The notes under the pieces: generated by a model
Told to the model about the DNA's origin: nothing
What the model saw: the letters and a program-made list of their open reading frames with translations, nothing else
Database searches by the model: none
In this document: positions 1 to 64,000 of the stretch, piece by piece
How the letters are laid out: the number at the start of each line of letters is the position of its first letter
How positions within the stretch are numbered: position 1 is the stretch's first letter
UHGV virus genome: UHGV-0104313
Length of the DNA stretch: 64,000 nucleotides
Strand: one strand, 5' to 3'
From: a virus
Translations under genes and position numbers: made by a program

Positions 1-1228
1 TTACGGCCTCTGCGGCTTGAACGTTGGCATAAGCACGTTTATCAAAGTACAGGCTCTTATCTTCACGGCTATGCATCTTTTTACCCCAGCGTATACGCTG
101 TACGGTAATACCATAATACTCGTACATCAGATCCGCCGTTGCTTTACCCAGGCCATCGCCGTCTATCGCTATGGTGATATTTGGGAATCGCTCAGGATTA
201 CATTCTGCGAAAATTTTGGCGGCAAGCTGCGTTTCTGTAACGTCTGTGTATTCCAGCATTCGATAGTTGATTACACGGCGTTTATTTCGCTGGCCGGACA
301 CCATCATGATATTGATAACGGACTTATCCCGTCCCGTACCACCAGCAACGTCCACACATGCAAGCCAGCCCCATCCTTTTGCAATCTTGACTTTCCGCCG
401 CGTTGCACGTTCAACCTCATCACGTCCAAGAAGGAAGCCATCCTGTGATTTAGGGAATAGGCCGCGTACCTTAATCATGTACATAGGGTTATCACGCCCG
501 CCGTACTCCGCCAGCTTCATTTTGATAAATGCTGGCGTTACCAACGGTGATTCCTCACTGTTAAGCGTGATCGCCGTATAAACGCCATCAGGGTTACCAG
601 GACGCTTGGCCAGTTTATGGTGTGTATCGTAGAAATAGCCGCTTGGGCGTGTAGGCTGTGACAGCAATAAGATGCGGTTATCCTGTCCGGTAAGAGCACC
701 GGTGATGATACCGAAAGCTCTATCACTGACACCGGAGGCTTCATCGATAATATACAGAAGATGATCTGCGTGTTCACCGGCGAGAGCTTCTTCACTTCCC
801 AGACGAAAGCCCTTCGGTACTACAGTCCATACACCTTTACCAGTAATCTCATAGAAAGCGGTTTCTGTCAGAACAAAATAATCAGCAAGCCATGGGAAAC
901 GGCTGGTGGCAGTAGCCCAGTTTATCTTGATGTACTTGAATATACCGGTCATTACCTGCTGAATTTTGTTCGCAACGATAATGGCACGGGCACCTGGATA
1001 CATGATTATGAACAACATGATCATGATAGAAGTCATGTCTGATTTCCCGGTACCGTGACCAGACGAAACAGATGTCTTGCTACCCTGTTCCTGCACAGAC
1101 TCAATAATCAGATCCTGCTGCCAGGTAGGTGTTTTGCCGAACAAAACATCAGCGGCCGCAATCCAGTCATAACGATATAGCGCCACCAGCTCGCGCCAAC
1201 GTGGATCCGTTACGCAACTTCTGGCCAT
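1..1228 (-). CDS. pacB: terminase large subunit (PacB-like), C-terminus cut by window edge
   Basis: Uninterrupted minus-strand frame from ATG at ~1226-1228 to position 1 (absent from ORF track because no in-window stop); N-terminus [22 protein letters not shown], Walker-A-like SGHGTGKS; start overlaps upstream stop (TAATG). Confidence 0.7.
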
Positions 1229-2421
1229 TAATCATCATCCCCGTATAGCTTGCGGGTAACTTCTTCGTCTTCCTCCTCGTCTTCGTCCAGGTCTTGTTCC
1301 AGCCATGGGTCGTTTGATACACCTTCAGTATCAACATCTCCATAACCGCCTGTATCAACGATATCGGCGATTTCTTCCCTACGCTGCTCAATCCACAATG
1401 CGGCATCGGCGCGGCGGTTGGCGGCCCGTTCTCGCGCAACTTTGTCCAGATCTTCAAGAGAAGGGCCACCGACGGCTGTTTGCCTTTCCTCATCATCGGT
1501 ATTGGTCTTAGGAGCACGCAGATCGGCTTTGATTTGCTCCAGCATCAGGGGCGGCACTTTCCCGCCATGCGCCTCGATGAATTCAGCTGCTTCCAGCACT
1601 GACCAGTTATTTTCACGCTTTCGTTCGTATGCCAGCTTAACAATGCCAGCTTGCCCCATAGACAAAGCGTGCTTTTCCGCCTCCCGGCTTTCTTTTCGAT
1701 AGTTATTCCGGATGCTGTAAATGGTGTTGATCAGGCTGCTTATCTGCGCGGAACAGCTGTTTAGCATGCTCGCGATACGGTATTCAGGCGGAGTACCTTC
1801 ATCATCGTCTTTTTGCTGATCGCGCATTTCCTGCACCAGGCGAATACACGTATCCCTGGCGTTCTCCAGCATAAGGAGATGAGAAAGAGACTTTTCCAGA
1901 AGAGTGGTTTCCAGAACATCGGCCCCGGACCGACGCAACATAGCGCGCGCGGCCTTCCGCGCTTCAACGTTATCTATCAGGTAATCGCCAGCTTCGAATT
2001 CAAAGCGTTCACCATCATCATCCAGGGTGTCGCGTTCCAGGCGATCACGTAAGGTCCGGTGGGCGCGGGTGATCACGTCATGATCATCTGAACGATCATT
2101 TATGCGCTTATTTTGGCGCTTCGCATTCTCGACTGCGGCACTGACAACGGCATTAACTCTTTGTTTTTCCGCTATTTCAGCCGAAATGTGATCACCTGCA
2201 TGTTGATCATTAGAGTGATCAATGATCATGCTTTTTAGTGGCTTCCTGACTGGCTTATTTGACTTGCGGCTGTCCGTAGTCCTGGTGTCTTCTTTGAAGG
2301 CACGGAGATAACGACGTGCGGTATTAGGGTTAAGATTAAACTCGGCGGCATACTGTGCGATGGTGTAACCACCATCTCGCGCCAGGCGAGCAAAATTCTT
2401 CTTGTGATCGTCCCAGGTCAC
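1228..2421 (-). CDS. pacA: terminase small subunit / pac-recognition protein (PacA-like), 397 aa, GTG start
   Basis: ORF track 1228..2421; directly upstream of and translationally coupled to the large terminase; carries the clustered TGATCA hexamers internally. Confidence 0.7.
2040..2230. other. pac-like packaging site: two clusters of TGATCA/GATCA hexamers (about 8 copies, each containing a Dam GATC)
   Basis: Hexamers seen at ~2043, 2070, 2081, 2094 and ~2189, 2204, 2216, 2224 inside pacA; matches the known P1 pac architecture. Confidence 0.6.
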
Positions 2422-2506
2422 TTATGCTTCCTTTCGTAAAAACTCTTTTTGACGCGAGGGTAACGAAAGTCACATGTCAAAAGGCCCGGAACGGGCAAGC
2501 AATCAA

Positions 2507-2959
2507 TCAGATACGTGCGGATGTGGCATTACCGTAATGACGGTGCTGACGGGCCACCTTATTGAAAAGTTGACGCGCCATTACCCAAGGCTGGTGCTCC
2601 CGGCGTTCCTTTTCGTCCTGCGTCATATAGAGTTCGTTCTGGAGTTTTTCATCAAACCGGCGCGGAGCGCGGCTACGGCGAAAGAATTCAGGATTCAGAG
2701 AGTGGATCTGAAATCTACGTGGGCGTGTACTGTCATCTATCAAAACAGACGAATACTTAGACACAGCGATAGCCTTTAAGCGCAGATAAACATCGCGCTT
2801 ATCGACATCCAGATGCGGGTATTCCTTTTCAAGAATTGCTGCGAGTTCTTTCGCTGATAGAAGAGATTTAGTGCGGATCATGTAATCCGCAATCTCGTAC
2901 GATGTTATTCGTGAGTGATTTATTTCCATGAAGTGGCGTCCCTGCCAGTTAAGTAACAT
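2507..2959 (-). CDS. hypothetical 150-aa protein; candidate late-gene activator (Lpa-like) by position and size
   Basis: ORF track; sits between pacA and the pdc/doc block and is preceded by an operator-like 17-mer; function assigned by synteny only. Confidence 0.4.
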   Translation of the reverse strand: MLLNWQGRHFMEINHSRITSYEIADYMIRTKSLLSAKELAAILEKEYPHLDVDKRDVYLRLKAIAVSKYSSVLIDDSTRPRRFQIHSLNPEFFRRSRAPRRFDEKLQNELYMTQDEKERREHQPWVMARQLFNKVARQHRHYGNATSARI

Positions 2960-3029
2960 CCTGTCACCTACTGATTAGCCCATGTCAACTAATCAACGTG
3001 GAATATAATACCCTCGATTAAAGAAATAG

Positions 3030-3046
3030 CAATACATTAGAGCAAT
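3030..3046 (-). promoter_or_regulatory. C1-type operator-like site (ATTGCTCTAATGTATTG on minus strand)
   Basis: 14-15/17 match to the ATTGCTCTAATAAATTT family; intergenic, ~75 bp upstream of the 150-aa gene; nearby TTGACA-like hexamer. Confidence 0.5.
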
Positions 3047-3047
3047 T

Positions 3048-4091
3048 TTATCTAACACTCGACGAATGACTTGTGATAACGCCCACTCCAAGCGCGTAAT
3101 CAAAGAACAATCGTTGATGCATCGCCAACCTACCGTGCGTCTTCTCCCAATTATCGCGGTCACGCTCAATATCACGCTGGCATGACTGGCACAGAGGAAT
3201 TGCGTAAATGTCATGCGCGCATAATCGACTATGACGAACGATATAAGGCGTAATGTGAGCGCCAGCTCCCGCAGCTCCACACCCACAGCACGGACGGGAA
3301 GCAACAAAGTCCATGTACTCAGGTAATTTTAGCGATCGCAGTTTTGGTATTTTGAAATGCGCCATGCCAGGGTCGGAGTCAACATCCACAGGGCATACTT
3401 TTGCACGCATCGGCGCGGCGCGTTCTTCCATCATCTGAACATATGCTGTAGCGCGATCGTCATACGGGCGAATATCCGCCTCTTTCAGAGGTCCGCTATC
3501 CTGCGGAGTAGCCTTCATCTTATTTATTGATATGCGGCAGACTTCTTCCGGCATCAGGTGCATCATGTTGCGCATGAAAGCCCACCAGCACAGCTCCTGA
3601 ATACTTAAATCATGGCTATTTGAAAGGCCCATTTCCTGACGGGCGACATCCAGTATCCAGTTAACGCGATTATTGTGCAGCGTTTCTTTCAGCTCATTAA
3701 AACCACGCATCCGGTAATGGTTATCGTGATGCCAGCACAACAACACCGCGCTATTGTCTCGTTCAGCGTGGACAATATGATTGTCACACCAACTACGATC
3801 TGCGGCCTGGCATTGACCCTCTTTCCTACGCAACCACGCCACCAGCGCGTCAATTCCGCCAATACGGCGAAACAGTTCATCGCTGTTAAAAAACGGCTGC
3901 AACGCCTCATTTGTTGCCATGGTTTGCTCGGTAACAACGAGGCCGTCTTCCATGTGCTCGATTAACTCACGCGGCACCGGCTCCATAATAAATTTACGGC
4001 CAGCCTCCACCAGCTTTCTGACCTCCTGATCCACTTTGAACGTGGCGAGGCCAAGCTCTTTCTGTACAAAGGGAGTAATTACGGCTTTCAC
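3048..4091 (-). CDS. hypothetical protein, 347 aa, C-terminal Cys-rich cluster (CCGCG...C-x2-C), possible Zn-binding/HNH-like
   Basis: ORF track; long ORF with GTG start; Cys/His cluster near C-terminus. Confidence 0.5.
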
Positions 4092-4118
4092 ATCACACCT
4101 TTCATCACTGATTGGGCT

Positions 4119-4298
4119 TTATCTGCTGCCCGGCATTCTCTGTTTAAGCACAACCATTTCCTGACGGCATAACACAGCAATAGCGGTCCTGACTCCAATT
4201 TGCTTACCAACCAGGTATTGCTTTACCTTGCGGCGACTCACGCCATCAAGAAGCATCTTTAACGCTTCACGGGACAATTTGTTGTATTTGCGTGCCAT
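4119..4298 (-). CDS. small basic protein (~59 aa from ATG MARKYNKL), possible HTH
   Basis: ORF track 4119..4319 trimmed to first ATG; basic, helix-turn-helix-like segment. Confidence 0.3.
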   Translation of the reverse strand: MARKYNKLSREALKMLLDGVSRRKVKQYLVGKQIGVRTAIAVLCRQEMVVLKQRMPGSR

Positions 4299-4302
4299 TA
4301 AT

Positions 4303-4578
4303 CTACTCCGCAGAACCATACAATCTACGTAGCGTGGTAGCAGTAGATGCAGATATCGCCCTTAAAACCTCCTCCTTACTTACATCACTGCGGGAGAGGA
4401 TTTCAGAAGGCGATATTTCCTTTAACGACTTTTGCTTCTCTTTGCAGTTCTCGACCAGTTCCGCAGGAATAACAAACCTGCTATCAATCGGCACAAGTTC
4501 ATCAAGCGTTTGTTTGGGTACGTTAAACGTAGGATTCTTGAACACCGCAGATTCGGTTCTTAAGTTAATTTTCGACAT
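4303..4578 (-). CDS. hypothetical 91-aa protein downstream of doc
   Basis: ORF track; compact spacing inside the doc-proximal operon. Confidence 0.4.
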   Translation of the reverse strand: MSKINLRTESAVFKNPTFNVPKQTLDELVPIDSRFVIPAELVENCKEKQKSLKEISPSEILSRSDVSKEEVLRAISASTATTLRRLYGSAE

Positions 4579-4597
4579 TGTTTCGTAACTCCACTAC

Positions 4598-4978
4598 TCA
4601 AGTCTTGGAACCATATAGTTCACGTAGCTTTTCTGCTACTGAAGATACGGCGATTTCACCAGTCGCAGCGCCTACAGTAAGGTCTGCCAGTTCAGGTGAA
4701 TCAAATACCTGCACCCCGTTACGGCGTAGAAATAGCAGCGCACTGTTTAGCGCGGTACGCTTATTGGCATCATTGAATATATGCCCTCTCGCCGTAGCCA
4801 CCAGGTAGGTGGCGGAGACTTCGAAAAGGTCGGTGATCTCTTCGTAGGCAACTCTGGCCTGAACTCTCCCGATAATGGCCTCTGCCCTACCCGGATCTGA
4901 CATTCCCGGCAGGCCGCCGTAGCGGCTTATATTCGCATCATGAAGCGCAATAAGTTCTTCCGGTGATATATGCCTCAT
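4598..4978 (-). CDS. doc: Doc toxin (Fic/Doc family), 126 aa
   Basis: Translation [22 protein letters not shown]...[11 protein letters not shown] recognised as Doc; start overlaps phd stop. Confidence 0.9.
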
Positions 4979-5199
4979 TATCGGTTAACCAGTTCCTTGT
5001 TGGTGGAGTCCAGGGTGTCAAACAGGGATGCAAATTCAGCATCCAGCGCCGCTTTTTTGTAGGCTTCGAAAGTAGCCTTGCTGACAATTACTGCTGGCTC
5101 ACGGCCTCTGCGGGTGATTTCAACCTCTTCCCCGGCTTCAACATTGTTGAGCACTTCAGAAAGGTTGCCACGCGCGGTACGGAAGTTAATGGATTGCAT
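4978..5199 (-). CDS. phd: Phd antitoxin, 73 aa from second Met
   Basis: Translation [40 protein letters not shown] recognised as Phd; ORF track start trimmed to the conserved Met. Confidence 0.9.
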
Positions 5200-5271
5200 A
5201 AACACCTCGTGTACTCGTTATGTGTACACAATTATAAACTTCACAGGCATAAAGCACCAGCACTTTGCAGC

Positions 5272-5661
5272 TTAAATAACCGGACAATCATCAAATTCCC
5301 CACTTCGGGCATCATTGATGACATGAGTGATCACACCAAAAACAGCATTACTGCCCGTGTATCCATCGTCATCTACTGGTAACGCCTCTTTCTTCCCGGT
5401 GCTTAAGTCCTCCAGGTGCTGGCGCGGATACTTCCTGTATCTCTTTATGCGATATTCACCCTCCATAGCGCACACAAGCAGAGAACCATCAACCGGAGTA
5501 AGCGAGGAATCAACCACCAGCAAAGCACCCTGCAATATTCCCTCACGGTGATGGCTATCAGCTGCCCGCATGAAGTAGGTCGCTGAAGGATGTCTAATTA
5601 TCTGCTGATCAAGAGAAATTCGGCTTTCAACATAATCCGCCGCAGGAGAAGGGAAGCCCAT
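5272..5661 (-). CDS. humD: UmuD'-like S24 peptidase-fold protein (HumD-like), 129 aa
   Basis: MGFPSPAADYVE...HPSATYF...DS...IKRY aligns to E. coli UmuD from Gly25 onward; Ser/Lys dyad positions retained; no umuC partner adjacent. Confidence 0.85.
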   Translation of the reverse strand: MGFPSPAADYVESRISLDQQIIRHPSATYFMRAADSHHREGILQGALLVVDSSLTPVDGSLLVCAMEGEYRIKRYRKYPRQHLEDLSTGKKEALPVDDDGYTGSNAVFGVITHVINDARSGEFDDCPVI

Positions 5662-5679
5662 AGCGTTTTACCTCAATAA

Positions 5680-5699
5680 TACTGTTTATTCATACAGTA
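5680..5699. promoter_or_regulatory. LexA (SOS) box TACTGTATGAATAAACAGTA
   Basis: Perfect CTGT-N8-ACAG palindrome ~19 bp upstream of the humD start. Confidence 0.7.
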
Positions 5700-5784
5700 T
5701 ACATTGAAAAGGCATAGTTTGTGAAAGCGGGGTTTGTAGGCGCGCCACGCTGGGGGCTAATCACATTTCTCCCCCATCTTGCCG

Positions 5785-6036
5785 TTATTTTTTTGGTGCA
5801 TCCTCGTTCTGATACACCGGATCGCTCCCTTTTGGCAACTGGAGGCTTAACTGCCGATAGTGCCGTAACCGTTCCATGAAATAGGTGCGCAGATTCTCTG
5901 GTTGCTCGCGGGCTACCTGTTCAGCTATGACAGGTATGTTCAATCGCTCTTTGTACGCCACACCGCTGGCAGCCAGATCAACGTTAACCTTATCCCGTTC
6001 TTCCTGACTTTTAGCTGCAATATTCCAATCGTGCAT
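5785..6036 (-). CDS. hot: DNA polymerase III theta-subunit (HolE) homolog, ~83 aa
   Basis: [43 protein letters not shown] aligns to E. coli HolE; start trimmed to MHDW. Confidence 0.7.
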
Positions 6037-6485
6037 ATCAAATCCCATCCAGAACAATTGCGTAACGACTATTATTTAACCAGCAAAGTAACTTTTAATT
6101 TTTTTTCTTTTCCCATTGATTTTTGTGCACAGCTTATCTGCCTTGCCGTGCGCAGAATCAACTTTTTTCTTCCTGATTTATCCACAAAGTTATGCACTTG
6201 CAAGAGGGCCATTTTCTAAATATTGTGATGTTTCACAAATGAAATGAATTTTGATTAATGAAGATAAGGAGAAAATTTGAGATGCAATCATGACGTTAAT
6301 AGATAGGGTCTGCATTACAGACCCCATCCGCATCAAGGAATTAGCCGTTCCCTGATGTTGTTCCGAAAACATGTGCCGTAAGCTCACGTTAACGACTTTC
6401 TTTCACCGAATCCAACTATATAGGGGTTGGGTTTCTACGTCAACGTGAGCAAGTGCTCCTTTACATTTGACAAGGAACCACCTTA

Positions 6486-6623
6486 ATGACTGCTTTTTTT
6501 CAGTTCCTGAGTGCATTTTTAGATGCGCCTGTTATTAGCCAGATTCTGGCGATCATCCTCATCATCGTTTTGATTTTGCTTTTAAGGTCAGTAAAAAATG
6601 GAATTATGCACTGGCTTACTTAA
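6486..6623 (+). CDS. small hydrophobic peptide (45 aa), one predicted TM helix
   Basis: ATG..TAA ORF MTAFFQFLSAFLDAPVISQILAIILIIVLILLLRSVKNGIMHWLT in an AT-rich intergenic stretch, opposite strand to neighbours; below ORF-track size cutoff. Confidence 0.25.
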   Translation: MTAFFQFLSAFLDAPVISQILAIILIIVLILLLRSVKNGIMHWLT

Positions 6624-6697
6624 TGTTCAGTGAAACATTAAAATCTCCTTGATGTGGAAACAATCATTTTCTGTATGTGCTGGTGGGTACCTGTAGT

Positions 6698-7060
6698 TCA
6701 GCTTTCGTTGGCATTTAACTTCGTCTTTGCTTTCTCCACCAGCAACTTCCAGATGCCTATTTCATTAGCAGCCGCCTTGATGGCGGCATAAAAAGCATCT
6801 TGCTGATCGTAACGCTGAATCTGTTTTTTCAGTTTTGCCTCCACCAATTTAATTTCATTACGTGCTTTCTGAAGCCGCAGCGCCGCCCGGTTACGTCTGT
6901 TCTTGTATAGCGCGTTAATCTCTGATAATTGCTTTAATTTACCAGCCTGACTGCGGATTATCGCCTCTCTGACTTCTGCCGTGCGTCTCATCTGATCTCT
7001 TAAGAGTTCACCGTTTTCGATAATTCTTTCAAGGTGTTTGATGTGATCTGCAACTCTCAT
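6698..7060 (-). CDS. hypothetical coiled-coil protein, 120 aa
   Basis: ORF track; heptad-rich K/E/R sequence; coupled to the upstream gene. Confidence 0.4.
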   Translation of the reverse strand: MRVADHIKHLERIIENGELLRDQMRRTAEVREAIIRSQAGKLKQLSEINALYKNRRNRAALRLQKARNEIKLVEAKLKKQIQRYDQQDAFYAAIKAAANEIGIWKLLVEKAKTKLNANES

Positions 7061-7989
7061 ACTTCACCCTCGCTTGTATCGCCAGCATCCACCAGCGGCA
7101 ATAAAGCCCTGGCCATCTTATGAACCAATAGTGCATCAATAATGCCAAGCGTATGCCCCGGCTTAATGTTTAATGCCGCCTCAAGGTGACACCTTTCCAG
7201 GCCACTTTTCTCGGCTTGTTTATGATGATCTGGTGTAATAACGTCGCCCAAAACACGGCTAATTCTTTCTCGTAATTGCTGGGTGCCAGCACACTTGATC
7301 GCTGTATCGTGGAGACGGTTAACCAGTTCGCGATAAACATGCGGCTTAATTCGGATACGTTCACCGGTGACGCCCTTTCCTGGTGCTGGCACCGAACTAT
7401 CCGGAATATCCGGATAGTTGCCAGCCTCGTAAGCTACCCGCAGCCAGTGCATGAATGTTTCAGTGGACACACAACCACAGTCCACATCGATTTTCCCGCG
7501 TTGCTGTTCCAGCCATTGCCCAAAATCCAACCTGTAAGTCTTACTTTCAAGTTCATCACCATTGAACTCGACTTTCTGCGACGCTATGAGAGCTGATTCG
7601 TATTGTTCGCGAGTGACAACTGACTGGTATTCATCGCTATCAAGGTCACCAATTGGAAGCTCAATCTCACAACAAAAATTGCGCCCAAAGAAAGTGTCTT
7701 TTTTGTGGTCTGAGCCAAAAGCAAAAGTCGCGCATGGTGCCATTAAATTGACACTGGGTAGGTAACAATAACTCATTCCATCAGGCCACCCGCCGCACTT
7801 AGGCAGTTCCTTCACTAACAAGTCGATAAACTTCATTTTTTTATCATCTTTGCAAGCCGCCAAAGCCATTTGGGCAAGTGCCAATACTTCATCTGCCGTA
7901 TATCCAGCACCGTGACCATACATTTCGATACGGGAAATAATCTCTGATATACGCTCTTCAGTGATTCTGGTCATTTCTTTTTGCGCCAT
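7057..7989 (-). CDS. hypothetical protein, 310 aa
   Basis: ORF track; long ORF with 4-bp overlap to neighbour. Confidence 0.5.
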   Translation of the reverse strand: MAQKEMTRITEERISEIISRIEMYGHGAGYTADEVLALAQMALAACKDDKKMKFIDLLVKELPKCGGWPDGMSYCYLPSVNLMAPCATFAFGSDHKKDTFFGRNFCCEIELPIGDLDSDEYQSVVTREQYESALIASQKVEFNGDELESKTYRLDFGQWLEQQRGKIDVDCGCVSTETFMHWLRVAYEAGNYPDIPDSSVPAPGKGVTGERIRIKPHVYRELVNRLHDTAIKCAGTQQLRERISRVLGDVITPDHHKQAEKSGLERCHLEAALNIKPGHTLGIIDALLVHKMARALLPLVDAGDTSEGEV

Positions 7990-8345
7990 TTCTTTTCACA
8001 TTCCTTAGTCCATTTTTCAATGTTCATTTTGGCAATATCAGTCATTCCATCACCTAAGAAATACTTTCTCCGGTACGTCTTGCACTTAAACCACACTACA
8101 ACAGCCACCAGCCAGAAAATAAAAGGCCATACAGCAATACCAACTCCAGCCGCGATAAAGCCCAATAGCCATAAATGAAGCTCTCCAACTTCTGTTTGCG
8201 GCAATATTCTTAAAGAATTAAGCAGCAGACTGAAGGAATAGTCGTATGCATTGGCGGTATAAGACATGCAATCCATATAATTAAAGTCATAGCCTGCGGC
8301 TGCCGCCCATAATGGGCGGTCAAGAAAATGTTTTAGTGTCATCAT
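7971..8345 (-). CDS. hypothetical membrane protein, 124 aa (two hydrophobic helices, basic C-terminus)
   Basis: ORF track; LWLLGFIAAGVGIAVWPFIFWLVAVVVWF hydrophobic segment. Confidence 0.45.
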   Translation of the reverse strand: MMTLKHFLDRPLWAAAAGYDFNYMDCMSYTANAYDYSFSLLLNSLRILPQTEVGELHLWLLGFIAAGVGIAVWPFIFWLVAVVVWFKCKTYRRKYFLGDGMTDIAKMNIEKWTKECEKKWRKKK

Positions 8346-8351
8346 ATAAAT

Positions 8352-8645
8352 TTAAGGTTCAGACCAGTTATCTTCAATAGCAATGCTTAATCTTTGTAGC
8401 CATTCTGCTAATTTCAGCATTGCTTCTCTTTCGCTTAAACCACGAGGAAAATCATCAAGCGAAATTGTTGGCTTGAAGCCCCCGTAATTATCTATTTCAA
8501 CAGTCAGATTTTGCTCCAGCACGGTATTCCTTACGCGGCTATTGTGCCGAAGCAAATATACTGAACGTGATTTATTGGTTTTATGGTCAAACTGATATTC
8601 GGTAAGTATCATCTGGCTTTTGCCATGACTATTACCTCTCCACAT
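8352..8645 (-). CDS. hypothetical protein (~97 aa from MWRGNSHG)
   Basis: ORF track 8352..8741 trimmed to internal ATG that has a GAGG RBS and is coupled to the upstream small ORF. Confidence 0.35.
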   Translation of the reverse strand: MWRGNSHGKSQMILTEYQFDHKTNKSRSVYLLRHNSRVRNTVLEQNLTVEIDNYGGFKPTISLDDFPRGLSEREAMLKLAEWLQRLSIAIEDNWSEP

Positions 8646-8652
8646 ACTTACC

Positions 8653-8775
8653 TCACTTAATAAAACAACTCCATGCGTAGTTGATGATTTTTTCCCACGT
8701 AATATAAATCTGCACTCCGGCAGTAAAACCAAAGCCAACAATTGCTGAAAAAATCAAAACATTTACTTTTGACAT
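8653..8775 (-). CDS. small hydrophobic peptide (40 aa)
   Basis: MSKVNVLIFSAIVGFGFTAGVQIYITWEKIINYAWSCFIK; stop 7 nt before downstream ATG; below ORF-track cutoff. Confidence 0.25.
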   Translation of the reverse strand: MSKVNVLIFSAIVGFGFTAGVQIYITWEKIINYAWSCFIK

Positions 8776-8823
8776 TATAAATTTTCTCTCGGTGTCGTAG
8801 GTGATAGCACCATAATTGATAAT

Positions 8824-9075
8824 TTAGTGAGTTAGCAGTTCCATTTTTTGGATGATTTCCGCATGAGCATCATCGTTATCAACACTTAACTCGTTTAATG
8901 CCTCTCGCACTACATCAACTTCTTCTGGTTGGAAGAAGTCATCTCGGTAGTCACCAAATAGAACCGAAACAAGCCTGCCACCAGCAACATCAAGATTGGC
9001 GCTAACAGGTGGCTCTTTACCATCCTCAAATTCGACTACAAAAGTTATTTTTCCCATCGTTACCACCAGCGACAA
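8824..9075 (-). CDS. hypothetical acidic protein, 83 aa
   Basis: ORF track. Confidence 0.35.
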   Translation of the reverse strand: MSLVVTMGKITFVVEFEDGKEPPVSANLDVAGGRLVSVLFGDYRDDFFQPEEVDVVREALNELSVDNDDAHAEIIQKMELLTH

Positions 9076-9139
9076 ATTGAATACAAACCCAGTGCTGCCG
9101 CCATCACAATTCCTACCGTGGTGAATGCTTCAGGCCAGC

Positions 9140-10045
9140 TCATTGATTCACCTCCTGCGGCGGTTCTGGTAGCGGCATCCAGTGTGACGGTTTCCACGAC
9201 GCACCAGGAATTATCCACCCATCATTAGCGTCAGGATGCCCCGGGATGTAAGTAGCCCATTTCATTCGCCAGTCACCTTTCCTGTCAAACTCCACGGCAA
9301 CAAGAACGGCTGTTTTGGTATTCGGCATTCGCTCACTACAGCTTATCCAACCATCCGGAGTTACCGGAACTTGCGGAATGGCTGTCTGCTCTCGAACGTC
9401 ATTAGGCGCTATAGGTTCTGCTGCCAACTGACTGGCATATTTGTTAATGGTAACGATAAGCTCTTGCTCAGCCTCATCCAGACAATCACCGATACCTCGC
9501 CTGTCACCGTCAAAATCATCGAAATCGGCACGAATCTTGGCAACCTTCAGGATTGCGGACAACACCTCACTAGGAATTACCGGATAGTTGGTTGACGTTT
9601 CCGCGATTTCCCGAAAATTATTGGTTGACGAATTCTTGTTTTCCCGAAAGTTTCCGGACTGAAGCATGGCGGCGCGGCAGGCGTTCCAGCCAGCTGTTCG
9701 CCCAAGCGCGTAAACTTCAGATGGCTCAAGATAATCAATGTCATGCCCGTCCTCATCGTCGTTCTCAGGTAATGCAGCAGGTACTACCGGTACTGGCGGA
9801 GCGGTGTAGACCTCAATAATCCCATTATCAATAGGCCATTCTCCATCCTTGAGATAGTCACTTGTGCCGTCAACTTGCTGTTCAGCAATGTGGAATGCAC
9901 CAACTGGCTCTGCCTCAAGCGAGGCCAGTGCAATTCGTGCCAGTTCTTCCGCTTCTTCTGCTGGCAGTACAACGTTGCTACCAGGTCCGTATGTTTCGCG
10001 CCACTGCCTGATTGTCAGCAGTCGCTCTTTGGTAATAGTGGTCAT
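9140..10045 (-). CDS. hypothetical protein with DUF551-like C-terminal domain, 301 aa
   Basis: C-terminal WISCSERMP...HWMPLPEPP resembles the DUF551 domain common in enterobacterial prophage accessory proteins. Confidence 0.5.
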   Translation of the reverse strand: MTTITKERLLTIRQWRETYGPGSNVVLPAEEAEELARIALASLEAEPVGAFHIAEQQVDGTSDYLKDGEWPIDNGIIEVYTAPPVPVVPAALPENDDEDGHDIDYLEPSEVYALGRTAGWNACRAAMLQSGNFRENKNSSTNNFREIAETSTNYPVIPSEVLSAILKVAKIRADFDDFDGDRRGIGDCLDEAEQELIVTINKYASQLAAEPIAPNDVREQTAIPQVPVTPDGWISCSERMPNTKTAVLVAVEFDRKGDWRMKWATYIPGHPDANDGWIIPGASWKPSHWMPLPEPPQEVNQ

Positions 10046-10055
10046 GTGTTAGTCC

Positions 10056-10319
10056 TTATCCTGCTGTACTTTCAACTGATGAGGGGAATAAAATCTTTTC
10101 ATCAAATCCGGCATTCATATCATGAACAGCAACACACCAATCCATTGACGAACGATTATCAAGAGCCTCCATGATTTCATCCATGCGGCGCAGGTCATAC
10201 AGGTAAATGCTTTTATCGCCAATGGTGTAAAAACCAATTTTTTTCGGTGATGGGCAGCGATCAAGAACGTCCTGTAATTCGCTCAACCATGCTTGTTCTT
10301 TTTTTGTCAAAGTTGCCAT
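10056..10319 (-). CDS. hypothetical protein (~87 aa from MATLTKKEQ)
   Basis: ORF track 10056..10361 trimmed to ATG that abuts the upstream stop. Confidence 0.4.
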   Translation of the reverse strand: MATLTKKEQAWLSELQDVLDRCPSPKKIGFYTIGDKSIYLYDLRRMDEIMEALDNRSSMDWCVAVHDMNAGFDEKILFPSSVESTAG

Positions 10320-10320
10320 A

Positions 10321-33060: not shown

Positions 33061-33849
33061 ATGCTGGAAAAAGACTACCAGTTATCCGCATATAAAAAAT
33101 TGGCCGCCGCCGGTGGGATGAAAACACCTGGTGCCATAACATCGGCACGAAACAGTGCTAACACAGCAAAACTGCTTGCAGAAGAATTGACCGGATTAAT
33201 TCTGGATACAATTGTCTATCCCGACACTATTACCAGCTATGTTTCAACGATCAGAACAACCGCAACCGGTTTAACGAATATTGGAGGGCTGGCAACTCAG
33301 CACGCGGACCTGTTGGCTGGTTATGCTGATCTGTCAATGCTCCTTCAACTCGATATTGGTTGGGATGTTTACTGTCGTGCTAATGAGCGAGAAGTTTCAG
33401 AACTGCCGATCTCTATTGCCATTGGTGACGCGACTACAACGAAATCGCTTGAGGACGCTGTAAATGCGCTTAATACGTCGAGTTTAGTCGCTGCTATGGG
33501 GGACATTAACCAGACCCTTAACACAGGCTCAGGAAGCTCGTCAGGCTCTGATTCAGGTGGCGGCGCAGTCACTCCACCACCAGCACTGACAGAACAACAA
33601 GTTGAAGCACTGAAGGAAGCAACTGAACAATTTGGTGCTTTTTTCGACCAGACAACAGTACCGGTAGCAGCATTGCAACAGCAGTATGAACGAGCGAAGG
33701 AAAGCGCCAGCGTAGCCATAACTGCTTATAACCATGCTATCGGTACCGCGCTTGCGGAAGCATCAGCAAATAAGGCCAGCACAGCCAGCGCAGTCGCCGC
33801 TTTGGTTCCTGATTCTGTTCTTGATGAATTAAACAAAGCGGCACAGTAA
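33061..33849 (+). CDS. hypothetical Ala/Ser/Thr-rich protein, ~262 aa
   Basis: ORF track trimmed to ATG with AGGAGA RBS. Confidence 0.45.
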   Translation: MLEKDYQLSAYKKLAAAGGMKTPGAITSARNSANTAKLLAEELTGLILDTIVYPDTITSYVSTIRTTATGLTNIGGLATQHADLLAGYADLSMLLQLDIGWDVYCRANEREVSELPISIAIGDATTTKSLEDAVNALNTSSLVAAMGDINQTLNTGSGSSSGSDSGGGAVTPPPALTEQQVEALKEATEQFGAFFDQTTVPVAALQQQYERAKESASVAITAYNHAIGTALAEASANKASTASAVAALVPDSVLDELNKAAQ

Positions 33850-33888
33850 CAAAGGACTTCATTGATAATTTTTCTTCAGGAGGAAGAC

Positions 33889-34311
33889 ATGTCATTCTTT
33901 TCTACGTTAAAAACAGCTTTGTCTTTGAAGGAGAAACTTGCTGCTACTGGTGTTCTTGTTCTGATTTGCGCACTTGTTGGTGCCGGGTTTGCATGGGAAC
34001 GTCATCAGCTAAAGCAAGCCATGGAGAAAATTGGCAGTCTTGATCAGGCTGTTAAGGAACGTGATAAGTCAATAATGGATCTTAACCAGGCCATTGAGAC
34101 GATGAACAAAGCAGAGCAACATTTTCACAGCCAGGAAGTGAAAAATGAATCAGAACAAGCCAAGTATGCTGACAGGCAAATGGAACGAAAAGCTGAAGTT
34201 CAGAAACAACTGGTTGCGGCGGGTAATGTTCGCCAGCGTATTCCTGCTGACACTCAGCGGTTGCTCCGGGAGTCGATCAGCGAATTTAACGCCGACGCCG
34301 ACAAAGGTTAA
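33889..34311 (+). CDS. Rz-like i-spanin candidate (N-terminal TM plus periplasmic coiled coil), ~140 aa
   Basis: LAATGVLVLICALVGAGFAW TM helix then charged coiled coil; AGGAGGAAGA RBS. Confidence 0.45.
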   Translation: MSFFSTLKTALSLKEKLAATGVLVLICALVGAGFAWERHQLKQAMEKIGSLDQAVKERDKSIMDLNQAIETMNKAEQHFHSQEVKNESEQAKYADRQMERKAEVQKQLVAAGNVRQRIPADTQRLLRESISEFNADADKG

Positions 34312-34477
34312 CCACCCTGCCCCAAAAAGTGCATTTATGTGCAGGATGCCAGAGTTTAGCAGTGAATATTTTGATGATCTGCCAGCGTATATCCTCGATA
34401 CAGAAACGATGCTGATGGGGATTAACAGGAAGAATCGCAACGTTAATGATTACAACCGCGCTATCAGCGGTAACTAA
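34166..34477 (+). CDS. Rz1-like o-spanin candidate (lipoprotein), embedded in +1 frame and extending past the Rz-like stop
   Basis: Lipobox LTLSGC after hydrophobic signal; Pro-containing mature region; start among three in-frame Met uncertain. Confidence 0.4.
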   Translation: MLTGKWNEKLKFRNNWLRRVMFASVFLLTLSGCSGSRSANLTPTPTKVNHPAPKSAFMCRMPEFSSEYFDDLPAYILDTETMLMGINRKNRNVNDYNRAISGN

Positions 34478-34488
34478 AAGGGATTTTT

Positions 34489-34881
34489 ATGTCTGATAAA
34501 GTAACAGTAAAGCAAACTATCAACAAAGCGACTTCAATCTACAAAATTGAGCACATCACTGTTGGCAAGCCAGGATCTGAACAATACCGTCATGCTTTCG
34601 AGCTTGCCGATCAGCTTGGTTTAAAACACCCGGATTGCATCGAGCATGTATTTCCGACCTATGCTGATGAGCAATGTACTCATGTTCTTACCGAAGAGGA
34701 TTTTTTCAGCACTGAAGAACGAGAAGGCGTTGATCGCTGCATTGGTGTGATTTGTTCTTCGGTAAGTGATGAGTTATTCCCTAATGTGCCTGAATATGGT
34801 GGTATTGGATACCAATTCCTGTACGAAGGCGATGAGCTTAAATGTTATGAACATGGTCTTCTTATCGAAAGCGTAGAATAA
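34489..34881 (+). CDS. hypothetical protein, 130 aa
   Basis: ORF track; followed by terminator. Confidence 0.5.
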   Translation: MSDKVTVKQTINKATSIYKIEHITVGKPGSEQYRHAFELADQLGLKHPDCIEHVFPTYADEQCTHVLTEEDFFSTEEREGVDRCIGVICSSVSDELFPNVPEYGGIGYQFLYEGDELKCYEHGLLIESVE

Positions 34882-34894
34882 TACCCTTCCTTCC

Positions 34895-34920
34895 AACCGG
34901 CTATGTTGGCCGGTTTATTC
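34895..34920 (+). terminator. Rho-independent terminator (CCGGCTATGTTGGCCGG TTTATTC)
   Basis: Stem-loop plus T-rich tail after the stop at 34881. Confidence 0.5.
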
Positions 34921-34923
34921 AAC

Positions 34924-35138
34924 TTATCCACAGCATAGATCCAATAAACAGATCCCAAAGAGAACCTAGGAAGATCCAAAGAAGATCCCGGATCGCTGTA
35001 AGCCGCGCCGTTCATGGCCTGAAACGGGATCAACATTGACTATACGCGATTTTATGTTGACTGTGTGCGATTTTATGTTGACTGCACGCGATTTATTGTT
35101 GACTATACGCGACAGAAACGTTGACTGTACGCGATTTT
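34924..35138. other. plasmid replication origin (oriR-like): DnaA box, five GATC sites, five direct iterons
   Basis: TTATCCACA at ~34924; GATC at ~34938, 34951, 34973, 34984, 34991; five ~19-bp TTGACT(A/G)T(A/G)CGCGATTTT repeats at ~35036-35138. Confidence 0.7.
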
Positions 35139-35215
35139 AGAGCCTGAATATTCACAGCTGTTGATAACAGTCATCTAAATTAACGCCAGGCCGCGCCACA
35201 CATGGAGAAACCACG

Positions 35216-36100
35216 ATGCCGGAAGAAAGTAAAGGCTTCCTTAGCGTTGAAGAAGTTGCAGGAAATACAGGAGAAATCCACAGCCTGAAGCCCAATAACA
35301 ACAGCACTATACAACCCATAGCTTTGTTGCGCTTAGGTGTGTTTGTGCCAACCTTAAAATCTACCAATGTGGCGCTACGTCGCGGATCGTCAGTTACAAC
35401 AAACACAACGAACGCAACCGAAGAACTATCAAGCCTCAAAATTGTTGAGCAGGAAGGCTATGAGGGAATTGAAATTCATGGTCCACGCCTGGATATGGAT
35501 ACTGATTTTAAGGTGTGGGTGGGCATAACCTCCGCGTTGTTTGACTATGCTCCTGATGATGACGGCATAATCACCCTGCCATTCTCCGAGTTTGCCGATC
35601 GATGCGGCTATCCACGTAAGCGCCTTTCAAAGGCGTTCCGTAAAAGTATTGATGACTCTCTGACACGCATTCAGCAGACAGTTGTCAAATTCCGCTTCCC
35701 GGCGGCAAAAGGTCATCTCAATAACATTAACGTCAACTTGTTGGCATATAGCAGCCTGAATACCGAGCTTGATGTTATCGAGATCCAGCCGCAAAAACAG
35801 CTATCTGAACTTTACTATGTTGACTATAAGCGAATCCTGAAGCTGAAGATGCTGGATAAGCTCGGGCGCAAAGAGACGGCCAAGGTGCTGTATACATTCT
35901 TTGAGGCTCTACCCGCCAACCCGGCACCTGTCAGCATTGAGCGCCTTAGAGCAAGGCTTAATCTCAAATCATCCGTTAGCGTGCAAAATAGCGTTATCAG
36001 AAAAGCCATGAAAGATTTGGAAGCTATTGAATATCTTAAATTTTCAGAGATAAAAAACGGCAGAAAAATCGGCTTCCAGATCCATAAGCGCAATCCATAA
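35216..36100 (+). CDS. repA: plasmid replication initiator RepA, 294 aa
   Basis: LRLGVFVP..., GPRLDMDTDFKVW..., YTFFEALPANP...RLRARLNL match the P1 RepA pattern; flanked by iteron arrays. Confidence 0.8.
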   Translation: MPEESKGFLSVEEVAGNTGEIHSLKPNNNSTIQPIALLRLGVFVPTLKSTNVALRRGSSVTTNTTNATEELSSLKIVEQEGYEGIEIHGPRLDMDTDFKVWVGITSALFDYAPDDDGIITLPFSEFADRCGYPRKRLSKAFRKSIDDSLTRIQQTVVKFRFPAAKGHLNNINVNLLAYSSLNTELDVIEIQPQKQLSELYYVDYKRILKLKMLDKLGRKETAKVLYTFFEALPANPAPVSIERLRARLNLKSSVSVQNSVIRKAMKDLEAIEYLKFSEIKNGRKIGFQIHKRNP

Positions 36101-36104
36101 TATT

Positions 36105-36370
36105 GACTATATGCGATAGCGAGAAGTTGACTATAGGCGACATTCGTTGACGCTGGTGGATTTTTGCTGGCGTCAATATTCTGCAAGTCGCTATTGAGAT
36201 GGCTTTTAGGGTCATTTCATCGCGTATAGTCAACGTTTCTCCCGACAATATCTTACATAGTCGATCTTTGGTGGAGTTAAATCGACTACAGTCAACTTTT
36301 GACTGTAGTCACATCGCGCATAGTCAACTATTCACATTAACCTTCGCGCATAGTCAACATTTGCGCGGTT
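36105..36370. repeat. incA-like iteron array (about 8-9 copies of the CGCATAGTCAA-type repeat in both orientations)
   Basis: Repeated (G)TTGACTATA(G/C)GCG / CGCGTATAGTCAAC units directly after the repA stop. Confidence 0.6.
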
Positions 36371-36392
36371 CTCATCAAGCAGTGGTATTGAT

Positions 36393-37202
36393 ATGCAAGA
36401 AGAGAAACAACACTACCTCTACGTTCTGGTGCCAGAGAACGGAGATACTTTTAAAATCGGCATTTCATGTGGTCCATTGGCACGGTTTAAAGGGCTACAA
36501 GTGAGTCCCGATTTTGCGCTTTCACGGGTCTATCGTGGTACACGTTTGGCAATGGTTAATCTTGAGCGGGCTTTACACGCAACCTTTTTCCCCTGGAATG
36601 CGCCGTGGGGGAAAAGCGTCGGTGGCGGGCATACTGAATGGTTTACACGAGAGTGTCTTGATAAGGTTTTGGCTCATATCGAATATCTAAATGATATGTG
36701 GGGAGGGATTCTCGAGCGCATTAAGTCGAATGATTTACTTCAGCGTCCAGTAGATGCTGCTTGCTCTTTCGAAAAAGAGCTGGATGTTACTTCTATCGTG
36801 ACTTTCAAAGATGACGCAGGAATGAGGGACGTGGCTTATGTCTCCATATCTGGCTATGAACCGGACGCGATCCGCGCTCAATGTGAATTGCTGAAAGCAA
36901 TGTTTATGCTTCGGACTAAATATCCCTGGGATACAGGGCGGGTGTGCTTCCCTATGGAAGAGTTAACCGCCACCATTGATTCCCAGCTTTACCACGATAA
37001 TCCAGAGAAGTTTTTTAGCCTTTTAGCCGGTAATGGGCTTAACTGTGTGTCCGGGCTGGGGCGAAGTAGAATCCAACATGCCTCGCTCTTCGGTCCCTTC
37101 TTTTACGATCGACACGGGTACTTTGAGGCTGAACTTCCGGCGCTTACGCGTGCTATAGATACTATCGATTTCGAACGATTATTCGCTGCTCTTAGCAAAT
37201 AA
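36393..37202 (+). CDS. T5orf172-like (GIY-YIG superfamily) domain protein, 269 aa
   Basis: N-terminal YLYVLVPENGDTFKIGIS and GGGHTEWF resemble the T5orf172 signature; own terminator downstream. Confidence 0.5.
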   Translation: MQEEKQHYLYVLVPENGDTFKIGISCGPLARFKGLQVSPDFALSRVYRGTRLAMVNLERALHATFFPWNAPWGKSVGGGHTEWFTRECLDKVLAHIEYLNDMWGGILERIKSNDLLQRPVDAACSFEKELDVTSIVTFKDDAGMRDVAYVSISGYEPDAIRAQCELLKAMFMLRTKYPWDTGRVCFPMEELTATIDSQLYHDNPEKFFSLLAGNGLNCVSGLGRSRIQHASLFGPFFYDRHGYFEAELPALTRAIDTIDFERLFAALSK

Positions 37203-37207
37203 CACTG

Positions 37208-37232
37208 ATGCCCCTGAACGGGGCTTTTTTGT
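37208..37232 (+). terminator. Rho-independent terminator (GCCCCTGAACGGGGC TTTTTT)
   Basis: Stem-loop plus T6 right after the stop at 37202. Confidence 0.55.
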
Positions 37233-37309
37233 GCCTTTCTTGTAACTCTCAATCGTGCAAAATGAACCAAACATGCAGAGAATGCTATGTACAAGCATCT
37301 ACGCATACA

Positions 37310-37360
37310 TTATTATTTTATGCAGCATTTTTAATTAAATTCAAAAATACAGCATAAAGG
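37310..37360. promoter_or_regulatory. par promoter/operator: large imperfect palindrome
   Basis: TTTATGCAGCATTTTTAAT/ATTCAAAAATACAGCATAAA inverted repeat ~15 bp upstream of parA. Confidence 0.45.
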
Positions 37361-37370
37361 ATGACTTTCG

Positions 37371-38567
37371 ATGAGTGATTCCAGCCAGCTTCACAAGGTT
37401 GCTCAAAGAGCAAACAGAATGCTCAATGTTCTGACTGAACAAGTACAGTTGCAAAAGGATGAGCTACACGCGAACGAGTTTTACCAGGTCTATGCGAAAG
37501 CGGCACTGGCAAAATTGCCTCTACTGACTCGAGCGAACGTTGACTATGCCGTAAGTGAAATGGAAGAAAAGGGTTATGTTTTCGATAAACGCCCTGCTGG
37601 CTCTTCAATGAAATATGCGATGTCAATTCAGAACATCATTGACATATATGAACATCGCGGAGTGCCAAAATACCGGGATCGCTACAGCGAAGCGTATGTG
37701 ATTTTCATCTCCAATCTTAAAGGCGGTGTGTCAAAAACTGTATCGACGGTTTCTCTGGCGCATGCAATGCGTGCTCATCCTCATCTTCTGATGGAAGATT
37801 TAAGGATTCTGGTTATTGACCTTGATCCGCAATCTTCAGCAACGATGTTTTTAAGCCATAAACACTCTATTGGTATCGTAAACGCAACATCTGCACAGGC
37901 TATGTTGCAGAATGTAAGCCGTGAAGAGCTGTTAGAGGAGTTTATTGTTCCTTCTGTTGTACCTGGGGTTGACGTTATGCCTGCGTCGATTGACGATGCC
38001 TTTATTGCATCCGATTGGAGAGAGCTGTGCAATGAGCATCTACCGGGTCAGAACATCCATGCAGTCCTGAAAGAAAATGTGATTGATAAGCTGAAGAGCG
38101 ATTATGACTTTATCCTCGTTGATAGTGGTCCTCACCTTGACGCCTTCCTGAAAAATGCTTTGGCCTCGGCCAATATACTGTTTACACCTCTGCCGCCTGC
38201 AACGGTTGATTTCCACTCATCGCTTAAATACGTTGCCCGCCTTCCTGAGTTGGTGAAACTCATTTCGGATGAAGGCTGCGAGTGTCAGCTTGCAACTAAC
38301 ATTGGTTTTATGTCCAAGTTGAGTAACAAGGCAGACCATAAGTATTGCCATAGCCTGGCTAAAGAAGTGTTCGGTGGGGATATGCTTGATGTCGTCCTCC
38401 CTCGCCTTGACGGTTTTGAACGCTGCGGCGAGTCTTTTGACACTGTTATTTCAGCTAACCCGGCAACGTATGTTGGTAGTGCTGATGCATTGAAGAACGC
38501 GCGAATTGCCGCGGAAGATTTTGCTAAAGCAGTTTTTGACCGTATTGAATTTATCAGATCTAACTGA
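37371..38567 (+). CDS. parA: partition ATPase ParA, 398 aa
   Basis: N-terminus MSDSSQLHKVAQRANRMLNVLTEQ recognised as P1 ParA; deviant Walker A KGGVSKT. Confidence 0.9.
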   Translation: MSDSSQLHKVAQRANRMLNVLTEQVQLQKDELHANEFYQVYAKAALAKLPLLTRANVDYAVSEMEEKGYVFDKRPAGSSMKYAMSIQNIIDIYEHRGVPKYRDRYSEAYVIFISNLKGGVSKTVSTVSLAHAMRAHPHLLMEDLRILVIDLDPQSSATMFLSHKHSIGIVNATSAQAMLQNVSREELLEEFIVPSVVPGVDVMPASIDDAFIASDWRELCNEHLPGQNIHAVLKENVIDKLKSDYDFILVDSGPHLDAFLKNALASANILFTPLPPATVDFHSSLKYVARLPELVKLISDEGCECQLATNIGFMSKLSNKADHKYCHSLAKEVFGGDMLDVVLPRLDGFERCGESFDTVISANPATYVGSADALKNARIAAEDFAKAVFDRIEFIRSN

Positions 38568-38583
38568 GGAGTAAGAAACCCCC

Positions 38584-39585
38584 ATGTCAAAGAAAAACAG
38601 ACCAACAATTGGGCGAACCCTTAATCCTTCAATATTAAGCGGATTTGATAGTTCTTCAGCCTCTGGCGATCGAGTCGAGCAGGTATTCAAGTTATCAACT
38701 GGTCGCCAGGCCACATTTATTGAAGAGGTAATACCTCCGAACCAGGTAGAAAGCGATACCTTTGTTGATCAGCATAACAACGGGCGTGACCAGGCATCTC
38801 TTACGCCAAAATCATTAAAAAGTATCCGAAGCACTATTAAGCATCAGCAATTTTACCCTGCAATAGGTGTTAGACGGGCTACAGGGAAAATTGAAATTTT
38901 GGATGGTTCCCGGCGTCGAGCTTCTGCCATCTTAGAGAACGTAGGGTTGCGGGTTTTAGTCACGGACCAGGAGATCAGCGTTCAGGAAGCGCAAAATTTA
39001 GCGAAAGACGTTCAGACAGCATTGCAGCACAGCATTCGAGAAATAGGTCTGCGTTTGATGCGAATGAAAAATGATGGGATGAGTCAGAAGGATATTGCAG
39101 CCAAAGAAGGGCTGTCTCAGGCGAAGGTCACGCGTGCTCTCCAGGCAGCGAGTGCTCCGGAAGAATTAGTCGCCCTTTTCCCTGTTCAGTCGGAATTAAC
39201 CTTTTCGGACTACAAAACGCTTTGTGCTGTTGGCGACGAAATGGGGAACAAGAATTTAGAGTTTGATCAGCTTATTCAAAACATATCCCCGGAAATAAAC
39301 GACATCTTATCCATTGAAGAAATGGCCGAAGATGAAGTTAAAAATAAAATCCTGCGCTTGATAACAAAGGAAGCCTCACTACTCACGGATAAAGGTTCTA
39401 AAGATAAGTCCGTAGTTACTGAATTATGGAAATTTGAGGACAAGGATCGCTTTGCAAGGAAGCGCGTGAAAGGCCGTGCATTTTCTTATGAGTTTAATCG
39501 ACTTTCAAAAGAGCTACAGGAAGAACTCGACAGGATGATTGGGCATATCCTTAGAAAGAGCCTCGATAAAAAGCCGAAGCCTTAA
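38584..39585 (+). CDS. parB: partition protein ParB, 333 aa
   Basis: N-terminus MSKKNRPTIGRTLNPSILSGFDSS recognised as P1 ParB; directly downstream of parA. Confidence 0.9.
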   Translation: MSKKNRPTIGRTLNPSILSGFDSSSASGDRVEQVFKLSTGRQATFIEEVIPPNQVESDTFVDQHNNGRDQASLTPKSLKSIRSTIKHQQFYPAIGVRRATGKIEILDGSRRRASAILENVGLRVLVTDQEISVQEAQNLAKDVQTALQHSIREIGLRLMRMKNDGMSQKDIAAKEGLSQAKVTRALQAASAPEELVALFPVQSELTFSDYKTLCAVGDEMGNKNLEFDQLIQNISPEINDILSIEEMAEDEVKNKILRLITKEASLLTDKGSKDKSVVTELWKFEDKDRFARKRVKGRAFSYEFNRLSKELQEELDRMIGHILRKSLDKKPKP

Positions 39586-39589
39586 ACTT

Positions 39590-39672
39590 TCGCCATTCAA
39601 ATTTCACTATTAACCAACTGTTTTTAAAGTAAATCCATCTAAAATTTCAAGGTGAAATCGCCACGATTTCAC
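39590..39672. other. parS centromere (heptamer ATTTCAC and hexamer TCGCCA boxes around an AT-rich bend site)
   Basis: TCGCCA..ATTTCAC..AT-rich..GTGAAATCGCCACGATTTCAC immediately after parB. Confidence 0.7.
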
Positions 39673-39730
39673 CTTGGATTTTACCTTCCTCCCCTACTCC
39701 CGAAAAAAATAAAAAAATTGCTTGTCACGA

Positions 39731-39760
39731 GAAAGTCAACAAGTGACTTTCAATAAAATC
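39731..39760 (+). promoter_or_regulatory. candidate late promoter: 8-bp inverted repeat GAAAGTCA-N5-TGACTTTC followed by ATAAAA
   Basis: Perfect inverted repeat centred ~20 bp before a -10-like hexamer, upstream of the head gene; related half-site upstream of pacA (~2466). Confidence 0.35.
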
Positions 39761-39789
39761 TCTTCCGAAAAGGGATTCACACAAGTGCC

Positions 39790-41517
39790 TTGTGTTTAAG
39801 GAAGAGTAAATTGAGTAACTTACGCGAATACCAGAATCGTATTGCAGATATCGCAAAACGCTCTAAAGCTGTGCTTGGCTGGGCAAGCACTGCGCAGTTC
39901 GGTACTGATAACCAATTCATTAAAGATGATGCCGCGCGTGCCGCATCTATCCTTGAAGCTGCACGTAAAGACCCGGTTTTTGCGGGTATCTCTGATAATG
40001 CCACCGCTCAAATCGCTACAGCGTGGGCAAGTGCACTGGCTGACTACGCCGCAGCACATAAATCTATGCCGCGTCCGGAAATTCTGGCCTCCTGCCACCA
40101 GACGCTGGAAAACTGCCTGATTGAGTCCACCCGCAATAGCATGGATGCCACTAATAAAGCGATGCTGGAATCCGTCGCAGCAGAGATGATGAGCGTTTCT
40201 GACGGTGTTATGCGTCTGCCTTTATTCCTCGCGATGATCCTGCCTGTTCAGTTGGGGGCAGCTACCGCTGATGCGTGTACCTTCATTCCGGTTACGCGTG
40301 ACCAGTCCGACATCTATGAAGTCTTTAACGTGGCAGGTTCCTCTTTTGGTTCTTATGCTGCTGGTGATGTTCTGGACATGCAATCCGTCGGTGTGTACAG
40401 CCAGTTACGTCGCCGCTATGTGCTGGTGGCAAGCTCCGATGGCACCAGCAAAACCGCAACCTTCAAGATGGAAGACTTCGAAGGCCAGAATGTACCAATC
40501 CGAAAAGGTCGCACTAACATCTACGTTAACCGTATTAAGTCTGTTGTTGATAACGGTTCCGGCAGCCTACTTCACTCGTTTACTAATGCTGCTGGTGAGC
40601 AAATCACTGTTACCTGCTCTCTGAACTACAACATTGGTCAGATTGCCCTGTCGTTCTCCAAAGCGCCGGATAAAGGCACTGAGATCGCAATTGAGACGGA
40701 AATCAATATTGAAGCCGCTCCTGAGCTGATCCCGCTGATCAACCACGAAATGAAGAAATACACCCTGTTCCCAAGTCAGTTCGTTATCGCGGCTGAGCAC
40801 ACGGTACAGGCGGCGTATGAAGCACAGCGTGAATTTGGTCTGGACCTGGGTTCCCTACAGTTCCGCACCCTGAAGGAATACCTGTCTCATGAACAGGATA
40901 TGCTGCGTCTTCGCATCATGATCTGGCGTACTCTTGCGACCGACACCTTTGACATCGCTCTGCCGGTTAACCAGTCCTTTGATGTATGGGCAACCATCAT
41001 TCGTGGCAAATTCCAGACTGTATATCGCGACATTATTGAGCGCGTTAAATCTTCTGGTGCGATGGGGATGTTTGCTGGTGCTGATGCAGCATCTTTCTTC
41101 AAACAGTTGCCGAAGGATTTCTTCCAGCCAGCCGAAGACTATATCCAGACTCCGTATGTTCACTACATCGGTACCCTGTTCGGTAACGTGAAAGTGTACG
41201 AAGTACCTGCTGGTATTTGTAAGAACTTAACGACAGAGAACATTCAGTTCAGCTCGATGGATGTGCTGTGCTACGTCCGTGATGAAAATCCGGGTAAAGC
41301 AGGCTTCGTGACTGGTGATGCTGTCCCGGCTATCCCGTTCCAGCATCCGACCACTCCGGCGCTGGTCAACCGTACCACACTGTGGGGTTCGGCTATCAAC
41401 GATATGCACCCACGCAACGGCGCTGATTACTTCACTCGTGTAACGCTGACAATGGCCAAAAAAGGCGGGCTTAACTTCATTAGCGGCGACACGATTGATG
41501 CCGGTGACTCTGAGTAA
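39790..41517 (+). CDS. putative major head protein (by size and position next to parS), ~570 aa
   Basis: ORF track; non-ATG start (TTG at 39790 or ~39811 after an AAGGAAG RBS); assigned by synteny. Confidence 0.5.
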   Translation: MCLRKSKLSNLREYQNRIADIAKRSKAVLGWASTAQFGTDNQFIKDDAARAASILEAARKDPVFAGISDNATAQIATAWASALADYAAAHKSMPRPEILASCHQTLENCLIESTRNSMDATNKAMLESVAAEMMSVSDGVMRLPLFLAMILPVQLGAATADACTFIPVTRDQSDIYEVFNVAGSSFGSYAAGDVLDMQSVGVYSQLRRRYVLVASSDGTSKTATFKMEDFEGQNVPIRKGRTNIYVNRIKSVVDNGSGSLLHSFTNAAGEQITVTCSLNYNIGQIALSFSKAPDKGTEIAIETEINIEAAPELIPLINHEMKKYTLFPSQFVIAAEHTVQAAYEAQREFGLDLGSLQFRTLKEYLSHEQDMLRLRIMIWRTLATDTFDIALPVNQSFDVWATIIRGKFQTVYRDIIERVKSSGAMGMFAGADAASFFKQLPKDFFQPAEDYIQTPYVHYIGTLFGNVKVYEVPAGICKNLTTENIQFSSMDVLCYVRDENPGKAGFVTGDAVPAIPFQHPTTPALVNRTTLWGSAINDMHPRNGADYFTRVTLTMAKKGGLNFISGDTIDAGDSE

Positions 41518-41577
41518 TCAGGGGAAGTTCTCCGTTTAACATAGCGCCCCCGTGCGGGGCGCATAACAGGGAAAGTT

Positions 41578-43167
41578 ATGTCTCAATATTCAATTCAACA
41601 GTCATTAGGTAATGCATCCGGCGTCGCGGTTAGCCCGATCAATGCCGATGCGACGTTATCTACCGGTGTTGCATTAAATAGCAGCTTGTGGGCTGGTATT
41701 GGCGTATTTGCGCGTGGCAAGCCGTTTACTGTTCTTGCGGTTACTGAGTCCAATTACGAAGATGTTCTCGGCGAACCGCTGAAGCCGTCTTCCGGCTCAC
41801 AGTTCGAACCAATTCGCCATGTATACGAAGCTATTCAGCAAACATCTGGTTATGTTGTTCGCGCTGTTCCGGATGATGCGAAGTTCCCGATTATTATGTT
41901 CGATGAATCAGGCGAACCGGCTTACAGTGCGTTGCCATACGGTTCTGAAATTGAACTTGATAGTGGCGAAGCCTTTGCTATCTACGTTGATGATGGTGAT
42001 CCGTGTATTTCACCTACCCGTGAGTTAACCATCGAAACGGCAACAGCGGACAGCGCGGGTAATGAACGCTTCCTCTTAAAACTGACCCAGACGACTTCGC
42101 TCGGTGTGGTAACGACCCTGGAGACACACACTGTGTCTTTGGCGGAAGAAGCGAAAGATGACATGGGCCGCTTGTGTTATCTGCCTACGGCTCTGGAAGC
42201 CCGTTCTAAATATCTGCGCGCGGTTGTTAATGAAGAGCTGATTTCGACAGCGAAAGTAACAAACAAAAAATCGTTGGCGTTCACTGGCGGTACCAACGGC
42301 GATCAGTCGAAAATCTCAACCGCTGCGTACCTGCGTGCGGTGAAAGTGCTGAACAATGCGCCGTACATGTACACCGCTGTTCTCGGCCTGGGGTGCTATG
42401 ACAATGCGGCGATCACTGCGTTAGGTAATATCTGTTCTGATCGCCTGATTGATGGCTTCTTTGATGTCAAACCGACATTGACGTACACGGAAGCGATCTC
42501 TGCTGTTGAAGATACCGGTTTACTTGGTACCGATTATGTAAGCTGTGCTGTCTATCATTTCCCGTTCTCCTGCAAAGACAAATGGACCCAATCCCGCGTG
42601 GTCTTCGGTCTGTCTGGCGCGGCGTATGCGGCGAAAGCTCGTGGCGTCAAGAAAAACTCCGATGTCGGCGGTTGGCATTACTCACCGGCTGGTGAAGAAC
42701 GTGCCGTCATAGCTCGTGCATCACTTCAGCCGCTGTATCCTGAAGACACCCCGGACGAAGAAGCTATGGTCAAGGGCCGACTCAATAAAGTATCTGTAGG
42801 TACTTCGGGCCAGATGATCATCGATGATGCTTTAACTTGCTGCACGCAGGACAACTATCTGCATTTCCAGCACGTCCCATCCCTGATGAACGCAATCAGC
42901 CGTTTCTTTGTCCAGTTAGCCCGACAGATGAAGCATAACCCGGACGGCATTACTGAGTCTGGCCTGACTAAAGGGATGACCAAACTTTTGGATCGCTTTG
43001 TCGCCTCCGGCGCTCTGGTGGCTCCTCGTGATCCTGATGCTGACGGTACAGAACCGTATGTGCTGAAAGTTACGCAGGCGGAATTCGATAAATGGGAAGT
43101 AGTCTGGGCCTGCTGCCCGACTGGCGTAGCCCGTCGTATCCAGGGCGTACCGCTGCTTATTAAGTAA
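41578..43167 (+). CDS. virion structural protein, 529 aa (tail sheath candidate)
   Basis: ORF track; size and position after the head gene. Confidence 0.4.
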   Translation: MSQYSIQQSLGNASGVAVSPINADATLSTGVALNSSLWAGIGVFARGKPFTVLAVTESNYEDVLGEPLKPSSGSQFEPIRHVYEAIQQTSGYVVRAVPDDAKFPIIMFDESGEPAYSALPYGSEIELDSGEAFAIYVDDGDPCISPTRELTIETATADSAGNERFLLKLTQTTSLGVVTTLETHTVSLAEEAKDDMGRLCYLPTALEARSKYLRAVVNEELISTAKVTNKKSLAFTGGTNGDQSKISTAAYLRAVKVLNNAPYMYTAVLGLGCYDNAAITALGNICSDRLIDGFFDVKPTLTYTEAISAVEDTGLLGTDYVSCAVYHFPFSCKDKWTQSRVVFGLSGAAYAAKARGVKKNSDVGGWHYSPAGEERAVIARASLQPLYPEDTPDEEAMVKGRLNKVSVGTSGQMIIDDALTCCTQDNYLHFQHVPSLMNAISRFFVQLARQMKHNPDGITESGLTKGMTKLLDRFVASGALVAPRDPDADGTEPYVLKVTQAEFDKWEVVWACCPTGVARRIQGVPLLIK

Positions 43168-43176
43168 GGAAATACA

Positions 43177-43992
43177 ATGAGCAAAAACTTTTTTCAATCC
43201 GGGGCATTTTTGGGGAATGGACTGTCTCGTTTCGCTTTGAACTCTGATCCTGTGCAGTTGATGGAGTCTGCCCGAGCAAGCGCCGAACCGACAACAGATC
43301 CGGTTATTAATAATAATCCGAAACCGGCGGCACAGACTAACGATAACGTTCCATCTGCCACGGCTCCTGAGCAAATCCTGGAAGGGAAAGACGGTAAAGA
43401 ATGGACCGTCGAACAGGCGCACCAGATGATTCTGGAAGCTGCAAATCGAAGTGCTATGCAGAATGCGTTGAGTGATGCGGCCGACGCCGTTTTCGCCTGG
43501 GCTGATAGCGGTGATCTGACTTTCGACTCCCTTGATGGTTTCGTTCAGGCTATCGCTGGTATCTCTGATGACGACGACTCCGAAGTTACAGAAGAACAGG
43601 ACGATGCCTATAACGAAGCATGGGCAAATGTTGCTGACTTCCTCGCAGCATGCGGTGTAGATGATGACCTGATCGAAGCACTGGCTGATGATGAAGACGA
43701 CGACGCAGCTGCTGATGTTGGTGCCTCTATCGCTGGTTTAGATAGCGACGACCGTGACGAACTGGAAGCAGCGTTTGTTGTTGCTGGCACTTCTGATGAA
43801 ATGCTGACTGAAGCATTTAAGAAGGTTGTTCGTAACGGTGAGATCAAACTCATCCGTAAACGCCTGCGTAAAAAACGTCTGACTGCGGCTCAAAAATCGG
43901 CGCTGAAAAAAGCGCGTCGAAAAGCCCAGACCGGCGCGGCAAAACTTGCCCGCAAAAAGTCAATGAAACTGCGCCGTAAGCGCCTTGGCTAA
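43177..43992 (+). CDS. highly acidic protein with Lys/Arg-rich C-terminal tail, 271 aa
   Basis: D/E-rich runs (DDDDSE, DDEDDD) and C-terminal KLIRKRLRKKR...RRKRLG. Confidence 0.45.
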   Translation: MSKNFFQSGAFLGNGLSRFALNSDPVQLMESARASAEPTTDPVINNNPKPAAQTNDNVPSATAPEQILEGKDGKEWTVEQAHQMILEAANRSAMQNALSDAADAVFAWADSGDLTFDSLDGFVQAIAGISDDDDSEVTEEQDDAYNEAWANVADFLAACGVDDDLIEALADDEDDDAAADVGASIAGLDSDDRDELEAAFVVAGTSDEMLTEAFKKVVRNGEIKLIRKRLRKKRLTAAQKSALKKARRKAQTGAAKLARKKSMKLRRKRLG

Positions 43993-44027
43993 AGGAGGAG
44001 GCCGGAGAACTCCGGCCTTTAACTTGA

Positions 44028-44609
44028 ATGGCACCTATACCTTATGGGGTTTACAGCCAGGCTGACGGTGTATCACCATTTCTGAAAGTTACTTTAACGA
44101 ACTCTCAGTACCAGGTTACCGGATATATCAGCCAGGGGGCGGCAATGAACATGGCCCAGAATTGGGAAGCGCCGTTTACCGGTATGTCCATGGGGTCTGT
44201 TGCTGGTGCTTTCAGTGGTTTTGCGCAGGTTGGTACTGAAACAACGTCGGTGGCCCGTTGGAACAGCTTAATGGTTTGGGAGGGGGGAACACCGCCAACT
44301 TTCACGCTGCCAGTAACTTTCATCGCTTTGTTTGACCCATTCACGGAGGTTTCAGGAGCTATCGCCGCATTGTCAGCGATGATTAGCCCGGAACTTAAAG
44401 ATGCCAGTATTGGTGGTCGAATCCCGGAGCGTGTGACGCTAAACATTGGTCGCCGGATCAACATCATTGATGTCGCTATCCAGGACATAAGTTTCGATCT
44501 CGATGCGCCCAGGGACAGCAATGGGCATTTCCTGAAAAACACCGTCAACCTCCAGTTGACCGGTTCTTCGATATATAACAGCTCCGATATTGTTCGGGCG
44601 TTCCAGTAA
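44028..44609 (+). CDS. putative tail structural protein, 193 aa
   Basis: ORF track; within the structural operon. Confidence 0.4.
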   Translation: MAPIPYGVYSQADGVSPFLKVTLTNSQYQVTGYISQGAAMNMAQNWEAPFTGMSMGSVAGAFSGFAQVGTETTSVARWNSLMVWEGGTPPTFTLPVTFIALFDPFTEVSGAIAALSAMISPELKDASIGGRIPERVTLNIGRRINIIDVAIQDISFDLDAPRDSNGHFLKNTVNLQLTGSSIYNSSDIVRAFQ

Positions 44610-44620
44610 AAGGATTTTAT

Positions 44621-45130
44621 ATGGGGCACAATAACACTAAGGGAAACCGTAAATTTATTAAGGGCCGCTATACTGCCAACGCGGCCAAAGGCGAACGACT
44701 GGTATCTTCTGAATTCCAGCTCACTTTTGCTGGCCATGAAGATATCAGCGTACTGGTTCGCACGTCGCAAATTCCTGAAATGACCCGCGAGGATGTGGAG
44801 GACTATGGTCCGAATGGTGTGAAGTTCAACCAGCACGGTCCAATTCGAAACTCTGGGGAAATCCAGGTCCAGTGCGTGGAGACTATCGAAGGCGATATTC
44901 TTCAGTTCATTAAAGATCGCATTGCGGCGAAGGACTATGTTGATATCACGATGGCTGCTACCCCTGAATCCAAATCTTCCGGGGTTAACGCTGTGACAAA
45001 AGCTGCTACAACAATTGAAATGTTGGACTGCAAAATCTACAGTGATGCAATCGACTTTAGTACCGAAGATGTGACTGCCGCTGTGCGTCCGTCACTTCGT
45101 ATCGTTTACAACTGGATTGAGTGGGATTAA
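44621..45130 (+). CDS. putative tail tube-like protein, 169 aa
   Basis: ORF track; size typical of myovirus tube proteins; followed by a strong terminator. Confidence 0.4.
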   Translation: MGHNNTKGNRKFIKGRYTANAAKGERLVSSEFQLTFAGHEDISVLVRTSQIPEMTREDVEDYGPNGVKFNQHGPIRNSGEIQVQCVETIEGDILQFIKDRIAAKDYVDITMAATPESKSSGVNAVTKAATTIEMLDCKIYSDAIDFSTEDVTAAVRPSLRIVYNWIEWD

Positions 45131-45149
45131 GAATCATCCCTTGTATTTT

Positions 45150-45174
45150 AAAGCTCCTGCGGGAGCTTTTTTTA
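45150..45174 (+). terminator. Rho-independent terminator (AGCTCCTGCGGGAGCT TTTTTT)
   Basis: Stem-loop plus T7 after the stop at 45130. Confidence 0.6.
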
Positions 45175-45301
45175 TAACTATTTTATATAAACATGCATCG
45201 ATAACATTGTCTGGAGTTTTATGTTAGATTATTAATGTTCTAATAAACTACAATTATTGAGGTAGATGTTTGTGCCTGTACTGTTAAAGGGGGACTCTAA
45301 A

Positions 45302-45898
45302 ATGGCTGTGATTCCAATGTCGTACTCCCCGGGTACTGTCGCTCGTCGATTTTCGATCCTGGACGGCGTTACCATCCAGGGTGTGCTTTACCAGGTTATA
45401 TGGGATTCCAAAACCCCATTTGCAGCTGTAATAGAGGCTGCGCCTTCTGTTATCGATGGTGATATGCGCCATAAGGTTGTCGCTACTCTTGAACTTCAAC
45501 GTCGCCCGCAGCTTGAAGGCGTACTGGTAAGGAAGTTCTGGGAGGATAGCGATGTTGCCCAGATTGAAGGTATTGTGGTTGATGGAACCGTCCGTGATGT
45601 CGGTTTAGCTACTTTTGTTTACGAAACCGTAGCCTCAAAAGCTGGTGTTGTTTTGCTTAGTGATAATGAGCAATACGAAGGTGGAAAAGCTCTTTGGCAA
45701 CACATCGCCCGTCGCTCTTCCGAGCTAAAAGTGTTTATCCTCGACACCGATGCCGCTCAGTATTACCCGTTTGACGGCGAACGTGTTTGCTATGACGGGG
45801 TAAGTATTCCTGAATCTGAGATATGGAGTGAACACCCAGATCGAAGTAAGCATGGGGTTGTTCTTGTCGCTGAATCCATAACTGGAAAGGCGGCATAG
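45302..45898 (+). CDS. hypothetical protein, ~198 aa
   Basis: ORF track trimmed to ATG preceded by AAGGGGGA RBS. Confidence 0.45.
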   Translation: MAVIPMSYSPGTVARRFSILDGVTIQGVLYQVIWDSKTPFAAVIEAAPSVIDGDMRHKVVATLELQRRPQLEGVLVRKFWEDSDVAQIEGIVVDGTVRDVGLATFVYETVASKAGVVLLSDNEQYEGGKALWQHIARRSSELKVFILDTDAAQYYPFDGERVCYDGVSIPESEIWSEHPDRSKHGVVLVAESITGKAA

Positions 45899-46192
45899 CA
45901 GTAAAATTCCTTGCTCCTTAAAAGGGGAGAGGGTTAATCTAGATATGCTAAGCATGGATATGGCCTCAGATTAATGTTAAGCGTCTTGCAGGACGCGTAA
46001 TGTTATCTGGGGCTTTCTTCTGTTATTTGTTTGAGTGCTAGGTAGCAAAGAGAGCTAGCATTCATCAGGCAAATCTATCAATAAATAGCGTTAGTTTTTG
46101 TTGTGTGTATGTTTCTTTATTGTTATTGTTATTGTGTTGTTTGTTTTTTGGACAACGCAATTCCTATAATCTATAGAATAAAGGAAGTATAT

Positions 46193-46480
46193 ATGGCTGA
46201 TGTACGCATTACTTGCATTACCCTCTCCGGCTCGCAATCAATCCATGAGCATATTACTCATGTGGGAAGTCCTCAATTTAATACTAGCAATGGGAAATGG
46301 ACTGTTGAGCAGGTAATTAATGCTATTGATAATAATCTCCATACATTCTATGTAACAGATAATGCAGGTAATCGTGTAGAAGTTGGGGTTGTTAATCCTG
46401 GTAATGGTGGAAGGCAGTTTATTAGAACGTATGCAGACAATCGATGGAATAATAATTTACTATCGCTACCAGTCTGTTAA
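46193..46480 (+). CDS. hypothetical small protein, 95 aa, moron-like (own AT-rich upstream region and terminator)
   Basis: ATG after GGAAG RBS and TATAAT-like hexamer; upstream T/G-rich simple repeat. Confidence 0.45.
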   Translation: MADVRITCITLSGSQSIHEHITHVGSPQFNTSNGKWTVEQVINAIDNNLHTFYVTDNAGNRVEVGVVNPGNGGRQFIRTYADNRWNNNLLSLPVC

Positions 46481-46494
46481 TGTAATTTTATAAA

Positions 46495-46527
46495 AAAGGC
46501 TGCAACCTCTGTTGCAGCCTTTTTTTA
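46495..46527. terminator. bidirectional intrinsic terminator (AAAAAAGGCTGCAACCTCTGTTGCAGCCTTTTTTT)
   Basis: 10-bp stem flanked by A-run and T-run, between convergent genes. Confidence 0.6.
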
Positions 46528-46550
46528 GCCATTATGACTGAGATAAGCCA

Positions 46551-47606
46551 CTATAAACTCTGAACAAGACGTTCGATTGCTGCACCATATCTTTCTAATG
46601 GTTCATTATTGATTTGTGGCTCAGTGTCATGGATCTGATATCTGCCTGGTTTTATATCAAATAGAGGTCTTCCTAGATGGGAAGATACTATAGCTACGGA
46701 ATGGTTATCTGGCACAGTAAACGTTTTTAAATTTCCGCCTTGGAACGCTGTTGGTTTATTCGTCCGCAGATTTTCAGCTCTATCCCTGATTTCGTCGAAC
46801 ATTGCCGAAAACGCTTTACTTGCTCGTTTGTCATACTCTGTCGAACGATTAAAAACTAGAGAATGAATGACAGGAACCGCTAGACCAAACTGTTGACACC
46901 GATCGTAAAAGTTAACAGAACGATAATCGTTTTGTACTCCAACGCCATAAACCAACTGGCTTAGGTTATCCACTGCTCGAGCCGAAGAACCATCACTTGA
47001 GCAAGGTATTATAATTGCATTTGCTGCTATCAGTGATAGTTCGGTATAGGCAGAGAAACTGGGGTTGCAATCAATAAAGCAAATGGTTTCTTCGATACCT
47101 TGTTGTTGTGCACATGCAACAAGCAAATCTCGTAGCCACAGGTGGATGCTTTTCCATGAGTCAACTGGTAAGTTTACGCTGCTTAACTGATTGATTACTT
47201 GCGCCTGAACTTCCAGGCTTGGGTCGCCTGCAATCAAAAATACATTGTCAGGGACATGCCCGTTAATTTCAGAGACATGAATTAAGAAACTTGTTTCTGA
47301 ACCGGTAAGCATGTGGGGGCTGCGAGTTCTTCTGTCAAAGTACCCACCGACAGTTTTTCGTTGTTGAATTAAGTTCGCGAGGTTAGCAGCACCAGTACCG
47401 TTACCGCCGAGCAATATTTCAGATAAGTTAGCCTGCGGGCACATATCTGCAAAAATAATACGCTTTTCTGGATTTTGCCTTGCGTATTCACAGGCCATAG
47501 CGAAAGATAAGTATGTCTTTCCTACGCCACCTTTATTATTCCAAATAGCATACGATTTCATGGTATCCCCGGCGTTATCTGCTGTTTGTGTGCCAGCATA
47601 AGTCAT
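46551..47606 (-). CDS. ParA/MinD-family P-loop ATPase-like protein, 351 aa
   Basis: Deviant Walker A NKGGVGKT near N-terminus; GGAG RBS upstream. Confidence 0.5.
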   Translation of the reverse strand: MTYAGTQTADNAGDTMKSYAIWNNKGGVGKTYLSFAMACEYARQNPEKRIIFADMCPQANLSEILLGGNGTGAANLANLIQQRKTVGGYFDRRTRSPHMLTGSETSFLIHVSEINGHVPDNVFLIAGDPSLEVQAQVINQLSSVNLPVDSWKSIHLWLRDLLVACAQQQGIEETICFIDCNPSFSAYTELSLIAANAIIIPCSSDGSSARAVDNLSQLVYGVGVQNDYRSVNFYDRCQQFGLAVPVIHSLVFNRSTEYDKRASKAFSAMFDEIRDRAENLRTNKPTAFQGGNLKTFTVPDNHSVAIVSSHLGRPLFDIKPGRYQIHDTEPQINNEPLERYGAAIERLVQSL

Positions 47607-47850
47607 TATGCATCTCCATTACTATCCATGAATTAAGTCAAAAAATATGTAAAAGTAGCAATGTATCACTCTTTTACTCATTATAAACGTTACAAGTTGT
47701 GATGGTTAGCTGTGTTTTTATCAGTACAAGTTTTGATCTGGCTTTGGGTTTTTATATATGGATATGTCTCAACGATGCCCTGCAAAAAGTGATCGCTAAC
47801 TGTAAAAAATCAGATTGCATCTCCGACCTCAAACTGAAAACGCCAGGTGA

Positions 47851-47867
47851 CTCCAGATTAGAGCAAT
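47851..47867 (-). promoter_or_regulatory. degenerate C1-type operator-like site (ATTGCTCTAATCTGGAG)
   Basis: Core ATTGCTCTAAT conserved, 3' half divergent; at the 3' end of the repL-like gene. Confidence 0.3.
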
Positions 47868-47870
47868 CTA

Positions 47871-48716
47871 TCACCCCCTGAATCCTGCCGGTATACCCCA
47901 TTTTTCGTTATCTTTATTTTTGGCTAAAACCGCATTAAGAGCTTCGTTTACCGTCATGCAATGCGGTAGATTATCGAAGTTTGATATCCCGCCAATATCA
48001 GGCGAACGCTTGTTCTTCAGGTAAGCATATTTCCGCCCAGCCGCCTCTACTTTCTGCTTGAACTCATGTTTTTGAGCGCGTTTTTTGGATAACCGCAGAT
48101 TGTCAGCCTTTGCTTTTGCCTCAGCGATCCATGAAGTCAATTTTTTGAGTCTGGTCGTTCCGGCACCGCCGGAAACTGATCTTTTTGTTTTTTTAACTTG
48201 TGACTTCTTATTCTTTATTGCCACGTCATCCTGACAGGGGGAGGGGGTATCATTTTGACATGGGGGTGTGGATAAAAAATCAAATAAAGCCAATGTCTTA
48301 GCGAGAACAGCTTTAACCTTGGTTGCCGCTGAAGAGATCTTTAATTTGCTTTCAATCAGCGCATTTTTGGCTTGTTGTGCGAAGGCGAAAAAGGATGGTG
48401 TAAACCGGTACAGGTTAGCGCGACGTTCATGGTGATCGCCGATAACAATCTCTACAGACAGAATTCCTTTGTTTACAGCTTCACGGAATGCACGAACGAC
48501 GGTTGATTGGCTATAACCAGTTTCTGCCGCGATCAGGCGGTGGGGCTTGTGAATGAAGTATTCACTGGTTGTTGCCGCGAGATTTGCACATTGCGACAGG
48601 ATATGCCCGGCGCTACGGGATAGACCGGAGTGTGTTACAAAGAAGGCCAATTCATAGCCAGAAAAAGTAAAATCGCTCATCGTTATACAGCTCAGGAAAG
48701 TGACTTTAGCCAGCAT
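47871..48716 (-). CDS. repL: lytic-replicon initiator candidate (RepL-like), 281 aa
   Basis: Size and position directly downstream of kilA as in P1; basic C-terminal half; by synteny. Confidence 0.5.
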   Translation of the reverse strand: MLAKVTFLSCITMSDFTFSGYELAFFVTHSGLSRSAGHILSQCANLAATTSEYFIHKPHRLIAAETGYSQSTVVRAFREAVNKGILSVEIVIGDHHERRANLYRFTPSFFAFAQQAKNALIESKLKISSAATKVKAVLAKTLALFDFLSTPPCQNDTPSPCQDDVAIKNKKSQVKKTKRSVSGGAGTTRLKKLTSWIAEAKAKADNLRLSKKRAQKHEFKQKVEAAGRKYAYLKNKRSPDIGGISNFDNLPHCMTVNEALNAVLAKNKDNEKWGIPAGFRG

Positions 48717-48745
48717 TACAATGCTGGTGGTTCTTACTACGTCTG

Positions 48746-49546
48746 TTAGCGCGTTGCCGCGACAGGTACCAGCACACCAGCATCAAGCAATCGCTTCATC
48801 AGCCACTGCTGACCTTTGCCGGTTATACGAGTCGTGAAAGAAATCCTGCTTCCATTGCTTGTATCGATCACGGTTTCTTTAAGGGTGAAATACCCACGGG
48901 ATATGTATTCTTGTTTGGGGACGTTCCTGCGTTCACCGGTTGCGATCAGAATTCCGTTATCACGCAACCAGGTGAAGAGATAGTTTTGGCCCAGGCCGAG
49001 CACTTTGGCATAGTTGCCGATTAGAACCCCGCTGGCGGTAGCAACGCGTTCAGCGAATTCGACTTTAGGTGCATCCATAAGCATTTTTTGCTCCAGCCGT
49101 TGCTTTTGCTCTGCCAGGTCGGCAGCCAAACGGAGAGCTTCAGGGAGACTCTGCGGAATAGCAGGTTGTAATCTTCCGGTTCGATAGTCGATAAATGTCT
49201 GGTTTACCTTCAGCCGAAACGCGGGAGAAATCCAGCCTGCGTACTCCACAGCGAGCAATTCATGGGCAAAAGTGCCGCCGCCACGGCCTTCGAACGAAAC
49301 TATGCAATTCTGCATAGTTTCTTTTTCAAGCTCTTCGATGAGCTGTTTAGCTGACAGCGTTCTTAGCCATTGAGCTGGCGCTTTATGGGCACCGAGTCCG
49401 CTCGCTCTGTGTAGAGCATTAAGGTTGTAACGGCCAGCGCGGTCGGTCGTAATTTCAACACCACAAATAACGGGCAGAGTGGTTGAAGGATCGACATTTT
49501 GATGAAGGTTTGATATATTCATATCCGCATTGAATGTTTGTTGCAT
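48746..49546 (-). CDS. kilA: KilA-like protein: KilA-N domain plus C-terminal domain shared with Ant, ~266 aa
   Basis: FEGRGGGTFAHELLAVEYAGWISPAF (KilA-N-like); C-terminal PQSLPEALRLAADLAEQKQ...GYF paralogous to Ant C-terminus; track start trimmed to ATG. Confidence 0.6.
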   Translation of the reverse strand: MQQTFNADMNISNLHQNVDPSTTLPVICGVEITTDRAGRYNLNALHRASGLGAHKAPAQWLRTLSAKQLIEELEKETMQNCIVSFEGRGGGTFAHELLAVEYAGWISPAFRLKVNQTFIDYRTGRLQPAIPQSLPEALRLAADLAEQKQRLEQKMLMDAPKVEFAERVATASGVLIGNYAKVLGLGQNYLFTWLRDNGILIATGERRNVPKQEYISRGYFTLKETVIDTSNGSRISFTTRITGKGQQWLMKRLLDAGVLVPVAATR

Positions 49547-49616
49547 TTTTTTCTCCAAATTTGCATCAACCTTCAATCACCAGCTCGAAATGGTGATTCT
49601 TTGCACTTAGAAAACG

Positions 49617-49633
49617 AAATTTATTAGAGCAAA
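49617..49633 (-). promoter_or_regulatory. C1-type operator-like site (TTTGCTCTAATAAATTT)
   Basis: 16/17 match, ~60-70 bp upstream of kilA. Confidence 0.6.
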
Positions 49634-49711
49634 TTTTTCTGGCTCGATCCAGATCGGGTTGGACGATCTGCTCAGAAACCTGCCAGTTTGCTGGCAGGTT
49701 TTTTTCTTTTG

Positions 49712-51121
49712 TTAACCTATTGCTACTGGTTTTAACAAACCAGCATCAAGTAGCTTGCGAGTTAACCACTGCTGGCCTTTACCCGTTAATTGGGGCGTCA
49801 GCCGTATCTGGTAGCCATTTTCATCATCCAGCACCACTTCTTTCACCGTGAAATACCCGGCGTTAATGTACTGCTGGCGCGGTACGTTTTTGCGCGCACC
49901 AAAAGCCATGAGAATGCCGTTCTGGCGCAACCATGAGAAAAGGGCGTTTTGCTTAAGTCCAACGACCTTTGCAAAGTTCCCGATCAGGATTCCATTAGCC
50001 GCTGATACCCGGTCGGCAAAATCGACTTTAGGGGCTGCGGCCACCAGCTGTTGATTTAGCTGGTGGGTTTTCTGTTCCAGTAGCTGCTTTTGTTCAGCCA
50101 GCTCGGCAGCCAGGCGCAGAGCTTCGGGAAGCGTCTGGGGGATTGCGACCGGTTGCTGTTCTTTTTGCCGGAAGTAGCTGTCTTCCAGTTTTTCAAAGAA
50201 TGCCCACGCTTGCTCTGTGTCTACGATCTTAGACATGCGTGCCGCTCCGCGTTCGGTCCAGAGTATTAAGGATCTGGTCTTGGGGGAAATTTGCAACTCG
50301 CTAAAAGATAGTCGCAAACTTTTTATCTCATCTCCTTTGATTTTAAAGAAGTGTTTACCCTCTACAAATCGTTCTTCATTGCGATTGTAGTTCTGCTGAA
50401 TACGAGTAGGTGTAGTGCCATACCCTCTAGCAAGAGTCTCGGTTGTCACGACGCGTACTCCCTGCCATTCCAGAACGGGAATTTCATCAGGATGATTTTC
50501 AACATTTATAGGTTCCAATGCCTGAATCATGGTATGTAGCGAACGGCGGACCGCTTTTGACTCGCGCGCGGCAACTCGCAGGGCTTGTTTGTAGGTCATG
50601 GTTATGACAACCATAGGCGTACCGCCACCTGGCGGCACGGTTGCACTTTTTGTGTAACCGTCCTCACCTTCTAATTCGTCGAGTATTTTTTCGATGAATT
50701 TGTTGTTCCGAACCTCTGGTTCCCCACATAACTTACGCGCTTCATTGACCATCTTTAACAGTGTCTGGCTGTCGATTGTGTCTCCAGTGTTGGAGATAAC
50801 ATTCACAGCTGGTGATGGCGTAGCTGAAGCAACAGGTGCTGTTTTTTCAACATTTAAATTATTACCGGTCATTCTATGTGCCTCCTTTCTCATTTCTGCT
50901 GCCACTGTTGCGTAACGTAGACGTCCTTGTTCAATCAAATAATCCCTGATCTCGGCTATCAGTAGCCTGTTGATCACAGCCTTATCTGTTCGGGTATAAA
51001 AACGTCTGGTTATCATGAAATAGTTAGCAATTGCGCCGGGGATCTCCCGTGTCGGCATACAGGCAGTATGCAAGGCGATCGCTTCGGCTATTTCATTACG
51101 GGTGACGAGAGGTGTTTTCAT
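49712..51121 (-). CDS. antirepressor (Ant-like), single 469-codon frame; N-terminal ~75 aa may correspond to an Icd-like segment
   Basis: C-terminal ~120 aa paralogous to KilA C-terminus; position downstream of the c4-like locus. Confidence 0.55.
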   Translation of the reverse strand: MKTPLVTRNEIAEAIALHTACMPTREIPGAIANYFMITRRFYTRTDKAVINRLLIAEIRDYLIEQGRLRYATVAAEMRKEAHRMTGNNLNVEKTAPVASATPSPAVNVISNTGDTIDSQTLLKMVNEARKLCGEPEVRNNKFIEKILDELEGEDGYTKSATVPPGGGTPMVVITMTYKQALRVAARESKAVRRSLHTMIQALEPINVENHPDEIPVLEWQGVRVVTTETLARGYGTTPTRIQQNYNRNEERFVEGKHFFKIKGDEIKSLRLSFSELQISPKTRSLILWTERGAARMSKIVDTEQAWAFFEKLEDSYFRQKEQQPVAIPQTLPEALRLAAELAEQKQLLEQKTHQLNQQLVAAAPKVDFADRVSAANGILIGNFAKVVGLKQNALFSWLRQNGILMAFGARKNVPRQQYINAGYFTVKEVVLDDENGYQIRLTPQLTGKGQQWLTRKLLDAGLLKPVAIG

Positions 51122-51379
51122 AAACCCCCCTGAACGTCGGCAGAGAAGGGGAGGCTCCAGTAACTAAGTGAATTGCGCGAGTTAGTTGAAAAACGGGCAG
51201 TAAAAATGCAGGGGCCATCAGGCAATTGAGAGCGTGCTTCGTCTTCTGTTGCTGCGATAACGAAGTGATAGTGGTGTTTTTGGCAGGAGTAAAAGCGCCA
51301 GATAAATTCAGGATGAGTAGGGGTAGGGATAGTAGCCACAATGGCAGCCTCCTTTTGCTAATTTAAGGAGCTACCGCGT

Positions 51380-51590
51380 GAGGTTCCAATCTCAATGGCG
51401 GTAGCACTGACTGGGTTGGAACTACCGGCGCAAAAGGGAACCGGCCTGCCTTTCGGCAGCCCAGCCAGCACTACCATTGATCTCGGAGCTATGTGCTACG
51501 TATGGTTGTGCGATGGCATGACACAAAAAAAGACGCTTTTGGCGTCTATGTCGCCTTTTGCATTATCCGGGGTTCCAATCCCGGCATCCG
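51380..51590 (-). ncRNA. c4-like antisense RNA locus (boundaries not resolved)
   Basis: Two direct copies of GGTTCCAATC (~51382, ~51571) bracket a structured segment carrying the complementary GTTCCAA (~51413); lies between operator and ant start. Confidence 0.3.
51512..51537 (-). terminator. minus-strand hairpin plus U-run (AGACGCCAAAAGCGTCT TTTTTTT in minus sense)
   Basis: Stem-loop followed by T7 on the minus strand inside the immunity leader. Confidence 0.4.
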
Positions 51591-51673
51591 TTTTACTAAG
51601 ATGCCTGTTTAGGATAAACCGAAAATGCATTAGCACGCAAGCAAGTTAATGTAGCATATGAAGCTAAAAAAAT

Positions 51674-51690
51674 AAAATAATTAGAGCAAC
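51674..51690 (-). promoter_or_regulatory. C1-type operator-like site (GTTGCTCTAATTATTTT)
   Basis: 13-14/17 match at the head of the c4/ant leader. Confidence 0.45.
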
Positions 51691-51747
51691 TTGCAACCAT
51701 GTAAATTATTTCTCTGGTAACTAAAATGTATGAGTTTAATTGATATG

Positions 51748-51764
51748 GGTCAAAGATTTTGACC
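51748..51764. promoter_or_regulatory. perfect 7-3-7 palindrome GGTCAAAGATTTTGACC upstream of the AT-rich island
   Basis: Seen directly; ~75 bp before the island's first ATG; no T-run, so more likely a protein-binding site than a terminator. Confidence 0.3.
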
Positions 51765-51836
51765 ATTGCATGGTGAAACTTTATGCTACAAAATGTTATT
51801 TTAAGGCGTTTTATCTGTGGCAGGAGATAGTTAATC

Positions 51837-52187
51837 ATGTCATCTGAACATGTTCGTAAAGGTGTAACAAATGCGAAATTCAATGAAGAGCAATCTAATA
51901 TTCTCTTTATTGAAATAGGAATTCTGTCAATACTGATAGGTTTAATGTCTAAATCATGGTGGGCCTTTGGCGGTTCTTTTCTTGGACTGATTTTTAGTTT
52001 AAGAATAAAATTTCTAGCAATACCATTGATGATTGTATTTAGCTTAGTATGGGGAGCTATTGGCTATAGTATTGGTACTTTGTTTGAATCAACAGCAGCA
52101 AGTATTGTTTTGGGGGTAATTGCTTTCCTGAGTGGTTTGGGTACTCATTTTGCTGCCGTGCAATGGGCAAATGATATTGCAGAATAA
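51837..52187 (+). CDS. small polytopic membrane protein, 116 aa (AT-rich island gene 1)
   Basis: Three to four hydrophobic helices; GGAGATAG RBS. Confidence 0.55.
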   Translation: MSSEHVRKGVTNAKFNEEQSNILFIEIGILSILIGLMSKSWWAFGGSFLGLIFSLRIKFLAIPLMIVFSLVWGAIGYSIGTLFESTAASIVLGVIAFLSGLGTHFAAVQWANDIAE

Positions 52188-52209
52188 TTACAGATAAGAA
52201 GCGAAAAGA

Positions 52210-52686
52210 ATGAATATGAGATGGTTTTTATTATTTGTATCGTTAGTTTCAGCAGGAACATTTGCAAAAATTGATCCTCTACAATGGAATGTAATTGAAG
52301 AGAGAGGGGGGAGAGAATATACAATCCATAATCATAATGGTGATAAGATAAGTTTTTTATGTGATATGGGATTCATGTATGGTTCACCAGATAGTGCAGG
52401 TAGTTTAGGCTTGTTGCTAAGTTCGTCGAATAATAAAAAAGAGTATAATGCTGACAAGAATAAAATAGTATTAACTATAGATGGTGATCAATATCCTTTT
52501 AGAAATCTTGGATCAATGGTTGGAGATTCTTGGTGGTATGCCTTTTGGCAAGATGCAGCAGATTCAAATGCTAATATGATTGATGCTTATGTTGATAATG
52601 AAAAAATTGCTACATTCCCTCTTTCTGGGCTAAGTAAGTTGTATCAACAAGCCAAAATGGATGGATGTATTAAACGAGGCAAATGA
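52210..52686 (+). CDS. secreted/periplasmic protein with signal peptide, 158 aa (island gene 2)
   Basis: N-terminal MNMRWFLLFVSLVSAGTFA signal-like sequence; Cys pair; low GC. Confidence 0.55.
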   Translation: MNMRWFLLFVSLVSAGTFAKIDPLQWNVIEERGGREYTIHNHNGDKISFLCDMGFMYGSPDSAGSLGLLLSSSNNKKEYNADKNKIVLTIDGDQYPFRNLGSMVGDSWWYAFWQDAADSNANMIDAYVDNEKIATFPLSGLSKLYQQAKMDGCIKRGK

Positions 52687-52760
52687 TCTTTCTGTGTTAA
52701 AGATTAACGCAATCAATAAAACATTGGTTGCGTAATATTCTATTATAGAAATGGAATAAT

Positions 52761-53795
52761 ATGACAAAAATTACTAATTCTAATGAGTTGAAGTTGCTGT
52801 ATAAACAGTCAGTGCTCATTCCATCATACAAAGATCACGTAGCGATCTTGCAAAAACAATTAGGAATAGAAAAACATTCTTTTCAAAATATGCCAAGATT
52901 GAATAGACAAGCTGTAATTAGTAACTCTCTTCGAAAACAATTGGCTAGTATACCGAACTTGGCTGGAATAGGCAGCAAGTATCGTGAACATATCGCGATT
53001 TTACAGAAACAGACTCAGGCTCTTTTCCCTCATGATGCAAATAGATATATTCAAATGCTAAGGAAACAGGCCGAAATAGCTATGCCATTACGAAAACAGC
53101 TTGAGGTGCTTAATAAGCAAGCTGGTTTAAATAACATGCAAGCGATACTTAAAGAATTACAACAAAGTGCAAGTTATAAAATAGATGTAAGCCAAGACAT
53201 AAAGAAAGTACTAGATCACTATGCTAGAACAAGAAATGCTTCATTACATCAAATAATAGAGCAGGGGATTTCATCTATTGCGCAGGCTTATGCTGAAGGT
53301 GCTACTGAAACATCACACACCAAAAGTAATGTTCAAAATAAAGGATTAAATAAACCTAGCTCAAAGTTTGTTGATTCATTTAAAGAGCTTCCTTATCCAC
53401 TGCAATGGTTACTAATGGTTATATTTTCTCAAGTTGTGTTTGGTGCTTTTATTGATTACGGAAAAGAGAAAACCTTGCTGGGAATACACAAGGCAGAATC
53501 ATATTTTATATCTCTGTTTGAGGATAAACCAATATCAAAACAACAATTAATTAAAGAAAACAAAGAAATTAGTTGGGAAGATCTCAATGGTTTTCGTTTT
53601 ATAACTGGTGAGAACGTAAGATTACACGTCAGTCCTTCTATAAATAGTGAGGTGATTGAATGCATTGGCAAAAATACTATAGTGGCTGTTTTAGATAAAA
53701 AAGATCGCCAATGGCTTTTCGTGCAGGTTAAATCAGGGGACGAGTTTATTACTGGATGGATTACACGAACATACACAAAGCCTCTTAAGGCTTGA
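52761..53795 (+). CDS. membrane-anchored protein with N-terminal ~50-aa tandem repeat and C-terminal SH3b-like domain, 344 aa (island gene 3)
   Basis: Repeats YKDHVAILQKQ...LRKQLASIP / YREHIAILQKQ...LRKQAEIAMPLRKQ; TM LQWLLMVIFSQVVFGAFIDY; C-terminal beta-rich SH3-like region. Confidence 0.55.
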   Translation: MTKITNSNELKLLYKQSVLIPSYKDHVAILQKQLGIEKHSFQNMPRLNRQAVISNSLRKQLASIPNLAGIGSKYREHIAILQKQTQALFPHDANRYIQMLRKQAEIAMPLRKQLEVLNKQAGLNNMQAILKELQQSASYKIDVSQDIKKVLDHYARTRNASLHQIIEQGISSIAQAYAEGATETSHTKSNVQNKGLNKPSSKFVDSFKELPYPLQWLLMVIFSQVVFGAFIDYGKEKTLLGIHKAESYFISLFEDKPISKQQLIKENKEISWEDLNGFRFITGENVRLHVSPSINSEVIECIGKNTIVAVLDKKDRQWLFVQVKSGDEFITGWITRTYTKPLKA

Positions 53796-53907
53796 ATTTT
53801 ATCACCGTATCTTGGGGCTGGGTGTTGATGACGATGTGCTACTTGAAGTACTTGGGTTTTTTAACGCAGCATCTGAAATGTGTAGACTGACCGGTAACAA
53901 ATGACAA

Positions 53908-54515
<608 letters not shown>

Positions 54516-54525
54516 GGGGGCTGAT

Positions 54526-55137
54526 ATGGGGCTTAATGTTGCTTCAGTAAAGTCTTATGTATCTTCGGCATTAACGACGACATTATTTGGCTCCGGCGTT
54601 GGTGAGCGGGAAGTTGGCAAGCTGACGTCAATCATCATGAACAAAATGCTGTTCGCGCAAGGATGGCAGTTCTCTGTCGAAGTTGATGGTCTGGAGGGGG
54701 CAGACTTCTTTGCTAAAGACATTACCTACCACGATTACAGCATCGAATATGAAACGATTAAAATCGGCGGAGGGAATATCCTTCAGCCAACGGAGCGTTC
54801 ACCTGGGCAGATAACAATGATGGTCAGGGATACCGTTGATGGCCTCGTTTTGGACTGGTTTAAGACGGCAAAAAGTCGGGTGATCAATCCGGACGGTACC
54901 GGGAATATACCGTCTAAATATTTGCTCAATGTGCGTATTTATCGGTTGCTGTCCTCCGGTTTAACCAAACTGGAAAATGAGATGACGGTATTCCCGGTCA
55001 CTACCGGCGATGTCACCTATGCGCGGGATCAGGTTACGGAATTTAAGTCATTCCCAATGACCTTCGCGTTGCACAGCACGTTTAACCAATCCTCAAGTTC
55101 TTTAGCTTCCCTTCTGGGCTTTAGTTTTTCGCTTTAA
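54526..55137 (+). CDS. hypothetical tail-assembly-region protein, 203 aa
   Basis: ORF track; AGGGGGCTGAT RBS-like upstream. Confidence 0.5.
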   Translation: MGLNVASVKSYVSSALTTTLFGSGVGEREVGKLTSIIMNKMLFAQGWQFSVEVDGLEGADFFAKDITYHDYSIEYETIKIGGGNILQPTERSPGQITMMVRDTVDGLVLDWFKTAKSRVINPDGTGNIPSKYLLNVRIYRLLSSGLTKLENEMTVFPVTTGDVTYARDQVTEFKSFPMTFALHSTFNQSSSSLASLLGFSFSL

Positions 55138-55151
55138 ATTAAGGAGCAAGG

Positions 55152-56033
55152 ATGCTTTTACCCCTTTTCCCGCTACCATCGCGGCCAACTGAATTAATCC
55201 AGTTCCGTCAGCCAAATATTGCTGATGCGATGCGTTTCAACTCGATAACACCGGAGGAACAAGAACAGCAGACAACAGCGTATTTAAAAGCCTTGCTGGC
55301 TGAAGCTGCGAAACATGATCCACTGAAATGGACGGCACAGGACCGGATTACCGCGTTATGGTGGATATTTACTGGCTCCCGCGAAACACCGATCGAGACA
55401 TTTACCTACACCTGTAAACATTGCGGTAAAGAGCATTATTACGATTGCGATATGAATGCTCTGGCTGAAGATATCCAGGTCCTGGAAGTGGAACCGTTCA
55501 TTGACGATATTGAGGTGTCTGTAGAGGGCGTGCCTTATCAATGGCGTATCGTGCCGCTTGATGGTTGGGCAATGGAAATGCTGGAGATGCGCCGAGCAGC
55601 ATTGCCACCTGAAGACGACGCGGAATTCAAAGAAGCGATCGTTGATTTGCGTTTTTGGGAATTCGCTTATCAGTGTGAACTTTATAACGATGTTAGCGGT
55701 ACTCGTGAAGAGCAGGCTGAGCGTCGTTATGAAACGATCAAACGGATGGCCATTGATACTGAATTTATGAAGCTGGCGGCACACATCCGGCTGGCTCATG
55801 AAAAGCTCGAACATGGTTTACCGTGCTACATCGATAAAGGCGAAATGCGTCTTCGTCTCCCGCCGCACAAATGCCCAAACCAGGATACAAAGGAGTCCAC
55901 AGAGGGTGCGTATACCCGTCTGTGGGTGCCCTTTCGGGCTACCGACTTCATTCCACAGGTGGGGATTGAAAAGCTATCAGACCTTAGTGTCCAACCTGGT
56001 TTTGTATGGGGGTATACCGATTCAGGACGCTGA
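55152..56033 (+). CDS. hypothetical protein with zinc-ribbon-like motif (CKHCG...C-x-C), 293 aa
   Basis: ORF track; AAGGAGCAAGG RBS; directly upstream of the tape-measure-like gene. Confidence 0.5.
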   Translation: MLLPLFPLPSRPTELIQFRQPNIADAMRFNSITPEEQEQQTTAYLKALLAEAAKHDPLKWTAQDRITALWWIFTGSRETPIETFTYTCKHCGKEHYYDCDMNALAEDIQVLEVEPFIDDIEVSVEGVPYQWRIVPLDGWAMEMLEMRRAALPPEDDAEFKEAIVDLRFWEFAYQCELYNDVSGTREEQAERRYETIKRMAIDTEFMKLAAHIRLAHEKLEHGLPCYIDKGEMRLRLPPHKCPNQDTKESTEGAYTRLWVPFRATDFIPQVGIEKLSDLSVQPGFVWGYTDSGR

Positions 56034-56114
56034 AAGGCTTACTGAATCCTATGCGTTTTTCCTGTTGGAGAAACTGGAAGAAAAACTTAAACCGAAACGG
56101 TAGGCGATAAGATC

Positions 56115-59100
56115 ATGGAAAGAAAAAACGCCAATATTGACGATGTTATAAGGACAGTTGAAACCGCCAGCGCGAAAGAGCTGGAAGAGCTTGCAGGTAT
56201 TCGGGAAGCTGTTGAAGATTTGAAAGGGGAACGAGTTGCAACTGTTGATCCTGTCTCTCGCAGTGTGTCGGCATTAAATCGCACAATCGAAAATTCACGT
56301 CCTGACTTTGTGACCAATGTGCCATCAGTGGACTCTATTGTTGACGCAATGAAACGGCTTAATTTAGGGGACGTTTCTCGTATACGGGAGGACAAAGTCA
56401 CTAACCGTGAACAGCAGGCTGCACCAACAGCGCACAATCCCCCAAATAGACGAAGAGAGGCAATAACAGAGGATGTTAAAGCACAGCGGTTAGAAACGGT
56501 CAAACTCGCTCGTGATTTGAAAGGGGAACGCGTTGCAACGGTTGACCCAGTATCTCGCAGTGTGTCGGCATTAAATCGAACAATCGAAAATTCCCGGCCA
56601 GACTTTGTGGCCAATGCGCCATCAGTAGACCCTATTGTTGACGCAATGAAACGGCTTAATTTAGGGGACGTTTCTCGTGTAGTTCAGGAGGGCATTGCTC
56701 AAGAGGAACAGCAGGCCAAATCAACTACACCAAAGGGTAAAAAAAGACGCAGGAAGGCTATATCAGAGGATATAAAGGCACAACGGACCGAAGCAGCCGA
56801 ACACGCTCGCGAAATGTTCGATCAAAAAGGCGGTGCGCAAAAAAGCCAAAACCAACGCGATGCGCGTGGTCGTTTTATTGGAAAGTCAGGGAGTAAGGCC
56901 GCAGCGGAAGATGCCCGTGCTGAACGTGCTGAAAAGGCCAGGCGCAAAGAGGATGATGAGCGTCTAAATGCTGAATCAGGTTTATTAAAAAAACTGTCAA
57001 AAGTAGCTGAAGGCATAGGTAACCCTTCAGAGACTCGTGCCGTCGATGCGTTAGGTTATGCCGTTGCTGGTCCATTGTGGGCAGCAGGGAAGGAGCTTGG
57101 CGGGATATCAAAAGAAGTTGGTGGATCGCTTAATGGTGCCAGAAAGTCTATTGCCGATGTGATTCGTGGCAATGACGATAACAGCCGTAGAAAAGGTTTT
57201 TTTAGGCGTAAATCGCAAAATAGTGCCGATGTCGTTCAGGTTAACACCCAAAAACGGACGGTTCAGGAACTTCAGGAGCAGACCAGCGAAATTAAAGAGG
57301 GCAATGACAAGATTCTCAGCGCCCTTGATCAGATAGCCAAAAACACCGGGAAAAAGAAGGGCGGCTTGCTGTCCAAACTATTTAGCCTGTTAGGGAAGGG
57401 GGCCGGTGGCGTCGCGTCGTTGTTAATGGGGCGTGGCATGCTGAAAAAAGCTGGAGCACTCGCTTTTGGCGCTCTGGGGGCAAAGAGACTCGTAGGAATG
57501 CTACGCGGTGGGGGCAAGAAGACTCTCGCCCATGAAGGCGGAGATTTGGCTGCCCGGGCAGCAGGTAAACTTGGATTAAAGGCAGTTGGTAAAGGGGCGT
57601 TACGCGCAATTCCCCTAGTCGGCACAGTGGCTGGAGGTATTTATGATGCGGTAACCGGTTGGAATGATACAGAAGCGCAACGTCGAGCGTTTGGGCTTAA
57701 ATCAGGACAAGATCCATCATTCCAGCAAAAAGCCGCTTATACGTTAGCCAATGTTCTTGATTTGGGGGGACTGGTATCTGGTATTAGCAGTGCTATTGGT
57801 GATGTTCTCAAATCACTTGGATTTGAGGATATCGGCAATATGTTGCAATCATTTTCGACGGAAAGTATTGCCCAGGCCATTGATAGCGGGGTTACCAACT
57901 TAGAAACATATATTTCTAACCTTGGCGACACCATTTCTACCAAGTTCGATGATTACACAGCAAAGATTGGTGATGCTGTTTCAGCATGGTTTAGCGATAC
58001 ATCTAATAAGTTGCTTGAAAAGCTGGATGCCATCAAAGACTTCTTTACTGTCGATAACCTGAAACAGGTTTTCAGTGATGCAATTGATAGTGCAATTGAC
58101 TTCATTAAGAACCCAGGGAAACACATTAAAGAGGCGGCTGGTAATATTTGGGATGGGGTTAAAAATTTACCCGGTAAAGCATTAGATGCAGCGGTTGATG
58201 CCGTTAAAAATACCCCTGCGGCAATGATTGTATCAAAAATACCCAATCCGATCGGCGAGGCTAATGCAAAAGAAATCACTCCAGAGTTAAAAGCTCCGGT
58301 TAATAGCCACCAGGAGACATCTGATTCTAAAACTGAATCCGATGCTAAACAGACTAATATTGCTACCCGCGTGATAAATGCGGCACTGGACACGGCGAAA
58401 GATAGCAATAAAACAGTTAAAGAAACTGCCAATCAGATTATCAATGCAAATGCCGTAGAAATGGGCAATAGCGCGGTGCGGAAAATTGATTCAGCTATTG
58501 GACAAAATAGCTCGTCATCATCGTCGCGTAATACCACCGGCACTGGGAATGACATTCAGAAAGCTGCTGATACCTACAATAATGGCAACTTAGATGTAAA
58601 AGTCGGAAGCCTTGGCGCTGAAGGTAAGGCAAATCTCGATAAGTTAGCTCCGTATTTTGCTGAACTAGAGAATAAATATGGTCTTCCTGAAGGCACTCTT
58701 TACGCGATTGCTGCAACTGAATCAGGAGGGGATCCTAACGCAAAGTCTCCGCTTACAAGATCACCAGATGGAAAGTTAAGTGGTGGCGCACTCGGGATGT
58801 TCCAGTTCACGAGTATTGCTCGTAAAGAGACAGGGATATCGGAACCGGATGCATTTGATCCTGTGAAATCGGCAGAAGCTGCGGCTCTTCTCATGAGCAA
58901 GTATCTGAAGCAAGCCAATGGAGACTTAAACGAGGCCATCACTGCATATAACGCTGGGTTTGGCACTATTAATAGGTGGAAAAAAGGCACAGGTGACTTA
59001 TCGAAAGAAAACCGTGAGTACGCGATCAAGGTCAATACTCATCGTGCTCGCTATTTAGGTGGTGAAATCTATACACCAGGGGCAGGAGCACAGGGGGGGG

Positions 59101-59834
59101 CGCAATATGGAGTGAGGGGACCACTGCCTGATAACGCCGTTATCGATCAGTCTACTGGCCTGGCGTTTACCCCTGGTGATAGCCCGTTTGAGAAGGGCGG
59201 TCTGGTAGACAAAATCGGTAATGCTGTTGGCGTTAACGATCTGGTCAACAAATTCATGAATGGTCGGGGGATGCGTCGAGAAGTCGTCCAGGGAACCCTC
59301 GAAGAACGTGCACGAGGAAATGGGACCGCAACAGCAGCTGGCAATGTGTATGTTGATACTCCGACGCCAGTTGAAGAGGCGCGTCCAGTGGCCAGCAACT
59401 CAAGTTACTTTGACCAGCTCGGCGCACAAATGGGGATTGATGGACTGTATGACAAACTCATTAATGCCCGGGGAATGCGCTCAAATAATTCTCCTCAACC
59501 AGCATCCACGTTCCAGGTGACGACTGCCGCCAACGATTTGCAGCAACCAACCGGTCGTATGCAGATAGACGGACAGGTTATTAGTGACCTTGGCGGCTCC
59601 GGTGCCAAGCCGACAATGCAGTTGGCTGATAATACCGTTTCACTTGATGGTGAAACGAAGCGGCTGTTTGCGCAGATGACCTCATTGCTTGCCAGGATTG
59701 AAGAGCACACCAAAGACTCGGCGAAAGGCCAGGGAACTGTCGTAAAGGTCAGCACGCCTCAGCCGGGCGTTATGCGCACGGTACCACTGTCAATTGATGA
59801 TCCGTTGATGAATGACTACGCGAGAGTTGATTGA
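56115..59834 (+). CDS. sit: tape-measure-like injection protein with C-terminal lytic transglycosylase (SLT) domain, 1239 aa
   Basis: C-terminal AIAATESGGDPNA...GMFQFTS...AYNAGFG SLT motifs; Gly/Ala/Lys-rich middle; N-terminal ~100-aa tandem duplication. Confidence 0.8.
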   Translation: MERKNANIDDVIRTVETASAKELEELAGIREAVEDLKGERVATVDPVSRSVSALNRTIENSRPDFVTNVPSVDSIVDAMKRLNLGDVSRIREDKVTNREQQAAPTAHNPPNRRREAITEDVKAQRLETVKLARDLKGERVATVDPVSRSVSALNRTIENSRPDFVANAPSVDPIVDAMKRLNLGDVSRVVQEGIAQEEQQAKSTTPKGKKRRRKAISEDIKAQRTEAAEHAREMFDQKGGAQKSQNQRDARGRFIGKSGSKAAAEDARAERAEKARRKEDDERLNAESGLLKKLSKVAEGIGNPSETRAVDALGYAVAGPLWAAGKELGGISKEVGGSLNGARKSIADVIRGNDDNSRRKGFFRRKSQNSADVVQVNTQKRTVQELQEQTSEIKEGNDKILSALDQIAKNTGKKKGGLLSKLFSLLGKGAGGVASLLMGRGMLKKAGALAFGALGAKRLVGMLRGGGKKTLAHEGGDLAARAAGKLGLKAVGKGALRAIPLVGTVAGGIYDAVTGWNDTEAQRRAFGLKSGQDPSFQQKAAYTLANVLDLGGLVSGISSAIGDVLKSLGFEDIGNMLQSFSTESIAQAIDSGVTNLETYISNLGDTISTKFDDYTAKIGDAVSAWFSDTSNKLLEKLDAIKDFFTVDNLKQVFSDAIDSAIDFIKNPGKHIKEAAGNIWDGVKNLPGKALDAAVDAVKNTPAAMIVSKIPNPIGEANAKEITPELKAPVNSHQETSDSKTESDAKQTNIATRVINAALDTAKDSNKTVKETANQIINANAVEMGNSAVRKIDSAIGQNSSSSSSRNTTGTGNDIQKAADTYNNGNLDVKVGSLGAEGKANLDKLAPYFAELENKYGLPEGTLYAIAATESGGDPNAKSPLTRSPDGKLSGGALGMFQFTSIARKETGISEPDAFDPVKSAEAAALLMSKYLKQANGDLNEAITAYNAGFGTINRWKKGTGDLSKENREYAIKVNTHRARYLGGEIYTPGAGAQGGAQYGVRGPLPDNAVIDQSTGLAFTPGDSPFEKGGLVDKIGNAVGVNDLVNKFMNGRGMRREVVQGTLEERARGNGTATAAGNVYVDTPTPVEEARPVASNSSYFDQLGAQMGIDGLYDKLINARGMRSNNSPQPASTFQVTTAANDLQQPTGRMQIDGQVISDLGGSGAKPTMQLADNTVSLDGETKRLFAQMTSLLARIEEHTKDSAKGQGTVVKVSTPQPGVMRTVPLSIDDPLMNDYARVD
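56220..56820 (+). repeat. internal tandem duplication (~300 bp x 2) within the sit N-terminal region
   Basis: LKGERVATVDPVSRSVSALNRTIENSRPDFV...VDAMKRLNLGDVSR appears twice in frame with near-identical DNA. Confidence 0.6.
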
Positions 59835-60190
59835 TGGCCAACAATAACGAAATTGATCCTTTGCTGACGCTGGAGTTATCCGGCGTAAAAACGTATGAGT
59901 CCCAGGAGGAGGCCTGGGGCGCTCGTTTATATGAGTGGCTAAACACTTATCAGGGTGAGGTATACGGAGATCCGTCATGGGGCAATGTTTTACCGCAGTT
60001 TAAACACGAACCGACCAACTTGTCGCATGTTCAAATTGCGGTTGAGGCAATGCTGTTGCAAAAACTGACGGTAGATTTACCTGACATACCGATTTCTGGC
60101 TTGTCAGTAGCCGAGGGAGATGCTTTTGATAAGTTGAAAATATCCATTCGTATCAGGGATATAACTATCACACAGGACGTGGTGCTATGA
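59831..60190 (+). CDS. baseplate wedge protein, gp25/gpW-like, 119 aa
   Basis: Size and GEVYGDPSWGNVL-type motif typical of W/gp25 proteins; coupled to sit (ATGA overlap). Confidence 0.5.
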   Translation: MMANNNEIDPLLTLELSGVKTYESQEEAWGARLYEWLNTYQGEVYGDPSWGNVLPQFKHEPTNLSHVQIAVEAMLLQKLTVDLPDIPISGLSVAEGDAFDKLKISIRIRDITITQDVVL

Positions 60191-61620
60191 GTAAAACAAC
60201 ACCGACTAAAGACAGTATTCGTGCAGAGTTTGAAGAGCTTGTCGAGAAAGATTCATTCTGGTCGAAGTTTGTCGGCTCTCAATTTGTCTCGATGCTGACA
60301 TTGTTTATTACCCAGATTGTCTACAGGTGCTTTCAGTATGCCGATGCGGCGCTGGCTGAAGGCTTTATATCGACCGCGACGCGGCGTTCCTCTATCCTGG
60401 CAGCGGCAGAAACGAATAGTTACGTTGGTACCAAGCCAACACCGTCATCGGGGATGATTGAGATCACCGCCACAAGTGAAGATGCCCCAGCGGTAATCCC
60501 CAAAAACATGCCTTTAATATCTGACGACCAGTATCCTTACATGACTATGGATGTATGCAGGTTGGTTGACGGCACCGGTACGGTAGAAGTGGCACAGTTG
60601 GAAATCCAGGAGGTGACATATACCGTTACGGCAGCCAAAGAATTTCTGGAAGTCGTGTTATCAAAGGCTCTCACTGCTGTCTGCTATAAGCTGGAAGTAT
60701 TCGTGACGACCGATGGTAAGACCACGCAGTGGTCTTCCAGCACTATGTTCCGGTTAGCCGGTAGTAAAAGCCAGGTCTACGTTGAGTTTTATAAACCATC
60801 CGAACAGTTGGGTGTTCGATTCGGCGATGGGCTAATTGGGCAAATACCGCCAGAAGGCTCGACAATTACGCTTAAGGTATGGTGCACCAACGGCGATATA
60901 ACCCTGGTTGCTGGCCAAAACCTGACGCCTGTCGATTCTGCGGCTAATTTAGCTAATTTGATTTCAGTTAAGACAACGACACCTATAACCGCAGGTACCG
61001 ATGCTGAAACAACGGAGATCACACGTAACCGTGCACAATATTACCTTGCCTATGATGATCAGGTCGTATGGGGCGGGGACTATACGTATTTTCTGGTTCG
61101 TAACATCCCGGGGCTGTCCTGGGTAAAGGCATGGGGCGAAGGCCAGCAAGAGAAATTAGATGGTGCTTATAATGTTCAGAATATCAATAAGATATTTATT
61201 TCAGGATGGCATCCAAATAAAAGCCAGTCAGAGCTTGAAGAAATGATCCTGACTGCCTTTAAGAAGGTACCGAATGAACTGAACAAGAAATTCTCTTATA
61301 AAGAGATCAGAAAACTACCATTTAAGATAACCATCACCGGACGGATATCGGCAAGCCTGACCATTGAGAATGTGACCGATGAGCTGAAGTCGGCACTGGA
61401 AACAAAATTTGGGCGCGACTCAACTTTCTTTGATCCGAACCGCGTCGGAAAGTACATCTTGATTAAGAAAAAAGACGTTTGGGCTTTTATAGAAACGCTG
61501 GGTTATTTCCGCGACTTTTATCTGGAATTTGTCGAGTGGAATGAGTCCAACGGCTTTTACGATTTCGTTTATCTGGATACAGAAAACTCCACCTTTAATA
61601 TTTCGTATGAGGAGGAGTGA
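60187..61620 (+). CDS. baseplate protein, J/gp6-like, 477 aa
   Basis: ORF track; position after the W-like gene. Confidence 0.45.
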   Translation: MSKTTPTKDSIRAEFEELVEKDSFWSKFVGSQFVSMLTLFITQIVYRCFQYADAALAEGFISTATRRSSILAAAETNSYVGTKPTPSSGMIEITATSEDAPAVIPKNMPLISDDQYPYMTMDVCRLVDGTGTVEVAQLEIQEVTYTVTAAKEFLEVVLSKALTAVCYKLEVFVTTDGKTTQWSSSTMFRLAGSKSQVYVEFYKPSEQLGVRFGDGLIGQIPPEGSTITLKVWCTNGDITLVAGQNLTPVDSAANLANLISVKTTTPITAGTDAETTEITRNRAQYYLAYDDQVVWGGDYTYFLVRNIPGLSWVKAWGEGQQEKLDGAYNVQNINKIFISGWHPNKSQSELEEMILTAFKKVPNELNKKFSYKEIRKLPFKITITGRISASLTIENVTDELKSALETKFGRDSTFFDPNRVGKYILIKKKDVWAFIETLGYFRDFYLEFVEWNESNGFYDFVYLDTENSTFNISYEEE

Positions 61621-62456
61621 TGCAGCGTTCCTGGTTTAATAACCGGCTTACATCAGCTAAGCAAAAGTCATTACTTTATAAATCATTGGCTGATTTGGTT
61701 CAGTCAATGATGGACACCTTTGTTGACCCATGGTTGGAGCGAATTACCAACCGGAAGTCTATTTTCTCCATGAGCAAGGAGGATCTGGAGACTAGGACAA
61801 ATGAACTTGGCCAGTTTTTTACTATCAGAACGTCGAATTCATCTTCCGTTCCGATGTTGTTACAACAGCGGTTTGATGAGATCCATTTTAAGGGTACTGA
61901 ACGCCCTATAAACCAGACAATTTATCGCGAATTTAACGGTATATCGGTTTTATGGGATCCCATATATGCTCCGGTGGACTTTGAACGTCATCCCTATGGC
62001 ACGGTCCTGATTCCAGAAAGCACACTGGAAACCACCGGCGGCACATTCGGCGAGATGTTTCTGACTTCCAGAGGAATGATCAGTATTCCCATAAACGACT
62101 TGGCCCGGACAATGGGTATTACTGGAACGATAGATCAGTCCGCAATTACAGAAGAAATTCTCAGAAAGTTTAATCAGTTCGTAAAGCCTCTACTGCCACT
62201 GCATATAGTGTTTGATGGGCTTACGCTCTATTTGTCGGTTGTTGTAAATGAACAGGCCGACATGATCACTTTGAATGAGATTTCTGATACCGAAAAAGCA
62301 TTCTGCTGGTTTGAAACTTCGGATACAACTTCGCTTACTGAAGTTACGTCGATTAACGCCCCGATCACTGCAACGCCGGGCGGCACTATTGTGAAAGCAA
62401 CGCCTACGTTTGATCGCACCCGCGCAGATGATTTGCTGTTGGATAGCGATGCGTGA
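61617..62456 (+). CDS. baseplate/tail protein (gpI-like candidate), 279 aa
   Basis: ORF track; coupled overlap with upstream gene. Confidence 0.4.
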   Translation: MMQRSWFNNRLTSAKQKSLLYKSLADLVQSMMDTFVDPWLERITNRKSIFSMSKEDLETRTNELGQFFTIRTSNSSSVPMLLQQRFDEIHFKGTERPINQTIYREFNGISVLWDPIYAPVDFERHPYGTVLIPESTLETTGGTFGEMFLTSRGMISIPINDLARTMGITGTIDQSAITEEILRKFNQFVKPLLPLHIVFDGLTLYLSVVVNEQADMITLNEISDTEKAFCWFETSDTTSLTEVTSINAPITATPGGTIVKATPTFDRTRADDLLLDSDA

Positions 62457-62459
62457 CAA

Positions 62460-62484
62460 TCACCCCGTCCGCAGGGCGGGGTGA
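62460..62484 (+). terminator. GC-rich hairpin (TCACCCCGTCCGCAGGGCGGGGTGA), weak T-tail
   Basis: Perfect 10-bp stem after the stop at 62456. Confidence 0.35.
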
Positions 62485-62534
62485 CAAGTTACTTATCTTA
62501 CAATGAGGCTTCACAACATTGATTAGGGAAAATC

Positions 62535-62969
62535 ATGTCTGACGTCTCAACAAACCTCTATAAGAGTCAGTTGTTGGACTATTACTATCAGCGGCGCGCT
62601 GAATCGTCCATTAACAAAGGCTCTCGATTTTTAATCAGCAAGGCCGTTTTCGGTACCAGTTCACTGGTTACTAAGAAAGGAGATGGCACTTATGAGATTG
62701 GAGAACTGCCAAAGGCTTTCGATCTGGCAGAACTGACCAGTCAATTTTGCACCATCAACCTCGTCCCAACCTACTCAGGCGGGATAATTACTGTCCGAAT
62801 GGACCTTGATCAAAGTCAGTTGCAGGAAGGGAAAAACTACCCATTCAACACTCTGGTTGTTCTGGATAACGAGAATAAGCCAATCGCCATTATTTGTGTC
62901 CAGGAAGACTCGCTGTATGTGGGCAAAACATATACCGCAGTTATGGCCATAAACTCGACTACAGCATAA
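62535..62969 (+). CDS. tail-fibre operon protein (R-like candidate), 144 aa
   Basis: ORF track; immediately upstream of the tail fibre gene. Confidence 0.4.
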   Translation: MSDVSTNLYKSQLLDYYYQRRAESSINKGSRFLISKAVFGTSSLVTKKGDGTYEIGELPKAFDLAELTSQFCTINLVPTYSGGIITVRMDLDQSQLQEGKNYPFNTLVVLDNENKPIAIICVQEDSLYVGKTYTAVMAINSTTA

Positions 62970-62980
62970 GGATATGCTTG

Positions 62981-64000
62981 ATGAATGACGTTACAGTTGT
63001 TACATCGGTTACTTACCCATCACCCGAGTCGTTGGCTCTGGTGGCTGATGTGCAATACCACGAACCATATCTGTCAGCCGCTCTAAACCGAAAATTCAGG
63101 GGAATTGTTGACCCGGGATTTTATGCTGGTTTCTTGCCTAAGCCTGGCGGTGGAATGAACCTGTTAATCACCTCAGTGGATGGAGATAAAACCGCTGGCG
63201 CGGCGTCAGTGGATATTGGTGAATTCTACCAGGTAACTATTCAGCATCGTAAGGATATCTCTCTTGCACTTAACGCAGGCAAGAAATATGCAATTGTGCT
63301 GAAGGGAAGATACCTTCTTGGAGAAGATACCTATCAGGTGAATACCGCGTCACATATTCATGCAGCTGAATTTGTTGCCAGAACCTATACCGATTCATAT
63401 CAGTTAGGTGATGGGGAACTGCTGGTTTGTACGGTGAATATCCCTGCTGGCGTATCTACCATTACTCAAGAGATGATTGATACATCCGAGCGTATCAACC
63501 GCACGATCGGCATTGATATTTCAGACTCTGTAACCAGTACCAGAAGTGATGTTGCTGCGAGTTCGCTGGCAGTTAAAAAAGCCTACGATCTGGCGAAAAG
63601 CAAGTATACGGCGCAGGATGCAAGCACAACGCAAAAGGGATTAGTTCAGCTCAGTAGTGCCACTAACAGCACGTCTGAAGTGCTGGCCGCCACACCGAAA
63701 GCTGTCAAGGCTGCATATGACCTGGCTAACGGGAAGTATACAGCCCAGGATGCAACCACGACACAAAAAGGGATAGTTCAGCTCAGTAGCGACACCAACA
63801 GCACTTCTGAAACATTAGCTGCAACGCCAAAAGCGGTTAAAGCTGCATACGATCTAGCAGCCGGAAAGGCACCATCCAGTCATACACATCCCTGGAATCA
63901 GATCACTGGTGTGCCAACAGCTTCATTGACAGCGAAAGGCATCACTCAGCTCAGTAGTGCCACTAACAGCACGTCTGAAGTGCTGGCCGCCACACCGAAA
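62981..64000 (+). CDS. tail fibre protein (P2 gpH / Mu S / P1 S family), 3'-truncated by window edge
   Basis: Open frame from ATG ~62981 to window end; repeats DASTTQKGLVQLSSATNSTSEVLAATPKAVKAAYDLANGKYTAQDA match the conserved tail-fibre repeat. Confidence 0.75.
   Translation, partial: MNDVTVVTSVTYPSPESLALVADVQYHEPYLSAALNRKFRGIVDPGFYAGFLPKPGGGMNLLITSVDGDKTAGAASVDIGEFYQVTIQHRKDISLALNAGKKYAIVLKGRYLLGEDTYQVNTASHIHAAEFVARTYTDSYQLGDGELLVCTVNIPAGVSTITQEMIDTSERINRTIGIDISDSVTSTRSDVAASSLAVKKAYDLAKSKYTAQDASTTQKGLVQLSSATNSTSEVLAATPKAVKAAYDLANGKYTAQDATTTQKGIVQLSSDTNSTSETLAATPKAVKAAYDLAAGKAPSSHTHPWNQITGVPTASLTAKGITQLSSATNSTSEVLAATPK
63600..64000 (+). repeat. tandem tail-fibre repeats (~100-120 bp unit, at least 3 copies)
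   Basis: 63941-64000 is identical to 63641-63700 at nucleotide level; a middle copy is divergent. Confidence 0.6.

Follow-up and report, generated by a model that had tools for sequence, protein, structure and literature searches.

The window, a stretch of 64 kb of viral DNA (UHGV virus genome UHGV-0104313), carries near its beginning the toxin-antitoxin genes phd and doc, followed upstream by humD and hot; all genes of the locus lie on the minus strand. The genes and control elements are the following:

4598-4978, minus strand: doc, 126-aa Doc toxin, a Fic-fold kinase with the motif HIFNDANKR at residues 66-74
4978-5199, minus strand: phd, 73-aa Phd antitoxin counted from the ATG (the mechanically called ORF uses the GTG at 5205 as its start)
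5231-5259, minus strand: putative equivalent of the sigma-70 promoter Pphd, placed by homology to P1 positions 3637-3665 (L001 numbering)
5272-5661, minus strand: humD, 129 aa beginning with MGFPSPAADYVE, UmuD' homologue that starts at the equivalent of UmuD Gly25
5671-5674, minus strand: GAGG ribosome-binding site, 9 nt before the humD ATG, read from the sequence and kept in P1, P7, and 813R1
5680-5699, no strand assigned: LexA (SOS) box TACTGTTTATTCATACAGTA, exact TACTGT-N8-ACAGTA, the same site being annotated in the P1 and P7 records
5696-5725, minus strand: putative promoter TTCACA-18-TATACT, a pattern match from a consensus scan (10 of 12 matches)
5715-5781, no strand assigned: 67-bp segment unrelated to P1, in place of the 573-bp lxr (local blastn break 5714/5782, corresponding to L001 4121/4818)
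5785-6036, minus strand: hot, encoding an 83-aa homologue (counted from the ATG) of the theta subunit of DNA polymerase III
6071-6094, minus strand: putative equivalent of the promoter LPhot (-10 and -22 elements), placed by homology to P1 positions 5107-5130 (L001 numbering)

Comparison of the locus with known genomes revealed 96% DNA identity and a shared gene order with phage P1 (NC_005856), and an offset of 1594 between P1 (L001 numbering) and window coordinates was taken from this collinear blastn match. The P1 record annotates the same genes together with a "LexA binding site in the regulatory region of lxr and humD". The locus is 100% identical to its counterparts in the Escherichia coli plasmids CP088832, NZ_KU980950 (IncY), and NZ_MG196293; altogether, 1434 plasmid records match the whole or some part of it, with at least 80% of it present in 123 of these.

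The original prediction, made from the raw sequence, placed a phd-doc addiction pair next to humD, and this assignment agrees with the profile and structure matches of both proteins. Doc is matched by the Pfam Fic/DOC family (3e-9), by TIGR01550 DOC_P1 (129.7 bits), and by the PDB entry 3k33 "Death on curing protein" (E = 1e-74), and Phd by the Pfam family PhdYeFM_antitox (2.8e-13) and by TIGR01552. The P1 Phd/Doc system has PDB entries 3K33, 3DD7, and 3KH2. Phd is 100% identical to P1 Phd. Doc is 95% identical to P1 Doc; the two are identical over residues 1-109, including the intact Fic motif, and differ only in the variant last ~17 residues. The pair shows the characteristic features of a type II Phd/Doc toxin-antitoxin system: (i) the toxin has the Fic motif HxFx[DN][AG]NKR, (ii) a gene for a Phd/YefM antitoxin is located just upstream, and (iii) the stop of phd overlaps the start of doc, by 1 nt, both lying at 4978. 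It is the plasmid-addiction pair of P1, in which the labile Phd neutralises the Doc kinase, the two proteins' own promoter is repressed by Phd, and plasmid-free cells are poisoned. Downstream of doc lies an inserted 91-aa ORF, which ends in TLRRLYGSAE, the Doc tail of the P1 type. A tblastn search found no homologues of this ORF in phage records and only 10 near-identical copies in plasmids; having no distant relatives, it offers no functional clue.

Start and LexA box of humD

HumD is 98% identical to P1 HumD (P1_gp103, YP_006569), from which it differs by two substitutions, L21I and C103G, and 99% identical to P7 HumD. It matches the curated equivalog model of the HumD family, NCBIfam NF051876, with 220.3 bits against a cut-off of 120, its residues 1-129 covering profile positions 1-129, whereas in PHROG 811 "UmuD-like" (5.9e-55) only profile positions 21-140 are covered. 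An AF2 model built from a 40-sequence alignment of close relatives was unusable (mean pLDDT 46), and the fold was assigned from the sequence match to the solved UmuD'. E. coli UmuD' (1UMU/1AY9; Pol V subunit in 8GMT) has a homologous S24 C-terminal domain, ~44% identical to HumD, and the same Gly start.

It had been proposed that humD begins at the equivalent of the RecA-mediated cleavage site of UmuD and encodes the already activated UmuD' form. The alignment with UmuD and UmuD' places the truncation point exactly there: Gly2 of HumD aligns with Gly25 of full-length UmuD (8gmt_B, residues 25-136) and with residue 1 of UmuD' (1umu_A; E = 4.5e-23). As is characteristic of the family, HumD lacks the N-terminal arm, and it lacks the Cys24-Gly25 cleavage site because the protein starts after that site. 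An activated form also agrees with what has been published for the nearly identical P1 HumD. The frame upstream of humD reads ...LLR*NA-M, that is, the third codon ahead of the ATG is a TAA, and further stops lie beyond it. Because of these in-frame stops no start can restore the N-terminal arm, and an upstream start giving a full UmuD was rejected. The longer HumD homologues in databases were attributed to over-called starts, their extensions being translated LexA box.

The predicted perfect LexA box upstream of humD was likewise recovered, as an exact match at 5680-5699; 18 nt separate it from the humD ATG, the proposed distance of 19 bp being counted from the edge of the box to the A. The box TACTGTTTATTCATACAGTA has all 12 specified bases, an AT-rich spacer, and an intact CTG-N10-CAG core. 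The exact pattern TACTGT-N8-ACAGTA occurs once in the 64 kb and in none of 100 shuffles. The other CTGT-N8-ACAG match in the window (29084-29099) was rejected as a LexA box: it has a GC-rich spacer, and two matches found against 0.8 expected are at the level of chance. Two further matches with two mismatches are also within chance.

Upstream of humD homologues, a LexA-type box was found at all nine phage loci examined, 34-64 nt away from the gene. Boxes of the form CTGT-N8-ACAG precede the homologues in P1, P7, N15, phiKO2, HK639, Hafnia yong1, Aeromonas pAEv1818 (with one core mismatch), and BTP1, and CTG-N10-CAG boxes were found in two prophage lineages. These phage HumD homologues are 45-70% identical, yet all begin with M/V-G-F-P-S-P-A. 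In P1-like plasmids, humD has been called LexA-regulated (PMC9603915).

The -10-like hexamer of the putative promoter (5701-5696) shares 4 nt with the LexA box; it is TATACT in the window and in P7 and TGTACT in P1. The P1 record predicts the promoter PhumD ~480 bp upstream, inside lxr, a gene that is divergent from humD in P1 and absent from the window; the proximal humD promoter is thus a consensus match only. LexA probably represses this proximal promoter.

Predicted action of HumD and features of its family

As in the original prediction, humD has no umuC partner. No Y-family (IMS-type) polymerase domain was found among the 21 ORFs of at least 294 aa in the window, which rules out a umuC elsewhere among these long ORFs, and the neighbours of humD are phd and hot. 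Likewise, no umuC was found beside humD in the other phages and prophages examined or in the P1 annotation. As described in papers citing McLenigan et al. (1999; J Bacteriol 181:7005), P1 HumD complements UmuD', dimerises, and binds UmuC and RecA; by the same citing papers, a pre-activated HumD without umuC had been published for P1 in 1999.

The proposed pathway of HumD action would start in the lysogen, where LexA bound to the box, which overlaps the -10 and the start region of the proximal promoter, would keep humD switched off. DNA damage would remove LexA and lead to HumD synthesis. Since the protein starts at the Gly25-equivalent residue, it would need no RecA-mediated cleavage, and could at once dimerise and join the host UmuC as a surrogate UmuD' for Pol V-type lesion bypass, skipping the normal delay. 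The benefit for the phage would probably be earlier lesion bypass. The native expression of HumD is reportedly poor, and good complementation requires a high-copy plasmid; bulk mutagenesis may therefore not be what the protein naturally serves.

Some features of humD are shared by its relatives, whereas others set it apart from umuD. P1 humD has the same start, LexA box position, and phd-doc neighbours, and also lacks umuC. N15 gp26, phiKO2 gp23, HK639 UmuD, and the prophage HumD family of Citrobacter, Salmonella, and Enterobacter resemble it in the truncated start, the C-terminal tail, the LexA-type box, and the lack of umuC. In contrast to the window, the stand-alone humD genes of these other phages are located at prophage ends or by partition genes and not by phd-doc and hot, and many are divergently paired with dinI, which encodes a RecA-filament modulator; no dinI homologue was found in the window. 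Unlike E. coli UmuD', HumD is made directly, is not part of a umuC operon, lacks the GDSM context, and has a 12-residue acidic C-terminal extension.

Ser and Lys are present in HumD at the positions of UmuD Ser60 and Lys97 (Ser36 and Lys73 of HumD), but the motif around the serine is A-D-S-H in place of G-D-S-M. Thus, HumD does not have the dyad in GDSM context together with a cleavage site that would mark an active self-cleaving S24 peptidase. The dyad is not conserved across the HumD family: in homologues, the residues found in place of the Ser are T, T, T, Y, or Q, and those aligned with the Lys are K, K, M, R, or R. The combination of xSM and K is kept in none of the 37 natural truncated representatives (query included), as opposed to 37 of the 61 proteins with an N-terminal arm.

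HumD ends with a family-specific tail, SGEFDDCPVI (residues 120-129). In the form EFDDCPV[ILM]-COOH, this tail is conserved in six phage homologues, whereas E. coli UmuD' lacks it. Its conservation reaches at least 90% among 40 close homologues, equal to that of the N-terminus, and ~110 of 120 close homologues have it. Among representatives at 50% identity, it was found in 12 of the 38 truncated proteins (query included) versus one of the 61 with an N-terminal arm. Some distant relatives end with EFDDTPF or LPF. The SSB tip MDFDDDIPF has a terminal hydrophobic residue that is required, along with a Pro and acidic residues (PMC10164576). A literature search for the string FDDCPV gave no match, and one for the whole word "humD" gave nearly exclusively unrelated matches.

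Loss of the dyad and conservation of the tail hint at functions beyond simple UmuD' mimicry. HumD could be mainly a modulator and not a Pol V cofactor, with the tail serving either as a peptide for docking or competition, perhaps like the SSB tip, or as a degradation tag, and could tune RecA filaments, SSB partners, or the availability of UmuC in the SOS response. The concentration of the tail in truncated HumD proteins, its likeness to the SSB tip and the PF endings of some relatives, the unconserved dyad, and the frequent neighbourhood of dinI are all consistent with such a role, but we regard it as unlikely: the SSB-tip likeness is short and differs in register (CPVI versus DIPF), and the UmuD' complementation published for P1 HumD, as related by citing papers, is already a sufficient function. 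It is even more speculative that stand-alone HumD-type proteins form a distinct phage class defined by a decayed S24 dyad and an acidic [GA]EFDDCPV[ILM]-COOH tail (with PF-ending variants) resembling the SSB tip DFDDDIPF-COOH. These traits do correlate among the homologues compared. If such a class existed, the tail might dock HumD, together with UmuC, on the pockets that bind the SSB tip or compete with SSB there. Together with the phage dinI that often accompanies it under one common LexA box, HumD would then let the phage control lesion bypass itself.

hot and its relation to humD

The gene beside humD had been described as a homologue of HolE (theta), and this holds. Hot matches the Pfam family DNA_pol3_theta PF06440 (4.6e-34, 116 bits against 34.6) and NF008207 (104.6 against 97); 78 of its 83 residues (94%) are identical to the P1 "Hot protein" of PDB entries 1se7 and 2ido (E = 2.2e-48), and it is also similar to E. 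coli theta (1du2, E = 2.1e-19). The five substitutions relative to P1 Hot (1SE7; epsilon186-HOT complex 2IDO) are Y2H and four others within the last 11 residues. An alternative hot ATG annotated in P1 corresponds to window position 6048, and position 6057, the end of the originally described stretch, corresponds to an in-frame upstream TTG. P1 Hot substitutes for theta, and the structure of the epsilon186:HOT complex has been described (PMC2528190). By analogy with this nearly identical protein, the Hot protein of the window would bind and stabilise the epsilon proofreading subunit of the host Pol III. Its gene would be driven by the P1 late promoter LPhot: the region upstream of hot is 99% identical to that of P1, and the LPhot elements are identical.

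The stretch between humD and hot differs between genomes: it contains the 573-bp lxr in P1 and two other ORFs plus IS903 in P7, whereas in the window the two genes are separated by 123 nt, and hot adjoins the humD control region. The lxr gene is replaced likewise in phage 813R1 and plasmid U2501. The direct adjacency of humD and hot is due to the absence of lxr from this lineage. A 52-aa plus-strand ORF (5721-5879) was considered as an lxr remnant and treated as spurious; it has no Pfam or PHROG match and overlaps hot in antisense.

The comparison gives no support to the proposal that humD and hot make up a compact module directed at the host replisome. In P1, each of the two is annotated with a control of its own, the LexA site for humD and LPhot for hot; their adjacency is lineage-specific; and humD occurs without hot in N15, phiKO2, HK639, Hafnia yong1, Aeromonas pAEv1818, and chromosomal prophages. 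The same observations bear on a related possibility, namely, that hot and humD are one co-expressed unit in which transcripts from LPhot would continue past hot into humD-phd-doc and LexA would be a roadblock. The common strand and the 123-nt gap would permit this, and a consensus scan detected nothing resembling a terminator in the hot-humD and humD-phd intervals. However, each gene has retained its own control element, other genes take the place of lxr in P7, hot is not near humD in other phages, and hot-lxr-humD is listed as a highly variable region among P1-like plasmids (PMC9603915). We consider co-expression improbable and prefer separate functions for the two genes.

The locus in P1-like phage-plasmids

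Taken together, the window very probably represents a P1-like IncY phage-plasmid of E. coli, and the locus its known pdcA-doc-phd-humD-LexA box-hot region in a common variant lacking lxr, with three separate functions carried by phd-doc, humD, and hot. A stand-alone humD under predicted LexA control is part of this joint best explanation, and no evidence contradicts the identification of the locus. The missing canonical GDSM (ADSH here) and the absence of umuC could suggest that humD is what remains of a umuDC operon in decay, or a full-length umuD with a mis-called start. This is difficult to believe, since the sequence, within the limits of sequence evidence, already refutes it: the frame is closed by stops shortly before the ATG, an intact 125-130-aa ORF with the same start is present in eight of nine phages at 45-100% identity, 101 of 120 close homologues start with MGFPSPA, the curated equivalog model has exactly 129 positions, and activity of P1 HumD is on record in the citing papers.

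The locus was already known and is a standard, well-described part of P1 biology. Its publications run from Phd/Doc (1993) and HumD (1999) to the P1 genome (2004) and Hot (2004-2006); the earlier reading of the raw sequence was accurate for the gene identities and for the central idea of an SOS-boxed, ready-made UmuD' form lacking umuC. In P1, humD, hot, phd, and doc are each non-essential for lytic growth, as determined by CRISPRi (PMC10695390). P1-like phage-plasmids are common in E. coli of clinical and animal origin, and the practical interest of the locus is modest: such elements carry what appears to be a LexA-controlled, cleavage-independent Pol V cofactor, which bears on stress-induced mutagenesis under DNA-damaging antibiotics.

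Genes of the region and their counterparts in P1

The genes assigned in the original prediction to positions 4598-6057 (doc, phd, humD and hot) all lie on the minus strand of the window, and their identities were confirmed by both Pfam and NCBIfam.

Features of the region and its flank
4303-4578, minus strand: 91-aa ORF, matching PHROG 31462 over its full length
4598-4978, minus strand: doc, 126 aa; Pfam Fic/DOC, NCBIfam DOC_P1
4978-5199, minus strand: phd, 73 aa; Pfam PhdYeFM_antitox, NCBIfam phd_fam
5272-5661, minus strand: humD, 129 aa, MGFPSPAADYVE...; Pfam Peptidase_S24
5680-5699: LexA box, TACTGTTTATTCATACAGTA, 18 nt from the humD ATG
5725-5696: promoter-like site TTCACA-18-TATACT, consensus match only
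5785-6036, minus strand: hot, 83 aa counted from ATG (the mechanically called ORF extends to a TTG at 6057); Pfam DNA_pol3_theta (4.6e-34), NCBIfam Pol III theta

The phd stop overlaps the doc start at position 4978. HumD belongs to the NCBIfam equivalog NF051876 'HumD family translesion DNA polymerase' (220 bits versus a cut-off of 120, residues 1-129 of 129), and several solved structures exist for Doc.

Sequence identity of the stretch is 96% to phage P1 (NC_005856) and 98-99% to phage vB_EcoM-813R1, and it reaches 100% with the E. coli plasmids CP088832, NZ_KU980950 (U2501, IncY, non-mobilizable) and NZ_MG196293. The P1 record gives the order pdcB, pdcA, doc, phd, the promoter Pphd, humD, LexA site, lxr, hot, and the late promoter LPhot; it notes that humD 'functionally complements E. 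coli UmuD'' and labels a 'LexA binding site in the regulatory region of lxr and humD', and the P7 record is annotated likewise. HumD is 98% identical to its P1 and 99% to its P7 counterpart, Phd and Doc are 100% and 95% identical to those of P1, and Hot shares 78 of 83 residues with P1 Hot. The humD-phd-doc genes are a recognised cluster of P1-like phage-plasmids, where hot-lxr-humD is among the highly variable regions (PMC9603915), and in a CRISPRi screen, P1 lytic growth required none of hot, lxr, humD, phd and doc (PMC10695390). The region was read correctly and is already known.

In P1, lxr (573 bp, annotated as 'LexA regulated function') is present and divergent from humD, whereas in the window it is absent and replaced by an unrelated 67-bp segment (5715-5781), so that the end of hot is only 123 nt upstream of humD. 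This lxr-less layout is common to phage 813R1, plasmid U2501, and more than 100 plasmid records. Compared with P1 and 813R1, the window has an insertion of approximately 250 bp (4358-4607) that separates pdcA from doc and creates the 91-aa ORF. This ORF had no match in Pfam or NCBIfam, is known from only 10 P1-like plasmids (E. coli, E. albertii), and was absent from the phage records searched. Its final ten residues, TLRRLYGSAE, are those of the P1 Doc tail (P1 Doc ends ...EISVSSVADTLRRLYGSAE), whereas Doc of the window has a variant C-terminus (doc 3' end, 4598-4650); therefore, the recombination junction through which the ORF was acquired lies inside the doc 3' end.

Elsewhere in the window, Rfam matched a C4 antisense RNA (51394-51481, minus strand, 76.7 bits) and, just upstream of it, an isrK-family RNA (51526-51604, minus strand, 58.3 bits), both preceding an antirepressor ORF (49712-51121); this order fits the P1 immI region. 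Three minus-strand tRNA genes (26625-26700, 28328-28403 and 28406-28481) have a CAT anticodon (Met per ARAGORN), Thr-TGT and Asn-GTT, respectively, in keeping with the three tRNA genes of P1. Besides the parA-parB pair (37371-39585), there is a second ParA-like ATPase ORF (46551-47606, minus strand, 351 aa, AAA_31/CbiA).

Truncated HumD and its LexA box

In alignments with solved structures, Gly2 of HumD corresponds to Gly25 of full-length UmuD (8gmt_B, 25-136) and to the first residue of UmuD' (1umu_A, E = 4.5e-23), in agreement with the predicted start at the cleaved form. No in-frame upstream start that would restore the UmuD N-terminus was found: the upstream translation reads ...LLR*NA-M, with a TAA three codons 5' of the ATG and more stops beyond, and therefore the truncation stands. 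The claim that a umuC partner is missing also held, as no Y-family polymerase was found among the 21 ORFs of at least 294 aa in the window, which include pacA, pdcB (DUF968), a DnaB-like helicase (ban), a double methyltransferase (dmt), RdgC, RepA, ParA/ParB, the antirepressor, an SLT-domain giant protein, and baseplate proteins. The logic of the HumD prediction is right. McLenigan et al. reportedly described HumD as a protein of UmuD' size, without a umuC partner and poorly expressed natively, that complements in recA430 and delta-umuDC backgrounds, dimerises, and binds UmuC and RecA filaments.

The perfect LexA box predicted upstream of humD was recovered as an exact TACTGT-N8-ACAGTA, which occurs once in the 64 kb and in none of 100 shuffles; looser LexA-box patterns in the window gave counts within the range of chance. 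Apart from the box, the pattern CTGT-N8-ACAG has a single further match (29084-29099, CTGTCGCGGCTAACAG; 0.8 expected by chance), immediately outside the dmt ORF and with a spacer rich in GC; it is unlikely to be a LexA site. The -10 hexamer of the promoter-like site shares 4 nt with the LexA box, the usual layout of SOS operators, here seen as a consensus match only. The predicted P1 promoter PhumD sits inside lxr and is missing from the window; thus, humD must be transcribed from the proximal promoter-like site or by transcripts continuing from hot, and the LexA box serves humD alone. A consensus scan found no terminator-like site between hot and humD.

In the plasmid prophage, LexA bound at 5680-5699 would block the proximal humD promoter, and DNA damage would relieve this block via RecA*-stimulated LexA self-cleavage and lead to humD transcription, as supported by conservation of the box. 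HumD, which needs no processing, would then dimerise and join SOS-induced host UmuC for Pol V-like lesion bypass; such activity has been published for P1 HumD (98% identical), and time would be gained by skipping the UmuD-to-UmuD' delay.

Gene context of hot and humD

The proposal that hot and humD form a compact module aimed at the replisome was not upheld, as comparative gene order argues against it. The two genes are separated by lxr in P1, and by two other ORFs and IS903 in P7. No hot was found near the humD homologue in N15, phiKO2, HK639, Hafnia phage yong1, Aeromonas phage pAEv1818, or the Citrobacter and Salmonella prophages, where humD stands alone beside tail-fibre, partition or integrase genes. 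The recurrent partner of humD is a divergent dinI homologue around a LexA-type box, and this pair constitutes a recurrent SOS 'moron' cassette. Divergent humD/dinI pairs with CTG-N10-CAG boxes were observed in phiKO2 (stretch L006, 1181-1884) and in the Citrobacter and Salmonella prophages (L011, 3439-4390; L014, 3674-4390). DinI restrains RecA-mediated UmuD cleavage, and its pairing with a pre-cleaved UmuD' is suggestive; no dinI was found in the window.

The P1 late promoter region is retained by hot at 99% identity. Given these separate contexts, the recurring dinI partner, and the conserved late promoter region of hot, we interpret the region as a chance juxtaposition of three independent accessory functions rather than as a module. 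Hot, known for theta substitution (Chikova and Schaaper 2005) and from structures 1SE7 and 2IDO (PMC2528190), would be made late from LPhot and stabilise host epsilon in Pol III, as published for P1 Hot, and Phd/Doc would kill or arrest plasmid-losing cells, as also published.

Protease site and C-terminal tail of the HumD family

The humD start M/V-G-F-P-S-P-A is found at nine phage loci (proteins 45-100% identical), each with a CTGT-N8-ACAG box 34-64 nt upstream (one mismatch in the Aeromonas phage); the BTP1 copy of humD is frameshifted. By comparison, this conservation lends good support to control by LexA and to the view that selection favours the truncated form. Of the 120 close homologues taken from databases, 101 begin with MGFPSPA, and the longer ones are over-called starts reading through the box. 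In six phage proteins, the UmuD Ser60 position is occupied by S, T, T, T, Y and Q, and the Lys97 position by K, K, K, M, R and R; judging by these residues, the protease dyad is decayed in the family.

The truncated class has a C-terminal extension, ...INDxRSGEFDDCPV[ILM], that is absent from UmuD' and shows conservation of at least 90% in 40 close homologues; its tail SGEFDDCPV[ILM], specific to truncated HumD-type proteins, is placed at HumD residues 118-129 (window 5272-5310). The wider set of 99 complete sequences was made up of the query and 97 of the 50%-identity representatives, with E. coli UmuD' included manually. With classes assigned by our own regular expressions (armed, N-terminal arm of at least 13 residues) in a set that includes fragments, xSM and Lys are retained in 37 of 61 armed proteins versus none of 37 naturally truncated ones, and the tail is present in 12 of 38 truncated and one of 61 armed sequences. 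In the truncated HumD-type proteins to which this acidic tail is specific, the residues at the catalytic Ser/Lys positions vary (HumD-homologue alignments A7 and A8). The AF2 model of HumD has a pLDDT of 46, too low to inform on the tail. Partner proteins of SSB recognise its C-terminal tip, MDFDDDIPF, by the hydrophobic residue at its end, the Pro and the Asp residues (PMC10164576). The HumD tail appears to resemble this tip in a different register, which is a lead rather than a result. The one aspect that might be new is what the conserved HumD tail does and how this relates to decay of the protease site.

Follow-up and report, generated by a model that had tools for sequence, protein, structure and literature searches.

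Locus organization

The window (the whole 64-kb stretch of viral DNA that was analyzed) carries the replication and partition region of a P1-like phage-plasmid. On the plus strand this region begins with five direct origin (incC-type) iterons with the consensus TTGACTRTRNGCGA and a spacing of 21-22 bp (35036..35134). They are followed by repA (35216..36100, plus strand), which encodes a p0111-type initiator of 294 aa that is 41% identical to P1 RepA; a value of 42% identity to P1 RepA was reported for RepA_SJ46 (PMC5241659). Two direct incA-type iterons (36103..36140, plus strand) lie immediately 3' of the repA stop codon, and four inverted incA-type iterons (36220..36357, minus strand) come next, the last of which ends about 30 nt before the start codon of the gene described below. 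The iteron pattern was matched 12 times in the 64-kb window, against 0.34 matches expected by chance, and all 12 are located within 35036-36357. One perfect match, TTGACTATAAGCGA, falls inside the repA coding sequence (35820-35833) and is kept in the diverged repA of element L004 (about 7608-7621); RepA might bind this additional site, or the site might act in autoregulation. A second feature of repA is a dip in nucleotide identity between the window and L004 to 48-55% at 35650-35800 (aa ~145-195), compared with 75-90% in the rest of the gene, which suggests a variable or recombined sub-domain of the initiator.

The T5orf172-family gene occupies positions 36393-37202 of the plus strand, from ATG to TAA, and encodes 269 aa, exactly as first described. 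It consists of an N-terminal T5orf172/GIY-YIG catalytic domain (aa 1-105; 36393..36707, plus strand) with the core residues Y10, K21-I-G23, R31, E58, H62 and G79-x-T81-E82-W-F84, and a C-terminal hypervariable domain (aa ~128-269; 36774..37199, plus strand), a putative DNA-recognition domain with a predicted winged-helix fold that is closest to the WH1 domain of Rep initiators. An intrinsic terminator, GCCCC-TGAAC-GGGGC plus a T-run (37210..37232, plus strand), insulates the gene from the par operon. Its G+C-rich hairpin (37210-37224), continued by TTTTTTGTG to about 37232, is the sole strong terminator-like site downstream of the ORF. As the terminator ends at about 37232, the end coordinate 37232 given in the sequence-only reading corresponds to the ORF together with its terminator, and the description there of a 269-aa ORF with its own terminator between the last incA iteron and the parA promoter was borne out. 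A terminator analogous to that of the window ORF is also found 3' of the homolog in element L080.

The ORF matches PHROG 2876 end to end (E 8.5e-194). Together with the Pfam match, the syntenic full-length homologs (25-44% identity) and an allelic pN/pS of 0.32, this identifies the ORF as a real gene and no chance reading frame.

Comparison with the reference P1 replicon

According to blastn against P1 (AF234172), the replicon cassette at 35010..37268 (plus strand) is unlike that of the reference phage and is of the p0111 type, with incC iterons, repA, incA iterons, the T5orf172 gene and the terminator in this order. Homology to P1 (98.0%) stops at window position 35009 (P1 62816), inside oriR, and restarts (99.3%) at 37269 (P1 61315), just upstream of the -35 box of Ppar, so that 2,259 bp of the window, the 2.26-kb p0111 cassette, are present in place of the 1,500 bp IncY cassette of P1. 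The left breakpoint separates the DnaA-box/GATC half of oriR, which is P1-like, from the iterons. Because this breakpoint (35009/35010) is inside oriR and only the iteron half and repA are swapped, conserved and type-specific halves are combined in a chimeric origin. The right breakpoint is located 66 bp past the stop codon of the T5orf172 gene, and the first conserved feature to the right of the cassette is Ppar (-35 TGTACA, -10 TATTAT; 37288..37316, plus strand), which is identical to that of P1. The parA-parB partition operon (37371..39585, plus strand; parA from 37371) is of the P1 type, with 99.3% nucleotide identity to P1.

The p0111 replicon shares with the P1/IncY replicon the five origin iterons, repA, an incA iteron array, the P1-type par operon and flanks that are 98-99% identical. 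It differs in the iteron sequence, in a RepA that is only 41% identical, and in the gene between incA and Ppar, which P1 lacks. In AF234172 no CDS is annotated between incA iteron 1 (61487) and the Ppar -35 box (61296), and a remnant of the T5orf172 gene was sought in this spacer by alignment with zero homology detected. With a spacer of just ~190 bp, the junction between incA and parA is as tight in reference P1 as had been expected of a P1-type replicon. The alignment across incA-parA also answers the question whether P1 carries the same gene at this position: it does not. The sequence-only interpretation was partly right. The gene is absent from P1 and dispensable, but it is not a lone insertion, for the whole 35010-37268 cassette replaces the IncY cassette. 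The base composition of the ORF has no foreign signature and is native.

The cassette is 98.6-99.4% identical in RCS47, SJ46, JL22, phi456 and other P1-like phages. The replicon types p0111 and IncY together define the P1-like phage-plasmids, elements that, in E. coli and Salmonella, are major carriers of resistance genes, ESBL genes included. About half of the P1-like phage-plasmids bear this unstudied nuclease gene in their maintenance module.

Distribution and homologs

In PLSDB 401 records contain the ORF, each at 90% identity or more, and 396 contain a RepA of the window type (at least 90% identity); the next RepA relatives in this database are less than 60% identical. The co-occurrence of the ORF and p0111 RepA is roughly 1:1 in about 400 plasmids, no ORF-less (empty) p0111 allele was found among the PLSDB records, and the gene is essentially fixed within the p0111 replicon. 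A tblastn search of the phage collection gave matches in only 12 records, all of the RCS47/SJ46 type.

Only three diverged full-length relatives emerged when 5.8 billion proteins were searched by word seeding and 1.84 billion representatives were screened in full with HMMER. The other ~150 HMMER matches share the N-terminal domain only. Scans of genome, viral and metagenome contigs for further family members gave only P1-like loci of the window type, and a final profile search of 5.8 billion proteins yielded zero extra members. All three relatives are encoded in P1-like elements with the gene order repA - iterons - ORF - parA - parB - capsid gene. P0004 (element L004) is accompanied by the same iterons and by a RepA that is 84% identical to window RepA, and its ORF is 44% identical to that of the window. 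P0009 (L078/L079, Salmonella enterica; ORF 27% identical) is encoded in an IncY-like replicon, as judged from a RepA that is 83% identical to P1 RepA and from P1-type iterons. P0011 (L080; ORF 25% identical) comes from an element with a different ParA, whose RepA/iteron type is a third one, at 48% and 43% identity to the others. In all four lineages the ATG is located 17-30 nt past the last incA iteron, on the same strand. The gene is missing from P1/IncY elements, yet it is present in the IncY-like Salmonella element. Since homologs fill the incA-Ppar slot across replicon types, this slot is a long-standing home of the gene family, with P1 as a gene-less form. A more distant T5orf172 relative, carried by a conjugative plasmid, lies in a context that is not rep-adjacent; adjacency to rep is accordingly taken to be specific to the P1-like family.

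Two details were observed around the ORF of the IncY-like Salmonella element: a 10-bp hairpin is formed by the inverted incA iterons directly before it (L078 7922-7949), and a partial iteron-like motif (CAGCACAT..CCTCCCT) is located downstream (L078 8921-8940).

Expression

In none of the four lineages was a consistent sigma-70 promoter or a terminator found between repA and the ORF, and only weak Shine-Dalgarno sequences are present. The gene is probably expressed by low-level read-through from the autoregulated repA promoter across incA, ended by the terminator of the ORF. Read-through is the simplest reading of these signals; with no consistent sigma-70 promoter upstream of the ORF, co-transcription with repA is something we infer.

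The nuclease domain

The T5orf172-like signature that had been noticed near the N-terminus (KIGIS, aa 21-25; GGGHTEWF, aa 77-84) was confirmed by profile search. The protein matches Pfam T5orf172 (PF10544) with 25.5 bits against a cutoff of 20 (E 2e-5), with aa 8-85 aligned to profile positions 2-87 of 101, and 138 of its 144 nearest relatives match the same model. T5orf172, and not the canonical GIY-YIG family (PF01541), is the best model for the window protein. The residues Y10, K21, G23, R31, E58, H62, G79, T81, E82 and F84 are all present, and each is shared by at least 92% of 148 relatives; the catalytic-core residues are invariant across the four P1-like lineages. The predicted fold of the domain is the alpha/beta fold of the GIY-YIG superfamily and matches the GIY-YIG nuclease Slx1. 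An early AF2 model that drew on only 3 sequences reached a pLDDT of 63.5 and was set aside as too weak. The product is taken to be a T5orf172 (GIY-YIG-type) DNA nuclease with putative cleavage activity.

The C-terminal domain

In a model built on a shallow alignment, the fold of the C-terminal domain is nearest to the WH1 domain of Rep initiators and then to generic winged-helix proteins with shorter aligned lengths; a Foldseek search of the PDB returned the same families as weak matches (E at least 0.09). A Pfam scan of the domain gave no Rep3_N or RepA_N match and nothing significant, as did comparison with PDB sequences. The alignment of the C-terminal domains gave a probability of 0.2% against the RepA alignment in hhalign, and when each of the four C-terminal domains was compared with five RepA types by blastp, every E value was at least 0.8.

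Among the nearest T5orf172 relatives the most recurrent partner domains are Rep3_N (WH1; 4 of 144) and Rep3_C (WH2; 2 of 144). The metagenomic fusions P0017, composed of T5orf172(9-95) and Rep3_N(199-338), and P0049, composed of T5orf172(8-90), Rep3_N(196-349) and Rep3_C(363-423), belong to the same T5orf172 sub-clade as the window protein (E 1.6e-9 and 2.1e-6 to the family profile) and have the same arrangement of an N-terminal nuclease and a C-terminal Rep-type winged helix. Their Rep3 domains pass the Pfam cutoffs, whereas the C-terminus of the window protein does not, and neither hhalign nor phmmer detected similarity between this C-terminus and the Rep3 part of P0017/P0049. Because there is no sequence bridge from the Rep3 fusions to the window protein, the domain is assigned with moderate strength as a predicted Rep-like winged helix that may bind DNA. 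Other T5orf172 relatives bear HTH, wHTH, zinc-finger or RHH domains. In P0012 (212 aa) T5orf172 is fused to a MarR-type winged helix and in P0068 (435 aa) to a nucleotidyltransferase domain, which indicates wide domain shuffling in the T5orf172 sub-clade.

Sequence evolution and decay

Between the window and L004 the ORF product is 44% identical, compared with 84% for RepA, 89% for ParA, 67% for ParB and 80% for the capsid protein (gp23). In nucleotide sequence, identity is ~65-70% over the nuclease domain and 30-55% over the C-terminal half with the 3' flank (36700-37300); the divergent stretch is sharply bounded by Ppar on the right. The two C-terminal domains are 32% identical.

In a sample of ~70 close alleles from viral and metagenomic contigs, pN/pS was 0.32 for the ORF (N-terminal half 0.29, C-terminal half 0.34), against 0.023 for repA, 0.004 for parA and 0.055 for parB. 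In most copies the gene is subject to purifying selection. It was nevertheless inactivated independently at least five times among the ~70 copies, and ~14% of the sampled copies are disrupted: Q228* in L022 (phage SJ46) and L063, W68* in L042, S112* in L027-L031 (including pO111_2), a frameshift in L077, and an IS200/IS605-type insertion in L045 (6294-8058) that encodes a TnpB-like protein of 389 aa and a Y1 TnpA of 141 aa and replaces ~229 bp of the T5orf172 ORF. Where the ORF is disrupted, repA, parA and parB are essentially always intact. Since SJ46 and pO111_2 persist as plasmids with the ORF inactivated, the gene is dispensable for maintenance. In a linkage and haplotype search for a recombination hotspot at the ORF, every gene pair in the region was weakly linked (r 0.08-0.28).

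Relation to known systems

T5orf172 genes of Vibrio phage ICP1 are putative homing endonuclease genes (HEGs) that lie beside essential genes and bracket exchanged regions; they decay by frameshifts and stops, and their DNA-binding regions are modular (PMC10448857). In about 87% of T5orf172 HEGs from ICP1 and other phages, the DNA-binding domain is a zinc finger of the CapR/DUF723/DUF4397 kind (Barth, Dunham & Seed 2023, PMC10448857). The gene in the window resembles them in its PF10544 nuclease (with BFVD structural matches), its plan of nuclease plus putative DNA-binding domain, its free-standing position beside essential genes, its site at an exchange boundary, its frequent decay by frameshifts and stops and its modular, fast-changing putative specificity region. 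Unlike these HEGs, it has a predicted winged helix instead of a zinc-finger motif, resides in the plasmid-maintenance module of a temperate phage-plasmid rather than in the genome of a lytic phage, and is fixed in one replicon type and not sporadic; homing is putative for both.

In Odn (ICP1 Gp88) a T5orf172 nuclease is joined to a RepA_N-like DNA-binding domain, and the protein cleaves the origin of a rival element in an iteron-dependent manner (Barth, Nguyen & Seed 2021, PMC8263062); mutation of a conserved Glu abolishes its activity (PMC8263062). Odn itself is among the structural matches of the window protein. Both have a T5orf172 nuclease with the conserved catalytic Glu (E180 in Odn; E82 in the window protein according to the family alignment) and a partner domain related to the DNA-binding domain of an initiator, by predicted fold in the window protein, for which a role in conflict between replicons is likewise proposed. 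They differ in that the DNA-binding domain of Odn is N-terminal, of the RepA_N type and 42% identical to the RepA of its target, whereas the putative DNA-binding domain of the window protein is C-terminal and Rep_3-WH1-like by predicted fold only.

SegA-G of phage T4 and I-TevI are ~220-270 aa long and consist of an N-terminal GIY-YIG domain, a linker and a C-terminal DNA-binding domain; they are associated with intergenic insertion and with local co-conversion of flanking markers. The window protein is similar in size, in the order of a GIY-YIG-superfamily domain, a linker and a putative C-terminal DNA-binding domain, and in the intergenic position of its gene between conserved genes, and differs from them in having neither NUMOD nor Tev-type DNA-binding modules. 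The gene is best filed with the T5orf172 HEG/Odn-like nucleases, in an unusual home, the maintenance module of a phage-plasmid.

Proposed function

The gene most likely encodes a selfish or competitive nuclease and is neither a housekeeping nor a classic anti-phage gene. The best explanation, which we give about an even chance of being correct, is a homing-endonuclease-like, site-specific nuclease acting between elements and belonging to the T5orf172 branch of the GIY-YIG superfamily. This reading is based on the shared nuclease family, the two-domain plan, the position beside essential genes at an exchange boundary, fast and relaxed evolution that is concentrated in the putative specificity domain, and recurrent decay. 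The gene lies between repA/incA and parAB, at the boundary of exchanged sequence, and combines recurrent degeneration (at least five disruptions among ~70 copies) with a pN/pS well above that of its neighbours (0.32 versus 0.055 or less). The product would be a free-standing endonuclease in which the N-terminal catalytic domain (aa 1-105) is joined by a linker to a fast-evolving winged-helix domain, whose resemblance to the WH1 of iteron-binding Rep initiators would provide DNA recognition. Housed in the incA-Ppar slot at the right edge of the replicon cassette of P1-like phage-plasmids, and not required for replication or partition, it would cut the DNA of related co-resident or co-infecting P1-like elements without its allele. 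During recombinational repair the rival could then acquire the nuclease gene together with the replicon cassette next to it (homing, or marker exclusion); alternatively, the rival would be disabled.

A sharper sub-case of the homing-endonuclease-like explanation, which we consider unlikely, is an Odn-like replicon-directed weapon. Here the Rep-WH1-like C-terminal domain would mimic a rival initiator and guide the nuclease to the iterons or origin of competitors, which would be cured or excluded; on this improbable reading the gene would be an incompatibility or exclusion determinant and not a homing element. With an equally low likelihood, the nuclease might be directed at rival P1-like plasmids, or at other iteron plasmids, by way of their origin, their incA iterons or the RepA-iteron complex; curing or forced gene conversion would then drive the wholesale IncY-to-p0111 cassette replacement observed among clinically important AMR phage-plasmids. 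Against it stand the lack of sequence similarity between the four C-terminal domains and the five RepA types (0.2% in hhalign; blastp E at least 0.8) and the difference from Odn, which is 42% identical to its model RepA_N; the evidence from the fold is moderate and comes from a predicted model. A DNA-binding domain homologous in sequence to that of the initiator, as in Odn, was not found, and the resemblance is at fold level only.

The Rep-WH1-like predicted fold would also suit a domesticated DNA-binding accessory of the replicon that modulates RepA/iteron handcuffing, copy number or rep/par insulation, with a nuclease that is inactive or nicking, because WH1 is also the dimerisation domain of Rep_3 initiators. 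The invariant position between incA and Ppar on the same strand and the probable co-transcription with repA agree with such a role, and the domestication of HEGs has a precedent in the PLE CapR, a regulator from the T5orf172 HEG lineage. We nevertheless regard it as doubtful. P1/IncY replicons work without the gene, at least five natural knock-outs (SJ46 and pO111_2 included) persist as plasmids, and the fully conserved catalytic core would be needless in a pure binder; the existence of knock-outs and the ability of P1 to manage without the gene disfavour any housekeeping role. In addition, the C-terminal domains of the window and L004 are only 32% identical although the two elements have the same iterons and RepAs that are 84% identical, which speaks against a domain that recognises its own iterons or RepA, and thereby against a housekeeping accessory. 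The accessory-gene behaviour of the ORF (dispensable, fast-evolving, often lost) would fit a single-gene, abortive-infection type anti-phage effector carried as phage-plasmid cargo; phage-plasmids do carry defence cargo, and nuclease effector domains are common in defence systems. That suggestion, which had been raised in the sequence-only reading, found no support and is rated improbable: none of the 5,027 PADLOC models (PADLOC-DB v2) matched, even at E values up to 1, an NCBIfam scan of the ORF gave no match, and there is no sensor domain or partner gene, the neighbours being repA and parA only. In all four lineages the gene is moreover fixed in one conserved slot of the maintenance module, instead of a variable cargo hotspot, and its family is confined to P1-like elements in searches of 1.8-5.8 billion proteins, unlike horizontally mobile defence genes. 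Disruption of ~14% of the sampled copies and constraint that is relaxed relative to the neighbours could finally point to a decaying, functionless remnant hitch-hiking with the replicon. This is very improbable in view of the pN/pS of 0.32, with both halves well below 1, and of the full-length ORFs with intact catalytic core that are kept across lineages diverged to 25% identity.

If the nuclease is homing or replicon-directed, it would provide a mechanism for sharp, cassette-like replicon swaps, mosaicism and competition between co-resident phage-plasmids, and the concept of Odn/T5orf172 nucleases at exchange boundaries would extend from lytic vibriophage to temperate plasmid-prophages. If it is a weapon in conflict between replicons, ICP1 Odn would have a counterpart borne on plasmids, and phage-plasmid exclusion or incompatibility a new molecular basis. 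If it is merely a decaying selfish gene, it would be ordinary.

Annotation and a minimal derivative

The gene is already annotated in RefSeq (as 'GIY-YIG nuclease family protein'), yet it is functionally unstudied, and no discussion of the T5orf172 gene of the p0111 replicon was found in the literature searched. It is a regular component of a known replicon type; in practice it marks the p0111 cassette cleanly and might serve plasmid curing as a tool or a target. In GenBank the ORF of phage phi456 (OR339795.1, 39982-40788) is called 'terminase small subunit', almost certainly a misannotation, and in MH422554, MH445380 and MH445381 the same ORF is left without annotation. The plasmid pF1200-1 (L003, OY842570.1) is a 17-kb IS-flanked mini-plasmid that keeps only upfA-repA-T5orf172-parAB and a few P1 capsid and sheath genes; typed IncHI1B by MOB-suite, it is a P1-like remnant surviving on the T5orf172-bearing cassette alone.

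What the first reader, a model, noticed from the sequence alone, without database searches (positions are those of the whole stretch)
51650..53830. AT-rich three-gene membrane/periplasmic island next to the immunity (ant/c4) locus
Base composition drops sharply (roughly one-third GC by eye, against about half elsewhere) across 51.8-53.8 kb. The island has a small polytopic membrane protein, a signal-peptide protein, and a membrane-anchored protein with a tandem ~50-aa HxAILQKQ/LRKQ repeat and SH3b-like C-terminus, preceded by a perfect palindrome GGTCAAAGATTTTGACC. This looks like a horizontally acquired moron placed where P1-type phages carry superinfection-exclusion (sim) functions; it could be a sim-like or abortive-infection module. 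None of the three proteins matches a family I can name confidently.
Basis: partly seen in the sequence, partly recalled or inferred. Interest (0 to 1): 0.7.

Follow-up and report, generated by a model that had tools for sequence, protein, structure and literature searches.

The report
Alternative envelope-gene cassette in P1 sim slot
This AT-rich stretch is one of several interchangeable three-gene "cargo" cassettes that P1-like phage-plasmids carry exactly where phage P1 keeps its superinfection-exclusion (sim) genes; it encodes three uncharacterised cell-envelope proteins unrelated to Sim, so it is a real, untested candidate exclusion module rather than a new kind of system.

Summary
Window 51691-53896 has 34.3% GC against 47.6% elsewhere, the lowest 2.2-kb stretch in the window. 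It carries three + strand genes:
- ORF1: 116 aa, four hydrophobic segments.
- ORF2: 158 aa, with a signal peptide.
- ORF3: 344 aa, with repeats, one TM segment and a C-terminal SH3b domain.

The window is a P1-like phage-plasmid. The island fills the slot between the C1 operator/c4 RNA and the late promoter/pmgC, where P1 has simA-simB-simC. None of the three proteins resembles SimA, SimB or SimC.

New here:
- ORF2 belongs to the YfjT/YkfB family (hhalign 99.7% to K-12 YfjT).
- In 68 P1-like loci the slot is never empty. It holds one of three mutually exclusive cores: YfjT-like (36), SimC (16), or lipoprotein+DUF5384 (16). All are AT-rich.
- ORF1 and ORF3 also occur alone elsewhere, and ORF2-family genes occur without either, so the trio is a mosaic, not an obligate operon.
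- ORF3 has a near-invariant TM+SH3 half and a fast-evolving, recombining repeat half.

The sim region is already published as a low-GC variable region. Function is inferred from position and envelope targeting only. The best guess is envelope-level exclusion of incoming phage (about 0.4). No defence, Abi or solved-structure match was found.

The parts
51394..51481 (-). c4 antisense RNA of the immI operon. Left-hand context, not part of the cargo.
   Evidence: Rfam RF01695, 76.7 bits against a gathering score of 45, full length.
51674..51690 (-). C1-operator-like site (Oc4 equivalent). This is the left boundary of the replaceable slot.
   Evidence: Read on the minus strand it matches the P1 C1 operator consensus ATTGCTCTAATAAATTT (recalled from my own knowledge) at 14 of 17 positions. 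The core TTAGAGCA is conserved in all ten slot variants aligned, and the sequences diverge immediately to its right. P1 annotates Oc4 at the same place.
51748..51764 (.). Inverted repeat GGTCAAA-GAT-TTTGACC. It supplies a TTGACC -35-like hexamer on each strand.
   Evidence: Unique in the window, but one of 14 comparable inverted repeats in the island. Two positions differ in the sister cassettes L004 and L054.
51759..51787 (+). Sigma-70-like promoter candidate (TTGACC, 17 nt, TATGCT) upstream of ORF1.
   Evidence: Consensus scan, 9 of 12 matches. The count of such sites in the region (7) is no higher than in shuffles (9.8), so this is weak evidence.
51837..52187 (+). ORF1: a 116-aa small polytopic inner-membrane protein. 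It has a cytoplasmic N-terminal motif VRKGxTNAKFNEE followed by four hydrophobic segments.
   Evidence: Matches phrog_15014, function unknown. Only 13 clusters in 5.8 billion proteins, including Salmonella, Vibrio and metagenome copies that stand alone.
52210..52686 (+). ORF2: a 158-aa secreted (Sec signal peptide) YfjT/YkfB-family protein with a beta-rich fold and a conserved Cys pair.
   Evidence: hhalign of the family profile against K-12 YfjT: probability 99.7%, E 3.5e-26. AlphaFold2 pLDDT 86.8. C51 is invariant and C153 is present in at least 90% of sequences. Some RefSeq records name it 'YfjT/YkfB family phage-associated protein'.
52707..52733 (+). Hairpin in the 74-nt ORF2-ORF3 spacer. 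A weak terminator-like site.
   Evidence: 11-pair stem with 4 G-C pairs and a poor T tract.
52761..53795 (+). ORF3: a 344-aa bitopic membrane protein. It has a variable helical repeat domain (1-~205), a TM segment (213-233), a linker, and a near-invariant C-terminal SH3b domain (~278-340).
   Evidence: Matches phrog_7086, function unknown.
53897..53948 (+). Conserved late-promoter (LPsit) and hairpin region upstream of pmgC. This is the right boundary of the slot.
   Evidence: All nine slot variants aligned converge from ACAAATGAC onward. Megablast identity to P1 and P7 resumes at 53896-53897. P1 annotates LPsit here.

Best explanation
The window is a P1-like phage-plasmid. The island is one allelic cargo cassette of its hypervariable 'sim' slot.

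Shown:
- The cassette replaces simABC between the C1 operator/c4 and LPsit/pmgC.
- It is a mosaic of three separately mobile genes for envelope proteins: a small four-TM protein, a periplasmic YfjT/YkfB-family protein, and a bitopic protein with a conserved SH3b end and a fast-evolving repeat end.

Inferred:
- The slot is never empty, and its alternative contents are mutually exclusive. All of them are secreted, lipid-anchored or membrane proteins, and the one characterised occupant (P1 Sim) excludes superinfecting P1.
- On that basis the cassette most likely acts in the envelope of the carrier cell to block an incoming phage or other invader at or just after adsorption, before its DNA reaches the cytoplasm.
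- In this reading ORF2 acts in the periplasm. ORF3 is N-in/C-out, with its SH3b domain bound to peptidoglycan. Its variable repeat domain sets specificity, or simply tolerates change.

The positional and compositional part of this statement is near certain (about 0.95). The exclusion function carries the confidence given below (0.4).
For: Position and boundaries:
- Homology to RCS47/JL22 ends at about 51689 and homology to P1/P7 resumes at about 53896.
- P1 has simA, simB and simC in exactly this interval and orientation.
- Both junctions are shared by all slot variants examined.

Slot survey:
- 73 loci have an icd-to-pmgC distance of 1688-4251 bp and 23 architectures.
- In the 68 IMG/VR loci every slot carries exactly one of YfjT-like (36), SimC (16) or lipoprotein+DUF5384 (16), and never two.
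- All cargos have 0.34-0.41 GC against 0.46-0.48 in the flanks.

Envelope targeting:
- ORF1, ORF2 and ORF3.
- SimA-like, SimB and SimC: their translated N-termini look like signal peptides.
- Lipo173: its sequence carries a lipobox-like LSGC motif and it gives weak TraT and glycine-zipper hits.

Selection and maintenance:
- ORF3 has dN/dS of 0.12-0.40 in the TM+SH3 half and 0.4-0.87 in the repeat half. The synonymous divergences of the two halves are discordant (for example L001 against L006: 0.47 against 0.02), which indicates intragenic recombination.
- The island is found at 95-100% identity (27 of 30 at 99% or more) in 27 PLSDB plasmids and 37 of 5426 complete E. coli genomes.

Other points:
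- YfjT-like genes also occur in virulent jumbo phages, so the family serves phages themselves.
- Sim background: the sim genes are non-essential (PMC10695390). Sim is thought to stop injection of superinfecting DNA (PMC8546580).
Against: - There is no sequence or profile similarity to SimA, SimB or SimC.
- There is no hit to any PADLOC defence model. Pfam gives only a sub-threshold SH3_3 hit and weak chance-level matches, and NCBIfam gives nothing.
- Sharing a slot can reflect recombination at common flanks rather than common function.
- ORF1 and ORF3 occur alone in unrelated contexts, so the three need not cooperate.
- The variable domain of ORF3 is predicted to be cytoplasmic, which is not where an incoming virion is first met.
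- Charge bias across the TM segment is weak and not conserved in the family, so the topology is uncertain.
- Promoter evidence is no better than chance.
Confidence: 0.4

Rival explanations
1. Lysogenic-conversion cargo for the host rather than against phages. The envelope proteins would change surface or periplasm properties (serum or colicin resistance, adhesion, envelope-stress tolerance), as lambda bor/lom or plasmid traT do. They would be kept because they help the carrier bacterium.
For: - AT-rich, moron-like placement between conserved phage modules.
- A sister cassette encodes a lipoprotein with a weak TraT hit (E 7e-5, below the cut-off).
- The closest viral structural neighbour of ORF2 is labelled 'putative adhesin'.
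- The carrier plasmids come mostly from clinical and animal E. coli.
- YfjT and YkfB sit in K-12 cryptic elements beside a lipoprotein.
Against: - There is no match to any known virulence or resistance family.
- YfjT-like genes also occur in virulent jumbo phages, which never lysogenise.
- The 'adhesin' label is an unverified annotation.
- ORF2 is soluble and periplasmic, with no outer-membrane anchor.
Confidence: 0.22
2. Accessory function in the phage's own lytic cycle, such as control of lysis timing, lysis inhibition, or help with tail or ejection functions. The genes would be transcribed with, or reading into, the downstream late operon pmgC-tub-pmgB-sit.
For: - The cargo genes are co-oriented with the late operon and abut it.
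- In Cronobacter phage JK004 the SimA-like plus YfjT-like pair is embedded in a run of same-strand genes directly upstream of the genes that occupy the pmgC, tub and pmgB positions (assigned by order and size only).
- YfjT-like genes are present in virulent jumbo phages.
- SH3b domains are common in phage cell-wall enzymes (established knowledge of PF08239).
Against: - P1's occupants of the same slot are non-essential for plaque formation (PMC10695390).
- The slot contents are mutually exclusive and non-homologous, which is unusual for a morphogenetic or lysis step.
- ORF3 has no catalytic domain.
- LPsit lies downstream of the cargo, not upstream.
Confidence: 0.15
3. Abortive-infection or membrane-toxin module. 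The variable cytoplasmic repeat domain of ORF3 would sense a phage protein, and its TM segment (or ORF1) would then collapse the membrane, killing the infected cell.
For: - A variable, recombining sensor-like domain is joined to a conserved membrane part.
- ORF3 occurs as a lone opposite-strand gene in distant P1 relatives, as single-gene Abi morons do.
- One ORF1 homologue lies next to an AAA_15/AAA_21 ATPase gene in Vibrio.
Against: - There are no PADLOC hits.
- dN/dS of the variable half stays below 1.
- The most conserved part is a periplasmic-type SH3b domain, which an Abi pore has no obvious need for.
- No toxin or antitoxin signature was found.
Confidence: 0.1
4. Functionless hitch-hiking DNA that sits in a recombination-prone, H-NS-silenced gap.
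For: Low GC. All three proteins have unknown function. The slot is mosaic, with gene remnants in some variants: P1 SimA is truncated to 52 aa, and DUF4760 stubs remain.
Against: - The reading frames are intact and 95-100% identical across dozens of plasmids from different hosts and continents.
- There is purifying selection on ORF3.
- ORF1 has an invariant 12-residue motif across genera.
- ORF2 has a confident fold and conserved cysteines.
- The slot is never empty in 68 loci.
Confidence: 0.05

Closest known systems
Phage P1 simA-simB-simC (superimmunity / superinfection exclusion locus)
   Same: - Identical genomic slot and orientation, between Oc4/c4 and LPsit/pmgC.
- Three small genes.
- AT-rich (P1 0.336 GC, here 0.343).
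- Products are exported or membrane proteins.
- Dispensable variable region.

   Different: - No detectable homology to SimA, SimB or SimC.
- One product here is a polytopic membrane protein and one is a bitopic SH3b protein, neither of which P1 sim has.
- No exclusion phenotype has been tested.
E. coli K-12 YfjT (CP4-57) and YkfB (CP4-6) family (precomputed Pfam hit PF27224 on ORF2's homologues; family of unknown function)
   Same: - ORF2 is a true homologue: 26% identity with BLASTP E 3e-10, and profile probability 99.7%.
- Same size, signal peptide and conserved Cys pair.
- In CP4-57, yfjT also follows a small membrane-protein gene (ypjK) and an envelope lipoprotein gene (yfjS).
   Different: - ORF1 is not similar to YpjK and nothing here resembles YfjS.
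- The K-12 genes lie in integrated cryptic elements, not in a P1 slot.
- No function is known for any member. A literature search found none.
'Variable region 4' (simC/simB/simA) of P1-like phage-plasmids, described in PMC9603915
   Same: This is the same region. The paper lists it among eight highly variable regions and among those with low G+C.
   Different: In the passages retrieved (a term search, not a full read), the paper records only that the P1 sim genes are variable or missing. It does not describe what replaces them. The cassette types, their mutual exclusivity and the YfjT-like and SH3 families are worked out here.
Bitopic envelope proteins with a C-terminal peptidoglycan-binding domain (FtsN and DamX with SPOR domains) and entry-exclusion proteins with cytoplasmic specificity regions (SXT/R391 Eex). 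Recalled from knowledge; analogy only.
   Same: Predicted N-in/TM/C-out layout. One end carries a conserved cell-wall-type binding domain and the other a variable region that could set specificity.
   Different: No sequence relationship. SH3b rather than SPOR. Topology was not tested, and charge bias is weak and inconsistent across the family.

Membership tests
P1 Sim (SimA/SimB/SimC) | Sequence homology to SimA, SimB or SimC | tested here: not met
   BLASTP best E 0.72 with short chance segments only. hhalign of the ORF2 family against SimB gives probability 0.8% and against SimC 0.5%, aligning signal peptides only.
P1 Sim (SimA/SimB/SimC) | Location between the c4 operator/promoter and LPsit/pmgC, divergent from c4 | tested here: met
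P1 Sim (SimA/SimB/SimC) | Exported, signal-peptidase-processed effector | tested here: inconclusive
   ORF2 has a canonical Sec signal peptide by sequence, and all its homologues keep one. Processing was not shown.
P1 Sim (SimA/SimB/SimC) | Confers exclusion of superinfecting P1 after adsorption | not testable with these tools
   Needs plating and transduction assays.
YfjT/YkfB family | Homology to E. coli K-12 YfjT over the full length | tested here: met
   hhalign probability 99.7%, E 3.5e-26, 149 aligned columns. BLASTP 26% identity, E 3e-10. Precomputed Pfam PF27224 on its cluster. The local Pfam and NCBIfam copies gave no hit.
YfjT/YkfB family | About 150 aa, N-terminal signal peptide, conserved Trp and Cys pair | tested here: met
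   C51 and W109 are invariant. W26, G33, G44, G54 and C153 are present in at least 90% of 13 sequences at 23-36% identity.
Bacterial SH3 domain (Pfam SH3_3, PF08239) | Profile match above the curated threshold | tested here: inconclusive
   ORF3 itself scores 26.0 bits against a cut-off of 27 (E 1.1e-5). However, 46 of its 48 homologue clusters, including the 100%-identical one, carry a precomputed PF08239 hit.
Bacterial SH3 domain (Pfam SH3_3, PF08239) | Small all-beta barrel fold | tested here: inconclusive
   The AlphaFold2 model shows six strands at 278-334, but pLDDT there is only 56-72. Foldseek against the PDB found nothing usable.
Known anti-phage defence systems (PADLOC-DB v2) | Match of any component to a defence-system model | tested here: not met
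   No family at E up to 1 for ORF1, ORF2 or ORF3. Among sister-cassette proteins only a nuclease-domain protein (u419) gave weak hits.
Phage moron / accessory cargo cassette | Compositionally deviant insert between conserved phage genes, absent from close relatives | tested here: met
   GC 0.343 against 0.476. Absent from all 50,697 phage records by megablast, and ORF3 also absent by tblastn. Replaced by other cassettes in relatives.
Phage moron / accessory cargo cassette | Own promoter and terminator; expressed in the lysogen | tested here: inconclusive
   One promoter-like site upstream of ORF1 and weak hairpins after ORF2 and ORF3. Promoter-like sites are no more frequent than in shuffles.

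The most novel reading that the evidence does not exclude
The sim slot of P1-like phage-plasmids would be a dedicated, always-occupied 'exclusion-specificity' locus with at least three non-homologous solutions. The YfjT/YkfB family, its commonest occupant, would be a general periplasmic exclusion factor of phages and other mobile elements. That would give a first function to the K-12 y-genes yfjT and ykfB.

In this reading ORF3 is a new kind of exclusion determinant. Its invariant SH3b end is fixed to the cell wall, and its recombining repeat domain sets which invader is recognised.
Probability: 0.2. Interest if true: 0.7.

Novelty: new variant of a known kind. Interest (0 to 1): 0.45.

Why it matters
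P1 is a workhorse phage, and P1-like phage-plasmids are common carriers of resistance genes in clinical E. coli. Three things would follow if the interchangeable cassettes in the sim slot are alternative exclusion modules.

- They would decide which P1-like elements and other phages can enter a carrier strain. That bears on the spread of phage-plasmid-borne resistance and on phage therapy and transduction tools.
- A test would assign a first function to the YfjT/YkfB family, which is present in E. coli K-12 cryptic prophages and in jumbo phages.
- It would also assign a function to an SH3b membrane-protein family so far found mainly on phage-plasmid-sized contigs.

Even without a phenotype, the survey changes the picture of the locus. 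The classical simABC arrangement of P1 is a minority in this sample. simA is clearly truncated relative to full-length SimA-like genes, which suggests, but does not prove, that the P1 arrangement is derived.

Tried and rejected
1. Homology of the island proteins to SimA, SimB or SimC. BLASTP and profile comparison were both negative.
2. Known defence systems. PADLOC found nothing for the three proteins. Among sister-cassette proteins only u419 gave weak nuclease-domain hits.
3. Pfam and NCBIfam. Only a sub-threshold SH3_3 hit and weak chance-level matches.
4. Structure of ORF3. AlphaFold2 with 32 sequences gave pLDDT 47. Foldseek against the PDB on that model was meaningless. Sequence and profile searches of the PDB gave only weak helical-repeat noise: HP0242 chimera E 6e-4 and apolipoprotein A-IV E 0.02.
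6. The palindrome as an operator. It is unique in the window but not exceptional and not conserved in sister cassettes, so it was dropped.
7. The three genes as an obligate trio. This was rejected:
   - ORF1 homologues stand alone in Vibrio and metagenome contigs, with no YfjT-like ORF nearby.
   - ORF3 homologues stand alone in Citrobacter, Salmonella and Yersinia elements.
   - ORF1+ORF2 pair with DUF4760 instead of SH3 in some loci.
8. ORF3's N-terminal domain as a mimic of another protein of the phage. tblastn against the window found nothing.
9. A conserved positive charge on ORF3's N-terminal domain. It is +5 to +16 in most E. coli-type alleles (one is +1) but -7 to +2 in the Citrobacter and Salmonella alleles, so it is not a family trait.
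10. Positive selection (dN/dS above 1) on the repeat domain. Not seen; values are 0.4-0.87.
11. Literature on YfjT/YkfB, DUF4760 and sim-slot cassettes. Nothing functional was found.
Full report
**1. The observation**

- GC falls to 0.32-0.36 between about 51.6 and 53.8 kb, against 0.45-0.53 on both sides.
- The interval 51690-53890 has GC 0.343 against 0.476 for the rest of the window. It is the lowest of all 2.2-kb windows (mean 0.471, sd 0.03).
- Three + strand ORFs fill it: ORF1 51837-52187 (116 aa), ORF2 52210-52686 (158 aa) and ORF3 52761-53795 (344 aa).
- ORF1 has four hydrophobic segments.
- ORF2 has a Sec-type signal peptide, with h-region WFLLFVSLVSAG and site TFA|K.
- ORF3 has one hydrophobic segment at 213-233 and a tandem repeat of about 51-53 aa: YKDHVAILQKQ/YREHIAILQKQ and ...SLRKQ/...PLRKQ.
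- ORF3 also has a C-terminal SH3_3 match just under Pfam's threshold (26.0 against 27 bits).
It is a 7-3-7 inverted repeat, one of 14 comparable ones in the island, and it is mutated in sister cassettes.

**2. Where it sits**

- The flanks match P1-type phages. The left flank, up to about 51689, matches RCS47, JL22 and D6. The right flank, from 53896-53897, matches P1, P7 and SJ46.
- Rfam finds the c4 antisense RNA at 51394-51481 on the minus strand. icd and an ant-like gene follow on the minus strand.
- In P1, the interval between the C1 operator Oc4 and the late promoter LPsit/pmgC holds simA, simB and simC, divergent from c4.
- The island occupies exactly that interval and orientation.
- Alignment of ten variants at the left junction and nine at the right junction shows two things:
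  - All share the operator core TTAGAGCA and diverge immediately to its right.
  - All converge again at ACAAATGAC, 52 nt before the pmgC start.
- The replaceable cargo in the window is therefore 51691-53896.

**3. Not Sim, not a known defence**

- BLASTP of ORF1-3 against SimA, SimB and SimC gives only chance segments (best E 0.72).
- A profile of the ORF2 family aligns to SimB and SimC only over the signal peptide (probability below 1%).
- PADLOC gives nothing.
- PHROGs places the three in families of unknown function: 15014, 3429 and 7086.
- The island is absent from all 50,697 phage records by megablast. ORF3 is also absent by tblastn.
- At 80% coverage or more, the island is present in 27 PLSDB plasmids and 37 of 5426 complete E. 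coli genomes. Identity is 95-100% (27 of 30 at 99% or more), almost always on plasmids of about 90-100 kb.

**4. ORF2 is a YfjT/YkfB-family protein**

- Some RefSeq records name it so, and I tested the name.
- An exhaustive HMMER search of 1.84 billion representatives finds only 21 relatives.
- An alignment of 13 of them (23-36% identity) has an invariant Cys and Trp and a second near-invariant Cys.
- That profile matches E. coli K-12 YfjT with probability 99.7% (E 3.5e-26). BLASTP gives 26% identity, E 3e-10.
- AlphaFold2 gives a confident beta-rich model (pLDDT 86.8).
- In CP4-57, yfjT follows ypjK (a small membrane protein) and yfjS (a lipoprotein). That is a similar envelope trio, but ORF1 is not related to YpjK.
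- YfjT-like genes also occur in Cronobacter phage JK004, in phage Ro157c2YLVW, and in virulent jumbo phages of Serratia and Pectobacterium of about 275 kb.
- No functional study of the family was found.

**5. ORF3**

- Only 48 clusters exist in 5.8 billion proteins. All named ones are Enterobacterales: Escherichia, Citrobacter, Salmonella, Pseudocitrobacter and Yersinia.
- Many of them lie on contigs of about 85-99 kb.
- The alignment shows a near-invariant C-terminal third covering the TM segment, the linker and the SH3 domain.
- The N-terminal 190-350 residues vary in length and sequence. They are built of short degenerate repeats, such as about 13 aa around LQKQxGF, or 19-aa units in Citrobacter werkmanii.
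- Pairwise dN/dS is 0.12-0.40 in the conserved part and 0.4-0.87 in the repeat part.
- The two halves often have discordant synonymous divergence, which indicates intragenic recombination.
- The net charge of the N-terminal domain is +14 here, but that is not conserved across the family.
- Topology (N-in, SH3 in the periplasm) is inferred only from the absence of a signal peptide ahead of a 210-residue N-terminal domain.
- The AlphaFold2 model is poor (pLDDT 47).
- Divergent homologues in Citrobacter and Salmonella (about 40% identity) sit as a lone + strand gene in a different slot of distant P1 relatives. The Yersinia homologue lies beside umuDC-like genes. None has a YfjT-like neighbour.

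**6. ORF1**

- There are 13 clusters, 58-72% identical across Salmonella, Vibrio and metagenomes.
- All carry an invariant cytoplasmic motif VRKGxTNAKFNEE ahead of four hydrophobic segments.
- Outside P1-like elements the gene stands alone, in one case next to an integrase gene and in another next to an AAA ATPase gene.

**7. The slot as a whole**

- I fetched 80 IMG/VR loci through PmgC. I then delimited the icd-to-pmgC interval in 73 loci, counting the window, P1 and three further reference plasmid loci (L001, L003, L004).
- Its length ranges from 1688 to 4251 bp, with 23 architectures.
- The main architectures are:

| Architecture | Loci |
|---|---|
| SimA-like (224 aa) > YfjT-like | 18 |
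| Lipoprotein > DUF5384 protein | 16 |
| SimA (52 aa) > SimB > SimC (P1 type) | 15 (plus one locus with SimB > SimC and one with SimA-like 221 aa > SimC) |
| ORF1 > ORF2 > SH3 (window type) | 8 |
| SimA-like (163-172 aa) > YfjT-like (168 aa) > SH3 | 9 (one also carries DUF4760) |
| ORF1 > ORF2 > DUF4760 (reverse strand) | 4 |

- In the 68 unbiased loci every slot has exactly one of YfjT-like (36), SimC (16) or DUF5384 (16), and never two.
- SH3 genes occur only in slots that also carry a YfjT-like gene: 18 of 40 slots with one against 0 of 33 without. The nominal Fisher p is 3e-6, but the loci are not phylogenetically independent.
- The YfjT-like genes come in three alleles, 28-37% identical to each other.
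- P1's 52-aa SimA is the N-terminal stub of a 172-224-aa secreted protein. That protein is full length in most relatives and in phage JK004.
- SimC-type slots retain a stub of the DUF4760 gene.
- Every cassette is AT-rich (0.34-0.41), P1's own sim included (0.336).
- The sim region is already listed among eight variable regions of P1-like phage-plasmids, and among those with low G+C (PMC9603915). In the passages I retrieved by term search, its alternative contents are not described.

**8. Interpretation**

Shown:
- The island is a mosaic allelic cassette of a recombination hotspot bounded by two regulatory elements.
- Its three genes are under purifying selection. ORF1 and ORF3 each occur alone elsewhere, and ORF2-family genes occur without either.
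- All three products are targeted to the envelope.

Inferred:
- The slot is always filled by one of several non-homologous envelope cassettes, and the characterised one (Sim) blocks superinfecting P1. Sim is non-essential (PMC10695390) and is thought to prevent DNA injection (PMC8546580).
- On that basis the most likely role is envelope-level exclusion of incoming phage or other invaders. I put this at about 0.4.
- The rivals are host-benefit lysogenic conversion (0.22), a lytic-cycle accessory role (0.15), abortive infection (0.10) and junk DNA (0.05).
- Nothing computed here discriminates decisively between them. Plating, transduction and topology experiments would.

**9. Novelty and score**

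- The region's variability and low GC are published, and the genes are in RefSeq as hypothetical, SH3 or YfjT/YkfB proteins.
- New here are four points:
  - the assignment of ORF2 to the YfjT family by test;
  - the cassette census with mutual exclusivity;
  - the evidence that P1's own simA is truncated and simABC is the minority arrangement;
  - the two-speed, recombining architecture of the SH3 protein.
- I rate this a new variant of a known kind (accessory or exclusion cargo at a known hotspot), with interest 0.45.

Noticed in passing
window 51526-51604 (-): Rfam isrK (Hfq-binding sRNA, RF01394) scores 58.3 bits, above the gathering score of 50, directly upstream of the c4 RNA. The whole c4 leader here is a different allele from P1's. 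It accompanies ORF1-type cargo in all four ORF1-type loci aligned.
   Followed up: partly
L002 (phage P1) 3560-3718; L014, L046 and L092: P1 SimA (52 aa) is only the N-terminal stub of a 172-224-aa secreted 'SimA-like' protein. That protein is full length in most P1-like elements and 80% identical in Cronobacter phage JK004. The classical P1 sim arrangement may therefore be derived.
   Followed up: partly
L002 and other SimC-type slots, just upstream of LPsit: SimC-type slots keep a 45-59-codon remnant of the reverse-strand DUF4760 gene. They also keep a shared hairpin (CGCCCATTAAAGGGCG) that is intact in ORF1>ORF2>DUF4760 slots, a footprint of past cassette exchange.
   Followed up: partly
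L043 and 15 other loci (sim slot): A third cassette type encodes two proteins. One is a 173-aa lipoprotein with weak TraT (E 7e-5, below the cut-off) and glycine-zipper hits. The other is a 179-aa secreted DUF5384 protein (E 3e-43). One locus (L076) adds a 419-aa membrane protein with a DUF559/MTES_1575 nuclease domain.
   Followed up: partly
phage records H86-H91 (Serratia and Pectobacterium jumbo phages, about 275 kb): YfjT-like secreted proteins (24.8-26% identity to ORF2) are encoded by jumbo phages that I take to be virulent (my assumption, not checked). If so, the family is not restricted to temperate elements.
   Followed up: no
L089 and L091 (Citrobacter and Salmonella elements), 5001-6446: Distant ORF3 homologues sit as a lone + strand gene among minus-strand genes. 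They lie next to homologues of window genes at 13.9-18.8 kb and a 2262-aa Eco57I/helicase protein, which is a different slot in distant P1 relatives.
   Followed up: partly
window 51359-51478 equivalent (L001 5709-5828): RefSeq annotates a 39-aa 'ash family protein' CDS on top of the c4 RNA gene. This is probably a spurious protein call over an RNA gene.
   Followed up: no
window 45800-46800 and 47400-48000: Two further low-GC stretches (0.355-0.40), lying beyond the kilA-like gene and a MarR-family gene that occupies the repL position. By position they probably correspond to another published variable region (rlfA/rlfB/pmgF). The window also has a 351-aa minus-strand ORF (46551-47606) that is not annotated at the corresponding place in the otherwise identical plasmid L001.
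   Followed up: no
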